A stretch of 64,000 nt of DNA, taken from NCBI GenBank assembly GCA_030690415.1, contig JAUYGZ010000012.1:19325-83324 (forward strand). The letters run 5' to 3'. The position numbers and the translations under genes are program-made. Shown here one piece after another: positions 1 through 64,000 of this stretch. Position 1 is the first letter of the stretch, and each line of letters begins with the position of its first letter. The DNA comes from a bacterium. GTDB taxonomy: Bacteria; Patescibacteriota; Gracilibacteria; JAUYGZ01. Below the pieces are notes generated by a model that was not told the DNA's origin, searched no databases, and saw only the letters and a list, made by a program, of their open reading frames with translations.

Positions 1-3000
1 ACGGTCGAGTCCCCTTTGCTGTTCCGACCGGCATAGGCAGAATACGTGATCGAATAAAGCCCTGTCACCGGTGTCGTAAAATTACCGGCGCTATACGTCC
101 AGCCGTTGGCTACTGAGGTGGGATTATTAAAAGTAATGGTTTGAAAGTTCCCGGCAGATGAGACGGCCTGGTCAGTCGTATCATATCCAAACAGATAGTT
201 AGTGCCGGTGGTCGAACTGCTAAAGACATTGGTAGTCGTACAGCTCCTTAAGGTTTTCGTCGTCGTATCAAAATATTGCTCGCCAACGGTACAAGTCCCC
301 GGGACAGAAGAGGATTCCCGAAGCCGGATGCTGCTTGACCCGCTGAAGTTGATTGCTCCGGTTGAAGTAATTCCTGTCAATCCGGAAGCAACACCAGGAG
401 AACTAATATCCCAGACCGACGAATCGATTGTCACATTATCGCCATTATCTCCGATGGTCGCCACTCCATTCACGTCCAGCGCCCCATCCACATTCAAGGT
501 TGTCCCTGAGCTGAAAGTCAAAATCCCCGACGTGAAGCTGTCATTGGTATCACTACGAAGAAGCTGCGTGGAATCAAGGCTATCAAGAGTGCCGGAATTT
601 CCCCCATCCCTCACCACAGACCAGGTATTTGTAGCGGAGCAGGCTCTAAGCAAATTATCAGTGGAGTTGTAAAAGAGATCCCCCTCCGTACAGGTTCCCG
701 GATTGCTCGTCCCCTGGTGAACCGCCATTCTGGTGGCTCCACTCGCGTCAAGGTCTCCATTGACATCCAGCGCCGCCCCTGTATTGATCGTCAGGGTCCC
801 TGATGTCAGAGCATCAGACGCATCGCTCCTGAGAAACTGCAACGAGTCGATGGTATCCAGCGTGTCGGCATTTGAACTTCCGGACCCCAAAGCAGTCCAG
901 GTATCCGTATCAGTACACACTCTCAAAACATTATCAGTCGAATTGTAGAATAAATCCCCCTCCGCGCAGGTCCCGGGATTCGCTGAACCGGAACGAATCA
1001 CGAATCGGGTCGCTCCACTGAAATCAATAGTTCCATTACCATCCAGGGTTGTTCCTGAATTAAACGTCAAAGTCCCTGAAGTATAACTGTCAGAAGTGTC
1101 GCTTCGAACAAATTGGGCTGAATCAAGGGTATCAAGCGTCTCGGCATTGACCGTTCCACTAATGATCGGCTCAAATACAGCACCATTATTACTGATCTCC
1201 CAGCGGTTATTCCCATCATCATAGCGAATCACTCCATTCGATTCAGATCCCTGCTCAGCAACTATATCCGCATCCTGATCAGGATTTCCTGTTTCATCAG
1301 AATCCAGAGTGAAAGTGGTTCCCTGGACCGCAACATTGCCGTCCACCACTAAAGCATCACTCAGTAAGAAATAATTATTTCCAGTATCCCATTTCAGCGT
1401 TTCAGCAAGAGTCGTTCCAAATTTCAGGATCACATCACCGCCTGTATCATCACTATCGAGTGTAAAGGTACTAACAGAAGAACCGGTATCGGTATTTTGA
1501 TTGTGCAAACGGCTGTCATTTCCCTGCACAGCCACATTGGCACTTGTTTCACCATCTGTAGCCAGTTCAACTTTTCCTTTAGAACTTGTTGTAGCATCCG
1601 GAAGAGAACTGGCACCGGTAATCTGTATCCAGGCATTAGTATCAGAATCCCAAGCGTAGGTAATTTCTGTTTCACGACTCAACCGCGCCTCGGAATTACT
1701 AATGGCGGCATAAGCCTTTCCATCATGCATGTCGATATCGAGAAATCCTGATCCCGAAGGAACTATGGTTCCGTTACCGGTGGTAGCAGCCGTATCATGT
1801 ACCAAATAGACGGCAGCCCCACTGGCGGTTGACTGTCCTGAAAAATTCGCGGCATTCACACAGGCATCCACAGCAGCCAATATGGAAGTCGCCATATCCG
1901 CATTATCAGTGGCCGCGGACCCTGACTTAAATTGACAGCTGGCTGCAATCGGCGAATCCTTTGCCGTCAACACAAAACTCGATCCTCCGGAATTATAAGT
2001 AACCGTAATAATATCATCGGCAATAACCAATGCTTCGTCACTGACATAGATTTTACCACCGGCACGTATTCCACCCGTACCCGATTCCCCATTGACCAAC
2101 TGGTTGGACTGCTCGATAGGTGTTTGCCAGGATAAACCGGCCACCAGATTATCCACATAATTTTTGGTTGCGGCATCCTGGCTACTTGCTGGATCCAAAA
2201 TGTTTGAAATTCGATTGGCATCGAAATCAAAAACATCTGTGGCATCGTTGTAAAAAAGCTGACCATTGGTATTCTGGCCAAACTGAAGAGTAGCATTAGC
2301 ACCATCATTGTTGAGAATATATGAATCACTATTCGTACTCACATCAGTATTTTGGTTGTGCAAACGACCGTCATTTCCTTGCACGACCACCCCGGCAGCC
2401 ACCTCACCATTTGTTGCCAACTCTACCTTACCCTTCTCAGTGGTAGTAGCATCAGGTATGGATCCCGCTCCGGTAATCTGTATCCATGATTCACTTCCGG
2501 TAGACCAGGCATAAAGCACCTGATTATTATGTGTTAAACGAGATTCATTGCTTGTCAAGGAAGCATAAGCAACACCCTCTGTGATATCATAAAGAGTAAA
2601 TCCGGATCCACTGGCAACTACGGTACCATTTCCTGCCGGACCCACACTATCGTACAACAAATACACGTCCTCCCCATTTTGCACACTTGAGCCGGAAAAA
2701 TCAGCTGCGCTCGCGCATGCGTCAATTGCTGCCAGAATAGATCCAGCCATATCATCATCATCAAGAGCTGTAGCACCGGATTTGAATTCACAGTTGGCTG
2801 CTGTAGGAGCATCTTTTGCTGTTAGCACAAAATTCGATCCGCCTGAGTTGTAGGTAATGGTCAGCGTATCGTTTTCCACAACCAATGCTTCATCCGAGAC
2901 CACGATCTCAGATGCCGCCTTGATACCTCCCACTCCACTACCACCATCTATCAGCTGTGTGCTATGCCAAACAGGATTTTTCCAATCGGAGCCCGAGACC

Positions 3001-4661
3001 AGACTATCTACATAATCCTTTGTAGCCGCATCCTGTGCTTCGACAGGGTCTATCAGATTAATTATCCGATTGGAATCAACATCAAAGGTATCAGCTGCGT
3101 CATTATAGATAATTTGACCATCAGCATTCTGCCCAAACTGTAGTGTCGCGTCATCCGCGTCGGAATTGAGAATAAAAGAATCCTGAGAGGTACCCGTATC
3201 ACCATTCGCATAGTGGGACAAAGGAACCCAGCCATTAACATGAGAATCGAAAGCATAAATCATCAACTCCTGATGCACCAAACGAGCTTCAAAATGAACC
3301 AATTCCGCATATGTCTTACCTCCCTCCAACGCACTGGTACTAAAACCGGAACCACTAAAAGTCACAGTACCATTCCCTACAGTACTTGGAATATCATAGG
3401 TCAGAAAGATGTCCTGACCATTGATATAGGTACTCCCGGAAAAATCAGCTGCGGAAGAACAGGAGTCAAGAGCCGCCAGAATAGAGGTCGCCATAGCAGC
3501 ATTATTAGCTGCCGTTGCGCCTGAAGCGAATTCACAATTCGCTGCCGTCGGAGCATCCTTAGCGGCAAGGACAATAGTAGAGCCTCCACTATTATACGTA
3601 ATCGTAAACGTATCATTTTCGAGAACCAGAGTCTCATCTGTCACCTGCGTGTGGGTCCCTGCCTTGACACCTCCAACACCTGCACCACCATCTACCAATT
3701 GGCCGAGATTGGAAACATGCCCCTGCATGGCTTCACCCGCCTGAGCGGCATCCAAATAAGCCTTCGTTACCGCATCCTGATCATTCACCGGATCTTCCAG
3801 ATTCATCAGCAAATTCCCGTCAAAATCAAAGCTATTGGAAGCATCATTATAGCTGATCTGCCCATCGGTATTCTGACCAAACTGTAGTGTCGCATCATCC
3901 CCATCGGTATTAACAACAAAGGAATCCTCAGAAGTTCCCGGGACTCTCAGCTGAGAAGCCACAGAAAAATCAATAATTCCGGAAGAAGTAAATCCTGTAA
4001 ACCCACTGGCCACTCCCGCTGATGAGATGTCCCAGACAGAAGAATCAATAGCTACCGTATCTCCACCATCACCGAGTGTGGCAACACCATTGGCATTCAA
4101 AGTCCCTCCTATACTCAAATTCCCACTTTGATCCACAGACCAGTCGTTGCTGTCGACCACAAAATCCTCCGTACCGGTATCCACGGTCAGATCGGTATTC
4201 GTGGTCGTAATAGTCTTGTCGGTATCAGTACCAAAGACACTTTCAAAATCCTGGGTCACATCCACCCAAGTACTTGCATTACAATACCATAAGCGATTGT
4301 TTGTCGTATTGTAATAAACACGACCCTTCACACCCTCAGCACATGCTGCCGGATCAGAAGCCTGATTCTCAATTTTGAAATCAACCAGCTGATTTCCCTC
4401 CAGACTGAGATCATCGCTCAACTCAAATCGGGCCGCATCCACATCAAACTGCAGAATTTCAGAGAGAACTTCTCCAAATTTGAGAATCACAGTATCTCCG
4501 GCACCAGCCGTACCATCCTGGTCAATCGTAAAATTCATACTCGGAGCTCCCACGTCATCAGCGGAAAAATCCGTCAGATCCGCCTGGGCGAATACAGATG
4601 GTAGAGGGGCAGACAGTAAAATACTGAGCAAAAGAGCGATAAATGGTCGAAATATTCTCAT
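1..4661 (-). CDS. Giant secreted repeat surface protein with phage-tail-fibre-like modules; C-terminal part lies beyond the window start (>=1553 aa visible); paralog of 4936..11229
   Basis: Absent from the supplied ORF track because there is no stop inside the window. Manual translation from the ATG at 4661..4659 gives MRIFRPFIALLLSILLSAPLPSVFAQADLTDFSA, a signal peptide. Same-frame spot checks are open: 2330..2271 gives SDSYILNNDGANATLQFGQN and 59..3 gives LYSITYSAYAGRNSKGDST. All listed minus-strand ORFs here sit in the same -1 offset frame as the off-frame ORFs inside 4936..11229. Three QDA(A/V)TK.Y(V/L)D sites were read at about 2160, 3020 and 3765. Confidence 0.85.
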   Translation of the reverse strand, partial: MRIFRPFIALLLSILLSAPLPSVFAQADLTDFSADDVGAPSMNFTIDQDGTAGAGDTVILKFGEVLSEILQFDVDAARFELSDDLSLEGNQLVDFKIENQASDPAACAEGVKGRVYYNTTNNRLWYCNASTWVDVTQDFESVFGTDTDKTITTTNTDLTVDTGTEDFVVDSNDWSVDQSGNLSIGGTLNANGVATLGDGGDTVAIDSSVWDISSAGVASGFTGFTSSGIIDFSVASQLRVPGTSEDSFVVNTDGDDATLQFGQNTDGQISYNDASNSFDFDGNLLMNLEDPVNDQDAVTKAYLDAAQAGEAMQGHVSNLGQLVDGGAGVGGVKAGTHTQVTDETLVLENDTFTITYNSGGSTIVLAAKDAPTAANCEFASGATAANNAAMATSILAALDSCSSAADFSGSTYINGQDIFLTYDIPSTVGNGTVTFSGSGFSTSALEGGKTYAELVHFEARLVHQELMIYAFDSHVNGWVPLSHYANGDTGTSQDSFILNSDADDATLQFGQNADGQIIYNDAADTFDVDSNRIINLIDPVEAQDAATKDYVDSLVSGSDWKNPVWHSTQLIDGGSGVGGIKAASEIVVSDEALVVENDTLTITYNSGGSNFVLTAKDAPTAANCEFKSGATALDDDDMAGSILAAIDACASAADFSGSSVQNGEDVYLLYDSVGPAGNGTVVASGSGFTLYDITEGVAYASLTSNESRLTHNNQVLYAWSTGSESWIQITGAGSIPDATTTEKGKVELATNGEVAAGVVVQGNDGRLHNQNTDVSTNSDSYILNNDGANATLQFGQNTNGQLFYNDATDVFDFDANRISNILDPASSQDAATKNYVDNLVAGLSWQTPIEQSNQLVNGESGTGGIRAGGKIYVSDEALVIADDIITVTYNSGGSSFVLTAKDSPIAASCQFKSGSAATDNADMATSILAAVDACVNAANFSGQSTASGAAVYLVHDTAATTGNGTIVPSGSGFLDIDMHDGKAYAAISNSEARLSRETEITYAWDSDTNAWIQITGASSLPDATTSSKGKVELATDGETSANVAVQGNDSRLHNQNTDTGSSVSTFTLDSDDTGGDVILKFGTTLAETLKWDTGNNYFLLSDALVVDGNVAVQGTTFTLDSDETGNPDQDADIVAEQGSESNGVIRYDDGNNRWEISNNGAVFEPIISGTVNAETLDTLDSAQFVRSDTSDSYTSGTLTFNSGTTLDGNGTIDFSGATRFVIRSGSANPGTCAEGDLFYNSTDNVLRVCTDTDTWTALGSGSSNADTLDTIDSLQFLRSDASDALTSGTLTINTGAALDVNGDLDASGATRMAVHQGTSNPGTCTEGDLFYNSTDNLLRACSATNTWSVVRDGGNSGTLDSLDSTQLLRSDTNDSFTSGILTFSSGTTLNVDGALDVNGVATIGDNGDNVTIDSSVWDISSPGVASGLTGITSTGAINFSGSSSIRLRESSSVPGTCTVGEQYFDTTTKTLRSCTTTNVFSSSTTGTNYLFGYDTTDQAVSSAGNFQTITFNNPTSVANGWTYSAGNFTTPVTGLYSITYSAYAGRNSKGDST

Positions 4662-4817
4662 AGATGAGTGACAACTATTCCCCTTGAAATGAACAACAGT
4701 AAAAATATCCAATAATGACTATATCAAGCTATTCTCATTTTTGAATAAACGAACTCTAGCGAGAGAAGGTTTTGGGCTGAAGATCAAGGGGAAACCTAGC
4801 CACCTCCAGACCCCCGA

Positions 4818-4831
4818 CCCCTTGTCAGGGG
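4818..4831. repeat. GC hairpin CCCC-ttgtca-GGGG, member of a dispersed CCCC(C)-N4-6-GGGG(G) hairpin family
   Basis: Palindrome read directly in the 274-bp spacer between the two giant genes. Confidence 0.5.
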
Positions 4832-4894
4832 AGGCCCCTCCAGAATTTTATACTGCGTAGTACTTGTCTATGAACATTCAAGATGGAGTTGGCT

Positions 4895-4911
4895 CCCCCC
4901 TGATAAGGGGG
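4895..4911. repeat. GC hairpin CCCCCC-tgataa-GGGGG, same family
   Basis: Palindrome read directly, about 25 nt past the stop of 4936..11229. No U-run follows on the minus strand, so it is not a canonical terminator. Confidence 0.5.
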
Positions 4912-4935
4912 TCAGGGGGTCCGGGAGGGAGCCCC

Positions 4936-7900
4936 CTACCTCAGCTTCTTCCCCGTGTACTGAATCCGGATCTTGCTGATATCCACAAAACCGGTATACG
5001 TGTCGGCAACATTGGCTCCATCGCGATTTAATTTGAAAAACACAATCTCATCAGCTGTCAGATCTGCGTTGGAGAGGACAAATGTCTCTCGCTGAAGCTG
5101 ATTGGTCGTCCCGTTGGCAGCCTCGGTCGGCGTCAAAGCGGAGAAATCCCCGCCAACGATCGTATGATCCTCAGGGATACACGCGTATTCGATGTCCCAC
5201 TGCACGTCATCGGTATTGGTATTGCTCGGCGACCAGAAGATTTCGACTGAAATATCAGTCCCCGCGACCCAGTCATCCGGAACAGGGAAAGACCATCGTA
5301 CTGTACTGTCTCCAGTAGCATCCAAACGAAGTACAGGAATACGTCCACCAATCTTATTCCCCAGGGATGCTGAGGATCTCACGCCTCCCTCGATATCCAG
5401 CCAAAGGTACTTGGACTGGGTGTCATCCGTATAAATGACCCCTTCGACTCCAAGGGAACCGGAAATAAAAGCATCATCACCATCCAGAGTAAATCCTGCA
5501 TCTGAAATCGTCTCAGAATTTGACCCAACGGTCAGATTATTGGCTAAATCAAGATCTCCGGTATTCGTAAAGGTCGCGAACGGCGTTCCGTTGTCTTGAA
5601 TCACAAAATCCTGAGTGCTGGTGAGGTCGAAGACCAAGGCCCCGGCACTGTCGACGTCGATCGACTGGCCTTGAGTATAAGCGAGATCAAGAGAATTCGT
5701 GGTGTCCGTGTCGGTATCCGTATCAACAGCCGTCCAGGTATCCGCAACAGTACAGACCCGAAGCAGCTTATCCGTGGAATTGTAAAAGAGATCACCTTCC
5801 GCGCAGGTTCCGGGATTGGACGAGCCCTGCTGGAGAGCCAATCTGGTCGCTCCGCTGAAATCTACCGCTCCATCCGCATCAATAGTCGTTCCGACGGCAA
5901 GCGTTAGGGTCCCTGAACTCAGGCTGTCACTGGTATCACTTCTGAGAAATTGTGAAGAATCAAGGGTATCAAGAGTATCAGCGTCATCAGTCGATACCGC
6001 CAACCAGGTAGCCGCACCGGCAATACCGGTAGCAGTACAGACCTGGACCTGACTATCGGTCGTATCCAGAATCAACTCACCGATGGTGATACAAGCAGAA
6101 TTAGCAGCAGGATCAGTATTTTCACGGATTCTGAAAGAAGAGGCATTAGAAAAATTAATCGCACCCGTGGAACTCAATCCGGTAAATCCTGAAGCTACAC
6201 CTGCCGAACTGATATCCCAAATAGAGGAATCAATGGCAACAGAATCACCATTATCTCCCAGGGTCACTTGTCCGTTGGCATCGAGAATAGAATTCACCGT
6301 CACATTACCGGAAGTCGAAAGACTACCGGTTATACTCAAGTCATCGGAAAGCTCAAACTGATCATTAGAATCATTCCAAGTGAGAGTTTCCCATGAAGAA
6401 GAATTTCTTCCCAAATTAAGCACACCGTTGCTGTCCGATCCGGTTAAACTTTCCGCGATAGAGCCCTGCCCGGCTGCCTCAAGATTACCCTGAACGCGAA
6501 GATCATCCGTCAACGTGAAACGGCTATTGGCATCGTCCCAGGTCAGGCTTTCTGCCAGAGTTTGACCAAACTGAAAGGTAATATCACCACCGGTATCGTC
6601 ATCATCCAGCACAAAGGTATTAGTACTGGTCCCGGTATCGGTATTTTGAGTATGCAGACGACTGTCATTGCCCTGCACCGCGACTCCGGAGAGGACCTCA
6701 CCATCAGTCGCTAATTCAACCTTTCCTTTGGTCGTGATCGTCGCGTCAGGAACAGCGGCAAGAGTGATCTGAACCCAGACATCAGACGCATTAAAGCTGT
6801 ATGTAATACCACTAAACAAATCCAATCTGGTCTCATTGACCGCAATATCTGCGTAAGCTGTCCCATACTGGGGATTCACAATCGTAAATCCGGATCCACT
6901 GGCGGTGATAGTGCCATTCCCCACCTCGCCAACACTGTCGTGAATCATGATGAGTTCAGCACTATTCAATACACTCTGACCATCGAAATCCGCTGCCGGA
7001 GCACAAGCCGCAAGCGCGTCAAAGACAGAGCTCGCAAGATCAGCATTGTCCGTCGCGGTAGCGCCGGATTTGAATTCACAGCTGGATGCGGTCGGAGCAT
7101 CCTTAGCCGTCAGGATGAAAGAGCTGCCTCCGAAATTGTAACTCAAAGTCAGCGTATCATCCTCCAGCACAATGGTTTCATTTGAAATGGTAAGAGACCC
7201 TCCGGCACGAATTCCACCGCTTCCTCCACTCAGAAGCTGATTGGTATGAAGGAAAGGCTGCTTCCATTGTAAACCAGCCGCCAGATTATCGACGTAATTC
7301 TTCGTCGCCGCATCCTGAGACCCGCTCGGATCAGTAACATTGACCAGACGATTCGCGTCAAAATCAAAGGTATCAGAACTATCCGAATAAAGGATCTGCC
7401 CATCTGTATTCTGTCCAAACTGAAGGGTAGCGTTCGTCCCATCACTATTGAGAATAAAGGGATCCTGAGTGGTGCCAGCATCCGTATTTTGAGTATGAAG
7501 CCGGCTGTCATTACCCTGCACCACAACACCTGAGCTCGTTTCACCGTCAGTCCCCAACTCCACGACACCAGAAGTGGTCTCCGTAGCATCTGGAATAGCT
7601 CCAACACCGGTAATCTGAACCCACTCAGTGTTATCACTGTTCCAAGTATAGGTCACCTGGGTCCCCTGAGTGATACGAGTTTCATTCTGTACTAAATCGG
7701 CAAAATCCCTCCCCTGTGTAAGATTATTGGATGTAAATCCAAGCCCGCTCATCGTTACGGTTCCATTTCCATTCGTGCCCACGTCATCATGAACAAGAAA
7801 AACCTGAGCGGAAGAAGACTCCGAGTAACTGGAAAAGTTAGATAATCCGACACAGGCAACAAGGACATCAATAATGGAAGTCGCCAGATCGGCATTCGTA

Positions 7901-10900
7901 GCCGCCGCCACTCCGGACTTAAACTCACAACTGGCCGGTGTTGGAGAATCCTTGGCGGTAAGAATAGTCGTCATCGCTCCGGCATGGTGAACAATGGTAA
8001 TCGTGTCATCCTCCAACACCAGACTCTCATCCGTCACGGTAATTCTCCCTCCTCCCCGAACTCCTCCTACACCTGTCCCTCCATCAACCAGCTGATTCAC
8101 GGTCTCAACAGGATCTCTCCAGGAAAGTCCATTCACAAAATCATCCACATACTTTTTCGTGGCGGCATCCTGAGCGGAACTTGGATCGAGAAGATTGATC
8201 AGGCGATTAGAGTCAAAATCAAAAGTATTACCGGTATCACTGAAAGAGATCTGGCCTCCCGAGTTTTGTCCGAATTGGAGAATGGCATCATCCCCATCGG
8301 TATTGATGATAAAGAGATCCTGATTAGTCCCACCGGGAATGACAGAAGTTGGAAACACATCCCCAACCCCAAGAATAACCACATTCCCGTCAGATACACC
8401 GATATCAGCCCCATCAAGCGTTGTGGCGTTACCTCCATCTCGGACAATTGTCCAGGTATCAGCCGCGGAACAAGCCCAAAGAAAAGTATCTCCAGTATTG
8501 AAAAACACATCGCCGGGAGTACAGCTCACGGGATTCGAAGCGCCGGAAGGAAGAGCTAATCGAGTGGCGGCACTCAAATCAATGGAACCCTCTCCATCGA
8601 GAGTGGTTCCAACAGCCAGAGTTAAAGTTCCACTCGTCACGCTATCAGACTGATCTGTCCGAAGGAACTGAGAGGAATCCAAAGTATCCAGAGTATCAGC
8701 ATCAGATGATGTTGATACAGGAGTCCAGACAGCAGCGCCGGCAACACCGATCCCGGTACAGACCTGAATCTCGACATCAGTGGTATCCACAATCAGCTCA
8801 CCAAGGGTAGAGCAAGAGACATTCGTCGCCGGGTCACTATCTTCACGGATCCGAAATGAAGTCGTTTCGGAAAAATTAACCGATCCGGCCGAAAAATCAC
8901 CCTCAACTGACAAGTCATCATTGAATTGAAAGCGCGAATTACTCTGAGAATACAAAAGCGTCTTACTGAGAGTCGCCCCGAACTGCAAGATCACATCTCC
9001 GACACCGGTATCATCATTATCGATCACAAAACTCTCCGCGTTCGTCGCGCCAGGAATAACCGTGACTGGGAAAAGTCCCCCAGCTCCAAGAATAACAAGA
9101 TTGCCGTCTGAAGTCCCCACATCAGCACCATCCAGCAAGTCAGCACTCCTTGCGTAAGGAAGAGTCCCCAGAGCCACACGATCCGTAGCATTAGCCGTGC
9201 CATCGACATCCAGGAGTTCATAACTCGTATCAGCTGCCCCATCAGCTTTTACTTCAACCTGAAGGTAAAAATGGACTGAGCTGTTGAAATCAGGAATCGG
9301 TGTCACCGTTCCAATATTCACCTGAAAATATCCATTGGTATTTGGAGTTACCGTCTGCTCTTCTTCATACGATGAAAACCCGGGTGCGCCACCAGGTATG
9401 TCACCGGTCCCATCGAAATCAGCCGGAGCATCCCAGTCAGCATCACTCCAGATACTAAATCGGAATGTGTGCGCGGTCGTCAAAGCGTGCCCACTCGCAT
9501 TTTTGAGAATACCTTCGTAAGGCATGATTGTCGGCGTCGTAGGCGCAGCCTGCACTCGTAAAACAAAGCAATAGCTCAAAACAATAACTAAAGCACCAAG
9601 AAGCAATCCCAGAAGGACATCCCGTAAAACACCAAAACGACGAAGAACAAGCAGTATTGTCAAAAGAAGTGCAGCAATAAGAGACAAATACACCCAGAAA
9701 AGAGTGCCCCCCCATATATTATAGCTGATTTCAGAAGCAATTTCATCAGGAGCAAAGAATTGAAGCGCAAGTAGACTTGACTCAAGTTCTTGACGAATGT
9801 CTCCCTCTGAAAATCCGGGTCTCAAGAGGGTCAGAAAAGTTCCCTTTGAAAGTGAGAGAACCCTGCCTCCATACACCGCGACAATCTTCAAAACATCTCC
9901 ATGAACGAGACTCTCAGGATAAGAATAATCAAAGGTTCCATCAGCATGCGGAGTCAGAACAATAGCCTGCTCCAAACGGGCCGACATCACGATCAATTCC
10001 TTAGCACTGAGTGCTAAGAGCCTAATCTGAGGAACATCCGTCAAAACCGTCATGACCGATCCTTCCGAATACACAGACTGGCTAAAAAATGTATCATCAA
10101 GCTCATCGACACTCAGGACCTGAGGGTTATCGATAAGAAGCCCACTCTCCACGCTAAAGTGCTCTATCAGCAGAGTCTGATCATCATCGGTCCTCAGTCG
10201 AGCCACATACTTTCCATCCGGGAGAGATTCCTTTGGCTGAAAAGTGACCGTCCCGTCAGGACGGCTATTAAATAATTTAACCTCGTACTCTCTGACCCCA
10301 TCCGACAGTCTCACCACGGAAACCCCCGGTACCGAAAAAGAAAAAAGTGGTTGAGAATCGTTTGTTACCGTGGTTGGCTCTCCATCAAAATCCGTAGGTA
10401 GAAAAGGAGGGAAAGTGGCCTCCCCTGAGAAGGGCTCAGGGGTTGGAGAGGGGGCAGTCTGAGAAGTCACTATTTGTGCCGGCAAATAGGTCTGGAGAGA
10501 GTGCGATGTCTGAGCTGAAGGGACAATTACCTGCGCGGGTGCCGATGGGGCAAAAGGAACTGTCGGAGCAGTAGGTCGAAGGGTTTCAATCACACAGGAT
10601 CGACTGCATCCATCACCGGAGCGGGTATTGCCATCATCACATTGTTCGCCAATCTCCATTCGGGCATTTCCACACACCGGAACTTCGTCCTGACAAAAAG
10701 CATCACATCCATCACCATTGAGTCGATTTCCATCATCACAGTCCTCACCGAAATCAAGGCTGGTGTTTCCACATGAACTCCCATATACCCCACCACCACC
10801 TCCTCCTCCGCCACCACCTCCACCGCCTCCAACAACAGGAGTCGTAACACAAGCACTGGTATCAAAAGTACAAGAAGCTGAACAGCCCAGAATGCCACTA

Positions 10901-11229
10901 TCGAATCCCTGAGTAACACAGGTTTGACTATTCAAATTCACGCTATCGCAAGCTTCAGACACTTCCAAAACGGCATTTCCACACTGTGGCCCCAATCCGC
11001 AGAGCACAGCCGGCTGAAGAGAAAATGATCCCGAAGTCCCGATAGAACCAACAGGCGAAATCTGAGAACAAAGACTGTACCCGGAAGATGAAGAGTCCGC
11101 TGCGGGATTAAGATCTCCCTGAAACTGAAAAGAAGGGCTGGACGCCGCAAAAGTCTGCGCAAATGAAAAACCCAGTAGTATTACCAGGAGAAGCCCCTTA
11201 TACCCAATTGCTGTCATTAAAGATTTCAT
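4936..11229 (-). CDS. Giant (2097 aa) surface protein: signal peptide, 3 cysteine-rich repeats, Gly14, Pro-rich linker, internal TM hairpin, about 1500 aa of tail-fibre-like repeat modules
   Basis: ORF track, ATG confirmed at 11229. N-terminus is MKSLMTAIGYKGLLLVILLGFSFAQTFA. Amino acids 83-213 carry three CGN...(E/D).GE.CD.GN...GDGC..(S/F)C repeats, the Myxococcus-type cysteine-rich repeat/DUF4215 pattern. The Gly14 run is at nt 10789..10830. Two hydrophobic helices lie at aa ~507-557. Repeated motifs include PDAT.TT.G.VELATDGE, DP...QDAATK.YVD, TLQFGQN and NP..C..GD.F(F/Y)N..D..L..C. Confidence 0.95.
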   Translation of the reverse strand: MKSLMTAIGYKGLLLVILLGFSFAQTFAASSPSFQFQGDLNPAADSSSSGYSLCSQISPVGSIGTSGSFSLQPAVLCGLGPQCGNAVLEVSEACDSVNLNSQTCVTQGFDSGILGCSASCTFDTSACVTTPVVGGGGGGGGGGGGGGVYGSSCGNTSLDFGEDCDDGNRLNGDGCDAFCQDEVPVCGNARMEIGEQCDDGNTRSGDGCSRSCVIETLRPTAPTVPFAPSAPAQVIVPSAQTSHSLQTYLPAQIVTSQTAPSPTPEPFSGEATFPPFLPTDFDGEPTTVTNDSQPLFSFSVPGVSVVRLSDGVREYEVKLFNSRPDGTVTFQPKESLPDGKYVARLRTDDDQTLLIEHFSVESGLLIDNPQVLSVDELDDTFFSQSVYSEGSVMTVLTDVPQIRLLALSAKELIVMSARLEQAIVLTPHADGTFDYSYPESLVHGDVLKIVAVYGGRVLSLSKGTFLTLLRPGFSEGDIRQELESSLLALQFFAPDEIASEISYNIWGGTLFWVYLSLIAALLLTILLVLRRFGVLRDVLLGLLLGALVIVLSYCFVLRVQAAPTTPTIMPYEGILKNASGHALTTAHTFRFSIWSDADWDAPADFDGTGDIPGGAPGFSSYEEEQTVTPNTNGYFQVNIGTVTPIPDFNSSVHFYLQVEVKADGAADTSYELLDVDGTANATDRVALGTLPYARSADLLDGADVGTSDGNLVILGAGGLFPVTVIPGATNAESFVIDNDDTGVGDVILQFGATLSKTLLYSQSNSRFQFNDDLSVEGDFSAGSVNFSETTSFRIREDSDPATNVSCSTLGELIVDTTDVEIQVCTGIGVAGAAVWTPVSTSSDADTLDTLDSSQFLRTDQSDSVTSGTLTLAVGTTLDGEGSIDLSAATRLALPSGASNPVSCTPGDVFFNTGDTFLWACSAADTWTIVRDGGNATTLDGADIGVSDGNVVILGVGDVFPTSVIPGGTNQDLFIINTDGDDAILQFGQNSGGQISFSDTGNTFDFDSNRLINLLDPSSAQDAATKKYVDDFVNGLSWRDPVETVNQLVDGGTGVGGVRGGGRITVTDESLVLEDDTITIVHHAGAMTTILTAKDSPTPASCEFKSGVAAATNADLATSIIDVLVACVGLSNFSSYSESSSAQVFLVHDDVGTNGNGTVTMSGLGFTSNNLTQGRDFADLVQNETRITQGTQVTYTWNSDNTEWVQITGVGAIPDATETTSGVVELGTDGETSSGVVVQGNDSRLHTQNTDAGTTQDPFILNSDGTNATLQFGQNTDGQILYSDSSDTFDFDANRLVNVTDPSGSQDAATKNYVDNLAAGLQWKQPFLHTNQLLSGGSGGIRAGGSLTISNETIVLEDDTLTLSYNFGGSSFILTAKDAPTASSCEFKSGATATDNADLASSVFDALAACAPAADFDGQSVLNSAELIMIHDSVGEVGNGTITASGSGFTIVNPQYGTAYADIAVNETRLDLFSGITYSFNASDVWVQITLAAVPDATITTKGKVELATDGEVLSGVAVQGNDSRLHTQNTDTGTSTNTFVLDDDDTGGDITFQFGQTLAESLTWDDANSRFTLTDDLRVQGNLEAAGQGSIAESLTGSDSNGVLNLGRNSSSWETLTWNDSNDQFELSDDLSITGSLSTSGNVTVNSILDANGQVTLGDNGDSVAIDSSIWDISSAGVASGFTGLSSTGAINFSNASSFRIRENTDPAANSACITIGELILDTTDSQVQVCTATGIAGAATWLAVSTDDADTLDTLDSSQFLRSDTSDSLSSGTLTLAVGTTIDADGAVDFSGATRLALQQGSSNPGTCAEGDLFYNSTDKLLRVCTVADTWTAVDTDTDTDTTNSLDLAYTQGQSIDVDSAGALVFDLTSTQDFVIQDNGTPFATFTNTGDLDLANNLTVGSNSETISDAGFTLDGDDAFISGSLGVEGVIYTDDTQSKYLWLDIEGGVRSSASLGNKIGGRIPVLRLDATGDSTVRWSFPVPDDWVAGTDISVEIFWSPSNTNTDDVQWDIEYACIPEDHTIVGGDFSALTPTEAANGTTNQLQRETFVLSNADLTADEIVFFKLNRDGANVADTYTGFVDISKIRIQYTGKKLR

Positions 11230-11523
11230 TTGATTTTGATTTTGGTACTTTTTGCTTCTTTTGAGCGAATGAAAGTGAAAGTGAAAGGAAGATGAGAATC
11301 ACCTTTTTGAGCAGCCTCATAGCCAGACTTTCATATCATTATAGCAGATATTCAGGCCTTTTTGAAGACCTATAAGGAAGCTGAAGAGAGATTAAACTTG
11401 ACGCATTTCCAAATTAATGAATTATTTATTCGATGCTGTCATGGCGAGGAGGTACAGCGAAAATCATTCCCAAAATCTCTCCCCTGTGGTAAAAGGAAAA
11501 TACTACTTAATGATTGATCTCCC

Positions 11524-12501
11524 ATGAAAAGATTTTTCTCCCTTATCATCCTGAGCGTACTTTTAGTCTTCTTCACTGCTCCTCACGCCTCAGCAACGAG
11601 CTATTCCGACGTCCCTCAAAGCCACCCCCACTTTGTCGCCATAAATTACCTAAGTGATGCAGGTGTCCTACAAGGATACGAAGGAGGTCTTTTCAAACCC
11701 GACCAACTCATCAATCGAGTCGAAGTGCTGAAAGTGATCCTGGTCCATGCCGGAGTCAAATTCCTCGAAGATGGACCCGACCAGGTCTTCAGTGATGTGG
11801 CCAAAAACCAATGGTTTGGGCTCATCGTCGCCACGGCGAAGGGACTCGGCATCGTCAATGGACATCCCGACGGCAGCTTCACACCCGCTACAAATGTCAG
11901 AAGAGCCGAGTTTATGAAGATGATGCTGGAAACAAACCATTTTAAAAAAACTCAATGGGCCGATCAGCAACTCTTCACGGATGTTCCCAAGGAGGAATGG
12001 CATGCGCCGTACATGAACTACGCCGGAAAATCTGGACTCATCAACACGGACTCAAATGGAAAACTCTATCCTTCAAAAGAACTGACCAGAGACGAAGTCG
12101 CTGAAATGCTTTACCTGATGAGGGTCATTCTAAAAGGAGGGGATACCCAGTTTTTGCTTAGTCAAGGCGAGGCTCAAATGGCACAAATCGAAACCTACAT
12201 CAGTGCCAAAAATGTCGCGGCAGCTAAAAGAGCTGCTGAACTGGCGCTCAACATGACTCAAAAAGCAGTGTTAAATGTCCCCAACAATACTGTTGCCCTA
12301 GGAGCTGAAAAACTTGCGGATTCCTATAATCTCCTGGTGGACTCATACATCGCAGCAACACAAAAAGACAAAGAGAAAGCCACCTCACTCGCTAATCAAT
12401 CGAAAGAAATGGCTACCACAGCCTGGGAAATCAACAATGATATTCAGCTCCTCGCCAGACACATCAAAGACCGGGCGGATGAGATCCTGGCACAGCTGTG
12501 A
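11524..12501 (+). CDS. Secreted SLH-domain (S-layer homology) protein with C-terminal helical domain
   Basis: ATG at 11524. Signal peptide is MKRFFSLIILSVLLVFFTAPHASA. SLH-like repeats include YSDVPQSHPHFVAINYLSDAGVLQGY..F.P...INRVEVLKVIL and FSDVAKNQWFGLIVATAKGLGIVNGHPDGSFTPATNVRRAEFMKMML. Confidence 0.8.
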   Translation: MKRFFSLIILSVLLVFFTAPHASATSYSDVPQSHPHFVAINYLSDAGVLQGYEGGLFKPDQLINRVEVLKVILVHAGVKFLEDGPDQVFSDVAKNQWFGLIVATAKGLGIVNGHPDGSFTPATNVRRAEFMKMMLETNHFKKTQWADQQLFTDVPKEEWHAPYMNYAGKSGLINTDSNGKLYPSKELTRDEVAEMLYLMRVILKGGDTQFLLSQGEAQMAQIETYISAKNVAAAKRAAELALNMTQKAVLNVPNNTVALGAEKLADSYNLLVDSYIAATQKDKEKATSLANQSKEMATTAWEINNDIQLLARHIKDRADEILAQL

Positions 12502-12505
12502 GAAG

Positions 12506-12537
12506 AACCCCTAGCCCCTTTTAAGGGGTTAGGGGTT
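12506..12537. terminator. Long GC-rich palindrome between convergent genes (terminator-like; GC hairpin family)
   Basis: aacccctagcccctt / aaggggttaggggtt gives 15-nt arms with 1 mismatch around tt. It lies between the stops at 12501 (+) and 12559 (-). No clear U-run on either side. Confidence 0.4.
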
Positions 12538-12558
12538 TCCGAAAAGTGGATTAGGGGT

Positions 12559-14679
12559 TCATGACAACTTCTCAAGCAATCCAAGATTAATCCTCCCCAT
12601 TTCGTCGATCGCCAGAACTTTCACCTTCACCCTATTACCCATCTGGACGACGTCCGTTACGGCATTGACTCGTTCCGTTCGAGAAAGCTTGGAAATATGA
12701 ATCAATCCATCCTTCCCCCCTGGGATATTGACAAAAGCTCCGAAATCCATAATTCTATTCACTTCTCCCACCAGCTCATCACCTTCCTTTGCGATATAAG
12801 TCTGTTCCAAAATCATGGCCTTGGCTTTTTCTCCGGCTTCATGGTTGGGAGCCGTCACAAAAATCATCCCTGAATCATCTATATCGATCTCAGCACCGGA
12901 TTCAGCAGTAATCTTTTGAATGGTCTCACCACCCTTCCCAATCACCAGTCGAATCATCTCGGGATCGATTTGAATCGTCTCAATAGAAGGCGCCGTCGGA
13001 GAAAGCTCAGGACGTGGTACACTAATAACCTTCGCCATTTCAGTGGCAATAAAATCCCGGCCGATTTTCGCCTTTGCGAAAGCCTCCTTCATCCGTTCAA
13101 CAGAAATTCCGGAAACTTTGATATCCATCTGAAGCGCGGTAATCCCCTTTTCCGTTGAAGCGTACTTCAGATCCATATCCCCCGCAAAATCCTCCATTCC
13201 CTGAATATCCGTTAGAAGACGGTATTGCCCGGATTCATCATCCGTGACCATCCCCATGGCGATACCCACGACCGGTGCTTCGATCGGAACTCCTCCTGCC
13301 ATAAGCGCAAGACTCGAACCACAGACCGAACCCATAGAGCTGGACCCATTGCAGGCCAGGACTTCGGAAACCACCCTCATGGTATAGGGAAAGTCTTCCT
13401 TTTTTGGGAGAACAGGAACCAATGCCCGCTCCGCCAAAAACCCATGACCGATTTCACGACGTCCTACTCCCCTATTTCCCTTGGCTTCACCGACGGAATA
13501 GCCGGGAAAATTGTAATGGTGAAAATAACTCTTTTTGTAATCATGATCCATCAGATCAATGATCTGAGAAGCCCCCGGTCCTGCCAGAGTAATAACGGAA
13601 AGAATCTGGGTCTCTCCCCGCTGAAAAATGGCTGATCCATGTGGACGGGGAAGCGGATCCAGCATCACAGAAACCGGTCTCACCTCATCCTCAGTCCTCC
13701 CATCAAGACGCTTTCCCTTTTCCAAAATATTCTTTCTCATATACTTCTTGAAGATTTTGTCAACAGATTCTTCCACATTTTTCCTGGTCCAGTGACTAAA
13801 AGCTTCATCTTTGCTCTCGATCTTCTCGGCATGCGCTTTCAAAACAGAATCTACTAAAGCATGCAGTGCCTTGTAGACCCCCGGCTTGGAATCCTGATAA
13901 AGACCATCGAGTTGCTCAGCAGTAATCATCTCCTGAAGCTCAATGTAGAGAGTCTCATCCGGCAAGTTGAGGACCAATTCATGACCAAGCTCGCGTCCCG
14001 CCTTTTTCCTCAGCTCCTCCTGCAGAGCACAGAGTTTTTTGATCTCGTCATGAGCAAGCTGAATCGCCGCAATCATCTGATCATCGGTTATTTGCTTTGC
14101 ACCGGCTTCTACCATGGTCACGGCAGCATCCGTCCCTGCGACCACCAGATCCAGATCGCCATCTTCTATCTGCTGATACGTCGGATTGACAATCAGTTCT
14201 CCATTCATCATACCAATGCGAACCGCTGCTACGGGAGCCATAATGGGAAAACCACCCACAACGAGAGACGCGGAAGCCGCAGTAATCGCGTGGGGTCCGG
14301 GATCCGTCACGCCATCGGATGACAAAACGGAAACAGAGATCACGACATCATTTGTCGTTCCCTTGGGGAAAAGAGGACGAATAGGACGATCAATCATACG
14401 GGCCTTGAGAATGCACTCCTCAGGAGGACGTCCTTCACGCTTGATAAAACGACTTCCTTTGATCTTTCCTGCCGCGTAGAGTTTTTCTTCGTAATCGACA
14501 AGCAAGGGAAAAAAATCCCCACCTTCACGGGGAGCGCCCATCGTGGACGCGGAAAGAATCACCACATCACCGAGACGCAATACCACCGCGCCATCGGCCT
14601 GCATGGCCATCTGACCTGAAGAAAGAGAGAGAGCTGATCCGGAAAGGGTTCCGGTGACCTCATGGAGAGTTGAACTCAT
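12559..14679 (-). CDS. pnp: Polyribonucleotide nucleotidyltransferase (PNPase)
   Basis: 706 aa. Two RNase PH-like halves (FPLLVDYEEKLYAAGKIKGSRFIKREGRP; NGSSSMGSVCGSSLALMAGGVP) followed by C-terminal KH and S1 segments. Sits downstream of rpsO as in the classical rpsO-pnp operon. Confidence 0.97.
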   Translation of the reverse strand: MSSTLHEVTGTLSGSALSLSSGQMAMQADGAVVLRLGDVVILSASTMGAPREGGDFFPLLVDYEEKLYAAGKIKGSRFIKREGRPPEECILKARMIDRPIRPLFPKGTTNDVVISVSVLSSDGVTDPGPHAITAASASLVVGGFPIMAPVAAVRIGMMNGELIVNPTYQQIEDGDLDLVVAGTDAAVTMVEAGAKQITDDQMIAAIQLAHDEIKKLCALQEELRKKAGRELGHELVLNLPDETLYIELQEMITAEQLDGLYQDSKPGVYKALHALVDSVLKAHAEKIESKDEAFSHWTRKNVEESVDKIFKKYMRKNILEKGKRLDGRTEDEVRPVSVMLDPLPRPHGSAIFQRGETQILSVITLAGPGASQIIDLMDHDYKKSYFHHYNFPGYSVGEAKGNRGVGRREIGHGFLAERALVPVLPKKEDFPYTMRVVSEVLACNGSSSMGSVCGSSLALMAGGVPIEAPVVGIAMGMVTDDESGQYRLLTDIQGMEDFAGDMDLKYASTEKGITALQMDIKVSGISVERMKEAFAKAKIGRDFIATEMAKVISVPRPELSPTAPSIETIQIDPEMIRLVIGKGGETIQKITAESGAEIDIDDSGMIFVTAPNHEAGEKAKAMILEQTYIAKEGDELVGEVNRIMDFGAFVNIPGGKDGLIHISKLSRTERVNAVTDVVQMGNRVKVKVLAIDEMGRINLGLLEKLS

Positions 14680-14684
14680 AAAGA

Positions 14685-14721
14685 AACAAACTGAAAAAAT
14701 AAGAAAGAGCTTCAGTTTGTT
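14685..14721 (-). promoter_or_regulatory. 11-bp stem hairpin in the pnp 5' leader, immediately upstream of the start codon
   Basis: aacaaactgaa ... ttcagtttgtt read directly, ending 6 nt before the pnp ATG. Its position recalls the RNase III-processed autoregulatory leader hairpin of E. coli pnp, by analogy only. Confidence 0.35.
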
Positions 14722-14821
14722 GCCCGTGGAGTTGCAAGTGTTGAAGCTGAGAGAAACTCAGATCCTGCACTTGAAACTACGAGCGGACAAACCGACACAA
14801 TGGATTGTAATGGAAGGAAAT

Positions 14822-14849
14822 AAAAAAAAGAAGGTCATTTCTGACCTTC
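14822..14849 (-). terminator. Rho-independent terminator/attenuator after rpsO
   Basis: On the minus strand, gaaggtca-gaaa-tgaccttc (8-bp stem) is followed by a T8 run, 7 nt after the rpsO stop. Confidence 0.7.
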
Positions 14850-14855
14850 TCCTAA

Positions 14856-15302
14856 TTATTTTCGAATGTTGAGCTTCCTCGTAATCTCTTCGTAGAGATC
14901 CTTATCTTTTCCCTGAACATAGCGAAGCAAACGTCGTCGTTTACCAACCATCAGAAGCAATCCTCTTCGGGAGTGAGTATCTTTCTTGTGAGACTGAAGA
15001 TGATTGGTCAGTGAATTAATCTTATCAGTGAGCAGAGCGATCTGAACACGAGGAGACCCCGTATCCTTTTTGTGCTGCTGAAACTCGGCAATCACTTCCT
15101 TTTTAGGCTGTCGGGCAATCGCCTGAGATTTCTTCACAACCGCCGTCTCCTTTTTGACCAACTTTTTCGGAGTTGCCTTCTTGGGAGGAGTAGCCTTTTT
15201 GCTTGAAGCGGACGACTTCGCTGTCTTTACGGTCTTGGAGGCCTTTGAAGCCTTAGAAGCAACAACTTTCTTTTTGACGGGAGTCTTTTTTGCGGTGGCC
15301 AT
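14856..15302 (-). CDS. rpsO: 30S ribosomal protein S15 with a ~60-aa Lys/Ala/Ser/Pro-rich N-terminal extension
   Basis: The C-terminal ~88 aa match the S15 pattern ([49 protein letters not shown]). The N-terminus is [54 protein letters not shown] confirmed at 15302. Confidence 0.95.
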
Positions 15303-15420
15303 AGATAAGAGTCAGTTAAATTGAGCGAAGAAACCTTAACATAGGATGGTTAATTTGACAAGAAGAGCTTAATTTTTTCAGTCTTGCAAAAGAAGAAAAA
15401 GGGGTTTAACGTTATTTTAG

Positions 15421-15481
15421 AAAAAAGATCTGAAAGTGCAAGGCACTTGAGTAGGAATTGTTTCCCAAGACAGATCTTTTT
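15421..15481 (-). terminator. Terminator-like compound hairpin after the 15482..15844 ORF
   Basis: aaaagatctg/cagatctttt 10-bp outer stem enclosing an agtgc-aag-gcact hairpin, with a T-run on the minus strand directly after the stop. Confidence 0.4.
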
Positions 15482-15844
15482 TCATTTTCGCTCATGTTCA
15501 ATAAAGCAACTATAGACGAAATATCCTTTCGAGCGCTCTTCCACTATAACAACAATATTCCATTGTTTGAGAGTGAGAGATAATCGAAAAAATTGCTTCC
15601 TCCCCATTTTCCTCACCTCAACCAAAGACCCAAATCGAACCACATCTTCAATCAAAAGAATAATCAAGAATCGTTCAATTTGATCATCAATATCTCTCTC
15701 CCGAGCAAAAGTAATGTGATTATAAAAAGACCGGGTAACATGTACGCATATCTCAAGAGCCTCACAATATAAAGGAGATCTTTCTCTCAATATTTGGAAT
15801 GCTTTCTTCGCCGAAAGTTTAATCAAAAGCAGTATCTCTTTCAT
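15482..15844 (-). CDS. Hypothetical protein, DUF4258-like (putative RNase-type toxin fold)
   Basis: 120 aa. The pattern H-ITFA-RERDIDDQIERF ... KQWNIVVIVEERSKGYFVYSCFIE resembles the remembered DUF4258 layout (H..A..R..R.I....I ... hydrophobic strand ... vITvY). Looks AT-rich by eye. Has its own terminator. Confidence 0.35.
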   Translation of the reverse strand: MKEILLLIKLSAKKAFQILRERSPLYCEALEICVHVTRSFYNHITFARERDIDDQIERFLIILLIEDVVRFGSLVEVRKMGRKQFFRLSLTLKQWNIVVIVEERSKGYFVYSCFIEHERK

Positions 15845-15957
15845 TCTTCCCCAAACACAATATTCACCACAAACGCTTATTCAAAAAGAGTATACATATT
15901 TTCATAGGCGGGCAAAGAAAAAGAGAATAGAGTACAGTTGACATGATTTAGAAATCC

Positions 15958-18063
15958 ATGCACTACTATCACACCCTTATCAAGCACCTCCCCCAGCTGC
16001 TGACCTACCAGTCGGAAAGGGCCATTCCGATTGGCAGCCTCATCAGAACCCAACTGGGCAGAAAAGCAGTGAATGGAATCGTCATCCAGGAAATCACCCA
16101 ACCGGAGTTTGAATGCGTCTCTATCGACGAGATCCTCATACTGGAAGCCCTCACCACACTGCACCTGGATCTCTGCAAGTGGATGAGTTCGTACTATTTT
16201 GCCAGTTTAAGTCGATGCATTCAGCTCTTCCTGCCAAGTCCCATCTGGAATCAAAAGCCAAAACTCAAGCTCGATGAACAGAAAATCCCACTCAATCCGG
16301 ATAACACCCATCCCAGCAAAGCTCACCACGATCAGCCACTCACCACGGAACAGCAGCAAGTCCTTTCGATCATATTTCCTAATAATCCTACACAACCCCA
16401 CGCAAACCCTCCCATCTTTCCTCTCCTAACTCCGAACTCCGAACTCCGAACTTCCCCCACCCACTTCCTCCTCCATGGCATCACCGGCTCCGGAAAAACA
16501 GAGATTTACCTCCAGTTGATCAAAAAAAGTATACAGAGAGGAAAACAAAGCCTACTTTTAGTCCCTGAAATAGCCCTTACTACAGAGCTCATCCAATCCT
16601 TCAGTGAACATTTCCCGAATCAAATCAGTATCATTCATTCAAAACGCAGCGATCGGGAACGGATCCAGTCCTGGCACAGAATCCATCAGGGACATACCAA
16701 ACTCATCCTAGGCTCTCGGTCCGCGCTTTTCACCCCATGGAAGGATCTGGATACCATTATTATGGATGAAGAACACGAGTGGACTTACAAACAGGAGTCC
16801 TCTCCCCGATACCATGCCAAAACGGTGGCAGAAAAAATCATGCAGTTGAGAGTTGAGAATTCAGAGTTCAGAGAAAAAGAGAAACCAATACTCTTGCTCG
16901 GTTCAGCTACTCCCTCCATCGAATCCTACTTTCAAGCCACAACTCTCAACTCTCTCCTCGAGCCAGAGCGACCTCGGAGCCGATGGCAACCCTCAACCCT
17001 TAACTATCAACTCCTCACCCTCACCCACCGCGCTAACAATTCAGCCCTCCCTACGGTCACCATCGTCGACCTTCGCGAGGAATACCAGAAAAAAAACTTC
17101 TCCATGTTTTCTGAGGCTCTGCAAGAAGCCATCAAACAGCGCCTCGAAAAAAAAGAACAAATCATCCTCTTTCTGAATAAACGAGGATCCTCCTCCTCTA
17201 TCACCTGTCGCGATTGCGGGTTTACTCCGAAGTGTGAAAACTGTGATATTTGTCTGACCTTTCACGCCAAGCTCAAGGACTTCCAGGACGGTGGACTCAT
17301 CTGTCACTACTGCGGAAGCTATCAGGAAAATCACAGGACCTGCCCCGAATGCCATTCAGCAGCAATCCGGCACCTCGGCACAGGAACCCAAAAGGCGGAA
17401 GAACAGCTCAAACAGCTCTTTCCTGAAGCACGCGTCCTGCGTGCCGACAAGGACACCACAGGAGGCAAGTCGGACTTCGAAGAAATCTATCACAAAATGA
17501 AAGACCAGAAAGCCGACATCCTCCTGGGTACCCAGATAATCGCCAAAGGTCTGGACCTTGAAAACATCACCCTTACGGGGATCCTAATCGCCGACATTGG
17601 GCTCCATATTCCGGATTTTCGAGCCAGTGAACATGTGTTTCAACTCCTGACTCAGGTCGCCGGCCGCAGCGGCCGCCACAAACCCGGAGAAGTCATCATT
17701 CAGACCTATCAACCCTATCACCCGGCTATAATGGCTGCAAAAGAACACGACTATGAAGGCTTTTATAAGAGAGAAATAGCCATTCGTGAACAACATTTGT
17801 ATTCACCGTTTTCAGAGTCAGTCAAGCTCATCTACGCCCACGAAAACGCTAAAAAAGCAGCTGACGAAGCCCTCAAGCTCTATGGTGAATGCTCCGATCT
17901 CAGAAAACACCGGGGAATAATAGTGGATTACTCCCCGAACTATATCCCCAAACTCTACGGTAAGTTCACCTGGAACATCCTCATCCGAGGCTCAGATCCC
18001 CGAAATCTGTTGACTCAATTATCTCTCCCTCCAGGCTGGAAGATTGATGTGGACCCTCGGTAA
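15958..18063 (+). CDS. priA: Primosomal replication-restart helicase PriA
   Basis: 701 aa. Walker A is GITGSGKTEIY, with a DEEHE box. Cys4-type zinc cluster CRDCGFTPKCENCDICLTFH...CHYCGSYQENHRTCPECHS. ATG at 15958. Confidence 0.93.
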   Translation: MHYYHTLIKHLPQLLTYQSERAIPIGSLIRTQLGRKAVNGIVIQEITQPEFECVSIDEILILEALTTLHLDLCKWMSSYYFASLSRCIQLFLPSPIWNQKPKLKLDEQKIPLNPDNTHPSKAHHDQPLTTEQQQVLSIIFPNNPTQPHANPPIFPLLTPNSELRTSPTHFLLHGITGSGKTEIYLQLIKKSIQRGKQSLLLVPEIALTTELIQSFSEHFPNQISIIHSKRSDRERIQSWHRIHQGHTKLILGSRSALFTPWKDLDTIIMDEEHEWTYKQESSPRYHAKTVAEKIMQLRVENSEFREKEKPILLLGSATPSIESYFQATTLNSLLEPERPRSRWQPSTLNYQLLTLTHRANNSALPTVTIVDLREEYQKKNFSMFSEALQEAIKQRLEKKEQIILFLNKRGSSSSITCRDCGFTPKCENCDICLTFHAKLKDFQDGGLICHYCGSYQENHRTCPECHSAAIRHLGTGTQKAEEQLKQLFPEARVLRADKDTTGGKSDFEEIYHKMKDQKADILLGTQIIAKGLDLENITLTGILIADIGLHIPDFRASEHVFQLLTQVAGRSGRHKPGEVIIQTYQPYHPAIMAAKEHDYEGFYKREIAIREQHLYSPFSESVKLIYAHENAKKAADEALKLYGECSDLRKHRGIIVDYSPNYIPKLYGKFTWNILIRGSDPRNLLTQLSLPPGWKIDVDPR
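16428..16452 (+). repeat. Heptanucleotide tandem repeat (aactccg x3 plus partial) inside priA
   Basis: aactccg aactccg aactccg aact read directly. Encodes part of the low-complexity insert PNSELRTSP. Confidence 0.8.
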
Positions 18064-18346
18064 TCAGAGCGGCATTCTGTCTTTTACGAAATTCAAGAAT
18101 CAAAATGATAATAGCCAATCTCAATTTTCCCTCTATCTCTTCAGCCACCTCAGATCTCTTGTAAATCCGATCCAATTTACCAACCTTTATCTCAACCTCC
18201 TTATCTGTAAGGGTTCTCACGTACTCCTTTTTTGTCAGTGAATCAAAATCTGGCTCAGCATCTCTTAAATCAGACAAATCCCAATAATCATCAGCATCTA
18301 CCGGTCCCATCATATACGAATGAAGTGTCGAAACGTGAAGTGACAT
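17981..18346 (-). CDS. Hypothetical protein (weak call; 3' end overlaps the priA 3' end by 83 nt)
   Basis: 121-aa ORF in the otherwise empty 370-bp gap between priA and glyQS. Acidic N-terminal part and hydrophobic LRLAIIILILEF segment. No recognisable family. Confidence 0.3.
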   Translation of the reverse strand: MSLHVSTLHSYMMGPVDADDYWDLSDLRDAEPDFDSLTKKEYVRTLTDKEVEIKVGKLDRIYKRSEVAEEIEGKLRLAIIILILEFRKRQNAALITEGPHQSSSLEGEIIESTDFGDLSLG

Positions 18347-18434
18347 AAAAAACAGTTAGATGTGTCGGCACAATACCCGACAATGACGAATTGTCAAAAA
18401 CATCAGCACAGGAACACCAAAAAATAAGATATCT

Positions 18435-19790
18435 CTACAACCTCTGTCCCAACCATTCACCGAGTTCTTCGATCTTCACCCTCACCTGCTCCATACTATC
18501 CCGATCCCTCACCGTCACCGCCTGATCATCTTTCGTTTCATAATCCACCGTGACACAATACGGGGTTCCAATTTCATCCTGCCGGCGGTACCGCTTCCCA
18601 ATCGATCCTCCATCATCGTATTCCACAGCATAATCAATGATCAGATCATCAAAGATTTTTTCGGCAATCATATCCAGCCCATCTTTTTTCATCAAGGGCA
18701 TGACTGCGATCTTCACCGGTGCCATGTGGTGTGCAAACTTCATCACGATACGAGTATCACCATCAGGAAGTATCTCCTCCGTATAGGCATCACAAAGAAT
18801 GGCAAGCAATGATCGCTCGACTCCAAAAGTCGGCTCGACCACGTGGGGAACAAATCGCTCGTTGGTAATCGGATCTTGGTAATTCAGGGTCTTGCCGGAA
18901 TGCTCAGCATGCTGCCTCAAATCGAAATCGGTCCGATAAGCCAAACCATAGAGCTCACTTCGTCCAAAAGGAAAATCATACACAATATCTACCGTCCGCC
19001 TGGAGTAGTGGGACAGTTTTTCTTTGGGATGCTCATACTCATGACATTTCTCGGAATGAAGACCGATCAACTCACACCACTCATGCATGGATTTGAGCCA
19101 GTCATCAAAAACACCCTTCCACTGCTCTTCCCGAATAAAATATTCGATCTCCATCTGTTCGAATTCGAGCAAACGAAAGACAAAATTCCCAGGAGTGATT
19201 TCATTCCGGAAGGCTTTCCCGATCTGAGCAACTCCAAAAGGCAATTTGACGCGCATCGAATCAACAATGTTTTTATAGGTCAGAAAAATAGCCTGCGCCG
19301 TCTCAGGACGAAGATAGACCGTAGAATCTTCATCACCGGTCTTAGAAAGCTGTGTCGTAAACATCAGATTGAAGTAACGGGCAGCCGTAAAATCTTTCTT
19401 TCCGCATTTGGGACACTTCACGTCATTTTCCTCGATTAGTTTAGTCAAATCCGCTTCATTCAATCCCTCCGCCTCAATATTCAAAGCACCCTCGATCAGA
19501 TGATCTGCCCGGTGACGTGCCTTACAGTTTTTACAGTCCACCATAGCATCATTGAAGCCTTCCACATGACCGGATGCCACCCAAGTCCTGGGGTGAAGCA
19601 TAATCCCTCCATCAATCCCAACCATATCCCTCCGGGACTGAACAAAAATCTTCCACCATAGGTCCTTAATATTTTTCTTCAACTCTGCTCCATAGGGACC
19701 ATAGGTATAGCTATTGGCGAAACCTCCATAAATCTCTGATCCCGGATAGACAAATCCACGACGTTTGCAGAGAGAAATGATTTTATCCAT
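18435..19790 (-). CDS. glyQS: Glycine--tRNA ligase (single-chain class II GlyRS)
   Basis: 451 aa. The MDKIISLCKRRGFVYPGSEIYGGFANSYTYGPYGAELKKNIKDLWW N-terminus is typical of GlyQS. ATG at 19790. Confidence 0.95.
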   Translation of the reverse strand: MDKIISLCKRRGFVYPGSEIYGGFANSYTYGPYGAELKKNIKDLWWKIFVQSRRDMVGIDGGIMLHPRTWVASGHVEGFNDAMVDCKNCKARHRADHLIEGALNIEAEGLNEADLTKLIEENDVKCPKCGKKDFTAARYFNLMFTTQLSKTGDEDSTVYLRPETAQAIFLTYKNIVDSMRVKLPFGVAQIGKAFRNEITPGNFVFRLLEFEQMEIEYFIREEQWKGVFDDWLKSMHEWCELIGLHSEKCHEYEHPKEKLSHYSRRTVDIVYDFPFGRSELYGLAYRTDFDLRQHAEHSGKTLNYQDPITNERFVPHVVEPTFGVERSLLAILCDAYTEEILPDGDTRIVMKFAHHMAPVKIAVMPLMKKDGLDMIAEKIFDDLIIDYAVEYDDGGSIGKRYRRQDEIGTPYCVTVDYETKDDQAVTVRDRDSMEQVRVKIEELGEWLGQRL

Positions 19791-19812
19791 ATGAAGAGTT
19801 AAGAAATTCTCA

Positions 19813-21054
19813 TCACGCCACTAAACTATAAACCACATACACATCATTTCCCAGCTGCTTCATTTCTCGAAACTGCAGCTCCTTCGCCCCTTCAAATCCC
19901 AAATCCTCAAAAGTTAGAACCCCTGCTCCCAAAAACTGAGGTGCCATGTAAATCATCAGCTCATCAACCAGTCCCTCTCTCAAAAATGATGACCATATAC
20001 TCGGCCCTCCCTCCACATACAACGATGTCACTCCTCTTGCAGCCAACTCATCCAAAATCTGTCCCAAATGCAAATAACCCTTTTCAGTCGTATCAACCTC
20101 CAAAACCTGAACCCCTTTTTCCAATAACTTCAGTTTCCTCGACTCTCGCCGCCGAAACTGTCGTCCTCGAAAAACGATGGTACCCAGGTGAAGCACCTGA
20201 CGATCAAGAGGAACACTGAGCGCAGCGTCCAACACAACCGGAATCGGTTGAAGACCAATCACCTTTCCTTTCTCATTCCGAACCGTGAGAGCCGGATCAT
20301 CATCGATCACGGTTGCTGCCCCAACCAAAATTGCATCATACTGGGCCCTCATCTGATGAACATGAACCTGAGACTCTTTCCCTGTCAGCCAGAGCTGCTG
20401 TCCTCGTTCCGGAACGATTCGTCCGTCGAGAGTCTGGGCGATCTTCAAGCTCACCCAGGGCCGGTGCTGTTGAACCCACTTGAAAAAGAATCGATTCTGC
20501 CATTTCAGATCCTCCAGAAGCTTCTCTTCTAGACTGTCATTGCGAGGAGCGGATGGCTCTGGATTGGAGCGACGAAGCAATCCCGACACCCCAGCACTGT
20601 GCAGAAATTCACGGGATTGCTTCAGTCGTTCCTCCTTCGCAATGACACGCTGTATTTCCCCCTGTTCTTCTTCCAACACCAACACCTCCACCCCCCACCC
20701 CCTAAGCATATCCACCCCCTTTCCCCTCACCAGAGGATTCGGATCATATAACCCCACCACCACCTTCTTCACTCCCTTCTCAAGAATAATATCCGTACAA
20801 GGTGGAGTCTTCCCCACATGGCAGCAAGGTTCCAATGTGATATAGAGCACATCATCGGGCCAAACTGATTCCGTAAACAATCCCAGGAGATTCCGTTCGG
20901 CATGCCCTTCACCGATCTTTCGATGCCAATCTTCAGCAATGATCTTTCCCTTTCGAACCAACAGAGCTCCCACCACCGGATTTGGGGAAACAAAACCACG
21001 TCCTTTTTCAGCCAATTCAATAGCCCTGCACAAATACGGAAGATAAGATTTCAT
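19813..21054 (-). CDS. ribD: Bifunctional riboflavin biosynthesis protein RibD (deaminase/reductase)
   Basis: Start moved to the internal ATG (MKSYLPYLCRAIELAEKGRGFVSPNPVVGALLV). Zinc deaminase motifs HAE and PCCHVGKTPPC are present. The C-terminal reductase half carries a ~60-aa insert between the domains. Confidence 0.9.
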   Translation of the reverse strand: MKSYLPYLCRAIELAEKGRGFVSPNPVVGALLVRKGKIIAEDWHRKIGEGHAERNLLGLFTESVWPDDVLYITLEPCCHVGKTPPCTDIILEKGVKKVVVGLYDPNPLVRGKGVDMLRGWGVEVLVLEEEQGEIQRVIAKEERLKQSREFLHSAGVSGLLRRSNPEPSAPRNDSLEEKLLEDLKWQNRFFFKWVQQHRPWVSLKIAQTLDGRIVPERGQQLWLTGKESQVHVHQMRAQYDAILVGAATVIDDDPALTVRNEKGKVIGLQPIPVVLDAALSVPLDRQVLHLGTIVFRGRQFRRRESRKLKLLEKGVQVLEVDTTEKGYLHLGQILDELAARGVTSLYVEGGPSIWSSFLREGLVDELMIYMAPQFLGAGVLTFEDLGFEGAKELQFREMKQLGNDVYVVYSLVA

Positions 21055-21114
21055 GTTGAAAAAGCCAGAAATCAAGAGTATCGTAGCAGATAATATCATT
21101 CATTACCCTGAATT

Positions 21115-21483
21115 ATGGCCGATTCAGAACAAATCATCGCTCTGCTCACGTCAATCAAAAATGATCAGGGAGAAATCAAGCAAGCCCTGAGAGCCATTTA
21201 CGGTGATACCGAAAACCAGGACGACCTCATTAAAAAAATCGGAAAAAGCATCACCACAGAAATCAGAACTGACATGCAAAAACTGGAAAGAAGCCTGAAA
21301 GAGATGGAAACTAAAATAGGATCTATCCCAAAAATTCTTGAATCACTGACGAAACTCATCACCATCAATCAACAGCTCAATCCCGGATACATCAAAGAAA
21401 TCAAGGACGACGTCGACTTTATCAGGCATGAATACTACACACTGGAGACCAAACTCAACAACATCTCACAAAAAATAAGATAA
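21115..21483 (+). CDS. Hypothetical coiled-coil protein
   Basis: 122 aa with a heptad-like charged sequence and no TM segment. Sits on the opposite strand between ribA and ribD. Followed by the palindrome aagaatt-ttg-aattctt. Confidence 0.5.
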   Translation: MADSEQIIALLTSIKNDQGEIKQALRAIYGDTENQDDLIKKIGKSITTEIRTDMQKLERSLKEMETKIGSIPKILESLTKLITINQQLNPGYIKEIKDDVDFIRHEYYTLETKLNNISQKIR

Positions 21484-21518
21484 GAATTTTGAATTCTTCA
21501 TTCTTAATTTTTCATTAT

Positions 21519-22088
21519 TTATTCGTGTCCTAATTTTTCCCGTTTGGCCTTCAGGTAACGTTTTCCTCTTTCAGAATCGAGCTCAACCTGAATCGGAAAC
21601 TTCTCAACCCGAAATCCTTCTTTTCGCAAAGCCTCAACCTTGAGTGGATTATTGGTGAGCAGCTTCACCGTACTAAGGTCAAAATCCCGCAAAATAGTCA
21701 CCGCAATCCCATACTCTCGCTCATCATTTTCTCTTCCCAAAAACAAATTGGCCTCAACCGTATCCATCCCCTTCCTCTGAAGCTCATAGGCCTTGATTTT
21801 GTTCGTAAGTCCAACACCCCTCCCCTCCTGATCAAGATAGATCAGGACCCCTCCCTCCTCCTGAATCCGCAGCATCGCCAAATGCAACTGTTGTCCACAA
21901 TCACAGTACTTGGAGGCAAAAGTATCTCCCGTCAGACACTTCGAATGAATCCGAACAAGGGGGATGTGATCAGCCCAGGATTTGAACAAAACCACATGTT
22001 CCTTTCCCGTCTCCTCTTCGGCGTATAACCTAAGCTGAAAATCCCCAAAAGATGTTTCCAAAACGGTTTCCGCAGTTTTTTTAAGCAT
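21519..22088 (-). CDS. ribA: GTP cyclohydrolase II
   Basis: Start at the ATG at 22088 (MLKKTAETVLETSFGDF). Contains the motif RIHSKCLTGDTFASKYCDCGQQL. Overlaps the ribB stop by 8 nt (ATGCTTAA). Confidence 0.9.
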   Translation of the reverse strand: MLKKTAETVLETSFGDFQLRLYAEEETGKEHVVLFKSWADHIPLVRIHSKCLTGDTFASKYCDCGQQLHLAMLRIQEEGGVLIYLDQEGRGVGLTNKIKAYELQRKGMDTVEANLFLGRENDEREYGIAVTILRDFDLSTVKLLTNNPLKVEALRKEGFRVEKFPIQVELDSERGKRYLKAKREKLGHE

Positions 22089-22716
22089 GTTGACGGTCGA
22101 TAATCGTATCCAGATGGATCCCCAAATGCTCTCTAAGGGCCTCAATCGTGATGAGCTTGAGAGCATGCTTTTTTTTGAAAGCCAGCAAATCATCACCTCT
22201 CACCATCTCACCGTCTTCACGAATGATTTCACAAATAACCCCAACAGGAGTCAATCCTGCCAACTGCATCAATGCCACTGTGGCCTCCGTGTGTCCCTGG
22301 CGAGCAGCCAGTCCGCCGGTATCGGCAATAATAGGAAAGACATGTCCCGGGCTCACGAAATCCCCCTCCACCGAAAGATCATCAGCTAAAGCCCTCACAG
22401 TCCTGGCTCGATCTGCCGCGGATATCCCGGTAGTGATGCCTTCCCTCAGATCGCAAGAAACCGTAAATCGACAGTGATCTTTATCTTCATTTTTTCGAAG
22501 CATGAGAGGAAGACTGAGCTTCATCGCGCGATGCCTCTCAAGAGGCGTACAGACCAGTCCCCGAGCATGAGTGATCATAAAATTGATGTCTTCCGGCATA
22601 CAAAGCTCCGCCGACATGATGAGGTCTCCCTCGTTTTCGCGATCTTCACTATCAACAACAATGATCATTTTCCCCTGACGAATATCAGCTACCGCATCAT
22701 GGACAGAATCAAACAT
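22081..22716 (-). CDS. ribB: 3,4-dihydroxy-2-butanone 4-phosphate synthase
   Basis: Start moved to the ATG at 22716 (MFDSVHDAVADIRQGKMIIVVDSEDRENEGDL). The 21 upstream codons of the track ORF are an antisense reading of the KD repeat. Confidence 0.9.
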   Translation of the reverse strand: MFDSVHDAVADIRQGKMIIVVDSEDRENEGDLIMSAELCMPEDINFMITHARGLVCTPLERHRAMKLSLPLMLRKNEDKDHCRFTVSCDLREGITTGISAADRARTVRALADDLSVEGDFVSPGHVFPIIADTGGLAARQGHTEATVALMQLAGLTPVGVICEIIREDGEMVRGDDLLAFKKKHALKLITIEALREHLGIHLDTIIDRQHA

Positions 22717-22723
22717 AACAAGA

Positions 22724-22755
22724 AAGACTATAAAGACGATAAGGACTATAAAGAA
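22724..22755 (+). repeat. KD-repeat element copy (sense orientation aagactataaagacgataaggactataaagaa)
   Basis: Read directly between the ribB start and the ribH stop. It is an imperfect inverted partner of 22791..22833. Confidence 0.7.
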
Positions 22756-22775
22756 CCAAGGGGTGAGGAGATACT

Positions 22776-23312
22776 TCACATTTCATACTCATCATTATCA
22801 TCGTTATTATCTTTATCATCCTTATCATCCTTCATGAGATTCAGCCACTCCAAAGCCGTATAGGCCGCAAGTTTACCATGATTATGCTCACCAGAGCTCC
22901 TCTTCAGCCCCTCTTTGAGAGAATAAGGTGCCAATACTTCCATCACTACTGGAATATCCTCCTCCAACATAACCTCCATACACCCCCTGGCACATTCATT
23001 GGCCACCATCTCAAAGTGATAAGTATCACCCTTCACGATACACCCCAAGGCCACGATAACATCAAACATAGGCTCCTCCTGACCATCATCGTGAACAGCT
23101 ACCAGACAGGCAAGTCGCTGCGCCATAAGAGGAATTTCAAAGGCTCCAGGAACACGATGAACCTGCCACTGCAATCCTTCAATCCCTTCAAACACCCTCT
23201 CCAAACCGTTCAAAAGCCCATCAGAAATCTTCGGATGAAACTCTGAGAGAATAACCGCCACTCGGCCGGAAACACCTCTATACGATCGATCTGTTATTTT
23301 TTTTAACGCCAT
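22776..23312 (-). CDS. ribH: 6,7-dimethyl-8-ribityllumazine synthase with an acidic/KD-repeat C-terminal tail
   Basis: Core sequence RVAVILSEFHPKISDGLLNG...HRVPGAFEIPLMAQ...ALGCIVKGDTYHFEMVANE. Tail is NLMKDDKDDKDNNDDNDEYEM, encoded by the repeat element. Confidence 0.93.
   Translation of the reverse strand: MALKKITDRSYRGVSGRVAVILSEFHPKISDGLLNGLERVFEGIEGLQWQVHRVPGAFEIPLMAQRLACLVAVHDDGQEEPMFDVIVALGCIVKGDTYHFEMVANECARGCMEVMLEEDIPVVMEVLAPYSLKEGLKRSSGEHNHGKLAAYTALEWLNLMKDDKDDKDNNDDNDEYEM
22791..22833 (-). repeat. KD-repeat element copy forming the 3' end of ribH
   Basis: atcattatcatcgttattatctttatcatccttatcatccttc read directly. Shares the ATCATCCTTAT core with the copies at 49101, 49474, 49687 and 54071. 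Confidence 0.75.
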
Positions 23313-23887
23313 ATCTTCAATCGTTCTACATAATGAGCCAGAAGATCCGTCTCTACATTCACCTTATCCCCCTCAGACCGCGCATGGAGATTCGTATTCT
23401 GCCATGTATGGGGAATAATCGCCACCTGAATCTCCGCCTTTTCATCATCAAGAGCTATAACAGTGAGAGCTATCCCATCAAGGATGATAATGCCCTTCAG
23501 AATCACATACTTCATAAAGTCTAAAGGTATACAAATGGCAATGATAAGATCAGATCCGGATTCTTGATCAATTTTTTTGATCACGCCAAAACCTTCGACA
23601 TGACCCAGGACAATATGCCCATCCAAGCGATCATCAGTCTTCATCGCCCGCTCAACATTCAGTAAATCTCCAAGACGCAGGTCTCCCAAATTTGTCAGCC
23701 GCATTGTTTCCTCGAGCACATCAACCCGAAAGCCCTGCTCGTCAATCTCCACCACCGTCAAACAAGCCCCATTGCAGGCCACACTCTGACCAATCTTCAA
23801 TTCACTCGCAAAGGGCACATTAAACCAAAAAACATTGTCCGTTATAGAACGAAGAGCAGCAGTGGTTTCAATAATTCCGGTAAACAT
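23303..23887 (-). CDS. ribE: Riboflavin synthase (alpha chain)
   Basis: Start at the internal ATG (MFTGIIETTAALRSI). Shows the two-repeat lumazine-binding architecture. Its stop overlaps the ribH start. Confidence 0.92.
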   Translation of the reverse strand: MFTGIIETTAALRSITDNVFWFNVPFASELKIGQSVACNGACLTVVEIDEQGFRVDVLEETMRLTNLGDLRLGDLLNVERAMKTDDRLDGHIVLGHVEGFGVIKKIDQESGSDLIIAICIPLDFMKYVILKGIIILDGIALTVIALDDEKAEIQVAIIPHTWQNTNLHARSEGDKVNVETDLLAHYVERLKIWR

Positions 23888-23937
23888 AGAAAATGTGCAT
23901 ATTGGTATGTTGTGGCTGCTGGCATAAAACCATGCCA

Positions 23938-24603
23938 TTACTTCATGGCACCAAGCTTGTTCAAAACATCCCGAATACTTTCCACCACAAAATCCGGCTC
24001 CGCCGCCAGCAAACGATCCTCAGGACTCGAACCACCCCGAATCGCGATGGTTTTAACCCCCGCCAACCTTCCCGCACGAATATCGTGCTCGCTATCTCCA
24101 ATGAACACAGACCCCTCCAAGGATCTCTCCAACCGCTTCAACGCCTCCAGAACCGGCTCGGGACTGGGCTTTTGAAAAGGAATTGAATCAGCACAGATCA
24201 CCGCGTCAAAATAATGACCAATCCCCAACTGCTCAAAAATCCCATCCGCTTCGAAATGCTTATTCCCCGTGACCACTCCCATCGGGATATTGCGTATACT
24301 GAGCAATTCCAAAAGTTCAGCCACTCCATCGATCAGCCTAAGATGCTGCTGAACCAGACGAGGAAAATTTTTTTGGTACTGCGCTATCGCGTCATCAATA
24401 CTCACCGACTCCGGAATCCAGGGTCGAAGGGTATTGATCAATCCTCGACCAAACGAAGCCTTCAGCTCGATTTCATCAGTCACTTTACCTCCCATATCCA
24501 GGGCAGTTTGTTTCATGCAAGCAACAACCCCCGGCTCGGAATCAATCAGCGTCCCATCGAGATCAAAAAGCCAAGTGGTAAATCCGGAAAAGGGCACGTT
24601 CAT
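23938..24603 (-). CDS. HAD-superfamily phosphatase (Gph-like), first gene of the rib operon
   Basis: Start at the ATG at 24603 (MNVPFSGFTTWLFDLDGTLIDS, DxDxT motif). A late GDSEHDIRAG motif is present. The gene ends 51 nt before ribE. Confidence 0.85.
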   Translation of the reverse strand: MNVPFSGFTTWLFDLDGTLIDSEPGVVACMKQTALDMGGKVTDEIELKASFGRGLINTLRPWIPESVSIDDAIAQYQKNFPRLVQQHLRLIDGVAELLELLSIRNIPMGVVTGNKHFEADGIFEQLGIGHYFDAVICADSIPFQKPSPEPVLEALKRLERSLEGSVFIGDSEHDIRAGRLAGVKTIAIRGGSSPEDRLLAAEPDFVVESIRDVLNKLGAMK

Positions 24604-24668
24604 AAGAATAATCAAGTGGGAAGAGTATAACATATCATGCTATAAGAAGAGGAGTTAACTCATCCCCC

Positions 24669-25193
24669 ATGCCCATCACCTTCCCAATCGGAATCCTTGG
24701 TGGCCTCATCCTCGTTATCGGAGCGGCTTATCCCGACAAACCAGTCAGACATCCGGTACAGTCTACCCGAAACTGGCTTCTCTCCATAGGAGGACTTCTC
24801 ATGCTCACCTATTCTATCCTGAACTACCTTGAAGGTGGACCAGTCTTCTTCATCTTCCTTCAAGGACTGATCAATATCGCCAGTATCTTCATGATGAGCA
24901 ATGCCCCTGAAAAAATTTCAACGCCCATCATTGTCGTCAGCGGTATGTCCCTTATTGTCTGGTCGCTCAGCCTCTTCGAAGGCATCAACACTTTCTTTTT
25001 TATCATCGGCCTCTCCGGTATCGCACTGGGATATGTGCTCAAACCAGGCACCTTCAGACGCAATCTTGCTCTCTTTACCGGATCAGTCTTGATCGCCGTT
25101 TTCAGCTACATCGAAGCATCCTGGATCTTCTTCTGGCTGAATGTATTCTTCGCCATCTTTTCCGGCTATTACTCCTGGAAGCTATGGAAATAA
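24669..25193 (+). CDS. Integral membrane protein (about 5-6 TM), family not recognised
   Basis: 174 aa and almost entirely hydrophobic helices. Divergent from the rib operon across a 65-bp spacer. Confidence 0.7.
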   Translation: MPITFPIGILGGLILVIGAAYPDKPVRHPVQSTRNWLLSIGGLLMLTYSILNYLEGGPVFFIFLQGLINIASIFMMSNAPEKISTPIIVVSGMSLIVWSLSLFEGINTFFFIIGLSGIALGYVLKPGTFRRNLALFTGSVLIAVFSYIEASWIFFWLNVFFAIFSGYYSWKLWK

Positions 25194-25397
25194 AGAATCA
25201 TTTGTTTTACATTTTACTCAACTGCGCAAACAGGAAACATGTCTCTTTATCCAAAATCCACAATGTAGCCTCAGGGAATCCAACATCTGCTGTTTGATTG
25301 TTCAGACCGCGTGCGGAATCCCACCTTGTTCAGATGGTTACGGATAATTGGACAGCCCTTTTGCGCGGTTTCTAAAGAAACTTTCAAACGCATCACC

Positions 25398-25670
25398 ATG
25401 CTTCAATCGTTTATCACCACCTTCCTGGCTGTATTTCTCGCGGAAATGGGCGACAAAACCCAGCTGGCCACCTTCGGATTTGCAGCCCAGGAAGGATCAA
25501 AACTCACCGTCTTTCTGGCTGCTTCTCTAGCCCTGATCACGGCATCCGCAATAGGCGTCCTCGCGGGAAGCCTGATCGGAAAAACCATTCCCATACACTA
25601 CATCAAATACGGATCAGGGATCCTTTTTATTGGTATCGGAGTCTGGACGATTTGGAAGGCAAAGCTCTAA
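25398..25670 (+). CDS. UPF0016/GDT1 (TMEM165)-family cation transporter, single-repeat half-size form
   Basis: Start at the internal ATG (MLQSFITTFLAVFLAEMGDKTQLAT). The E-x-G-D-K-T signature occurs once. 90 aa with 3 TM segments. Confidence 0.85.
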   Translation: MLQSFITTFLAVFLAEMGDKTQLATFGFAAQEGSKLTVFLAASLALITASAIGVLAGSLIGKTIPIHYIKYGSGILFIGIGVWTIWKAKL

Positions 25671-25912
25671 CTCCCTTCTTCAAGGGGACAATCATGATCC
25701 ACGGAAACCAAACAATCGGCCGTATCACAATGACCAGTCTCACAATCAACCGGCGCATCAATAATGGAAGCCAGAGACATCTGATTTGGCACAAATCCTT
25801 GGGAAATAAGAACGAGAACCACCGCAAATGTAAGCAAAAAAACCGTAATAACCTGCTTGCGGCTACTCCTAGAAAGACGTTCTTTCAATCGATGAAATCG
25901 CTTCTTATTCAT
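25667..25912 (-). CDS. Small membrane-anchored Cys/His-rich protein
   Basis: 81 aa with a basic N-terminus, one TM segment (VITVFLLTFAVVLVLI) and the tail DAPVDCETGHCDTADCLVSVDHDCPLEE. Its stop overlaps the UPF0016 stop by 4 nt (convergent). Confidence 0.45.
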   Translation of the reverse strand: MNKKRFHRLKERLSRSSRKQVITVFLLTFAVVLVLISQGFVPNQMSLASIIDAPVDCETGHCDTADCLVSVDHDCPLEEGS

Positions 25913-26005
25913 AGTATGAAATGAACATTATTTGAGAAGAGAACAATAATCATATTATCATATTTTTATGATAAAATCAACCGCACTAGAAAAGCCCCCA
26001 TCCCC

Positions 26006-26030
26006 GTAGAGACAATTCACGAATTGTCTC
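26006..26030. repeat. Solitary REP-like palindrome gtagagacaattc-ac-gaattgtctc
   Basis: Shares the CCGTAGAGAC...GTCTC arms with the REP palindromes of the RAYT locus at 45.7-47.2 kb. Intergenic, just downstream of purD. Confidence 0.6.
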
Positions 26031-26054
26031 ACCTCACGAATCATTTCCACACCA

Positions 26055-27380
26055 CTACAACCGGGCAGCCCTGAGCTTCTCCATCATTTGAATTCGCTTG
26101 TTCAACAAATCAAGGCTCCCAATATCTTTCCGATAAAAAATCTTCCCCTTCACTTGATCAACGCCATCAACTGCCCTCAATCTCGCCTCTTCTATTGAAT
26201 CCCCTATCCCCACAATCCCAAGAGACCGTGAACCCGAAGTCATAATCTCACCCCCCTCCTCATTCACACTTGAATAAAAAAGTTGTACACCATCCGGCAT
26301 TTCACCGATCTCCAAAGGCTCATGAGCCATCGAATCATCGGGATATCCCTCCGGGACCACATACAAACAAACCGTCGCCTTTGGGGCAAAGCGAACTTCA
26401 AGCTCATCCAAAGTCCCCTTGATCACAGCCTGACAGACTTCCACGAAATCAGTCTCAAGAATCGGGAGTACATTCATGGCTTCAGGGTCGCCAAAACGGG
26501 CATTGTATTCAATCAGTTTGACCCCATCACGACAGGCCATGAATCCGCCATACAAGATGCCCTTAAACTCCTGGCCCGTCTCCTCCCGAACCGCCAGCAA
26601 CACTGCCTGTGAAATTTGCTTCGCCTGATCCAATTCCTGATCCGTCAAAAAAGGCATCGAATGATTCACATCAGAATAGGAACCCATCCCACCCGTGTTC
26701 GGCCCCTCGTCACCCTCGTAAGCCCGCTTGTGATCCTGAACAACCGGCATGAAAGCCAGGTGCCGGCCATCCGCGAAAGCCATCAACGAAAACTCAACCC
26801 CATACAATTTTTCTTCTATCACGACGGAGCTCTGCCCTCCTCCCAAACACTCACGAACAAATTTCAGGGCTTCCTCATGATTCCGCAAATGATCACCGGA
26901 CACCTTCACCCCCTTTCCAAAGGCCAAGCCATCCGCCTTCACCACATAGTCATCACCCAACTCCTGCAAAAAAGACATGACCCCCCCCTCAGAATCAAAC
27001 TGACGGAACCGGGGATTTCCGGGAATGAAGTGCTTTTCCAAAAGCTCCCTTGTGAAATACTTACTCGATTCCAACCGCGCGGGTGCCTGGGCCGGGGCGA
27101 CCGAGGGAACCCCAAAAGATTCCAAAAGATCAACAATGCCGTCGGCAATCGGATTATCGGGTCCCACAAAAGCAAAATCCGGCCGAACCTCATCCACAAA
27201 GTGCTTCAGTTCTTCAAAATCCGACAGATCCGTCCCCGCATAATACCGCTTGGACAAAGCTTTAATTCCGGGGTTCACCTTATTGGCGAACACATACAGA
27301 TCTGGCTTGTGTGATGACCGAATGAGAGCTTCAGCGATGGCGTGTTCACGCCCACCATTACCGACAAGAAGGATTTTCAT
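26055..27380 (-). CDS. purD: Phosphoribosylamine--glycine ligase
   Basis: 441 aa. The N-terminus MKILLVGNGGREHAIAEAL and ATP-grasp layout are typical of PurD. Confidence 0.95.
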   Translation of the reverse strand: MKILLVGNGGREHAIAEALIRSSHKPDLYVFANKVNPGIKALSKRYYAGTDLSDFEELKHFVDEVRPDFAFVGPDNPIADGIVDLLESFGVPSVAPAQAPARLESSKYFTRELLEKHFIPGNPRFRQFDSEGGVMSFLQELGDDYVVKADGLAFGKGVKVSGDHLRNHEEALKFVRECLGGGQSSVVIEEKLYGVEFSLMAFADGRHLAFMPVVQDHKRAYEGDEGPNTGGMGSYSDVNHSMPFLTDQELDQAKQISQAVLLAVREETGQEFKGILYGGFMACRDGVKLIEYNARFGDPEAMNVLPILETDFVEVCQAVIKGTLDELEVRFAPKATVCLYVVPEGYPDDSMAHEPLEIGEMPDGVQLFYSSVNEEGGEIMTSGSRSLGIVGIGDSIEEARLRAVDGVDQVKGKIFYRKDIGSLDLLNKRIQMMEKLRAARL

Positions 27381-27476
27381 ACAAGATTGAAAAACATGAG
27401 TACGCAGACTCTAACACAAGAGAGGATCCTACCCAATAATGCATAGACCCCTTTCATCTAGGATAAAAAGCAAAAC

Positions 27477-28067
27477 TTATCTCAGGCGACTCAGCTCCAT
27501 GCCCTGCTCCGACTCAAAACGAACCGATTCAAAACGCTTATCACCCCGAACAAAATTCAGATAATCCTGACACTCATCACGATGTGAGAGGACATTATCC
27601 GCACAAATAAAGGCTCCTTTTTTCAGCTTGGGCATCAGCATTTTCAAATGCGGCAAGTAATCCCCCTTTCGCTGGTCAAAAAAAACGAAATCATACTTCT
27701 CGGCCCCTGGCTGAACAATCCAGCGTTCAAAACTAGATGGTACTATTTGTACACTTTGACCATATTCAGTGCCGAAGAGAGCTTTTAAATGCATTTCCAG
27801 CTGCTCCACCTTGGGTAAAAAATACTCCAAAGAAACCAATTTCCCACCGGTTACGAGAAACCCGGAAACCAAAAAACCAGTCGAGTACCCCACCCCAGCA
27901 CCCACCTCCACGCCACGCTTCAAAGAAAAAAATCGAATCAACCAATTCATCATCTGTCCAGATTCCATGTCAACCGGCCAAAGTCCCTCACCAAAATGAC
28001 CGGAAGCCAAAAGCTGATCACTTTTTTTGTACAAAACATTAATTTTTTGAAACACCTGATTCATCAT
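27477..28067 (-). CDS. Class I SAM-dependent O-methyltransferase (caffeoyl-CoA OMT/YrrM-like)
   Basis: 196 aa. SAM motif I is VEVGAGVGYSTGFL, followed by FDFVFFDQRKGDY. Confidence 0.75.
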   Translation of the reverse strand: MMNQVFQKINVLYKKSDQLLASGHFGEGLWPVDMESGQMMNWLIRFFSLKRGVEVGAGVGYSTGFLVSGFLVTGGKLVSLEYFLPKVEQLEMHLKALFGTEYGQSVQIVPSSFERWIVQPGAEKYDFVFFDQRKGDYLPHLKMLMPKLKKGAFICADNVLSHRDECQDYLNFVRGDKRFESVRFESEQGMELSRLR

Positions 28068-28150
28068 AAATTAACTTGATAAATATGATGATCATAGAGT
28101 ATGCTCTCTCAGCATAAACACAAACAGTAAGGAGGTAAGGATTGATTGAG

Positions 28151-28201
28151 CCCCTACCCCCTACCCCCTACAACCTACCCCCTACAACCTAACTCCCCCC
28201 C
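28151..28201 (+). repeat. C-rich tandem repeat (ctaccccctacaac x2 plus partial units) forming the rpmA 5' leader
   Basis: Perfect 14-mers at 28161..28174 and 28175..28188, flanked by ccctacccc and ctaactccccccc. Ends at the rpmA ATG. Confidence 0.8.
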
Positions 28202-28480
28202 ATGGCACATAAAAAAGCAGGAGGCTCCACATTCAACGGCCGAGACTCACAGTCCAAGCGCCGAGGCGTCAAACTCTTCGGAGGCCAGAGAGCTATACCG
28301 GGCAATATCATCGTTCGACAAAAAGGAACCAAGTGGTTTCCCGGAAAAGGTGTTGAGATGGGACGAGACTTCACTATTTTTGCTGTCACAGAAGGCCTGG
28401 TCACCTACACGCACAAGCGACAGAAGAAATTTAACGGACAGACCCACTACGACACCCTTGTGAATGTCATGCCAGCCTAG
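28202..28480 (+). CDS. rpmA: 50S ribosomal protein L27
   Basis: [29 protein letters not shown]... is the canonical L27 N-terminus. An in-frame TAA at 28190 rules out an N-terminal extension. Confidence 0.97.
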
Positions 28481-28493
28481 ATAGAATAAATTT

Positions 28494-28528
28494 AAACACC
28501 CTGCCAACCCGGACAGGGTGTTTTTTTG
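28494..28528. terminator. Bidirectional rho-independent terminator
   Basis: aaa-caccctg-ccaacccgga-cagggtg-ttttttt between convergent rpmA and the SLH-cupredoxin gene. Confidence 0.75.
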
Positions 28529-28539
28529 TGTCCACAAAG

Positions 28540-29607
28540 CTATTCCACGATCAAAGTCCCCTCCATCCCCATACTCTGGTGAAATGAACAATAGAAGGTA
28601 TAGGTTCCCGGCTGATCAACCGTCAGATCAAAAGTGTCATCAGCTGTCAAAGCCATATCAATCCCCAATTCATCGATGGTAAAGGTGTGATTCCCTTGGG
28701 TCGTGAAATGGATCCGATACGGCGTCCCTGCGGCAATCCGAAGACTGGTCGGGGAAAAGAAAAAATCACTCGCTTCCATCGAGAGAACAGTCATGTTCGC
28801 ATCCACTTCGGCTCCCGCCTCTACTTCAGCCTCCATCTCTACCTCTACATCCGAATCCGTAGTTCCATCATTCATCGTCTCCGAACTCTCAAGCTGCCCA
28901 CTCACACGTTCTCTTTCCTGAAGAGATAAGGGATACGCCTCCAAGTCGTGCCTCTGGAGAAAAGAAAGACGATACATAACCTCCGCCAGTCGACTACGAT
29001 CCATTGGCTGGTTCGGGTAAACCTTGTTATTGCTATCGGCATCTATAAGACCCTTCATCTTGGCATACTGGACATAAGTTGCAAACCAGGCGTCTACACT
29101 GACATCAGCATAAGCATTAGCTTCCACTCCAATTCCTGAAACATCTATCCTATTGGCCTCGATCAGGATTTTAAGGCATTCGACTAAATTCAAGGTTGCT
29201 CCAGGACGAAAGGTTCCATCTGGATACCCCTGAATAATCCCCAGTGCGCGAGCACGGGCAACAAAACTGATATACCAGGCATCCTGAAAGGTATCCGCAA
29301 AAAAAGATGTCGTAAGACTCTGATCAACTGAAATGCCGGAACCCAGAAGAATAATCTTCAAAGCTTCAACACGATTCACTTCACGGTCAGGCTGGAAAGT
29401 CCCGTCCGGATAGCCCCCCACAACTCCTCGGGCGGACAGATCCGCAATTGCCTCAGCATGAACCGTTGCCTCAGAAACATCTGAAAACCGAGCCGTGACA
29501 TCCGCAATCGTTTTCAACTGACCATCCATCTCAATCATAATCGCCTGCGTTCCAGGAACGCCCAAAAACATCACCACAGCCAGAGAGAGTGTAATAAGAC
29601 GTTTCAT
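28540..29607 (-). CDS. Secreted SLH-domain protein fused to a C-terminal cupredoxin (type-1 copper) domain
   Basis: Signal peptide is MKRLITLSLAVVMFLGVPGTQA. SLH-like repeats include FSDVSEATVHAEAIADLSARGVVGGYPDGTFQP. An acidic linker follows. The C-terminus GNHTF...GTYTFYCSFHQSMGMEGTLIVE shows the His / Cys-x2-His-x4-Met ligand pattern of plastocyanin-like proteins. Confidence 0.8.
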   Translation of the reverse strand: MKRLITLSLAVVMFLGVPGTQAIMIEMDGQLKTIADVTARFSDVSEATVHAEAIADLSARGVVGGYPDGTFQPDREVNRVEALKIILLGSGISVDQSLTTSFFADTFQDAWYISFVARARALGIIQGYPDGTFRPGATLNLVECLKILIEANRIDVSGIGVEANAYADVSVDAWFATYVQYAKMKGLIDADSNNKVYPNQPMDRSRLAEVMYRLSFLQRHDLEAYPLSLQERERVSGQLESSETMNDGTTDSDVEVEMEAEVEAGAEVDANMTVLSMEASDFFFSPTSLRIAAGTPYRIHFTTQGNHTFTIDELGIDMALTADDTFDLTVDQPGTYTFYCSFHQSMGMEGTLIVE

Positions 29608-29685
29608 AAAAATAAATTAAAAGTACGTTATTTTTAAGAATACCAATTTTTTTCAGCAGGCCAAAATAAACAATCTTCACAAATC

Positions 29686-30981
29686 TCAAAAAACAAGGTT
29701 TAATGACCACAAAAGTGAAATAAGCTTCATTCCCAAAAACGCAGCGTTGAGAAGCATCCCGATAAAGGGAATCCAAATCGGAAAATACACCGCCCCCTGG
29801 ATCTCCGGATGCCGGCGCTTGAGACTAAAAAGAGCCGCATTCACAAGCGTAAAGACAAAAAGCACTATAAAACTAGTCGCATTCGCCAGATTTCTAAGCG
29901 GAAACCAGAGAGCAAGGAGAAGAGACACAATCCCGACGAAGAGCGTAGCCATCAGAGGCGTCTTGGTCCACCAATTCACAGAAGCAAAGACCCGGGGTGC
30001 CAATCCCTGATCAGCCATGCCGTAGAGAATACGGGATGACATGATGAGCTGAACCAACGCTCCATTGAGAATAGCCACCAAACCGATCAGGCTGATGACC
30101 TGAGGAGAAATATTCCCATTAAATTCGAGTATCCTGGCCAAAGGAGCTTCACTGCCAGCCAGTTCTGAAACCGGTATTGAGGTAATCGCCACCAAAACCA
30201 CGAGAAAATACAAGAGTATTGAAACCGCGATGGACGTCAAAATTGCGATGGGAATAGTCAAGCGCGGCCTCTTAACCTCCTCTGCTACGTTCACCATGTC
30301 TTCAAAGCCGATAAAAGCGAAAAAAGCCAAAAAAGCCCCCAGAAAAATCCCGGAAAAATCCGAGATATGAAAATCGCTTACCCCCTGAACAAACAATGAA
30401 GGCATTTCTGTCAGATGAGATCCCCCCACCCAGATCACCAGAAGTAATCCCCCAATTTCAATCAGAGTCGTGAAAGCGGCTACCACTACCGATTCACTGA
30501 TTCCGTAGACCGCAAGGGTACAGAGAGAAAGTATCAGCAACGTAATTGTCACCGTATCAGGAATCATCACAAACTCTCTCAGGTATCCCGCAAAACCATT
30601 GGCCAAAGCAGCCGCAGTAATCATCCCCGTCACCATAACCAACACTCCTATCAGCTGGGAAAGACGATCACGGTGGAAGGCCTTATGAACATACACTGCT
30701 GCACCAGCAGACTGGGGATAACGGGAAGAGAGCTCGGCATATGAAAATCCCGTCAAGACAGCCAAAATTCCTGCCAAAAGGAAGGAAAGCGGAGCGTTGA
30801 TCCCCGCATCTGCCACAACTTCACCGATCAGAACGTAAATCCCTGCACCCAGAATGGTCCCCAGACCATAGAAAATCAAAAAAGGTAAAGAAATAACTCG
30901 CTTCAAACGCGGCCGAGGCGAGATCTCCAACTCTGACAAACATTCGAAATTTTTTGAAGGGAATGGTGAATTTCGTTTCAC
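29686..30981 (-). CDS. APC-family amino acid permease (start uncertain; GTG at 30981 proposed)
   Basis: Contains LKRVISLPFLIFYGLGTILGAGIYVLIGEV and about 12 TM segments. The track ORF start at 31185 would overlap divergent argH, so the start was moved to a GTG just upstream of the conserved core. Confidence 0.8.
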   Translation of the reverse strand: MKRNSPFPSKNFECLSELEISPRPRLKRVISLPFLIFYGLGTILGAGIYVLIGEVVADAGINAPLSFLLAGILAVLTGFSYAELSSRYPQSAGAAVYVHKAFHRDRLSQLIGVLVMVTGMITAAALANGFAGYLREFVMIPDTVTITLLILSLCTLAVYGISESVVVAAFTTLIEIGGLLLVIWVGGSHLTEMPSLFVQGVSDFHISDFSGIFLGAFLAFFAFIGFEDMVNVAEEVKRPRLTIPIAILTSIAVSILLYFLVVLVAITSIPVSELAGSEAPLARILEFNGNISPQVISLIGLVAILNGALVQLIMSSRILYGMADQGLAPRVFASVNWWTKTPLMATLFVGIVSLLLALWFPLRNLANATSFIVLFVFTLVNAALFSLKRRHPEIQGAVYFPIWIPFIGMLLNAAFLGMKLISLLWSLNLVF

Positions 30982-31108
30982 AGAAGGAATGAGAAAAAAT
31001 GAGAACAAGAAAAAGTATACACGAGACAGAATTGGAACTTGAAGAGAAGGAGAGAGCAGACTATAGTGGTCGGGAATTGGGCGATCAGAGATCACTAAAC
31101 CACGTTTT

Positions 31109-32440
31109 ATGTCAGACACCATTAAGAAGAAAATCTGGTATAAAAATAAAGTCGTCCAGCTCAACAAAACGGTCGAAGAATACAATGCGGGAGAAGATAT
31201 CCTCTATGATCAAGATATGATCCCGGATGATGTCTGGTGCTCACGATGCTACGCGAGACTTCTGGAAAAGCACGAACTCCTGACCAGGGAAGAACTGAAG
31301 CAACTGGAAACCGGCCTTGACGAAATACTGGACCTCTACCAAAGAGGCGAATTTGTTTTGCGACTGGAAGATGAGGACAGTCACACAAAGATCGAAGATT
31401 ATTTGATCGAACGCTTCGGAGACACCGGAAAAAAAATTCATACCGGACGATCCCGAAATGACCAGGTACTCGTCATGATGCGCTGGTTTCTGCTCAGAAA
31501 ATCAAAGTCCATCCAGAAAAAAGCGCTCGAACTGGGCCTCGTCTTTGTTGAATTCGCCAAACAATACGAAATGATCGCCATGCCAGGATACACCCACATG
31601 CAGAAAGCCATGCCGACCAGTGTGGGAACCTGGATGGGAGCCTTCGCGGAAAGCCTCATCGACGACGTCAAAGTGATGATGACCATTACCAATGACATCG
31701 TGGATCAAAACCCTCTGGGCTCAGGGGCTGGCTATGGATCCCCCTTTGCCTTTGACCGTGACTGGCTGAGCAAAGAGATCGGATTCAAAAGAACACAAAA
31801 CAACGTCATCTACTGCCACAACTCCCGTGGAAAAATTGAGGGACTGGTGCTCGAAGCCTGTTGCCAGCTCATGCTCACCCTGAACCGCCTGGCCTGTGAC
31901 CTGCTCTTTTTCACCACTCAAGAATTTCAGTTTTTCAGCATTGATGACAGTATTGCCACCGGATCCTCCATCATGCCCCAGAAAAAAAACCTTGATGCCG
32001 CGGAGCTCATGAGAGGTCGTACAGCCACCGTGCTGGCCTGCAGAAGCGAGCTCAACATGAATATACTCAACAAAATCTCCGGATACCACCGTGACGGACA
32101 AGAAATCAAACGACCCCTCTTTCTGGGACTGAAATACACGGAAATGTCCCTCGAAACCATGAAGGTCCTGATTCAAAACATCAAACCGAATGAAGAAATC
32201 CTTCGAAAAGCCATGCTGGACTCACCGGGTCTTTTCGCGGCCCACAAAGCTTTTGAAAAAGTCAAAGAAGGCATGACCTTCCGCGACGCTTACCGGGAAA
32301 TCGGTTCCGATATCGATCGGATTGAGGTCAGCAAAGAAGATATTGAAAAATGGCTCGCCATGTCAACTCATCAAGGCGGAACTGGAAATCTGCAACTGGA
32401 AAAAGTGGAGAAAGAAATCAAGGCAATGATGAATCTATAA
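31109..32440 (+). CDS. argH: Argininosuccinate lyase
   Basis: 443 aa. Contains the GRSRNDQV and GSSIMPQKKNLDAAELMRG signatures of the fumarate-lyase family, ArgH type. Confidence 0.93.
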   Translation: MSDTIKKKIWYKNKVVQLNKTVEEYNAGEDILYDQDMIPDDVWCSRCYARLLEKHELLTREELKQLETGLDEILDLYQRGEFVLRLEDEDSHTKIEDYLIERFGDTGKKIHTGRSRNDQVLVMMRWFLLRKSKSIQKKALELGLVFVEFAKQYEMIAMPGYTHMQKAMPTSVGTWMGAFAESLIDDVKVMMTITNDIVDQNPLGSGAGYGSPFAFDRDWLSKEIGFKRTQNNVIYCHNSRGKIEGLVLEACCQLMLTLNRLACDLLFFTTQEFQFFSIDDSIATGSSIMPQKKNLDAAELMRGRTATVLACRSELNMNILNKISGYHRDGQEIKRPLFLGLKYTEMSLETMKVLIQNIKPNEEILRKAMLDSPGLFAAHKAFEKVKEGMTFRDAYREIGSDIDRIEVSKEDIEKWLAMSTHQGGTGNLQLEKVEKEIKAMMNL

Positions 32441-32451
32441 TCCGACACCAT

Positions 32452-33432
32452 ATGCAATCCTGGGACCTCCTCACACTCTTAAAAACCAAAATTGATGCAA
32501 ATGGCGGCCCCGTCAGCTGTCATGCACACTTTGATAAAGCCTACGTGATCACTCCCGAAACCCTGGAGATGACGAATGAGCATATGGAAGTCAAATGGGA
32601 TCTCTGGAAAGCCGTGAAAAAAAAATACACCCATAAAAACCTCGTAGAACGCATTTCGCTGAGTGCTGAAAACATGATCCGTCAGGGCAGTACCATGACC
32701 AGGACCAATGTCGACGTCGACAGTACTGTGGGCCTCATGTGTTTGGAGGCGGCCCTAGAGGTAAAAGAAAAGTATAAGAATCAGATCAATATCCAAATCT
32801 GTTCTCAGGTCCTGGAAGGAGCCATGACCCCTGAATCTCGGAAATGGATCGAAAAAGCCGCCCCCCTGGTCGACTTGCTAGGAGGTCTTCCCTCCAGAGA
32901 CCGCCCTCATCAGGCAGAGCACCTGGACTATCTCTTCGGAATCGCGAAAAAATACAACAAGCACGTCGATGTTCACATCGATCAGAACAATGATCCCGAT
33001 GAAAAAGACACTGAGCTCCTTGCCCGGAAAGTCATAGAACACGGACTCCAGGGCAAGGTCAACGCGGTACACGCCTGTTCACTATCCGCGCAAGATGAAG
33101 GCTATATCAAAGAAATTGTTGCGCTCCTCAAAGAAGCCGACATAAGCGTGATCATCTCCCCGAGAGCAATGCTGGACAATCAGCAACCCCGCCACAAAAT
33201 GGCTCCCGTTCACAATTCCATTGGCCCCGTAGTTCAGCTCATAGAGGGAGGAGTCAACGTCGCCATAGGAGTCGATAATGTCCACGATTACTTCTGTCCC
33301 TTCATCGACGGGGACATCTTCACTGAGCTGCTCTTCCTTATCGAGACTACCCGCTTCTACGAGATCGACACCCTGGTGGACATCGTCACCACCAACGGAA
33401 GAAAGCTCATTGAAGCGGCTCAGCAGTCATGA
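32452..33432 (+). CDS. Metal-dependent amidohydrolase (cytosine-deaminase-like)
   Basis: Start at the ATG at 32452, after the argH stop. Has an HxH motif (SCHAHFD), later HVDVHIDQ and AVHACSL, and GVDNVHD near the C-terminus. Confidence 0.7.
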   Translation: MQSWDLLTLLKTKIDANGGPVSCHAHFDKAYVITPETLEMTNEHMEVKWDLWKAVKKKYTHKNLVERISLSAENMIRQGSTMTRTNVDVDSTVGLMCLEAALEVKEKYKNQINIQICSQVLEGAMTPESRKWIEKAAPLVDLLGGLPSRDRPHQAEHLDYLFGIAKKYNKHVDVHIDQNNDPDEKDTELLARKVIEHGLQGKVNAVHACSLSAQDEGYIKEIVALLKEADISVIISPRAMLDNQQPRHKMAPVHNSIGPVVQLIEGGVNVAIGVDNVHDYFCPFIDGDIFTELLFLIETTRFYEIDTLVDIVTTNGRKLIEAAQQS

Positions 33433-33512
33433 GGTGAAAATCTCAATTTGCTTGCCTCTTCCTTCTTATTTCTTGTAGACTGCTGTGGCTATTTTCACCA
33501 ATCCAAACTATT

Positions 33513-33587
33513 CCGAGGTAGCTCAGCGGTAGAGCAGTTGGCTGTTAACCAATTGGTCATCGGTTCGAATCCGATCCTCGGAGCCAT
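33513..33587 (+). tRNA. tRNA-Asn (anticodon GTT), CCA encoded
   Basis: Hand-folded cloverleaf. Acceptor TCCGAGG/CCTCGGA; D arm GCTC-AGCGGTA-GAGC; anticodon arm GTTGG-CTGTTAA-CCAAT; T arm ATCGG-TTCGAAT-CCGAT; discriminator G; CCA. Confidence 0.92.
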
Positions 33588-33664
33588 GCATTCATTCAAA
33601 TACAAAGCCGGTTCATGTCCTTCCGAAGCTCGAGAGGTCTTTAGGAAAGGAAGCGAAGGAGGAC

Positions 33665-33686
33665 GAATCCGATCCTCGGAGCCATA
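33665..33686 (+). repeat. 22-bp exact direct repeat of the tRNA-Asn 3' end (att-like scar)
   Basis: cgaatccgatcctcggagccat occurs at 33567..33588 and again at 33665..33686. Confidence 0.85.
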
Positions 33687-33717
33687 TTCCTCAAAAAACC
33701 TGTCTAAGTAAAGATCC

Positions 33718-34077
33718 CTACAGTTTCTTGAGAAACTCCGATCTCAGCACAATCGCCATGCCATCAATTTTACAGTCGATCTCCTGGGGATTTGAAGTGA
33801 GCTTGATGGACTTCACCTTTGTCCCTCGCTTCAGGACGGTAGAAGATCCGCGAAGGGGAAGATCCTTAATCAGGGTCACGCTATCACCATCATGAAGCTC
33901 ATTCCCATGAGCATCCTTCACGATGACCTGAGCTGCCACCTGCTCCCGGTGATGCATGCCATCAGTACAATCACATTCCGTCATCAATTCCCACTGATGG
34001 GTACAGCCATCAGCTTCACACACTCCGAGATCATCCGAAACAGCTCCACACGTCCCGGTGCAGATAAAGTGATTCAT
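33718..34077 (-). CDS. PhnA/YjdM-family protein with a Cys-rich N-terminal region
   Basis: The C-terminal half VKDAHGNELHDGDSVTLIKDLPLRGSSTVLKRGTKVKSIKLTSNPQEIDCKIDGMAIVLRSEFLKK matches the PhnA C-domain pattern. The N-terminus is CTGTCGAVSDDLGVCEADGCTHQWELMTECDCTDGMHH. Confidence 0.75.
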   Translation of the reverse strand: MNHFICTGTCGAVSDDLGVCEADGCTHQWELMTECDCTDGMHHREQVAAQVIVKDAHGNELHDGDSVTLIKDLPLRGSSTVLKRGTKVKSIKLTSNPQEIDCKIDGMAIVLRSEFLKKL

Positions 34078-34192
34078 ATTCTCAAGGGTTCATCAATTAT
34101 TACTAGCCTTATCTTAACGAATATGAGACTCTCAGGCCAGTCAAATACGATCTGAGTAAGAATATTCTCACCTGAATTGACGAATCGTCCTT

Positions 34193-35473
34193 ATGCCCCT
34201 TCGTGTCGCCATTATCGGTGGAGGTGCCGCCGGACTCATGGGTGCCGCGACACTTCTGGAAGAATATCCCTCAGCGAAGATCCATCTTTTCGAGAAAAAC
34301 AAACAGCTCGGGACAAAAGTCATCATCAGTGGAGGTGGAAGATGCAACGTCACGACCGGCATCCGGGATAAAAAAGAATTGTTTTCCAAGTATACCCGGG
34401 GAAGCCATTTTTTGCGAACGGCCATCGGTCAGTTCCCTCCGGAGAAAGTGGTGGAATGGTTTGAAGCTCATGGAGTACCTCTAAAGACCGAGCCGGATAA
34501 CCGGATTTTCCCCGTTTCCAATAAGGGACAGGACGTCGTGGGAGTCTTTGAAAAACTTTTCAAACAACACGGCGTATCACTTCATTTCTCAGAACCCGTG
34601 ATCAGCATAAGCCAAAAGGGGCCATTAAGCGCCGAGCTCATAACTACCAAAAAAACCTACGAATTCGATGCTATAGTTCTCTGCACAGGCGGCAATGCTT
34701 ATCGGCACACCGGTTCAACAGGTGACGGTTATGATTTCGCTCAAAGCTTTGGACACAGCATCACTCCTCTGGGACCGTCCTTAAACAGTTTTTTGTGCGC
34801 TGAGGAATGGGTAAAAAGCTTATCAGGACTCAGTCTTTCCCATGCGGAGCTCCGGGCACAAACAGATGATGGGACACAGGTGAGCGCTCAAGGGCCTATG
34901 CTCTTCACCCACTTCGGAGTTTCAGGCCCCTCTGTTTTTGCCCTCTCATCACATTTAGCATTCACCACTCTTTCCCCCGAAAAACCTGTTCACATTGCCA
35001 TGCTGCCGATAGCCGGACGGTCAGCTCATGAATGGAATGAAATCATTCATTCTGAAATGAAACAGAACGGTGCTCAACAGATTATCACCCTCCTCAAAAA
35101 TCACCTTCCTCATCGCCTCGCCCAAACAATTCTTGAAATAACGAGCATTCCTGCCGAAAAGAAAAATTCAGAAATATCTCGAGAGGAAAGAGAAAAACTG
35201 CTCCTAATACTGACCGGAAAGCTCACCATTTCTCTGACAAAAAGACGTCCCGGAGATGAGTTCGTCACCGCAGGAGGAGTTAAGCTCAGTGAAGTTGATT
35301 CAAAAACAATGCGATCAAAACTTCACCCATCGCTCTATTTCGCGGGAGAAGTCCTGGATATCGATGGAGTGACGGGAGGGTTTAATTTACAAGCATCTTG
35401 GGCCACTGGACGCCTAGCAGGAAAAAGCATTGCACATGATAAAAGAAAAAAAACTCAAGATCGCATTGATTAA
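34193..35473 (+). CDS. HI0933/YhiN (BaiN-like) family flavoprotein
   Basis: VAIIGGGAAGLMGA dinucleotide fold, GGGRCNVT motif and FAGEVLDIDGVTGGFNLQ near the C-terminus. Confidence 0.85.
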   Translation: MPLRVAIIGGGAAGLMGAATLLEEYPSAKIHLFEKNKQLGTKVIISGGGRCNVTTGIRDKKELFSKYTRGSHFLRTAIGQFPPEKVVEWFEAHGVPLKTEPDNRIFPVSNKGQDVVGVFEKLFKQHGVSLHFSEPVISISQKGPLSAELITTKKTYEFDAIVLCTGGNAYRHTGSTGDGYDFAQSFGHSITPLGPSLNSFLCAEEWVKSLSGLSLSHAELRAQTDDGTQVSAQGPMLFTHFGVSGPSVFALSSHLAFTTLSPEKPVHIAMLPIAGRSAHEWNEIIHSEMKQNGAQQIITLLKNHLPHRLAQTILEITSIPAEKKNSEISREEREKLLLILTGKLTISLTKRRPGDEFVTAGGVKLSEVDSKTMRSKLHPSLYFAGEVLDIDGVTGGFNLQASWATGRLAGKSIAHDKRKKTQDRID

Positions 35474-35583
35474 TCTTGATATACTATGTACACTTGCGTT
35501 AATGCAAAAGGTACTCAGAAGTGGATCTCCGTCGAATTTCCCAGAGGAACATTTGCGGATTTACTCATTTTAATTCAGTACCT

Positions 35584-35781
35584 ATGAAAGGAACTATCAA
35601 ACGTATAACCGACAAAGGTTTCGGTTTCATTGCCGTAGAAGGTGAAGAGAAGGATTTATTCTTCCACTCCTCGGCACTGGTAGGAGTATCATTCGATGAG
35701 CTCCGAGAAGGTGACGCCGTCACTTTTGACACGGAAGACTCTGACAAGGGTCCTCGTGCAACCAATGTCCAGCGTGCGTAA
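35584..35781 (+). CDS. Cold-shock domain protein
   Basis: MKGTIKRITDKGFGFIAVEGEEKDLFFHSSAL carries the RNP1-like KGFGFI and RNP2-like DLFFH motifs. Start taken at the internal ATG at 35584. Confidence 0.92.
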   Translation: MKGTIKRITDKGFGFIAVEGEEKDLFFHSSALVGVSFDELREGDAVTFDTEDSDKGPRATNVQRA

Positions 35782-35793
35782 TCGTACCATTCT

Positions 35794-35829
35794 AAAAACC
35801 TCTCTGATATTTTGTCAGAGAGGTTTTTA
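35794..35829 (+). terminator. Rho-independent terminator after the csp gene
   Basis: cctctctga-tattttg-tcagagagg followed by ttttt. Confidence 0.8.
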
Positions 35830-35854
35830 TATATCTCCACCTCCTCTTTTTCCC

Positions 35855-37198
35855 ATGCACCTCGACCTCAATGCCGAATTCAAAAAAGCCCTGAACCACA
35901 TGGAAGATGGAGACGGCCACCTCTTCATCACGGGAAGAGCTGGAACTGGTAAATCGAGTTTGCTGACCTATTTCCGTACGAATACTCTAAAGAATCTGGT
36001 AGTCCTGGCTCCCACGGGAGTGGCCGCACTAAATGTCCAGGGTCAAACGATCCATTCGTTTTTTGGATTCCCTCCTCAGATAAGCCCTGAGCAAGCCAGA
36101 AAAGAACATCCTTTCGATAAGATGAAAACTCTTATTCAAAAACTGGAGCTCATCATCATCGACGAAGCCTCCATGCTCAGAGCAGACCTTCTCGACTGCA
36201 TCGACCAAGCTCTCAGGAGATACGGAAACAAGGACAAACCCTTCGGAGGAAAACGACTCGTCCTCGTGGGAGACCTCTATCAGCTCCCTCCTGTGGTCAA
36301 CCGCGAAGAACAGAAAACCTTCTGCGAAACCTATACCAGCCCCTATTTTTTCGACGCCAAAGTCTTTTCAGAAACCATACTGCACATTCACGAGCTCAGC
36401 AAAATCTATCGACAAAACGAAGACGACTTTATCGAGCTTTTGAACCACGTCCGAGAGAACTCTGTCACCTGGGATCACATTCGAGATCTGAATCGAAGAA
36501 CAGACCCTGAATACATCAGCTATCGCAAAAACAATGAAATTACTTTGAGCACCACCAACGCCTCCGCCAATGAAATCAATAGGAAACAACTGAAAAACCT
36601 CAAGGGGAAAACCATACGACTAGAGGGGAAAACCAGCGGGGATTTTCAACGCCAGCTTCCTACCGAAGAGCAGCTCGAGCTGAAAGTCGGAGCACAGGTC
36701 ATGATGGTGAATAATGATTCCGCCAAACGTTGGGTCAACGGAAGCATGGGGACCATCACCGGTTTCGGATGGAATGAAGAAGAAGAGTGTAATGTCCTCC
36801 TGGTTACCCTTTCGGACGGAAAAAGAGCGGAGGTCCTGCCCTACACCTGGGAATCCAACCAATACTTTTTCGATCCCGAAAGCCAAAGCATCGAGATGGA
36901 GTCACTCGGGTCATTTACCCAGTACCCCATTCGCCTCGCCTGGGCCGTTACCATCCACAAAAGCCAGGGCAAAACCTTCGACAACGTCATCGTCGATATT
37001 GGCCGGGGAACCTTCGCACATGGTCAGGTCTACGTCGCCCTCAGCCGATGCAGCAGCTTCGAAGGACTGATCCTGAGAAAGCCCATAGAAAAAAAACATA
37101 TCTGGAGTGACCGAAGGATTCATCAGTTTATGACGACCAACAACCCTCGACTCTCGCCCCTAAAAATCACCAACCAGCAACCAGAAACCAGAAACTAG
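35855..37198 (+). CDS. Pif1/RecD-like SF1 DNA helicase
   Basis: Start at the ATG at 35855 (MHLDLNAEFKKAL). Walker A is GRAGTGKSSLL, with IIIDEASML, VGDLYQLPPV and a C-terminal TIHKSQGKTFDNVIV motif. Confidence 0.85.
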   Translation: MHLDLNAEFKKALNHMEDGDGHLFITGRAGTGKSSLLTYFRTNTLKNLVVLAPTGVAALNVQGQTIHSFFGFPPQISPEQARKEHPFDKMKTLIQKLELIIIDEASMLRADLLDCIDQALRRYGNKDKPFGGKRLVLVGDLYQLPPVVNREEQKTFCETYTSPYFFDAKVFSETILHIHELSKIYRQNEDDFIELLNHVRENSVTWDHIRDLNRRTDPEYISYRKNNEITLSTTNASANEINRKQLKNLKGKTIRLEGKTSGDFQRQLPTEEQLELKVGAQVMMVNNDSAKRWVNGSMGTITGFGWNEEEECNVLLVTLSDGKRAEVLPYTWESNQYFFDPESQSIEMESLGSFTQYPIRLAWAVTIHKSQGKTFDNVIVDIGRGTFAHGQVYVALSRCSSFEGLILRKPIEKKHIWSDRRIHQFMTTNNPRLSPLKITNQQPETRN

Positions 37199-37207
37199 CA
37201 ACCTGCC

Positions 37208-38476
<1,269 letters not shown>

Positions 38477-38490
38477 AAATAGAATTAGTT

Positions 38491-40287
38491 TTACTTCCCC
38501 CCTCTCTTCCTATCCGTTTCCTTCAAATACTTCTTCCTAAGTCTCACATGAATCGGCGTAATCTCCACATACTCATCGGAATCAATATATTCAATCGCCT
38601 TCTCCAGAGTCATCGGCACAATCGGCGTGAGATTGAGAGCTTCATCCGATCCTGAAGCCCGCACATTCGTGAGTTTTTTATTCTTGGTTGGATTCACGAC
38701 CAATTCCGTCCCCTGAGTATGCTCACCGATGACCATACCCTCATACACATCCACACCCGCTTCCACGAAAAGAGGGCCTCTCTCCTGGAGCTTCCAGAGT
38801 GAGTAAGCCATCGTCGAACCCGATTCACCGCAAACCATGGATCCGTACTGACGCTTTGAAATCGTCCCCATATGCGGAACAAAACGGTCAAAAGCATGGT
38901 AGAGAGTCCCTTCTCCTCGCGTAAGAACCAGAAACTCTGATCGGAAACCAAGAAGACCACGCGTCGGGACTTCAAACTCGAGTAAAGTATTTCCTTCACG
39001 GCTTTCCATGTTTTGCATAATCCCCTTCCTCTTTCCCAAAGCCTGAATAACAGAACCAGCCATAGCATCCGGGACATTCACCACCGCTGCCTCAAGAGGC
39101 TCCATCTTTTTCCCATCAACCTCCTGCATGATCACCTCCGGCTGGGAAATCTGAAGCTCAAAACCCTCTCGTCGCATCGTTTCAATAAGAACCGCGATAT
39201 GCATTTCACCTCGGCCATACACTTTCATCCCATCACCATTGTGATCAAATTCAATTTTCAATCCCACGTTCGTCTCCAATTCTTTCATCAAACGATCGCG
39301 AATATGCCGTGAAGTCACGAACTTGCCTTCTCGACCGGCAAAAGGAGAATCATTCACCATGAATTCAATGGCTAGAGCCGGAGGATCTACTCTGATTGCG
39401 GGTAAAGGTTCGATGGATTCACCGGTGGCTATGGTCTCACCCACATAAATATCAGGAAGCCCTGCCAAGACCACGATATCTCCCGCCTCAACCTGATCCA
39501 CTTCAACCCGCTCCATCCCTTCGAAGCTAAACAATTTGGACACCTTTCCCGAACGTTTCTCTCCCTTGGGAGTCAAAATAGTGACGGACTGATTCACGTT
39601 CAGCTTGCCTTCATACACGCGACCAATCGCCAATCGGCCCAAATAATCATCGTATCCAAGGGTGGCGGGCTGCATTCGGAAGGGACCGTCGAAGTTGCGC
39701 TTCGCTTTCGGGACATGCTCGAGAATGAAATCAATAAAAGGATCAATATTTTTTCTCTCATCACCCAGCTCCTTGATCGCCACACCATCTCTCGCCACCG
39801 TATACAAATACGGAAAATCAAGCTGCGCGTCAGAAGCACCCAGGCTCGAAAACAAATCAAAGGTAAGATCAATCACCTCACTGGGACGAGCCGAAGGCTT
39901 ATCAATCTTATTAATCACCACCAGTACCTTGTGTCCCAACTCCAGTGATTTTCGAAGGACAAACTTAGTCTGAGGCATGGGGCCTTCGTAAGCATCGACA
40001 ACAAGTACTACCGCGTCCACCGTCCGCAAAACACGCTCTACTTCTGATCCAAAATCAGCGTGTCCGGGAGTATCGACAATATTGATTTTTGCTCCTCGTT
40101 TGGTGATAGCGGCATTTTTGGCATAAATGGTAATTCCCCGCTCCTTTTCCTGATCATTGCTGTCCATAGCCCTTTCTTCCAGCTCCTTCCGCGAATCATA
40201 GGTATCACTCGCCTTCAGCAGAGCGTCCACAAGCGTGGTTTTCCCATGATCAACGTGAGCCACTATAGCAATGTTATAAATATCCAT
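38491..40287 (-). CDS. typA: Translational GTPase TypA/BipA
   Basis: [32 protein letters not shown] and NKID motifs. The 598-aa length and domain order are typical of BipA. Confidence 0.96.
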
Positions 40288-40298
40288 AATAAATCAGA

Positions 40299-40391
40299 TC
40301 AGCAAACGGCGAAATCCTTCGAAGCTCGAAGGGAACTTTGGAAGGGGGCGAAGAATGGATGAGCAACTATTGCGATATTATATATATCCAT
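40299..40391 (-). other. Upstream ORF (30 codons) whose first 11 codons duplicate the typA N-terminus; possible leader peptide or relic of a replaced typA 5' end
   Basis: ATGGATATATATAATATCGCAATAGTTGCTCAT versus typA ATGGATATTTATAACATTGCTATAGTGGCTCAC gives 27/33 identical. All 6 differences fall at third codon positions and both encode [11 protein letters not shown]. The uORF stop TGA lies 9 nt before the typA ATG. Confidence 0.5.
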
Positions 40392-40416
40392 AGAATGGTA
40401 AAGTCGGCCAATTGTA

Positions 40417-40458
40417 GCGCAGACAGGATAAAAAAGCAATCCTGTCGTCCGCTTTTTC
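40417..40458 (+). terminator. Terminator-like hairpin with T5 run on the plus strand, 76 nt upstream of the 40534 gene
   Basis: gcg..gacaggat-aaaaaagca-atcctgtc..cgc followed by ttttt. No annotated plus-strand gene lies upstream. Confidence 0.4.
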
Positions 40459-40533
40459 CAAACCATTTTAGTACTGATCCCAAAAATCAACTTCAGAGCA
40501 AAGCTTACAAAACTTCATTCTTAATTCACTCCT

Positions 40534-41118
40534 ATGTCCACCAAAAAGCTCTCCAGCTCCGTTCTCAGCAAAATTCAGGAAGAACACATCAAACCAATAC
40601 CAAAATGGCATTACTGGATAAAAAACGGACTTTTTTGGACCATATTCCTCCTCAGTGCCTTTATCGGAGGAAGAGGAATCAGTGTCATCATGAGAATTTA
40701 TAGTGAAAGTGATTTAGGCTTCATTATGCTATCCCACGGCCCATTTCTACCCCCGTTCCTGACAATCCTGCCCCTCTTCTGGATTATCTTTTTTCTCCTC
40801 TTCCTCCTTTTCGCAGCCTACGGTCTTCACAGCACCAAAAAAGGATACCGCTTCTCCACCACCAAACTGATCGCTCTCAACCTGGGGATAGCACTTGTCA
40901 TCGGAATCGGGGCCTTCGCCTTGGGAGACGCGCCCGGATTTGAAGAAGCTCTTCACCCCCTGAAAAAAGGGCTTCGGAACCAGAAACCGGCATATAAAGA
41001 ATGCAATATTTACAAAATAATTCAAGCTTGCCAGCATAAAAACCTGAAACACTTTTTTTCAGGCTGCGTAATAAACAGTGAAATTGGCCATTTCATCTCC
41101 TTCATTCATAATTTGTAA
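40534..41118 (+). CDS. Hypothetical integral membrane protein
   Basis: 194 aa with about 4 TM helices after a basic N-terminus. First gene of a two-gene plus-strand unit. Confidence 0.65.
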   Translation: MSTKKLSSSVLSKIQEEHIKPIPKWHYWIKNGLFWTIFLLSAFIGGRGISVIMRIYSESDLGFIMLSHGPFLPPFLTILPLFWIIFFLLFLLFAAYGLHSTKKGYRFSTTKLIALNLGIALVIGIGAFALGDAPGFEEALHPLKKGLRNQKPAYKECNIYKIIQACQHKNLKHFFSGCVINSEIGHFISFIHNL

Positions 41119-41134
41119 TTTTTACCCCAACCCC

Positions 41135-41914
41135 ATGCCTACGAAAAAAACCGCCGCTATGGCACTCACCATCGTCTCGGCCATCGGCTTGATCCTCACC
41201 ACCCAATTCACTCTAGCCGCCCCCGAAGAAGCCCCATCTACCACTCACCAGGAGCGCTTCGAACAACAAAAAGCTCACCGGGGACAACTCCAGGCCATGC
41301 AAGAAAAAACCACTTATACCGAAACCAAAATCGACAATGGAGTCTTGGTCAGCATCACCTCAGATGATACAGAAATCGTGACACAGCTTCAAAACCGGGA
41401 ACAAAAAGCTCCAAAAAACGATGAAGTAACCGTAACCGTCGTCAATCTCGACAATGGAGTACAGATCACTCGAACCTCTGACAATGCGGAACTTGTCGCC
41501 AAATGGCATGACATGATCGACCAAAAAGCAAAAAAAGACAGCATTATTCGTGAGGTAACAAACACCGACACCGGCGTCACCATCACCATCACCAGCTCCG
41601 ATCCGGAAGTCGTGCAGAAACTTCAGACAAAAGAAGAACACCGTCCGGAAAATGAAAACGAGGAAATCGAAGTCAGCAAAACGAACCTTAACAATGGCGT
41701 CCAGATCACGATCAGCTCAAACAACCCTAACCTCGTGGAAAAAATCCAGCAAGGTGCCGCGCACAAAGCTGAAGGAAAAGGAAAAGGACATGGGATGAAA
41801 AAAGGATTTGGAAAGCACTTTGGACAAGGCTTTGGAAATGGAGGTGGATTCAAAGGACATTTTGGATCTCGGGGCTTGGACACCAGGTCCTCATCTGAGG
41901 TTAACCAGTCGTAA
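41135..41914 (+). CDS. Secreted protein with four ~35-aa (D/N)(N/T)GV.(I/V).I(T/S)S.(D/N).E(I/V)V..(L/I)Q repeats and a Gly/Lys/His-rich tail
   Basis: Start at the ATG at 41135 (MPTKKTAAMALTIVSAIGLILTTQFTLAAP). Repeats are DNGVLVSITSDDTEIVTQLQ, DNGVQITRTSDNAELVAKWH, DTGVTITITSSDPEVVQKLQ and NNGVQITISSNNPNLVEKIQ. Confidence 0.7.
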   Translation: MPTKKTAAMALTIVSAIGLILTTQFTLAAPEEAPSTTHQERFEQQKAHRGQLQAMQEKTTYTETKIDNGVLVSITSDDTEIVTQLQNREQKAPKNDEVTVTVVNLDNGVQITRTSDNAELVAKWHDMIDQKAKKDSIIREVTNTDTGVTITITSSDPEVVQKLQTKEEHRPENENEEIEVSKTNLNNGVQITISSNNPNLVEKIQQGAAHKAEGKGKGHGMKKGFGKHFGQGFGNGGGFKGHFGSRGLDTRSSSEVNQS

Positions 41915-41932
41915 GCGTTCTTTCACAACGCT

Positions 41933-41971
41933 AAAAAACTCCTCTAAAACCCTTAAAGAGGAGTTTTTTTA
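41933..41971. terminator. Bidirectional rho-independent terminator
   Basis: aaaaaa-ctcctct-aaaaccctta-aagaggag-ttttttt between convergent genes. Confidence 0.75.
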
Positions 41972-42343
41972 TGTTTTCGAAACATATTCCACTCCATCCA
42001 AACCTTTAAAATCCGCATCCTGAGTCCAGAGCCGGGCCTCATATTTTCGCGCGGTAGCCAGAATAATACTATCAGCCATCGGAAGGCTGAGCCCATCACT
42101 CAGCTGAGCCGCCAACACAGAAAGCTCCAAATCAAAATCGATAATGTTCCCTTGTCTCATGTGAGCAACGACTCGAAGAGCGGAAGACTCATCCCGTTCG
42201 TGTAGGACCTTTTTAAAAACCTCATATAAGACAATCGTTGGGACAAGAAGACGTTTCGTATCTTCAATCGCCTTCAAAAAATATCTTGCCCTTGTCGTAT
42301 TGGCAAAAAACTCTAACCAGGCTGAAGAATCAACAAGATTCAT
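41969..42343 (-). CDS. vapC: PIN-domain toxin VapC
   Basis: 124 aa. Sequence MNLVDSSAWLEFF...LVPTIVLYEV...ADSIILATA...LWTQDADF shows the conserved acidic residues of PIN. The start overlaps the upstream antitoxin stop by 4 nt. Confidence 0.88.
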   Translation of the reverse strand: MNLVDSSAWLEFFANTTRARYFLKAIEDTKRLLVPTIVLYEVFKKVLHERDESSALRVVAHMRQGNIIDFDLELSVLAAQLSDGLSLPMADSIILATARKYEARLWTQDADFKGLDGVEYVSKT

Positions 42344-42546
42344 AATCTGTCTTTATCACGCGTAATAGTGGTATCCATACCCTTCAGGAAACCCTTCAGA
42401 GTGGAAATGGGCTGGATGGGAATAAGTTCAATTCGCTCACCAAACAGAATAACCTCCAGCTTCATTCCGGAACGGAGCTTCATCGAGTCCCGAACAGCCT
42501 TGGGAATAACCACTTGAAATTTTGGGGAAAGAGTTACGGTATTCAT
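42340..42546 (-). CDS. vapB: AbrB/SpoVT-fold antitoxin VapB
   Basis: 68 aa. LSPKFQVVIPKAVRDSMKLRSGMKLEVI is the swapped-hairpin AbrB-like motif. Confidence 0.85.
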   Translation of the reverse strand: MNTVTLSPKFQVVIPKAVRDSMKLRSGMKLEVILFGERIELIPIQPISTLKGFLKGMDTTITRDKDRL

Positions 42547-42622
42547 ACAGTTTTATTATCGATAGCATTCAGGTAAAATTATACATCGATCGACACATTA
42601 TTTCAACCGCAAAATACACTAT

Positions 42623-43375
42623 TTACATACCCTTTATTCCCTTCATCATTTCCTCCAAATCCCCCATATCCTGAATCTTGATGTCATCAGGAACAACAAA
42701 CCGGGAAACATCAACCGGCCCTTCAAACACCTCAGTAGCTGTCTCAGAAATACTCATCCCCATCATATTTGACTGAGATTTGAGCGTAACAGCATTCCAG
42801 ACACAAGTCGTCGTGGCAAGATTCACCACATCATAGACATCACAGGTTTTACCCGCGACAATATCAGCTCCTGTTTTGATACCACCCATGGACTGAAGCA
42901 TCTGAAGACCTACTTCGCCAAGATCATCCTTTCCGGTATTCTTTGCAATCTGATCCAGAATGGTGTTTTTGATCCGACTCCCCGTCTTGGTATCAGGATT
43001 GTAGGTAACAAGCCAATCCCCATCCATTATCGAAACCTCTCTGGATGGAACTGTCACCCCACCTGCCTGTATTTCAGAATCCTTGTAAGTAGCCTCCCTC
43101 ATCCCCCAATGATCCCAATAAATCGTCTTCGTCCCCACCTGAACCCCTGAAAGAGTATAAGATACCATCCCCGACTCCACCCCATATCGACGAGTAAAGC
43201 CGGTGCCTTCCATCATCGCGTCCCCCGATCGATCTATCGCGCCGCCATCGCCATCTTCATCCTCATCCATCATGCTATCCTCACCTTTTTCTTCAACATC
43301 AGGAGGCGTGTCACACGCTGTTAACATGAGTGAAAAAAGCAAAGTAAAGAACAACAGAAAAGAAAATCGCTTCAT
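42623..43375 (-). CDS. Hypothetical lipoprotein
   Basis: MKRFSFLLFFTLLFSLMLTAC carries the lipobox LTAC. Acidic linker follows. Domain not recognised. Confidence 0.75.
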   Translation of the reverse strand: MKRFSFLLFFTLLFSLMLTACDTPPDVEEKGEDSMMDEDEDGDGGAIDRSGDAMMEGTGFTRRYGVESGMVSYTLSGVQVGTKTIYWDHWGMREATYKDSEIQAGGVTVPSREVSIMDGDWLVTYNPDTKTGSRIKNTILDQIAKNTGKDDLGEVGLQMLQSMGGIKTGADIVAGKTCDVYDVVNLATTTCVWNAVTLKSQSNMMGMSISETATEVFEGPVDVSRFVVPDDIKIQDMGDLEEMMKGIKGM

Positions 43376-43558
43376 AAATAAAAAAAAAGAATAGTCACGC
43401 TCATTGAAGCAGAGAACTCAAGAGAAAGCGAATAAGAAGTCGTGGAAACACATTTTCAAAATTCGTCCACAGCCCTCTTTTAACTCCTCAAGAAAGAGAG
43501 CATACAATATGATCACTTTTTATAGTGAAGCATTAAGCAATTTTTTTATATTCCTCCT

Positions 43559-44338
43559 ATGAACTCTACAGTTAAAAACCTCATCGGTGCTGGAGCTATC
43601 CTCCTCGCCCTTGTACTCTCCTTCGTCACCTTCAAAGCCGTAGGAATTTATGATCGCTCCAGCGAACCTACCAATTTCCGAAGCTTTAGCGTTTCTGCCG
43701 ATGGCGATGCAGTGGGGGTCCCCGACATTGCTGAATTTTCTTTTGACGTCATCACTGAGGGAGGGACAGACATCGCAGGCCTCCAGCAACAAAATACTGA
43801 AAAAATGAATAACGCGATCAGCTTCGTCAAAAGCCTTGAAGTGGATTCAAAAGACATCAAGACCCAGTCCTATTATGTCTCACCACGATACCAAAATACT
43901 TTTTGCCGATATGAACCGGGGGAAATTTGCCCACCTGCCGAAATAGTAGGATATAGCGTCAGTCAGTCCGTCAGTATCAGGATCCGTGATTTCGACAATA
44001 TCAGCACGGCTCTCACAGGAGTGGTCACAAACGGAGCCAATTCTGTTTCGCAGCTGAACTTTACGATCGACGATCCCACAGGAGTCGAAAATGAAGCCCG
44101 CGCCGAAGCCATCCAAAAAGCAAAAGTAAAAGCCATGGACATCGCCAAAGCCGGCGGCTTCAGCATCGGGCGACTCCTGGAGATCTCTGAATACGGATCC
44201 CCTCAGCCTTACATGGTCCGAAGCATGACCATGGAGAGTGTGGCCATGGATAAAGACGGAGCCGTCCCCTCTCCCTCCATTGAACCCGGATCGGAAGAAG
44301 TCGTCATCAATGTGACGCTGAGATATGAGATCGAGTAG
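43559..44338 (+). CDS. SIMPL-domain (DUF541) periplasmic/envelope protein
   Basis: 259 aa with an N-terminal TM/signal segment. Sequence ISVSADGDAVGVPDIAEFSFDVITEG ... ARAEAIQKAKVKAMDIAKAGGFSIGRLLEISE is the typical SIMPL layout. Confidence 0.8.
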   Translation: MNSTVKNLIGAGAILLALVLSFVTFKAVGIYDRSSEPTNFRSFSVSADGDAVGVPDIAEFSFDVITEGGTDIAGLQQQNTEKMNNAISFVKSLEVDSKDIKTQSYYVSPRYQNTFCRYEPGEICPPAEIVGYSVSQSVSIRIRDFDNISTALTGVVTNGANSVSQLNFTIDDPTGVENEARAEAIQKAKVKAMDIAKAGGFSIGRLLEISEYGSPQPYMVRSMTMESVAMDKDGAVPSPSIEPGSEEVVINVTLRYEIE

Positions 44339-44960
44339 TAAGTCCTGCAATGAGCTTCGTCATCTCCGCTCTGGTCACAAACTGAGCGGCTCCAAACTGA
44401 CCAACTCCATCAGGACTCATCAAACCTCGCTCAACTGCGCAATCGACGTAAGAAGCATACCAATCTCCAGGAGCAACATCAGCAAATAAGCGCTGGAACG
44501 AAGTTTCGAGAGGCACTCCGGCAGCACCTAATACAATCTTGAGAGCCTCAACACGATTCACATATTGATCTGCGTGGAACATCCCGTCAGAATAGCCCTG
44601 AACCACTCCCATGTGACGAGCCTCAGCAACATAAGAGGCGTACCAGGCCGTCACGGGAATATCGGGAAAACGGCTTGAAGCCGCAGCCTTCTTCATGGAA
44701 GGCGAAGCAAAGGCGACAAGTGCCATTTTTGTGACTTCAGCCCGATCAACCCAGGCATCCGGGTCAAATTGTCCAGGTAATCGCCCCTCTACAATCCCCT
44801 GCTGAACGAGTTGCTCTATGAAGGGTTGAGCCCAGTGGCCCTGAATATCAGAGAATACAGAACCGGACTGAGCCAGCACCCCGTCCAAGGGAGTCACCGT
44901 AAATCCAAAAGCCAGAAGAAGGATGATACAACGACTGGTGAATCGACGAAAAATAACCAT
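44307..44960 (-). CDS. Secreted protein made of three SLH repeats
   Basis: Start at the internal ATG at 44960 (MVIFRRFTSRCIILLLAFGF). SLH motifs are FSDIQGHWAQPFIEQLVQQGIVEG, FPDIPVTAWYASYVAEARHMGVVQGYSDG and FADVAPGDWYASYVDCAVERGLM. Confidence 0.8.
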   Translation of the reverse strand: MVIFRRFTSRCIILLLAFGFTVTPLDGVLAQSGSVFSDIQGHWAQPFIEQLVQQGIVEGRLPGQFDPDAWVDRAEVTKMALVAFASPSMKKAAASSRFPDIPVTAWYASYVAEARHMGVVQGYSDGMFHADQYVNRVEALKIVLGAAGVPLETSFQRLFADVAPGDWYASYVDCAVERGLMSPDGVGQFGAAQFVTRAEMTKLIAGLTTRSHISASH

Positions 44961-45128
44961 AGACAAAATATGATTTCTGAATATATATAATATAACACAT
45001 ATTATAGACATTTGTCAATTTATTAAAAAACACAAAAAATATCAGAGTCAATCAGCACTCAATTGCCAAGGAACAAAAAGCCTTGGTATACTAAATTCAA
45101 CTCAATCGATTCTCCTAAACAGGTCATT

Positions 45129-45347
45129 ATGAAAAGATCTATTCTTTTTGCCGTGCTCGCCCTTGCCTCACTCCCCCTCCTGACTGGCTGCGCCAGCAAC
45201 ACCCAGCAGGTCGATAATGTGACCGGCCCGGATAATCAGCCGGTCGATAATGAGATCGGCATGGATAATCAACAGGTGAAAATCAGAGAGCTCCAGGGAC
45301 AGCTGCAAAACATCAAGTCAGAGGTAGATAAAATGAAGAGGCCATAA
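45129..45347 (+). CDS. Small Lpp-like coiled-coil lipoprotein
   Basis: MKRSILFAVLALASLPLLTGC carries a lipobox. Has QVDN/PVDN repeats and the heptad tail KIRELQGQLQNIKSEVDKMK. Confidence 0.7.
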   Translation: MKRSILFAVLALASLPLLTGCASNTQQVDNVTGPDNQPVDNEIGMDNQQVKIRELQGQLQNIKSEVDKMKRP

Positions 45348-45455
45348 AGCAACAAACTAAAATAATACCCCCGTCAACCTTATTCACTCCTCAAAATTTT
45401 CAGCTTTGGCTAGACTCTCTAGCGAACACATTTTTTACCCTTAATATCTGTTCTT

Positions 45456-45674
45456 ATGAAAAAGCCAGCCATAATTCTGCTAAGCGCCATCTTCGGACTC
45501 AGTATGCTCACGGCTTGTGGGGCAACGGATGAGGTAAGCGGAATGGAGAGAAATAGAGAAATCCTGAATATATTACAGCCGCAATTTGACAAAACTAATG
45601 CTATTATTGAAGAATTAAGAGTAGATGTAAAAACTATAAGGGAAGATATGGGTGAGGTGAAAAGTGCCAACTAG
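45456..45674 (+). CDS. Small Lpp-like coiled-coil lipoprotein
   Basis: MKKPAIILLSAIFGLSMLTAC carries a lipobox. Helical tail is NAIIEELRVDVKTIREDMGEVKSAN. Confidence 0.7.
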   Translation: MKKPAIILLSAIFGLSMLTACGATDEVSGMERNREILNILQPQFDKTNAIIEELRVDVKTIREDMGEVKSAN

Positions 45675-45691
45675 TCAATAATCATACACCC

Positions 45692-45719
45692 GTAGAAACG
45701 CATAGCTATGCGTCTCTAC
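45692..45719. repeat. Degenerate REP palindrome gtagaaacgcatag/ctatgcgtctctac
   Basis: Read directly; one arm mismatch. Followed by acgcggacctacgcatctcaccgttcatacccac. Confidence 0.7.
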
Positions 45720-45769
45720 ACGCGGACCTACGCATCTCACCGTTCATACCCACCCGCCAACGCCACCCC

Positions 45770-45798
45770 GTACAGACGTTTTGCCAAAACATCTCTAC
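45770..45798. repeat. Degenerate REP palindrome gtacagacgtttt-gcc-aaaacatctctac
   Basis: Read directly; two arm mismatches. Confidence 0.55.
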
Positions 45799-45872
45799 CC
45801 CCTTCACGCCCCCTCCCCCTTTTTCTGATTTGTGGTTGATTTATTGCGCGAGTTTGATATCATAGAGATACA

Positions 45873-45916
45873 AAGCTTGGACGCTGAAGCTATTGCTACA
45901 GTGCTTCCGGGTGTCA
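45873..45916 (-). other. Inverted, rearranged fragments of the adjacent tRNA-like gene
   Basis: 45873..45885 (aagcttggacgct) is the reverse complement of 45993..46005 at 12/13 positions, and the mismatch would be G:U in RNA. 45904..45916 (cttccgggtgtca) is the exact reverse complement of 46005..46017. The order of the two pieces is swapped relative to the tRNA. Confidence 0.7.
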
Positions 45917-45971
45917 CAGAAACTCTTCCTCACGGGAGGGTTTTTCTGTATGCTCCAAAAGCTGGTGGTAT

Positions 45972-46047
45972 GGGGGCGTAGCTTAATGGTAAAGCGTCCG
46001 AGCTTGACACCCGGAAGATGCCGGTTCAATTCCGACCACCTCCACCA
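45972..46047 (+). tRNA. Aberrant tRNA-like gene (76 nt, CCA encoded): alanine-type acceptor (G3:U70, A73), apparent anticodon TGA, three A:C mismatches; possibly a pseudo-tRNA
   Basis: Hand fold. Acceptor GGGGGCG/CACCTCC has G3:T70 and C6:A67. D arm GCTT-AATGGTA-AAGC. Two nt precede the anticodon arm CCGAG-CTTGACA-CCCGG, which has an A:C mismatch and extends to 6 bp with T:A. Variable region AAGAT. T arm GCCGG-TTCAATT-CCGAC has a C:A mismatch. Ends in ACCA. Confidence 0.5.
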
Positions 46048-46184
46048 GCATATTAAGAAATGGGGACGATGAATCAAAAGGTTTTTTTATTGTGCGGGCT
46101 GAACATTTATGAACCCCTGGCTAAATAAACCCGTACAGACGCCACGATAAATTGTAGAGACACCCCGTAGAGACGTTTGACCCC

Positions 46185-46213
46185 GTAGAGACGCCCCGGC
46201 GGGGCGTCTCTAC
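46185..46213. repeat. REP palindrome gtagagacgcccc-ggc-ggggcgtctctac
   Basis: Perfect 13-nt arms. Preceded by three half-sites (ccgtacagacgcc, tgtagagacacc, ccgtagagacgtt) at 46131..46177. Confidence 0.85.
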
Positions 46214-46384
46214 ACGCACACCATCGCAAACCATCGCAAACCAACGCATCCCCGTTCATACCCACGCAACCCACACGACCCTGCGCATACCCACAAAAAC
46301 AAAACATAAACATCCGTACGTAAAGACCATCCGTGAATGGTCCTTATTAATTATGGTAATATACAATTGTTCTATATCGTTCCA

Positions 46385-47170
46385 ATGTTTCCATCCGCAA
46401 CGTACCACCTTATCGACGAATCCCGATTCCGTGGAAAATACCGTATCGAATCGACGCGACTAAAACATTACGATTATTCATCGGATGGCGCGTATTTCAT
46501 CACCATCTGCGCGAAAAATATGGAACATTTTTTTGGGGAAATACGGGATGGGGAGATGCGATTATCAGAAATGGGGAAAATTGTTGCGCATGAATGGGAA
46601 CAGACAGAAATTATACGCAATTATATTATTTTGGATGAATGGGTGGTGATGCCGAATCATTTTCATGCCATCGTGATCATTAATAAACCAATAACCACAC
46701 CCACTCGAACGACACCATATATGTATACAACCACCACAAATATGCCTCCGACGGGACGTTTGGCCCCCGTAGAGACGCCCCGCCGGGGCGTCTCTACAAT
46801 ATATCGGGGCGTCTCTACACCGTATACAACACGCCGGGGCGTCATCACGAATGGGGGCGCATTTTCGAACACGGATACGGACAAAAACATGGATTACACC
46901 ACAGTTACCAATACGACCGTTTCACCATATAAAAATCCCAATCACAAACCCCAATGGAAACCAGGTTGTCTTGGCGCAATTATTAACCAATTTAAATCCA
47001 AATGTACTAAACTCATTCGCACTATATATCCCGATTTTTCGTGGCAATCCAGATTCCACGACCGCATCATCCGTGATGAGAACGCACTGAATCACATCCG
47101 CGAATACATCAGAAACAACCCCATGAATTGGGAAAATGATCGGAACAATACGAAAAATCTGAATATGTAA
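46385..47170 (+). CDS. REP-associated tyrosine transposase (RAYT; IS200/IS605 Y1 HUH family) with a REP-containing low-complexity insert
   Basis: Start at the ATG at 46385 (MFPSATYHLIDESRFRGKYRIESTRL). HUH motif in VVMPNHFHAIVI. C-terminal WQSRFHDRIIRDENALNHIREYIRNNPMNW carries the catalytic Tyr context YI..NP. The insert PVETPRRGVSTIYRGVSTPYTTRRGV is encoded by REP sequence. Confidence 0.85.
   Translation: MFPSATYHLIDESRFRGKYRIESTRLKHYDYSSDGAYFITICAKNMEHFFGEIRDGEMRLSEMGKIVAHEWEQTEIIRNYIILDEWVVMPNHFHAIVIINKPITTPTRTTPYMYTTTTNMPPTGRLAPVETPRRGVSTIYRGVSTPYTTRRGVITNGGAFSNTDTDKNMDYTTVTNTTVSPYKNPNHKPQWKPGCLGAIINQFKSKCTKLIRTIYPDFSWQSRFHDRIIRDENALNHIREYIRNNPMNWENDRNNTKNLNM
46769..46818. repeat. Intragenic REP palindrome (46769..46797) plus an extra half-site (46806..46818) inside the RAYT ORF
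   Basis: gtagagacgcccc-gcc-ggggcgtctctac followed by ggggcgtctctac, in frame in the transposase coding sequence. Confidence 0.85.
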
Positions 47171-47181
47171 CGGTGTCGTCC

Positions 47182-47210
47182 GTAGAGACGCCCTGCCAGG
47201 GCGTCTCTAC
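47182..47210. repeat. REP palindrome gtagagacgccct-gcc-agggcgtctctac
   Basis: Perfect 13-nt arms, 12 nt after the RAYT stop. Followed by acacggacctgcgcatacccacg. Confidence 0.85.
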
Positions 47211-47253
47211 ACACGGACCTGCGCATACCCACGTAAACTCGCACTTACTCTAC

Positions 47254-48297
47254 CTACTCCACCACCCCCCTCTTTTCTTCCTGATACTGGGCGATAGCTC
47301 TTTGAATCATAAACTCAACCGGGGAGTCCATATGGATAGGAATCAGCTCTACGGTTGGTCTCCTGGTCTGATAGACCCGAAAAACCTCATCAGCAAAACC
47401 CTGGCCAACCAGTTGAATTTTTTTAAAATCAAGAATGATCGTATCGAAACCTTCCAACCCTTCGAGGAGTTTTTTTGCCTGGGAACGCGAGACATAGCTA
47501 TCTTCCTGTTTGTAGAGCTCGACAATGGTTTGGGTCTTCGAGAAGCGAAAATCATCATTGGTGTACTGGTCAAAAACACTTTTCAATTCCTTATCACTAC
47601 TTTTTCTCATCCGAAAAATGACTCTGGTTCCTTTTACCGGTTTGATTTCATCAACAAAAACATCTGGAATGGTGTTGTCAAAAATGAGGTGAAGCTTCGA
47701 GCTCATGATTTCGAACCGATCAGCGATTTTTGACGTAAAAAATATTCCCTGCCCAGAGTGATATTTTGGAGAGGTTGTCTGCTTCCCTTTCAGGACACGC
47801 TGAAGCGCTTCGTAATTATCTTTGAGCTGAAATTTTTTTCTGAGATTGTTAAAGATTCCTATCCCCCGATCTGTGATCTCAAAGGAGATTTCTGCCCTAT
47901 TGGCAGTAAAATCAACGGTTACTTTCGAAGAACGCGAATGCTCAATCGCGTTATTCAGCATTTCAGTAAAGGCATAGCTGAGAATACTCTCGACATTTTT
48001 TTTGAGATAATCATGAATAAGATGTTGAATCTTTCCATAAACCTCGTCTTCCTTGAGTGCTGTGTTGTTGAAAGTCTTGTGAAACTGCATGTCAAAAAAG
48101 TGAGACCGTTCCGACGTCAGCACATAAAAAGACCCCTTTGTCTTCCCGATCTGAAAAACCTGCCCTTCATGAACGAGTTCTGAAATAAGTTTACTCGCGT
48201 AAACCCGGGATACGCCTAAAGATCTGGCAATTTCCTGACTATCAATACGCCCATTTTTCTTGAGGATATCGAATATGTGTTGTTTCTTATTTAACAT
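47254..48297 (-). CDS. Single-polypeptide wHTH - GHKL/HATPase_c-like ATPase - STAS-like (DUF4325-type) protein
   Basis: The N-terminus NGRIDSQEIARSLGVSRVYASKLISELVHEGQV is a winged HTH. N-box is FTEMLNNAIEHS, G1 is ITDRGIGI, G2-like is HSGQGIFF. The C-terminus TIILDFKKIQLVGQGFADEVFRVY fits the remembered DUF4325 STAS-like pattern. Confidence 0.7.
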   Translation of the reverse strand: MLNKKQHIFDILKKNGRIDSQEIARSLGVSRVYASKLISELVHEGQVFQIGKTKGSFYVLTSERSHFFDMQFHKTFNNTALKEDEVYGKIQHLIHDYLKKNVESILSYAFTEMLNNAIEHSRSSKVTVDFTANRAEISFEITDRGIGIFNNLRKKFQLKDNYEALQRVLKGKQTTSPKYHSGQGIFFTSKIADRFEIMSSKLHLIFDNTIPDVFVDEIKPVKGTRVIFRMRKSSDKELKSVFDQYTNDDFRFSKTQTIVELYKQEDSYVSRSQAKKLLEGLEGFDTIILDFKKIQLVGQGFADEVFRVYQTRRPTVELIPIHMDSPVEFMIQRAIAQYQEEKRGVVE

Positions 48298-48457
48298 AAT
48301 GTTCGTAATTGGTATACGATAATATATTACACTTTCTAAAATTAATTGTAAACCAATATTTTAGACATTGTAATCTATTGCAGCCTGTACTCTACATATG
48401 CCAAAAAAACCTAAGAACCTACTCGTCGCTTCGTAGTCACAAGGCTACACCCCCCCC

Positions 48458-48655
48458 CTATATCCCAAACCGCACCGCCTGATCCAGTACATCTTGCTGA
48501 CCCAAACTCCACAGTTGCGCGGATCCTTCCGACAGCCCTTGGAAATTCATCTGAAATGAGATCAAAAGAATCAGGAGGCTTAATCCGGCGAAAAGCACCG
48601 CCACAACAGCCTTTTTTCGGGAATGACCCAGGAGGGACTTGAAAAGTTGTTCCAT
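48458..48655 (-). CDS. Small single-pass membrane protein (weak call)
   Basis: 65 aa, MEQLFKSLLGHSRKKAVVAVLFAGLSLLILLISF..., lying between nadB and the HTH-ATPase gene on the same strand. Confidence 0.35.
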   Translation of the reverse strand: MEQLFKSLLGHSRKKAVVAVLFAGLSLLILLISFQMNFQGLSEGSAQLWSLGQQDVLDQAVRFGI

Positions 48656-48721
48656 GTTTTATTTTTATATTCATCGAATTATATCAAAAATTAGCAAAAC
48701 AGTAAAGAAAAATTCACCCCC

Positions 48722-50440
48722 TCACTCCAATATATGCCCTCCCAGGGAATCCAACTTTATATTCGTATAGTTTGCCGCGTCGGAGACAATCACATAGGCT
48801 GTCTCCACCATGTGCCGCAACTCAATCAAACCCTCACTCAAGGCTGACTGACTATACCGTCGCTCAACCTCTCTCCAGAGCTCACGCAGCTCATCCCGGG
48901 CTTCGAACAGCTGTTCCTTTCGACGAATAATTCCCACCTTCTCCCACATCACAGTCCGAATCCGAGACTTGAACTCCTTAATCTCCACCTCATCCACCTT
49001 CTTCGTCCCGAACGACTCCCATTCTTCCAGCAGTTCAAACGCCTTTTTTAAATCAAAACGCTTCATCCCTCGTTTCTCATTTGTAATTTGTCCCTTTCCA
49101 TCCTTCTTATAATCCTTATCGTCTTTATCGTCTTTATCGTCTTTATCCTCTTTATCATCCTTCTTCAAGGCTTCCGCTACCTTCACCCCCCAGGTCAGAC
49201 ACTCCAGCAAAGAAGTCGAAGCCAAACGATTCGCCCCGTGAACCCCTGTACAGGCCACCTCCCCTGCGGCAAACAAACCGGACAAATCAGTCCTTCCATC
49301 CAAATCAACCGCAATCCCCCCACAAAAAAAGTGTTCTGCCGGCACCACTGGTATGGGATCTCGAGTGATATCAATACCCTCTTCTAGACACCGCTGATAA
49401 ATGTCAGGAAACCGCTCCGGAATAGGGACGCTCCCCGTATAATACTCCGAAAGATTCAAAAACACAGTGCCTTCCTTATTCTCCTTATTCTCCTTATTCT
49501 CCTTATCATCCTTATCATCCTTATAGTCCTTCTTCATCTCCATCATCGCCCGGCACACCACCGACCGTGGCTCCAGGTCTTTCAACGGAAACCGATCCAT
49601 GAAATACTCGCCTTTTTGATTCATCAGCCTCGCCCCCTCCCCCCTCATCGACTCCGAGATCAAAAACAAGCGACCCCACTTCCCCCTATCATCCTTATCG
49701 TCCTTCCCCGGCCGCAAGGCCGTCGGGTGAAACTGCACAAACCTCGCGTTCAGGATTCGGACTCTGGCCCTATTCGCCGCCGCGATACCACTCCCGTAGG
49801 CATGCTCAGCATTGGTATGGTATTCATAAACCTGACCAATCCCCCCGGAACACAGTATCGTATGTTCGGCAAAAAACGGCTTCACCTCTTCTGTCTTCAG
49901 ATCGAAAAGATAGGCTCCAAGACAGCGATTCGGCTGGTACCGGAATTCATAACCCCTGCAATGGTGAACACTCGTGAGCAGATCCACGAGTACATGTCCG
50001 GCAAGAAATGTGACATGGGGACTTTTTTGAATCGCCCGAAACATCGCCTCCATAATGGTCTTCCCCGAATGATCTCCGGCGTGCAAAATCCTCGCCACAC
50101 TGTGAGCCGCCTCTTGAGTAAAGGAATCATCAAAAGAAACCCCTGCCCCCTCAATCAACACCTCATTCACCAAATCAACCCCTTCCCGAGCCAACTGCTC
50201 AATAGCAGGGAGATACCCAATTCCGGCGCCAGCCTTCACAATATCCTGAATCAAAAGTTCGGCCGTGTCTCCAGAGGAACGAGAGATAATTCCCCCTTGA
50301 GCCAATACCGAATTCGATCCCTCCAACACGGACTCATCCTTGGTCACCACCGTACAGGCAATCCCCAGCTGAGAAAGCCGATAGGCAACTGACAATCCCG
50401 CTAGTCCCGAGCCGATAATTAAAACAGGCGTTCGTTTCAT
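48722..50440 (-). CDS. nadB: L-aspartate oxidase with three in-frame Lys/Asp-rich repeat insertions
   Basis: VLIIGSGLAGLSVAYRL FAD fold, FHPTAL, ISESMRGEGARL and GGIAVD...GLFAAGEVACTGVHGANRLASTSLLE motifs. Inserts are GKDDKDDRGKWG, KKDYKDDKDDKENKENKENKEG and KKDDKEDKDDKDDKDDKDYKKDGKG. Confidence 0.93.
   Translation of the reverse strand: MKRTPVLIIGSGLAGLSVAYRLSQLGIACTVVTKDESVLEGSNSVLAQGGIISRSSGDTAELLIQDIVKAGAGIGYLPAIEQLAREGVDLVNEVLIEGAGVSFDDSFTQEAAHSVARILHAGDHSGKTIMEAMFRAIQKSPHVTFLAGHVLVDLLTSVHHCRGYEFRYQPNRCLGAYLFDLKTEEVKPFFAEHTILCSGGIGQVYEYHTNAEHAYGSGIAAANRARVRILNARFVQFHPTALRPGKDDKDDRGKWGRLFLISESMRGEGARLMNQKGEYFMDRFPLKDLEPRSVVCRAMMEMKKDYKDDKDDKENKENKENKEGTVFLNLSEYYTGSVPIPERFPDIYQRCLEEGIDITRDPIPVVPAEHFFCGGIAVDLDGRTDLSGLFAAGEVACTGVHGANRLASTSLLECLTWGVKVAEALKKDDKEDKDDKDDKDDKDYKKDGKGQITNEKRGMKRFDLKKAFELLEEWESFGTKKVDEVEIKEFKSRIRTVMWEKVGIIRRKEQLFEARDELRELWREVERRYSQSALSEGLIELRHMVETAYVIVSDAANYTNIKLDSLGGHILE
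49101..49166 (-). repeat. KD-repeat insertion 1 in nadB (9-nt tandem atcgtcttt x3 plus 2 variant units)
   Basis: Units at 49118, 49127 and 49136 are perfect; 49145 and 49154 are variants. Encodes KKDDKEDKDDKDDKDDKDYKKD. Confidence 0.85.
49474..49535 (-). repeat. KD-repeat insertion 2 in nadB (9-nt tandem ccttattct x3, ccttatcat x2, ccttatagt)
   Basis: Read directly. Encodes KDYKDDKDDKENKENKENKE. Confidence 0.85.
49687..49709 (-). repeat. KD-repeat insertion 3 in nadB (tatcatccttatcgtccttcccc)
   Basis: Same core and the same ccttcccc end as the intergenic copy at 54071..54115. Encodes GKDDKDDR. Confidence 0.75.
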
Positions 50441-50472
50441 TCGAATCCCTAAAAACCTATAAACCTCAGCAC

Positions 50473-52047
50473 TTACTTTTCTTCCTCCGGAAACAAAATC
50501 GGCGTAAACAGATCATTCCCCTTATGTTCAGCCAAGAAATCTCGTATTTCCACGATATCAGCCCGTCGCTGCTCACTTGCCTCGACTTCAATATCTCCAA
50601 TTTTCTTGTCCGGATACGGAACAGACTCTGTCAGCAGCATCTGGTAGAGATAATACCACTCAGGAGTAGTCTTCTCTCCATCAGCAGCAGAAACAGTGTC
50701 CGAAAAGCTCTCTTCCATACCCTCAAAGCTGATGATTCCCTCAGTCAGAGGCATTCCACCCGTCTCAACCATGACAAAAGCGCTGGAAACTGTCTCTGAA
50801 AGATCTTTGTAGTCTGTCGGCTGGATGATCAGAAGCTGCTCGTAGCGAAGAGCGTCCAGAAACCGCTCATAGACCGTAACCCCATATCGGTACTGCTGAC
50901 ATTTTTCGTAGGAGTAGGCCCGATAACTATAATTTTCTTTCTCATAATCCATCCCATTCAAAAAATCACAGAGAGGCGTCTCCAGCGAAGACTGGGAACT
51001 GTACTCTAATCCTGGACGCGGGAGAATAATTCTTCCTTCCGGCTCATCAGGAAACGAAGTCTCATACACGGGCCGTAGAGAAAACCAGGGCTTCTTCGCA
51101 GAAACATACCATCCTCCTTTCACCAGAGTGAAAGCCCCAAACAATCGATCGACGTGATCGTTCAAAGACCATTTGGTCGAACGAAGACTAAAATGCTTCC
51201 TCGCCATAAGCAGTCCATCAGCATCAAAAGCCTCAACAACATACTGATTGAGCCCGGGAAGAAGATTTCCCAGCTTTTCTTCAGCATGGTAATCAAAGCG
51301 GACATCACCAGGACTAAAACGATTCAAAACTCCAAAAGTAGCGCCACCGGAATTCGGATTGAAAGAGTAAACCTGAAGCTTCTCCACCCCCCCAGGGACA
51401 TCCCCATTCAAAACAACCGCATCAGAATCCGTCAGCTCAGGAAGATCAGACAAAACAATATCTTCCGTGCTCACCCCCATCATATCCTGTAAATCAAAAC
51501 TAATCGTCACGCGAAACCGAAACTTTTCCCGATCAGCCAAAGTTCTGTCTTCCGCGTCACCTTCTTTCAAGGGGCGGTATCCGAGGATTTCAAACACATT
51601 ATCTCCGGGTAGGAAGTTGCCATATGAGGACTGTGCATGGTAGCTGGCTACAGTATCCCCTGGGCTAAAACTCTGAAGCGTATGAGCATCCATATTCCCC
51701 GTAGCCGGATGAGTCCAGTTCACATCGATCTGATCCAATTCCTGAAGGATCTTCATATCAATGGTGACCCCGGAATCCTCCACCACTCTCGGAACCTGAA
51801 ACGAAATCCAGTCCTGCTCAACCAACTGTGGTGCGTCATGAAGACCGGAATCAGCGGTAATAGGCTTCATACCATCAGGCAATTCGGCATTAGGATCCTC
51901 AACAATTCCCGCATCAGAAACCGTCACATCCCGCGTTTCTTCAAAAGGAAGGCGCTGTGTCCAAAAAGAAACAAACACAATCCCGGCACCGAGGACCGAT
52001 ACCACCGCGAGAATCCAGGAGCGAGTACGCATAGGAAAAAAATGCAT
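50473..52047 (-). CDS. Hypothetical membrane-anchored protein with an internal duplicated domain
   Basis: 524 aa. N-terminal TM segment is SWILAVVSVLGAGIVFVSFW. Two related segments are SFSPGDTVASYHAQSSYGNFLPGDNVFEILGY and RFSPGDVRFDYHAEEKLGNLLPGLNQYVVEAF. Sits between nadC and nadB. Confidence 0.75.
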   Translation of the reverse strand: MHFFPMRTRSWILAVVSVLGAGIVFVSFWTQRLPFEETRDVTVSDAGIVEDPNAELPDGMKPITADSGLHDAPQLVEQDWISFQVPRVVEDSGVTIDMKILQELDQIDVNWTHPATGNMDAHTLQSFSPGDTVASYHAQSSYGNFLPGDNVFEILGYRPLKEGDAEDRTLADREKFRFRVTISFDLQDMMGVSTEDIVLSDLPELTDSDAVVLNGDVPGGVEKLQVYSFNPNSGGATFGVLNRFSPGDVRFDYHAEEKLGNLLPGLNQYVVEAFDADGLLMARKHFSLRSTKWSLNDHVDRLFGAFTLVKGGWYVSAKKPWFSLRPVYETSFPDEPEGRIILPRPGLEYSSQSSLETPLCDFLNGMDYEKENYSYRAYSYEKCQQYRYGVTVYERFLDALRYEQLLIIQPTDYKDLSETVSSAFVMVETGGMPLTEGIISFEGMEESFSDTVSAADGEKTTPEWYYLYQMLLTESVPYPDKKIGDIEVEASEQRRADIVEIRDFLAEHKGNDLFTPILFPEEEK

Positions 52048-52080
52048 GATGATCGACTTCAGCTTACGAAAAAGCCACCC

Positions 52081-52914
52081 CTAAGACAACCGAAAACTCC
52101 AATCAAAAATCTTTGAACTATGAGTCAGCGCCCCAACAGAAAGAAAATGAACCCCTGTCTCAGCGATCTGCTCAGCATTTTCGAGGGTGACACCACCTGA
52201 AGCTTCCAGCAATATCTTCTGCGACGCCAGCTCGACAGCCTCTGTCATCAGATCCAGAGTGAAATTATCCAAAATAATCCGATTAAGAGATTTTGCGTAT
52301 CCCAAAGCTTCCTGCAACTCTTTCAAATCCCGGACCTCAACAATAAGCGGCGTATCTTTATTTTTCTCACGAAACCGAACAATGGCAGCTGATATTCCAC
52401 CCATCCCATCCACATGCGTGTCCTTAATGATGGCCACCTCCTCGAGATTCATGCGATGATTGACCCCTCCACCGATTTTTACTGCGTATTTATCGAGATA
52501 CCTCCAACCCGGAACGGTCTTACGCGTGTCCAAAATAACACCACCATGAGCGTCCACACACTGAACAAATTGCCGAGTCATGGTCGCGATACCAGAAAGC
52601 CGGCCCAAAAAATTGAGCAGGATCCGCTCAGCTCTCAACAAAGACGCGGCCTTCCCGGTAATACTAGCGATCATCATGCGTTCTTTGACGTTATCTCCTT
52701 CATCCAAGAATGGATCAACCACGAGCTCTTCATCAATCGCCTGAGCAATCTGCTGAAGAAATTTCAAACCGCACAAAACTCCATTTTGTTTGGCAATAAT
52801 GACCCCCTCCTTGAGGACATCATCATCAAAAAGGGTCTGAGAAGTCACGTCAGTGGCACCATCTTCAGCAGTTGCCAGCAAAATCAAAGCTTTGAGTTCC
52901 TGCTCAAGATTCAC
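52081..52914 (-). CDS. nadC: Nicotinate-nucleotide pyrophosphorylase (quinolinate phosphoribosyltransferase); GTG start proposed
   Basis: Core motifs are ILDTRKTVPGWR, AVKIGGGVNHR and IILDNF...ASGGV. The 64 upstream codons of the track ORF lack similarity and would overlap the Smr gene region. An in-frame GTG lies at 52914. Confidence 0.88.
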   Translation of the reverse strand: MNLEQELKALILLATAEDGATDVTSQTLFDDDVLKEGVIIAKQNGVLCGLKFLQQIAQAIDEELVVDPFLDEGDNVKERMMIASITGKAASLLRAERILLNFLGRLSGIATMTRQFVQCVDAHGGVILDTRKTVPGWRYLDKYAVKIGGGVNHRMNLEEVAIIKDTHVDGMGGISAAIVRFREKNKDTPLIVEVRDLKELQEALGYAKSLNRIILDNFTLDLMTEAVELASQKILLEASGGVTLENAEQIAETGVHFLSVGALTHSSKIFDWSFRLS

Positions 52915-52984
52915 ATCAAAAAAACAAATTGAAAGTGCCGATATCCTAGCACAGACTGAAAAAAAATGATAATTGGAAATTGGC

Positions 52985-53305
52985 TCACCGAAGGTGAACC
53001 TCAAGCGCCCCCTCACCACCACGATCAACCCTCGCGGAAACAACCAACTGGACCTGAGGCAGCTTGTGCAAGTACCAGGAAAGCATGGGACGGATGACGG
53101 GCCCATCAGATGAATGTAAACCCTTACCAGTCACAATCAACACCCTCTTCAATCCCCTCTGGGCTGACTGATAAATAAAATCCTGAGCCAATCGCTGAAT
53201 ATCTTCTTCCCGAAGCTTTCCTAAGCCATGAAAATCAAATTCAGCCTGGGGATCATTCAGGGTGGCATACTTGTCATGTTTTCGTTTTCTAGGCTTTTTT
53301 GCCAT
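52985..53305 (-). CDS. Smr-domain protein
   Basis: Start at the ATG at 53305 (MAKKPRKRKHDKY). Sequence FDFHGLGKLREEDI...VLIVTGKGLHS...LR is the Smr pattern. Confidence 0.8.
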   Translation of the reverse strand: MAKKPRKRKHDKYATLNDPQAEFDFHGLGKLREEDIQRLAQDFIYQSAQRGLKRVLIVTGKGLHSSDGPVIRPMLSWYLHKLPQVQLVVSARVDRGGEGALEVHLR

Positions 53306-53361
53306 TGGAGTTGAAATCAATGCGGGAGAAGGATAGCATAAAGAAGCTGAATTTAACACCT

Positions 53362-54021
53362 ATGCCAAATCTTGGAAAACTCGTGCTCGTCCGCCACGGC
53401 GCTTCAGAATGGAATATTCATAATATTTTTACGGGCTGGATGGATGTTCCCCTGGCAGAACAAGGCATCGAAGAAGCCCATGAAGCCGGCAAGAAGCTGA
53501 AAGGGCTGCATTTTGATATAGCCTTTACCTCAGTATTGTCCAGGGCCATCGACACGCAAAAGATCATCTTAGATGAAATCGGACAAAGTGACATCCTCGT
53601 TTTCAAAGACCAAGCCCTCAATGAGAGGCATTATGGAGCTCTCCAGGGAAAGAACAAGGATAAAACCCGGGAAGAATTTGGAGAAGAACAAGTTCAGCTC
53701 TGGAGACGCAGTTACGACATTGCTCCGCCTGAAGGAGAGAGCCTCAAGGACACCTGTGACAGAACCATCCCCTACCTCACCGAAAAAATCCTCACGGAAG
53801 TTAAACAAGGTAAAAATGTCCTGGTCACCGCTCACGGCAACAGCCTGAGAAGCATCGTCATGAAGCTGGAAAAGCTCAGCCCCGATGAGATTATCAAGGT
53901 CAATATCCCCACGGGAGTACCCTATATCTACACCTTCGACACTGAGATGAACGTGATCAACCGGGAAATTCTCAATGGAAGTATTTCTCAGCTGACCCAC
54001 CTCGAGCGGGAAGTCCAATAG
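53362..54021 (+). CDS. gpmA: 2,3-bisphosphoglycerate-dependent phosphoglycerate mutase
   Basis: Start at the ATG at 53362. Motifs are LVLVRHGASEWN, ERHYGALQG and VTAHGNSLR. Confidence 0.93.
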   Translation: MPNLGKLVLVRHGASEWNIHNIFTGWMDVPLAEQGIEEAHEAGKKLKGLHFDIAFTSVLSRAIDTQKIILDEIGQSDILVFKDQALNERHYGALQGKNKDKTREEFGEEQVQLWRRSYDIAPPEGESLKDTCDRTIPYLTEKILTEVKQGKNVLVTAHGNSLRSIVMKLEKLSPDEIIKVNIPTGVPYIYTFDTEMNVINREILNGSISQLTHLEREVQ

Positions 54022-54070
54022 TCCGCTTCATTTTTTTATTTTCTATTTTTTTGTTTCCTATTTCCAGTCT

Positions 54071-54115
54071 TCATAATCATCCTTATAGTCATTATAGTCC
54101 TTATCATCCTTCCCC
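54071..54115. repeat. KD-repeat element copy, intergenic, in the hpf 5' region
   Basis: tcataatcatccttatagtcattatagtccttatcatccttcccc read directly, ending 8 nt before the hpf ATG. Confidence 0.75.
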
Positions 54116-54122
54116 ATTTCCC

Positions 54123-54506
54123 ATGAATCTCCGATTCCACTTCAAAAACACCACGGAAGCTCTCAAAGAAGACCTCAAACTCTACGCCGAAAAACGCTTC
54201 GAACACCTGGAACGCTTCCTGTCCAGCTATCAGGAAGACAACAAAATCCTCACCATCGATATCGAACATCATGAACGACATGAATCCTACGAAGTGAAAT
54301 CAACGCTTCAGATTGGCGGAAAAGTGCTGCATCACACTGAAATGACCCATGTTCCCAAAGAAGCCATTGACAAGGCTGAAGCCAACCTGATCCGACAAGC
54401 CAAAAAACACATCGAGCACATAAGAGAAAAGGGAATCCCCCTAGAAAAAGTGAATAAAGAACTCCCTGAAGAAGAAGCCCCTCCGATGAGTTATGACAAT
54501 ATTTAG
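54123..54506 (+). CDS. hpf: Ribosome hibernation promoting factor / RaiA family
   Basis: Start at the ATG at 54123. Sequence MNLRFHFKNTTEALKEDLKLYAEKRFEHLERF...YEVKSTLQIGGKVLHHTEMTHVPKEAIDKAEANLIRQ matches the family. Confidence 0.85.
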   Translation: MNLRFHFKNTTEALKEDLKLYAEKRFEHLERFLSSYQEDNKILTIDIEHHERHESYEVKSTLQIGGKVLHHTEMTHVPKEAIDKAEANLIRQAKKHIEHIREKGIPLEKVNKELPEEEAPPMSYDNI

Positions 54507-54528
54507 ACCGTAACTGCCAACATCTCCT

Positions 54529-54606
54529 AAAAAACTCACCCCCTTCGCTTAACGCTCTTTCCCCCTCTCTTCCGAAGAGAGGGGGACCAAGGGGGTGAGT
54601 TTTTTT
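54529..54606. terminator. Bidirectional compound terminator (nested GC hairpins flanked by A6 and T7 runs)
   Basis: Outer stem aaaaaactcaccccc / gggggtgagtttttt. Inner hairpin ccccctctctt-ccg-aagagaggggg. Lies between convergent hpf and pcrA. Confidence 0.75.
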
Positions 54607-54660
54607 ACCGCGTCTGACGGGTATGTTTACCTCTTCTATCAGGAGGCCTGTACAGTTACT

Positions 54661-56871
54661 TTAAACCTTCCTCACCGGCGCCACATTCAGCGCAATTTTC
54701 TTCATGCCATAATGTTCAAACTCAACATCCGCGATATCCCCTTTGAGAGTGCGAATAATGCCCCGGCCGAAGACCTTATGCTCCAGCTCATCACCTTCGA
54801 TAAATGCTGATGCGGAGCTGCCAAACCCTTTTGATCCACTCAATTGCTGCATAAACCCCGGTATTTCATCCGAAAATACAATTTTTTCCTCTCTCCCCAC
54901 CTCTCGCAATCGCCCCACCATCTCTACTTCTCCCTGCTGAGCCAGGTATTCCCCATCCGCACATTCGGGAGGTAGGTGTTTCAAAAATGAGGAGGGAGGG
55001 TTGTACTGCGTTTCACCAAAAAGCATTCTCCTCCGGGCCCAGATAAGATGCAAAAACTCTCTGGCGCGGGTCATCCCCACATACATCAACCGCCGCTCTT
55101 CTTCCATCTGCTCAGGATCAAAAGCCGCACGGGAATGAGGAAAAACCCCTTCTTCCAGGCCGATCAGGTACACGTGCTTAAATTCAAGTCCCTTCGAACT
55201 GTGAATCGTCATCAGGGTCAAATAATCTTCAGAACCCTGAAGTTCATCCGTATCGCTGACCAAAGCCACTTCCTCAAGAAAGGTCGACAGGCCCACTCCC
55301 AACTCCAGCTCATCATATTTTTTCGCGACGGAAATCAATTCTTCCACGTTTTCAAGACGAGTTTGACCTACTTCTTTTTCTTCCAGGAGCATTTTGTCAT
55401 ATCCGGTCCGATACAAAATCTCCCGAATGAGAGTCGAAACCGGAAACTCACGACTAAAGACCTGAAGCCCCTCAATCAGTCGTGCAAACCGCTGAAGTTG
55501 CGCGTACTTGGATTCTGGCAGCTCGGTGAGAAGAAGATCTGAACCCGCTGCCATCACCTGAAACAGAGAAAACCCCTGCCGCACCGCCACCCGCAAAGCA
55601 GACTCAAGAGTCTTGGCACCGATCTTTCGAGAGGGAGTATTGATAATCCGAATCAGAGAGGCATCATCCCGGGCATTATGAATCAGACGGAGATAGCCCA
55701 CCATGTCTTTGATTTCCTTTCGAGCATAAAACCTCACTCCCCCAATAACCTTGTAGGGAATACCATACCGCAAGCAGGCCTCCTCCATGACACGAGATTG
55801 CGCATTGGTGCGGTAGAGAACCGCATGCTCATTCAAGTGCCCTAAAGAACGGCTCACCTGCTGAAGTACATAATCCGCCTCCGCTCTTTCATCATCCACA
55901 TCAACCATCTGAACTTTTTCACCTTCGGTCAGTTCAGTCCAAAGCTGCTTTTCAATTCGCCCCTTATTATGTGCGATAACAGCCTCTGCTCCGGAAAGAA
56001 TATGAGGTGTCGAACGATAGTTTTGCTCAAGCTTCACGACCTTCGCCTCTTGATATTCCCGCTCAAACTGAAGAATATTGGTGATATCAGCCCCTCTCCA
56101 TGAATAAATATTTTGATCAGGATCACCCACCACACAAAGGTTTCGATATGCCTGAGCAAGAAGCTGAATCAGTCGATACTGAGCCGTATTCGTATCCTGA
56201 TACTCATCGACATGCAGATATTTCCAACGATACTGGTACTTCTGTAAAATAGTCTCATGCTGTTCAAAAAGCTCGACCGTCTTCATGATCAAATCATCGA
56301 AATCCAAAGAGGCAGACCTGAGAAGCGCCTTCTGATAGTGCTCGTAAACCAGTGCCACTTTTTGCTGAAAGGTATTCATCGCAGATCGCTCAAGGTCTTC
56401 AACCGTCTGCAATACATTCTTCGCGGCACTAATAGCACCCCTAATCGCCTTGGGATTGAAAGATTTTTCAGAAATCTGAAGCTCTTTCATGACACGTTTC
56501 ACCAAAGCCAATGAATCATCACTGTCGTAAATAACAAAACTCGTCTCATATCCCAAATGCTGGATCTCTCGACGTAAAATTTGCACACAAATGGAATGAA
56601 AGGTCCCCATCGTCGGCAGTCCGGAACTCAACACATCTGAATCTAGCAAGAGCTTCTCTACCCTTTCCTTCATCTCCCCAGCCGCCTTATTCGTAAAAGT
56701 AACCGCCAAGATTTGCCGGGGATCGACTTTTTTTTCCTGAATCAGATAAGCGATTCGATAAGTCAGAGCCATAGTCTTCCCGGTCCCCGCCCCCGCCAAA
56801 ATCAAAAGGGGCCCTTCAGTCGTCTGAACTGCCTCCTTTTGTCGGTCATTGAGGTGTTCGAGGAGATCCAT
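54661..56871 (-). CDS. pcrA: ATP-dependent DNA helicase PcrA/UvrD
   Basis: Start at the ATG at 56871 (MDLLEHLNDRQKEAVQTTEGPLLILAGAGTGKT). Also contains the VDEYQDTN and TIHSSKGLEF motifs and a C-terminal Tudor-like tail. Confidence 0.93.
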   Translation of the reverse strand: MDLLEHLNDRQKEAVQTTEGPLLILAGAGTGKTMALTYRIAYLIQEKKVDPRQILAVTFTNKAAGEMKERVEKLLLDSDVLSSGLPTMGTFHSICVQILRREIQHLGYETSFVIYDSDDSLALVKRVMKELQISEKSFNPKAIRGAISAAKNVLQTVEDLERSAMNTFQQKVALVYEHYQKALLRSASLDFDDLIMKTVELFEQHETILQKYQYRWKYLHVDEYQDTNTAQYRLIQLLAQAYRNLCVVGDPDQNIYSWRGADITNILQFEREYQEAKVVKLEQNYRSTPHILSGAEAVIAHNKGRIEKQLWTELTEGEKVQMVDVDDERAEADYVLQQVSRSLGHLNEHAVLYRTNAQSRVMEEACLRYGIPYKVIGGVRFYARKEIKDMVGYLRLIHNARDDASLIRIINTPSRKIGAKTLESALRVAVRQGFSLFQVMAAGSDLLLTELPESKYAQLQRFARLIEGLQVFSREFPVSTLIREILYRTGYDKMLLEEKEVGQTRLENVEELISVAKKYDELELGVGLSTFLEEVALVSDTDELQGSEDYLTLMTIHSSKGLEFKHVYLIGLEEGVFPHSRAAFDPEQMEEERRLMYVGMTRAREFLHLIWARRRMLFGETQYNPPSSFLKHLPPECADGEYLAQQGEVEMVGRLREVGREEKIVFSDEIPGFMQQLSGSKGFGSSASAFIEGDELEHKVFGRGIIRTLKGDIADVEFEHYGMKKIALNVAPVRKV

Positions 56872-56939
56872 AAAGGATTGAAAAAGGGGACCCATGATAT
56901 CACAGGCCCCCAATCTTGTCATTGATGCTAAAAGACCTC

Positions 56940-57614
56940 TTAATTTCCACTCCCTGACTCTCCCCTCCTCATTCTCCTCTCACGAATCTTTTTCACTTCC
57001 TTCTTCACAGCCGTTCGAATCCTTTCTTTCGCGTCTCGAACACAATCCTTTCGATCTTCATCCTGGCTGCACATTCTAACCAGGCGTCCAACACCACGCT
57101 CCACTTTCCGGTGATGAGATCGAAGTTTCCGAAAAAGATTTTTAAGATCTTTTGAATTCAACAAACGCTTCAGTGCGTGAAGTCGATCTTTGAAGTTATC
57201 AAATCGTTTGAGCTGTCGATTTTTGGTCAAGAGGTAAGCCTTGAGTAAAAGAGCCTGCTGCTCGGAAGTAAGCTGATCCTCAGTTAATCCATCTGGAAGA
57301 GCGGCCAAACCCTCTTCGACTTCGGTCAACTGCGCATCGAAGTCTTCCTCAGAAACAGAACTCTCCACCTCAGCAGCCGCGTCAGACTCATCATTCGTCT
57401 GAACATCTTCCATTTTCTGTTCATCATCAGAAGTGCTCTCCGCACTACTGTCATCTGAAGTATTCTCCATGTTTTCATCCTCAGTTCCACTGCTCGAATC
57501 AGTTGAAGTGGTATCGGTTGAGTCAGAGTCTTCCGCATACACAAAATTCACACCACTCGAAACACTGGTCATGATCAACACCAGCACCAAGAGTAAAGAT
57601 AAGAAACGTTTCAT
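56940..57614 (-). CDS. Secreted acidic Ser/Asp/Glu-rich protein with a basic C-terminus
   Basis: Start at the ATG at 57614 (MKRFLSLLLVLVLIMTSVSSGVNFVYA). Low-complexity acidic region followed by a KR-rich helical tail. Confidence 0.6.
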   Translation of the reverse strand: MKRFLSLLLVLVLIMTSVSSGVNFVYAEDSDSTDTTSTDSSSGTEDENMENTSDDSSAESTSDDEQKMEDVQTNDESDAAAEVESSVSEEDFDAQLTEVEEGLAALPDGLTEDQLTSEQQALLLKAYLLTKNRQLKRFDNFKDRLHALKRLLNSKDLKNLFRKLRSHHRKVERGVGRLVRMCSQDEDRKDCVRDAKERIRTAVKKEVKKIRERRMRRGESGSGN

Positions 57615-57681
57615 AAAAATGGAGTTAAAAATACACTGACGCCACTCTAGCAAAAAAAGAAAGCTAACAACAGAGGGAAAC

Positions 57682-57960
57682 TCAAACAAAAACAGAAACC
57701 AAAGCATAGCGAATCAGATCGATCAGAATCAAAGCCACCAGAGGAGCCCAATCAACCATAGCCACCATCCCCTCACCTCGAGGCAAACGGGAACGAATCG
57801 GTGAAATCACCTGTTCTGTGGTACGCAAGACAAAGATCACCACGGGATGAGTAGAATGGGGGGCGACCCAGGAGATAATAATCCTGGCCACAATCAGAAA
57901 ACTCAAGGCCCTTAAAAACCAATACACACCAATGACGAGAAAAGAAAGATCGATTTGCAT
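57682..57960 (-). CDS. yggT: YggT-family membrane protein
   Basis: Start at the ATG at 57960. Sequence VARIIISWVAPHSTHPVVIFVLRTTEQVISPIRSRLP...VDWAPLVALILI is the YggT pattern. Confidence 0.8.
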   Translation of the reverse strand: MQIDLSFLVIGVYWFLRALSFLIVARIIISWVAPHSTHPVVIFVLRTTEQVISPIRSRLPRGEGMVAMVDWAPLVALILIDLIRYALVSVFV

Positions 57961-58041
57961 GCGGAGAAATGATGGTTCATGCTCATTGTAGCTGAAAAAC
58001 ATCGAAAATGAAGATATAATCCAACAGCCTTAACTACCATC

Positions 58042-59817
58042 ATGCTCACCGAAGACATCAAACAAATGCTCTCAACGACCATCAAAAAGCTCACCGGAAA
58101 AGTTCCTGAGAGCATTCACCTCGAACCTTCGGACAACCCAGATCACGGTGATTTTTCGACGAACAGTGCGCTCACCACCTCCAAACAACTCAAAAATAAA
58201 GCCCCCCTTGTAAGGGGGGGAGCGAACGAGAGTGAGCAGGGGGTTTTTTCTTCCCCCCGAGAAGTCGCCGAAGAACTCATCGCAGCTCTTCCTGAAAACG
58301 ACCTCATCTCCAAAACCGACATCGCCGGCCCGGGATTCATCAATTTTTGGCTGAGTGATAAGGCCTATCGTGAAGCCTTTTCATGGTTGAACAATAAAAT
58401 TGATCAGAATTCTTTTGGAGTGCTCGATATTGGCAAAGCGCAGACCGCGATCACCGACACCTCTCACCCAAATGTTGCCAAACCCATGGGGGTCCACCAC
58501 CTCCTTTCCACCATTATTGGACAATCCATCAACAATCTACTCAAAACCTGTGGATACACCCTGATCAAAGACAATTATCTCGGTGACTGGGGAACCCAAT
58601 TCGGGAAACTCACCTACGCCATCAAAACCTGGGGACACATGGAAGTGATCAAGTCCGATCCTATCCCGGAGCTCCTCAAGCTCTACGTAAAATTCCACGA
58701 AGAAGCCGAACAAAACCCAACTCTCGAAGACCAGGGCAGAATGGAATTCAAACGTCTGGAGGAAGGAAATCCTGAAAGCCGAAAGCTCCTGCAGTGGATC
58801 GTCGACCTCAGCCTCACCGAATTTCAAAACATCTATGACCGTCTCGGAGTTGATTTTGACCTGATGAACGGCGAGAGCTTTTATGAAGACAAAATGGAAA
58901 GCATCATCAAAGAAGGAGTCCGGAAGGGAATCATTGTTGAAGGCGAAAAAGGCGCACTCATCATCCCTATGAACGATCCAAATAAACCCCCGGCCATCAT
59001 CCGAAAAAAAGACGGCGCAACACTTTACGCCACTCGCGACCTCGCCAGAATCAAATATTGGCAAGACGAGCTGAAGGGAGATCTGGGCATCAACGTCGTC
59101 GACATCGCCCAAAAGCTCTATTTCGAACAGCTTTTTGAATCCGCCCAAAAGATGGGCTTTACAAAAATGAAGCAAGTCCACATCGACTTTGGAAGAATGG
59201 AATTCCCTGAAGGAGGCATGAGCACCCGTAAGGGGAAAGTCGTCTTACTCGAAGAGGTCCTCGACGAAGCCGAAAGACGAGCCTACGAAAAAATCGAATC
59301 TCACGACTCTGAACTTTCTGAGCAGGGAAAGCATGAGCTTGCACGGATCATGGGCATCGGAGCTATCAAGTACAATGTGCTTTCGCAAAACCGAAACAAG
59401 AACTACACCTTCGACTGGAACCAGATGCTCTCCTTCGAAGGCAATTCCGCACCCTACCTTCAGTACGCCTACACGCGTACCCAAAGTATTTTAAAAAAAG
59501 TAGCCGAGGATCAAAATCCTCGGCTAGACGATCCTCAGCTACGAGTATACGAACCCGAAGAAAAACAATTGATAAAAACCATCATCTCATTCGAAGACAT
59601 CATAAAAAGATCATTGGAAAACTATAAACCCAACCTCCTCTGCACCTACCTCTTCGAACTCGCTCAGAGCTTCAGTCAATTTTACAACAATCTACGGATC
59701 CTTGACGCCGAGTCAGAAGAAGAAATCCTAACCCGCCTTCAGCTCGTCAAAGACACCGCTTACGTCCTCAAAAAAGGCCTAGAAATCCTTGGGGTAGAAG
59801 TGCCGGAAAGGATGTAA
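58042..59817 (+). CDS. argS: Arginine--tRNA ligase with a ~20-aa insertion encoded by a GC-hairpin element
   Basis: 591 aa. HIGH-type motif is SHPNVAKPMGVHHL and the KMSK-type motif is GGMSTRKGKVV. The N-terminal domain carries KNKAPLVRGGANESEQGVFSS between conserved SKQL and PREVAEEL. Confidence 0.95.
   Translation: MLTEDIKQMLSTTIKKLTGKVPESIHLEPSDNPDHGDFSTNSALTTSKQLKNKAPLVRGGANESEQGVFSSPREVAEELIAALPENDLISKTDIAGPGFINFWLSDKAYREAFSWLNNKIDQNSFGVLDIGKAQTAITDTSHPNVAKPMGVHHLLSTIIGQSINNLLKTCGYTLIKDNYLGDWGTQFGKLTYAIKTWGHMEVIKSDPIPELLKLYVKFHEEAEQNPTLEDQGRMEFKRLEEGNPESRKLLQWIVDLSLTEFQNIYDRLGVDFDLMNGESFYEDKMESIIKEGVRKGIIVEGEKGALIIPMNDPNKPPAIIRKKDGATLYATRDLARIKYWQDELKGDLGINVVDIAQKLYFEQLFESAQKMGFTKMKQVHIDFGRMEFPEGGMSTRKGKVVLLEEVLDEAERRAYEKIESHDSELSEQGKHELARIMGIGAIKYNVLSQNRNKNYTFDWNQMLSFEGNSAPYLQYAYTRTQSILKKVAEDQNPRLDDPQLRVYEPEEKQLIKTIISFEDIIKRSLENYKPNLLCTYLFELAQSFSQFYNNLRILDAESEEEILTRLQLVKDTAYVLKKGLEILGVEVPERM
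58202..58219. repeat. GC hairpin CCCCCC-ttgtaa-GGGGGG inside argS
   Basis: Perfect 6-bp G/C arms read directly. Same family as 4818, 4895, 12515 and 54561. Confidence 0.75.
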
Positions 59818-59877
59818 TATAAACTGACAATGAACATCTCTAAAAAAGCCATTCGTTTGTCCAAAATCTCCAACAAA

Positions 59878-61437
59878 CTAATACTGAAAAGATGAAAAAT
59901 CTTCAAACTCCTCCGGCATTCTGAGGACATCTTTATCTGCCGTGTTAATCCGATTCACAGGGAAAAGCAAGGTCCTCACAATGATCTGGGCCGCTTTGCC
60001 TCGCGTCAGACGCTGTCCCGGATAGATTGGCCCACCCTCTTGAACTTCGGTGAGAATACCCTCTCTAAAAGCGGTCTTCACATACCGACTAAACCAGTCA
60101 TGATTACTCACATCAGAAAACTCCACAAGTGTATCATCCTTAATTTCAAGAGTTGTAAAGTGCATGGCCATTTTCAGGGCTTCCACCAGATTGACCGTTT
60201 GTTCCGGATGAAAAAGCCCATCCGGATAACCTTTAGTGACACCAAGAACATCCGCCTGAAAGACGTAATGCGAGAACCATTGCCCTGGCAAGACATCCTT
60301 GTATCGAGCAGAAAAAATATCCGGCTGAATATCATAATTCAAGACGCCAAAAATCAGCTTCAGAAACTCTGCCCGATTGATCGCGTTCGTCGGCCGCATC
60401 GTGCCATCCTGATACCCCTTCATCACACCGAGATGATAGAGCTCGAGAATGGAATTTTGATACTCTGGAGCCAAAGCCAGATCAGAAAAATCCATCGATT
60501 TGTCATTGACGATCACCCGTACCACCTGAGGAGCTGAGATCTGAGTCCCTAAATCTTCACAAAGCTCCTGAGCCCGCACTCGAAGCGTAAAAGACCCCGT
60601 GTTTTGCGGAACAAAAGAAAGATCTCCAAAGCGATCATCAATCGTCACATCCACGATCTCCATACCGTTTGGCTTTTGCCAGCTGAACTGAAAAAACTGG
60701 CATTTCCCATCCGGGTCATAGACATCATCCAGGTGAATCGCAACCGGCTCACCCAGGAAGGTCAGTCGATCCTGAATGCGAATATTGATTTCGGGACGAC
60801 GGCTGGGTTCATTGCTGAAATCAAGCTCTGGAAGGGATGAAGGGTCTGAACTTAATCCACCGCCAGAACCATCAAGCGTTTCCTCAACTAAAGGCGGCGT
60901 TCCCCCTCCCTCAGGACAGGCCTGGGGTAGTGTTAGCTCAGACCGAAGGGCCCAGCAGAGAGGATCGATATCATGTCGATGCTCGATTTTATAGCTGGAA
61001 AAAGCTGAGGGATCATCCTGAAGAAGGCTCAGCAGAGTATTCTCCTCGACCTCCGTATGAGGCAGGTAATACAAAATAAGATGAACGGAAGAATTTGCTT
61101 CGCTGTCTCTCTCGACATACAAGGTCCCTCGCTCAAATATCTGAAGTCCCGAAGCCACACTCTGTTTTCCTCCAGAAACCAGCTCGAAATACACCTGATC
61201 AAAATCAAAAGAACCAGTATCCTGATCCGCGTAAACGGCTATGTACCCGCTTCCCGGCACGAATCGATTCGTACTGCCGGTGGTCAACACGTCATTGTAG
61301 AGCACCACCACGCCATTTGAGAGAACATCTCCCTGTAAAGGCACCAGAGCAGGGCCCATAAAAAACGCGAAATACACCAGGAGAGCAGCCACCACGAGCA
61401 ACAAAGCAATTCCGAATTTTTCTGCAAGGTATTTCAT
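59878..61437 (-). CDS. Membrane-anchored protein with three C-terminal SLH repeats
   Basis: N-terminal TM segment is FGIALLLVVAALLVYFAFF. SLH motifs are FSDLALAPEYQNSILELYHLGVMKGYQDGTMRP, YKDVLPGQWFSHYVFQADVLGVTKGYPDGLFHP and FSDVSNHDWFSRYVKTAFREGIL. Confidence 0.8.
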   Translation of the reverse strand: MKYLAEKFGIALLLVVAALLVYFAFFMGPALVPLQGDVLSNGVVVLYNDVLTTGSTNRFVPGSGYIAVYADQDTGSFDFDQVYFELVSGGKQSVASGLQIFERGTLYVERDSEANSSVHLILYYLPHTEVEENTLLSLLQDDPSAFSSYKIEHRHDIDPLCWALRSELTLPQACPEGGGTPPLVEETLDGSGGGLSSDPSSLPELDFSNEPSRRPEINIRIQDRLTFLGEPVAIHLDDVYDPDGKCQFFQFSWQKPNGMEIVDVTIDDRFGDLSFVPQNTGSFTLRVRAQELCEDLGTQISAPQVVRVIVNDKSMDFSDLALAPEYQNSILELYHLGVMKGYQDGTMRPTNAINRAEFLKLIFGVLNYDIQPDIFSARYKDVLPGQWFSHYVFQADVLGVTKGYPDGLFHPEQTVNLVEALKMAMHFTTLEIKDDTLVEFSDVSNHDWFSRYVKTAFREGILTEVQEGGPIYPGQRLTRGKAAQIIVRTLLFPVNRINTADKDVLRMPEEFEDFSSFQY

Positions 61438-61524
61438 GGATCCATTCTATCACAATTTTTTGTCATTTCGACCGTGTAGGGATTGATTGTAATCAATCCC
61501 TGATTTTGCAGAATCAACGAAGTT

Positions 61525-62745
61525 TTAATAAAGGAACCCAAAGAGATAGAGAGGAATAACGTTTTTCTCACCCTCCGTAATACCATCGAGCACGAGATAA
61601 CGCTGTGGATTTTTTTTGAAGTTTGCCCAGGTCTTGTTCTTTCCTCCGATCTCAAACACCTGTTTACCGATACGCAGATCACCAATTTCCGAGTACGACA
61701 CGGTCAGGCCGGCATTTTGAGCCTGGTTGAGGACAAAAAGCTCCCGAATCTGACCAATGTCCACGGGTTGATCCAGTGTCATGGTAATACTTCGAAGCAT
61801 ATTGGGATTCTCTAAAAAGACTTTGGCGGCGTTCCGTATGAGCTTCGAACCTCGAGCATCCATAAGGAGAAAACGGATCAGTCCGGCCTGTCTCAGAAAT
61901 TCCACATACTCAGCGGCAGTTTCATGAGCAACCCCCAAATGCTTGGCAAGATTGTGGGTATTAACTGTCCCAGGAGGAATCGTGGCGAGAAAGTACAGGA
62001 TTTTTGTGAGAAGGGTAAGATTTCCAGTTTTGAGCTGGTGTACTCGGGCAATATCCAGATAAATCGTTTTTTCTATTGTTGAATTCACTCTTTGGAGGTA
62101 TTCCTGCCAGGAAGCAGATTCGAGAGAAAACGGATAATATCCCTGCTCTAAATAGTCCTTCAGCTCCTTGAGAGGAGATATATTTTCTCTGATACGAGCC
62201 GTCCACTCACCACTGTTCTTCATCAGTTGAGGCAAGCTCAAGACTTGGAGATGGATACCATTTTTAAGCTCCAGGAATTCACGGAAAGACAGTCCCGGGA
62301 GGTCATACATCAAAGCTCGTCGAGAGAGATCATAGGTCCCTTGAATAAGATCCAGAGAAGAACTGCCTGAAAAAATGACACGAAGCTTTGGATAACGGTC
62401 ATAGAGATTCTTGATTTCCTGTTGCCAGTTAGGATATTTATGGACCTCATCAAGGATTAAGAGTTTTCCCTCATATTCCTCCACAAATTGTGATCCGAAA
62501 TCCAATAGTGTGTTTGAAGAAAAGGAAAGGTCATCGAGAGAGACATAGAGTGACTGTCGATTCTCCGGTTTTTGGGTCATCAGGTACTGTAAAAGAAGCG
62601 TAGTTTTCCCTACGCCGCGTGGACCACGGATACCAATAAGACGATTTGAAAATCGGATTTTTTTAATCAAAAATCGCTGGAATGTGGTTGGGGTGTTTTT
62701 CAGTAGCCCTTGTTGAAGGCTGAAAAAATGTTTCATAGAGCTCAT
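61525..62745 (-). CDS. AAA+ ATPase of the AAA_14/DUF4143 type
   Basis: 406 aa. Walker A is GIRGPRGVGKTTLL and Walker B is LLILDEVH. The C-terminal wHTH-like part is typical of the DUF4143 family. Confidence 0.8.
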   Translation of the reverse strand: MSSMKHFFSLQQGLLKNTPTTFQRFLIKKIRFSNRLIGIRGPRGVGKTTLLLQYLMTQKPENRQSLYVSLDDLSFSSNTLLDFGSQFVEEYEGKLLILDEVHKYPNWQQEIKNLYDRYPKLRVIFSGSSSLDLIQGTYDLSRRALMYDLPGLSFREFLELKNGIHLQVLSLPQLMKNSGEWTARIRENISPLKELKDYLEQGYYPFSLESASWQEYLQRVNSTIEKTIYLDIARVHQLKTGNLTLLTKILYFLATIPPGTVNTHNLAKHLGVAHETAAEYVEFLRQAGLIRFLLMDARGSKLIRNAAKVFLENPNMLRSITMTLDQPVDIGQIRELFVLNQAQNAGLTVSYSEIGDLRIGKQVFEIGGKNKTWANFKKNPQRYLVLDGITEGEKNVIPLYLFGFLY

Positions 62746-62848
62746 AAAGCACTACAGACAGTATATCATATTGTTCAAGTGAAGTCGAAGTATTTTGTAT
62801 TTTTTTTCGAGTGGACTCTAAACAGAAATTCCTAAGAAGCTTCCGCCC

Positions 62849-63991
62849 TTACTCCTCCGGCTCCTCCGGTGCCGCGCAATACCCCTCCTGCCAATTCGCG
62901 AAAGTCCAAAACCGATCATAAATACTCTTCAGCAGACTATAGTGTGTTTTAGTGGAGGGAGTACTCTCAGAATATTCCTTCACATCTGCTTTAAAAAGCT
63001 GAGTGGAAACATCAGCAAGAAGAACATCCAACAGTGCCGTCGTCCCCGTTTGAGCTCCATACAAGCCATTGTAACGAGCTCGCAACCCTTCAAAGTGCAA
63101 ATTTTTGGCCTTTAGCAAATCATTCAGTGATCGCTGCTGGAGCAGGTACCCGATATCCTCCCCCACTTCATCAATCACATCTGCGGTAGCCTGGCTTGGC
63201 CCCAGCTCACCGGAATTGAAGGTAAACCCTGAGCACTCCGCCAGCTTGCTCCAGCCCTCTGAACCACCGGTAAAATTGAGGAGATTCACATCCGCGCAAT
63301 CCGGATTCGCCCGACAATACACATGCCCATTCGCTGAGCCAATGACCGGAAGATCAGCCGTGCTTCGACCGGATTCCCGGTACATGGCCTCAAGACGGGA
63401 GCAGAGCTTCTGAAAAGTCCTCTCCTGACTATCTTCGAAACGCTCAGAGAGAGAAAGCCTGGAGCTCAACGCTCCCTTTTTATCTGACTTCACCCCCAGC
63501 ACCGCTTCGACAAACTGCGACAAATGCTCTCCTATTTTCTTCAAACTCTCTGAACTGGAAGATCCCACCTTATTCAGCGCCATGGTATGGTAATCGATCA
63601 GACCCAGATACATTCCGCGTAATCTCCAGACCTGCTCCAATTTCTTTTGAGTTTCAGGAGGGATTTGCCCGGACTCAAGCACCTGCTGGTCTTTCAGGAG
63701 TGAGCTTTCCAGCCGTAAACTTTCTGCTTCAACCTGTAGATACCGCTCCTGAGCTTTTTCAAGAATCAGCTTCAAGCTTTCCTGAAAAGCCTCAAACTGC
63801 TGTTCCGCACTTGTTTTATCCGGTTCGGGAATAGCTCCCTCTGCTGCTCGTCGACATTGCTCACCATACTCATCACGGATCAATATCTGATTTCTCGCCA
63901 CGAAATCAGCGAAACCCTCATAATAATTGCCTTCAGTATCTCGAAAACGATTTCCATCAGGAATCAGTGAGAAGGTAAAGGTCATCAACAA
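62849..63991 (-). CDS. Hypothetical protein (coiled-coil N-terminal half, Cys-containing C-terminal half); 5' end may extend beyond the window
   Basis: The track ORF starts at a TTG at 63991, with the first ATG at 63985. The frame stays open to position 64000. No recognisable family. Confidence 0.6.
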   Translation of the reverse strand: MLMTFTFSLIPDGNRFRDTEGNYYEGFADFVARNQILIRDEYGEQCRRAAEGAIPEPDKTSAEQQFEAFQESLKLILEKAQERYLQVEAESLRLESSLLKDQQVLESGQIPPETQKKLEQVWRLRGMYLGLIDYHTMALNKVGSSSSESLKKIGEHLSQFVEAVLGVKSDKKGALSSRLSLSERFEDSQERTFQKLCSRLEAMYRESGRSTADLPVIGSANGHVYCRANPDCADVNLLNFTGGSEGWSKLAECSGFTFNSGELGPSQATADVIDEVGEDIGYLLQQRSLNDLLKAKNLHFEGLRARYNGLYGAQTGTTALLDVLLADVSTQLFKADVKEYSESTPSTKTHYSLLKSIYDRFWTFANWQEGYCAAPEEPEE

Positions 63992-64000
63992 ATTTTCTGC

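Follow-up and report, generated by a model that had tools for sequence, protein, structure and literature searches.

The three lysine/aspartate-rich blocks in the L-aspartate oxidase gene nadB are probably in-frame copies of a genome-specific family of 9-nt tandem repeats whose members normally lie, non-coding, in the 5′ leaders of genes. We examined this family in a window of 64,000 nt, the whole stretch of DNA analyzed here, and across the 1.45-Mb genome. Its main habitat is the 5′ leader that abuts a start codon, a location overlooked in the earlier note on this DNA.

nadB occupies 48722..50440 on the minus strand as an intact ORF of 572 aa, and all three blocks are read on that strand. Block 1 (49679..49705) consists of two to three units encoding GKDDKDDRG directly past the HPTAL motif. 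Block 2 (49469..49531; KDYKDDKDDKENKENKENKEG) has seven units, three of which are identical (AAGGAGAAT), indicating local slippage, and block 3 (49100..49162; KDDKEDKDDKDDKDDKDYKKD), likewise of seven units with three identical (AAAGACGAT), lies in a length-variable linker ahead of the C-terminal helical domain. The encoded peptides are KKDDKEDKDDKDDKDDKDYKKD at 49100-49162, KDYKDDKDDKENKENKENKE at 49469-49531 and, at 49679-49705, one that includes GKDDKDDR; by TRF, period-9 arrays extend over 49116-49156 (4.6 copies, 96% matches), 49473-49535 (7 copies) and 49687-49705. An earlier claim of three such blocks in an otherwise canonical NadB is borne out to within a few bases, as are the peptides claimed for them.

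NadB resembles solved NadB proteins over its full length and in its fold, with PDB matches at E values of 1e-71 to 1e-73 (∼1e-72 for 5KXJ and 1CHU) and a model that matches the E. coli NadB structure 1KNP at TM scores of 0.80/0.86. Its conserved motifs are intact, and the invariant columns of the ortholog alignment are kept. In that alignment, whose nearest members are only ∼60 to 65% identical and include no empty/filled site pair at close distance, blocks 1 and 2 were missing from 21 of 21 orthologs, as they were from the solved NadB structures, and block 3 fell in the variable linker. The suggestion that the inserts are always multiples of 9 nt fared less evenly: the block 2 site is a gap of 15 aa (45 nt) in Salmonella and the close relatives, but the block 1 insert measures 9 aa against Salmonella and 8 aa against the closest relatives. 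Low pLDDT in the NadB model occurred at the inserts (66 to 69 in block 1, 46 to 61 in block 2, and 42 to 55 in block 3) and at C-terminal residues 564 to 568. Judged from the model and the alignment, the blocks seem to be passengers that the enzyme tolerates: they lie in its peripheral, poorly ordered parts, and the rest of it is canonical.

The repeat unit has the form (AAR GAY KAT)n, read as (ATM RTC YTT)n on the other strand, and the arrays span 18 to 72 nt. The window contains 11 matches to an 18-mer core when up to two mismatches are allowed, whereas 100 shuffles predict 0.04. A 23-mer search gave 115 overlapping matches in the genome; each of the 40 relatives searched had 0 to 1, and the reversed control had none. 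These results confirm the over-representation suspected earlier. The genome holds ∼60 arrays (62 loci were classified), in both orientations and in coding as well as non-coding DNA. With genes assigned by our own crude caller, about three quarters are non-coding, and 45 are not read as KDD. An alternative genetic code with UGA as Gly, as used by some Gracilibacteria, was not needed, the standard code giving 89% coding density and intact ORFs.

Among the 45 non-KDD arrays, 26 have their G-poor pyrimidine strand ending 3 to 11 nt (mode, 4) before the ATG of a housekeeping gene, counting ATGs whose ORF has at least 60 codons, whereas the purine strand is so placed in only 4. These leader arrays occupy the last 30 to 60 nt of the 5′ leader, which typically ends …TCCTT-CCCC-ATG. 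The proteins downstream, among them MurC, Pth, CarB, RplK, RpsG, DnaE, HPF, and RibB, start at canonical N termini, and their ortholog matches begin at residue 1. About 7 purine arrays begin 2 to 3 nt past a stop codon, and in ∼11 inverted pairs the purine arm starts at or just after the stop of the preceding gene and the pyrimidine arm lies near the next start, so that the spacer, over its full length, can form a stop-to-start hairpin. The predicted folding energies of these pairs are −30 to −53 kcal/mol, and their loops are unrelated between copies.

The ribH-ribB junction illustrates this arrangement. On the minus strand, a purine-strand array at 22788..22832 is translated as the C-terminal RibH tail MKDDKDDKDNNDDNDEYEM, up to the stop codon, and provides the 5′ arm of a hairpin whose 3′ arm is a non-coding array at 22723..22767, of pyrimidine strand in the mRNA sense, that ends 6 nt before the ribB ATG (22716). 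The predicted folding energy of this hairpin is −30 kcal/mol and its z-score a modest −2.2, and RibH of relatives stops where the tail array begins. On the plus strand, an array at 54067..54111, again of pyrimidine strand, ends 11 nt before the hpf ATG at 54123. Recurrence of the nadB motif at the ribH/ribB junction and upstream of hpf had been noted before and is real, the two junction copies being oppositely oriented.

When translated, the same 9-nt DNA appears as KDD in ∼13 genes; two signal peptides read it as IIL, and ComEC and a 2,238-aa protein read it as SSL. With a unit that spans three codons and is open in five frames, such DNA may repeatedly give rise to new protein parts. The in-frame copies occupy fold-compatible sites of unrelated conserved genes, including NadB (three copies), a MutY-NUDIX protein, S1, and ComEC; KDD copies sit in loops, linkers, and tails, the SSL copy of ComEC sits in an inter-domain linker, and Pfam placed the KDD, IIL, and SSL segments in linkers or signal peptides. 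Variation among units is restricted to positions 3, 6, and 7. Position 9 is T in 173 of 175 non-coding and 42 of 47 coding units, and its invariance while position 6 varies rules out synonymous drift as the source of unit variability. In the third codon, Asp is written GAT:GAC at 40:4 against 63:37 in the genome (P = 5.6e-5), whereas Asp in the second codon tracks genome usage. A codon-level protein low-complexity region therefore does not describe the family, 45 of the ∼60 arrays not being KDD and codon choice departing from genome usage in the third codon.

These properties bear on two readings that place the cause in the products of the host genes. If protein-level selection favored flexible K/D-rich segments, the likeness in DNA would be a by-product of codon usage; the coding copies do lie in tails, linkers, and loops, and many hosts have charged disordered regions (the NusA, DnaK, and S1 tails). 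We regard this reading as extremely unlikely: the non-coding copies and those read in other frames largely refute it, and codon choice that is off at one specific position and orthologs lacking the nadB blocks are further points against it. It is also very unlikely that the nadB blocks are functional mRNA cis-elements regulating NAD synthesis, whether as purine-rich pause sites, protein-binding sites, or partners of leader arrays. Three copies in one gene, an array that also touches the 3′ end of nadA, and a purine strand that repeats AAGGAUGAU, resembling Shine-Dalgarno (SD) and CsrA-type GGA motifs, would fit such a role, but nadB contains no partner pyrimidine arm, the anti-SD is apparently unused in the lineage, and the other host genes are functionally unrelated. 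The array at the nadA 3′ end is the leader array of a downstream M16-peptidase-like gene (C6:14147).

How the family came to be dispersed is a separate matter, on which comparison with a sister genus (G004) is informative. Its genome carries a different 9-mer family (87 matches), and neither genome contains the unit type of the other. The sister genus has its own 9-mers at the orthologous leaders of trxB-like, Pth, RplK, and MurC genes, at the ribH-ribB hairpin and at the post-stop array of C23:87031; its hpf ortholog has a 7-mer array in place of the 9-mer, and the NusA tail is (KED)7 in the present genome versus (KGD)n in the sister genus. A unit that is uniform within a genome and different between genera at the same loci points to concerted evolution of the family across loci, in a comparison that covered a handful of orthologous loci and, in essence, a single sister genus; uniformity could instead reflect selective constraint on a motif common to the loci. 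Adjacent units are identical in 29 of 252 cases versus 11.8 ± 3.2 after shuffling, and exact sharing between loci reaches at most 3 units or 34 nt, so that recent transfer from one locus to another is not directly visible. As to copy-number variation among strains or reads, a gapped flank pattern had 0 matches in metagenome contigs.

The earlier note had interpreted the blocks as a spreading DNA element tolerated in frame rather than as protein low complexity. The first half of that view needs division: a dispersed DNA-level repeat is supported by the largely non-coding distribution, the three reading frames, the common invariant positions, and the orthologs without the nadB blocks, but its status as a mobile, inserting element is unproven. 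Such an element, of non-autonomous MITE- or RPE-like type and dependent on an enzyme acting in trans to move it into genes and spacers, would agree with ∼60 dispersed, genome-specific copies in either orientation and with the recurrent G-rich edge of the arrays, (C)ATGGGG-AAGGA. Against it, the flanks show only an RRGG edge and a terminal partial unit AAGGA, and we found no terminal inverted repeats, overall palindrome, or conserved non-repeat body in array flanks and single arrays and no target-site duplication in the flanks. The lack of any 4-unit word common to two loci, with a longest exact match of 34 nt, argues against recent copy-and-paste. A dedicated mobilizing enzyme was likewise rejected: genome-wide searches for the RVT_1 reverse transcriptase and the Y1 transposase/RAYT (PF01797, Y1_Tnp) gave no match, and an IS200-like ORF in the window (46337-47170), which might have counted in its favor, scored 20 bits, below the Pfam cutoff of 23. 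Because arrays stand at orthologous positions in a different genus, many are old rather than newly inserted. We therefore consider a mobile element improbable and slippage with exchange between loci more likely. Independent origin in place is somewhat less improbable, though still unlikely. Here, selection for the leader motif YCCTWA and slippage would generate the leader arrays, and coding arrays would grow wherever an AAG/GAT-rich seed happened to occur, without any exchange of copies among loci. The excess of identical neighboring units, the private KEN variant found three times in block 2, the YCCTWA peak at −18..−15 in array-free genes too, and the K-K-G residues at site 1 in relatives, a possible AAGAAGGG-type seed, are all compatible with this scenario. 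However, it leaves unexplained why coding and leader arrays agree both in their invariant position 9 and in the positions that vary, why the NusA coding unit switches in step with the genome-wide family, and why two genomes lack each other's units at orthologous loci.

The reading we prefer, in-frame copies of a leader-based family, would proceed as follows. Replication slippage changes array length locally, and the units may be kept uniform by template switching among arrays or by ectopic gene conversion rather than by a transposase. Boundary arrays could be absorbed into ORFs by a shift of the start or stop codon, as in the RibH tail and the two signal peptides, and others would have been seeded inside genes (nadB, MutY, and ComEC); a copy would persist only if it preserved the frame and its peptide could be accommodated at a site that tolerates it. 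From its geometry, the leader array may serve as an unstructured, G-free ribosome landing pad without an SD, and the stop-to-start hairpin may couple translation through unwinding by the ribosome.

The context of translation starts was examined in the same light. Upstream of starts, the G fraction falls to ∼0.11, SD-like words are depleted, and no anti-SD energy trough is seen; Peregrinibacteria are listed as SD-scarce (PMC10783764). YCCTWA peaks at −18..−15, even in array-free genes, and 7-mer and 8-mer leader families exist beside the 9-mer. Each 9-nt unit contains TAnnnT, for which reason we considered the arrays as tandem −10 boxes of leaderless mRNAs; this is unlikely, as the 7-mer and 8-mer families lack TAnnnT and TATAAT-like boxes peak at −40..−26. 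Pairing of the conserved extended 16S tail AUUAAGGAGCUUAG with the leader motif gave a dip of ∼0.3 kcal/mol at −21..−18, similar to fluctuations with shuffled tails. It is possible, and we put it forward tentatively, that G-free arrays of 7 to 9 nt are a functional start-proximal leader that replaces the SD in a Gracilibacteria/Peregrinibacteria-like family, that the conserved 16S 3′ tail, CCUCCU-AUUA-AGGAG, could mask the anti-SD, and that the 9-mer is kept uniform at dozens of loci by satellite-like copying between them, the same DNA repeatedly becoming NadB and MutY loops, linkers, C-terminal tails, and signal-peptide cores.

The earlier reader was aware of no described repeat with this behavior, yet precedents exist in the Rickettsia palindromic elements (RPEs; PMC10969869) and in MIRUs associated with start codons (PMC12548453). 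RPEs (Ogata et al. 2000) are palindromic elements of ∼100 to 150 bp that share a family consensus and encode a conserved peptide. Like the present family, they are scattered through intergenic DNA and also lie in frame within unrelated housekeeping genes, at fold-compatible sites (PMC10969869). Here, in contrast, a naked 9-nt tandem array takes the place of a single-copy palindrome, three frames are used, and the niche abuts start codons. MIRUs are short, often tandem repeats at intercistronic junctions and start codons, with a small ORF of their own that overlaps the host start (PMC12548453). The stop-to-start location between co-oriented genes is common to both, a geometry that would preserve translational coupling. 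The MIRU unit of 46 to 101 bp is far longer than 9 nt; the present family also has in-gene copies, and any coupling would occur by hairpin unfolding, no ORF with a start codon having been found to span the arrays in the mRNA sense. REP/REPIN doublets are genome-specific short intergenic repeats, often inverted and hairpin-forming, that are associated with RAYT transposases. The ∼11 inverted, hairpin-forming pairs in intergenic DNA resemble them, but the genome search found no RAYT, the arms are tandem arrays rather than imperfect palindromes, and the loops are unrelated. Low-complexity inserts that slippage has produced in conserved enzymes, such as the Asn-rich ones of Plasmodium, and simple-sequence contingency loci lie within genes, where codons or protein sequence define them; they share hydrophilic repeats in housekeeping surface loops and unit numbers that shift by slippage, whereas the present family is mainly non-coding, strand-oriented to start codons, and concerted across loci. 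SD-independent, G-poor repeated leaders include the (CAA)n of TMV omega and the S1-bound pyrimidine-rich leaders. Unlike omega-type leaders, the putative leader arrays form genome-specific families and also make hairpins with an upstream complement.

If these readings are correct, the family would represent a route from non-coding repeat DNA to protein in a streamlined bacterium, in which one 9-mer acts as leader element, charged loop, linker, and signal-peptide core. Tandem G-free arrays with stop-to-start hairpins would then be an undescribed leader architecture in an SD-scarce candidate-phyla lineage whose initiation is poorly understood. The family would likewise be a bacterial case in which a dispersed short repeat evolves in concert, even inside the conserved NusA, and would make the homogenizing mechanism a testable question. 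A warning for annotation also follows: in these genomes, a K/D-rich insert or a hydrophobic extension at the N terminus can stem from the repeat, the spurious N terminus of RibB being one case.

We examined the 9-nt periodic repeat that an earlier note had described at three places in nadB (L-aspartate oxidase, 572 aa; 48722-50440, minus strand). The gene does carry in-frame arrays at all three: from the N-terminal side, block 1, GKDDKDDRG (49679-49705), block 2, KDYKDDKDDKENKENKENKEG (49469-49531), and block 3, KDDKEDKDDKDDKDDKDYKKD (49100-49162). In an alignment with 21 orthologues, the nearest of which are 57-65% identical (one bears the name Candidatus Gracilibacteria), blocks 1 and 2 are private to the NadB of the source genome (G000), and Salmonella NadB (5KXJ) lacks 9 and 15 residues, respectively, at these sites. 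The description as inserts into a canonical NadB thus holds for these two, but block 3 occupies a linker of variable length in which the relatives carry unrelated sequence. Mapped on an AlphaFold model (mean pLDDT 84, pTM 0.87), the three inserts and C-terminal residues 564-568 are the low-confidence stretches, and superposition on E. coli NadB (1KNP) gives TM 0.80/0.86. From these orthologue and structure comparisons and the predicted model, the enzyme looks intact and the blocks peripheral. In one relative (G001, contig C9; L017), NadB carries an in-frame insert of ~50 aa unrelated to the blocks (…EIGGLSKKSSFLDNARHQAAASLRFARSPSPKQPARSLRRARKKYFSDNSD…), between VPFD and LSFTQEAAH, at a site different from theirs, a sign that housekeeping genes of this family may acquire in-frame insertions repeatedly.

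As the earlier note had proposed, the repeat, (AARGAYKAT)n on its purine strand, is a DNA family tolerated in frame rather than a low-complexity peptide: the same DNA is read in three frames, and unit position 9 is nearly invariant in non-coding and coding copies alike (T in 173/175 and 42/47 units, respectively). Units vary only at positions 3 (A/G), 6 (C/T), and 7 (G/T). The Asp at the second codon of coding units (GAT:GAC, 23:15) tracks the genome usage of 63:37, versus 40:4 for the third codon, also Asp (P = 5.6e-5). The KDD frame is found in NadB (three times), in the linker of S1, in the tails of NusA, as (KED)7, of DnaK, and of RibH, in a loop of MutY-NUDIX, and in an NrnA-like protein and several giant proteins. 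The antisense IIL/IVL frame supplies the signal-peptide hydrophobic cores (MRKRLPLIIFIFLINFIVLPTAHA and MKKFFSQIILIVLIIFIVLPKASA) of two secreted SLH-domain proteins (contig C27, 8253-9335 and 54805-57435), and the SSL frame occurs in ComEC and a 2238-aa protein. By Pfam, array-encoded segments lie between domains or ahead of the first domain. The open frames RMI and HPY were never met in genes among the G000 arrays; their absence, and that of the stop-containing frame, fits a filter by protein tolerance.

The genome-wide count suggested in the earlier note bore out the over-representation. The window has 11 matches to an 18-mer core where 0.04 would be expected, and a 23-mer version gave 115 overlapping matches in the genome (1.45 Mb, 30 contigs, ~47% GC) versus 0-1 per genome in 40 relatives, of which six belong to the same family; the reversed-pattern control gave 0. 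We classified 62 array loci against gene calls from our own simple codon-usage caller (1174 genes, 89% coding), and only ~13 of the 62 are read as KDD within a called gene. Among the 45 arrays not read as KDD, 26 have the pyrimidine strand, (ATMRTCYTT)n, separated by 3-11 nt (mode 4) from a downstream ATG, counted only where it opens an ORF of at least 60 codons, and only 4 place the purine strand at that distance. The usual junction reads ...TCCTT-CCCC-ATG. The proteins that follow open with canonical housekeeping N-termini, by which we take them to be MurC, AspS, Pth, CarB, PurL, RpsG, RplK, RibB, HPF, Dut, FtsK, DnaE, RpiB, RecX, and others; the start codons are validated because the orthologues in relatives match from residue 1 onward. 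About 11 arrays have an inverted purine-strand partner 30-80 nt upstream, which often overlaps the stop codon of the preceding gene or begins 2-3 nt past it. Such pairs have folding energies of -30 to -53 kcal/mol (ribH-ribB, -30 kcal/mol, z = -2.2) and loops unrelated among pairs. At ribB, the longest-ORF start (GTG at 22779, minus strand) adds a hydrophobic N-terminus, MKYLLTPWFFIVLIVFIVFLV (22717-22779), which is spurious, a mere IIL-frame reading of the leader array; as in relatives, the gene truly starts with the ATG at 22716.

No Shine-Dalgarno (SD) signal was found in G000: SD-like words are under-represented and no trough appears in the profile of anti-SD energy, in agreement with the listing of Peregrinibacteria as SD-scarce (PMC10783764). 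G falls to ~0.11 over the 20 nt preceding starts. Dozens of genes carry G-free 7-8 nt tandem arrays ending ~0-27 nt from start codons (in the window, 16423-16452, 28151-28191, and 37171-37203), with 7-mer units CCACCTA, CTACAAC, AACCCTA, CTCCGAA, and others, and 8-mer units such as TTCCTCGT. Inverted purine/pyrimidine pairs occur in the 8-mer family as well (C7, 60459/60507; C27, 38750/38793), and relatives have G-free leader arrays with other units. Only the 9-mer is able to persist inside genes, because its unit spans three codons and has five open frames. In 507 array-free genes, the hexamer YCCTWA peaks sharply at -18 to -15 from the ATG (22/61 occurrences in this 4-nt window) and TATAAT-like boxes peak at -40 to -26, which implies leaders of ~20 nt; with an array at the common 4-nt spacing, a TCCTTA falls exactly at -18. 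Four genera conserve the 16S 3′ region CCTCCTATTAAGGAGCTTAGCC, and the G000 3′ end (C3; L001, 3060-3100) reads GGATTACCTCCTATTAAGGAGCTTAGCC. The stretch after CCTCCT is kept in the four genera, and the spacer farther on diverges. Judged from sequence, a 5-bp CUCCU/AGGAG hairpin in this tail could mask the anti-SD in a genome without an SD signal. The energy of pairing between the tail and leaders dips by only ~0.3 kcal/mol at -21 to -18, about as much as the profiles of shuffled tails fluctuate. In the sister genus G004, a second copy of the 16S gene ends in the ordinary way (...GGATCACCTCCTTTTTAAAGG) and lies beside a run of N (L079, contig C22); it is probably contamination in the assembly.

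G004 is the closest sampled genus (NadB 63% identical) and has 9-mer families of its own, of the AAGGGTNGT and ATACTCCTC types (87 matches); neither type was found in G000, nor the G000 type in G004. The G004 arrays share the G000 architecture, CATGGGG edges included, and occupy orthologous leader positions at trxB-like, Pth, RplK, and MurC genes and an orthologous post-stop position beside a conserved C-terminus. In the G004 ribH-ribB spacer, a purine arm follows the RibH stop and a pyrimidine arm lies 5 nt ahead of the ribB ATG; the purine arm of G000 is absorbed into RibH as a 19-residue tail, the G002 junction is only ~15 nt, and that of G003 carries 7-mer arrays. The rplK leader has 9-nt-periodic YCCTWA in 5/5 genomes examined. 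NusA carries an array at an identical residue position in the two genera (G000, C7, 132007-133626; G004, C2, L052), as (AAGGAGGAT)7 = (KED)7 in G000 and (AAGGGTGAT)n = (KGD)n in G004. Since units change in step over coding and non-coding loci within a genome, the pattern across one metagenome-derived genome and a handful of relatives amounts to concerted evolution, which speaks for either exchange of sequence among loci or a constraint common to them. G004 lacks the nadB blocks, which are later additions in the G000 lineage.

Taken together, these data suggest that the nadB blocks are probably passenger copies of a leader and intercistronic array family homogenised at the DNA level and growing by slippage. 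Adjacent units are identical in 29/252 cases against 11.8±3.2 expected, and blocks 2 and 3 each contain three identical private units, consistent with local slippage. A scan of metagenome contigs for copy-number variants, with a gapped pattern of array flanks, had no hits. Words of two and three units are common to different loci above chance; recent copy-and-paste of whole arrays was not seen, because no four-unit word is common to different loci and the longest exact match among G000 arrays is 34 nt. A transposase-driven element is less likely: the dispersed, genome-specific distribution agrees with the spreading element of the earlier note, but array flanks have no duplicated target and no conserved sequence besides a G-rich edge, often (C)ATGGGG (CAT being the complement of the host start codon), and a partial unit, AAGGA, at the other end, and RVT_1 and Y1_Tnp searches of the genome gave no match. 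Independent origin of the arrays in place, consistent with slippage, is less likely because it would leave unexplained the invariant and variable unit positions common to coding and leader arrays, the change of the NusA unit together with the genome-wide family, and the lack of shared unit types between the two genomes at orthologous loci; so is protein-level selection for the segments, some of which form signal peptides, in view of the three frames and of the roughly three quarters of arrays that are non-coding. A regulatory role of the blocks inside nadB is likewise less likely, as nadB has no partner pyrimidine arm, the anti-SD appears unused in this lineage, and the other host genes are unrelated in function.

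Under the passenger reading, the family would be maintained and homogenised as DNA, expand by slippage, and occasionally enter ORFs by boundary shift (tails, signal peptides) or internal seeding (nadB, MutY, ComEC). Leader arrays may serve as an unstructured landing pad, and the stop-to-start hairpin, opened by the ribosome, may couple translation, comparable to the RNA-unfolding model of PMC12548453. The earlier note knew of no described mobile repeat of this kind, but there are partial precedents: Rickettsia palindromic elements likewise insert in frame in housekeeping genes (PMC10969869), and MIRUs are likewise repeats at start codons, with coupling preserved (PMC12548453). The 9-mer family does not have the structural features that define either of these or REP/RAYT systems. 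An ORF at 46337-47170 (plus strand) contains an HUH-like motif and matches IS200/Y1_Tnp below threshold (20 versus 23 bits); it is broken by a T/P/R-rich low-complexity stretch, preceded by G-poor 10-mer and 9-mer tandem repeats (46215-46294), and is probably a degenerate transposase unlinked to the 9-mer family.
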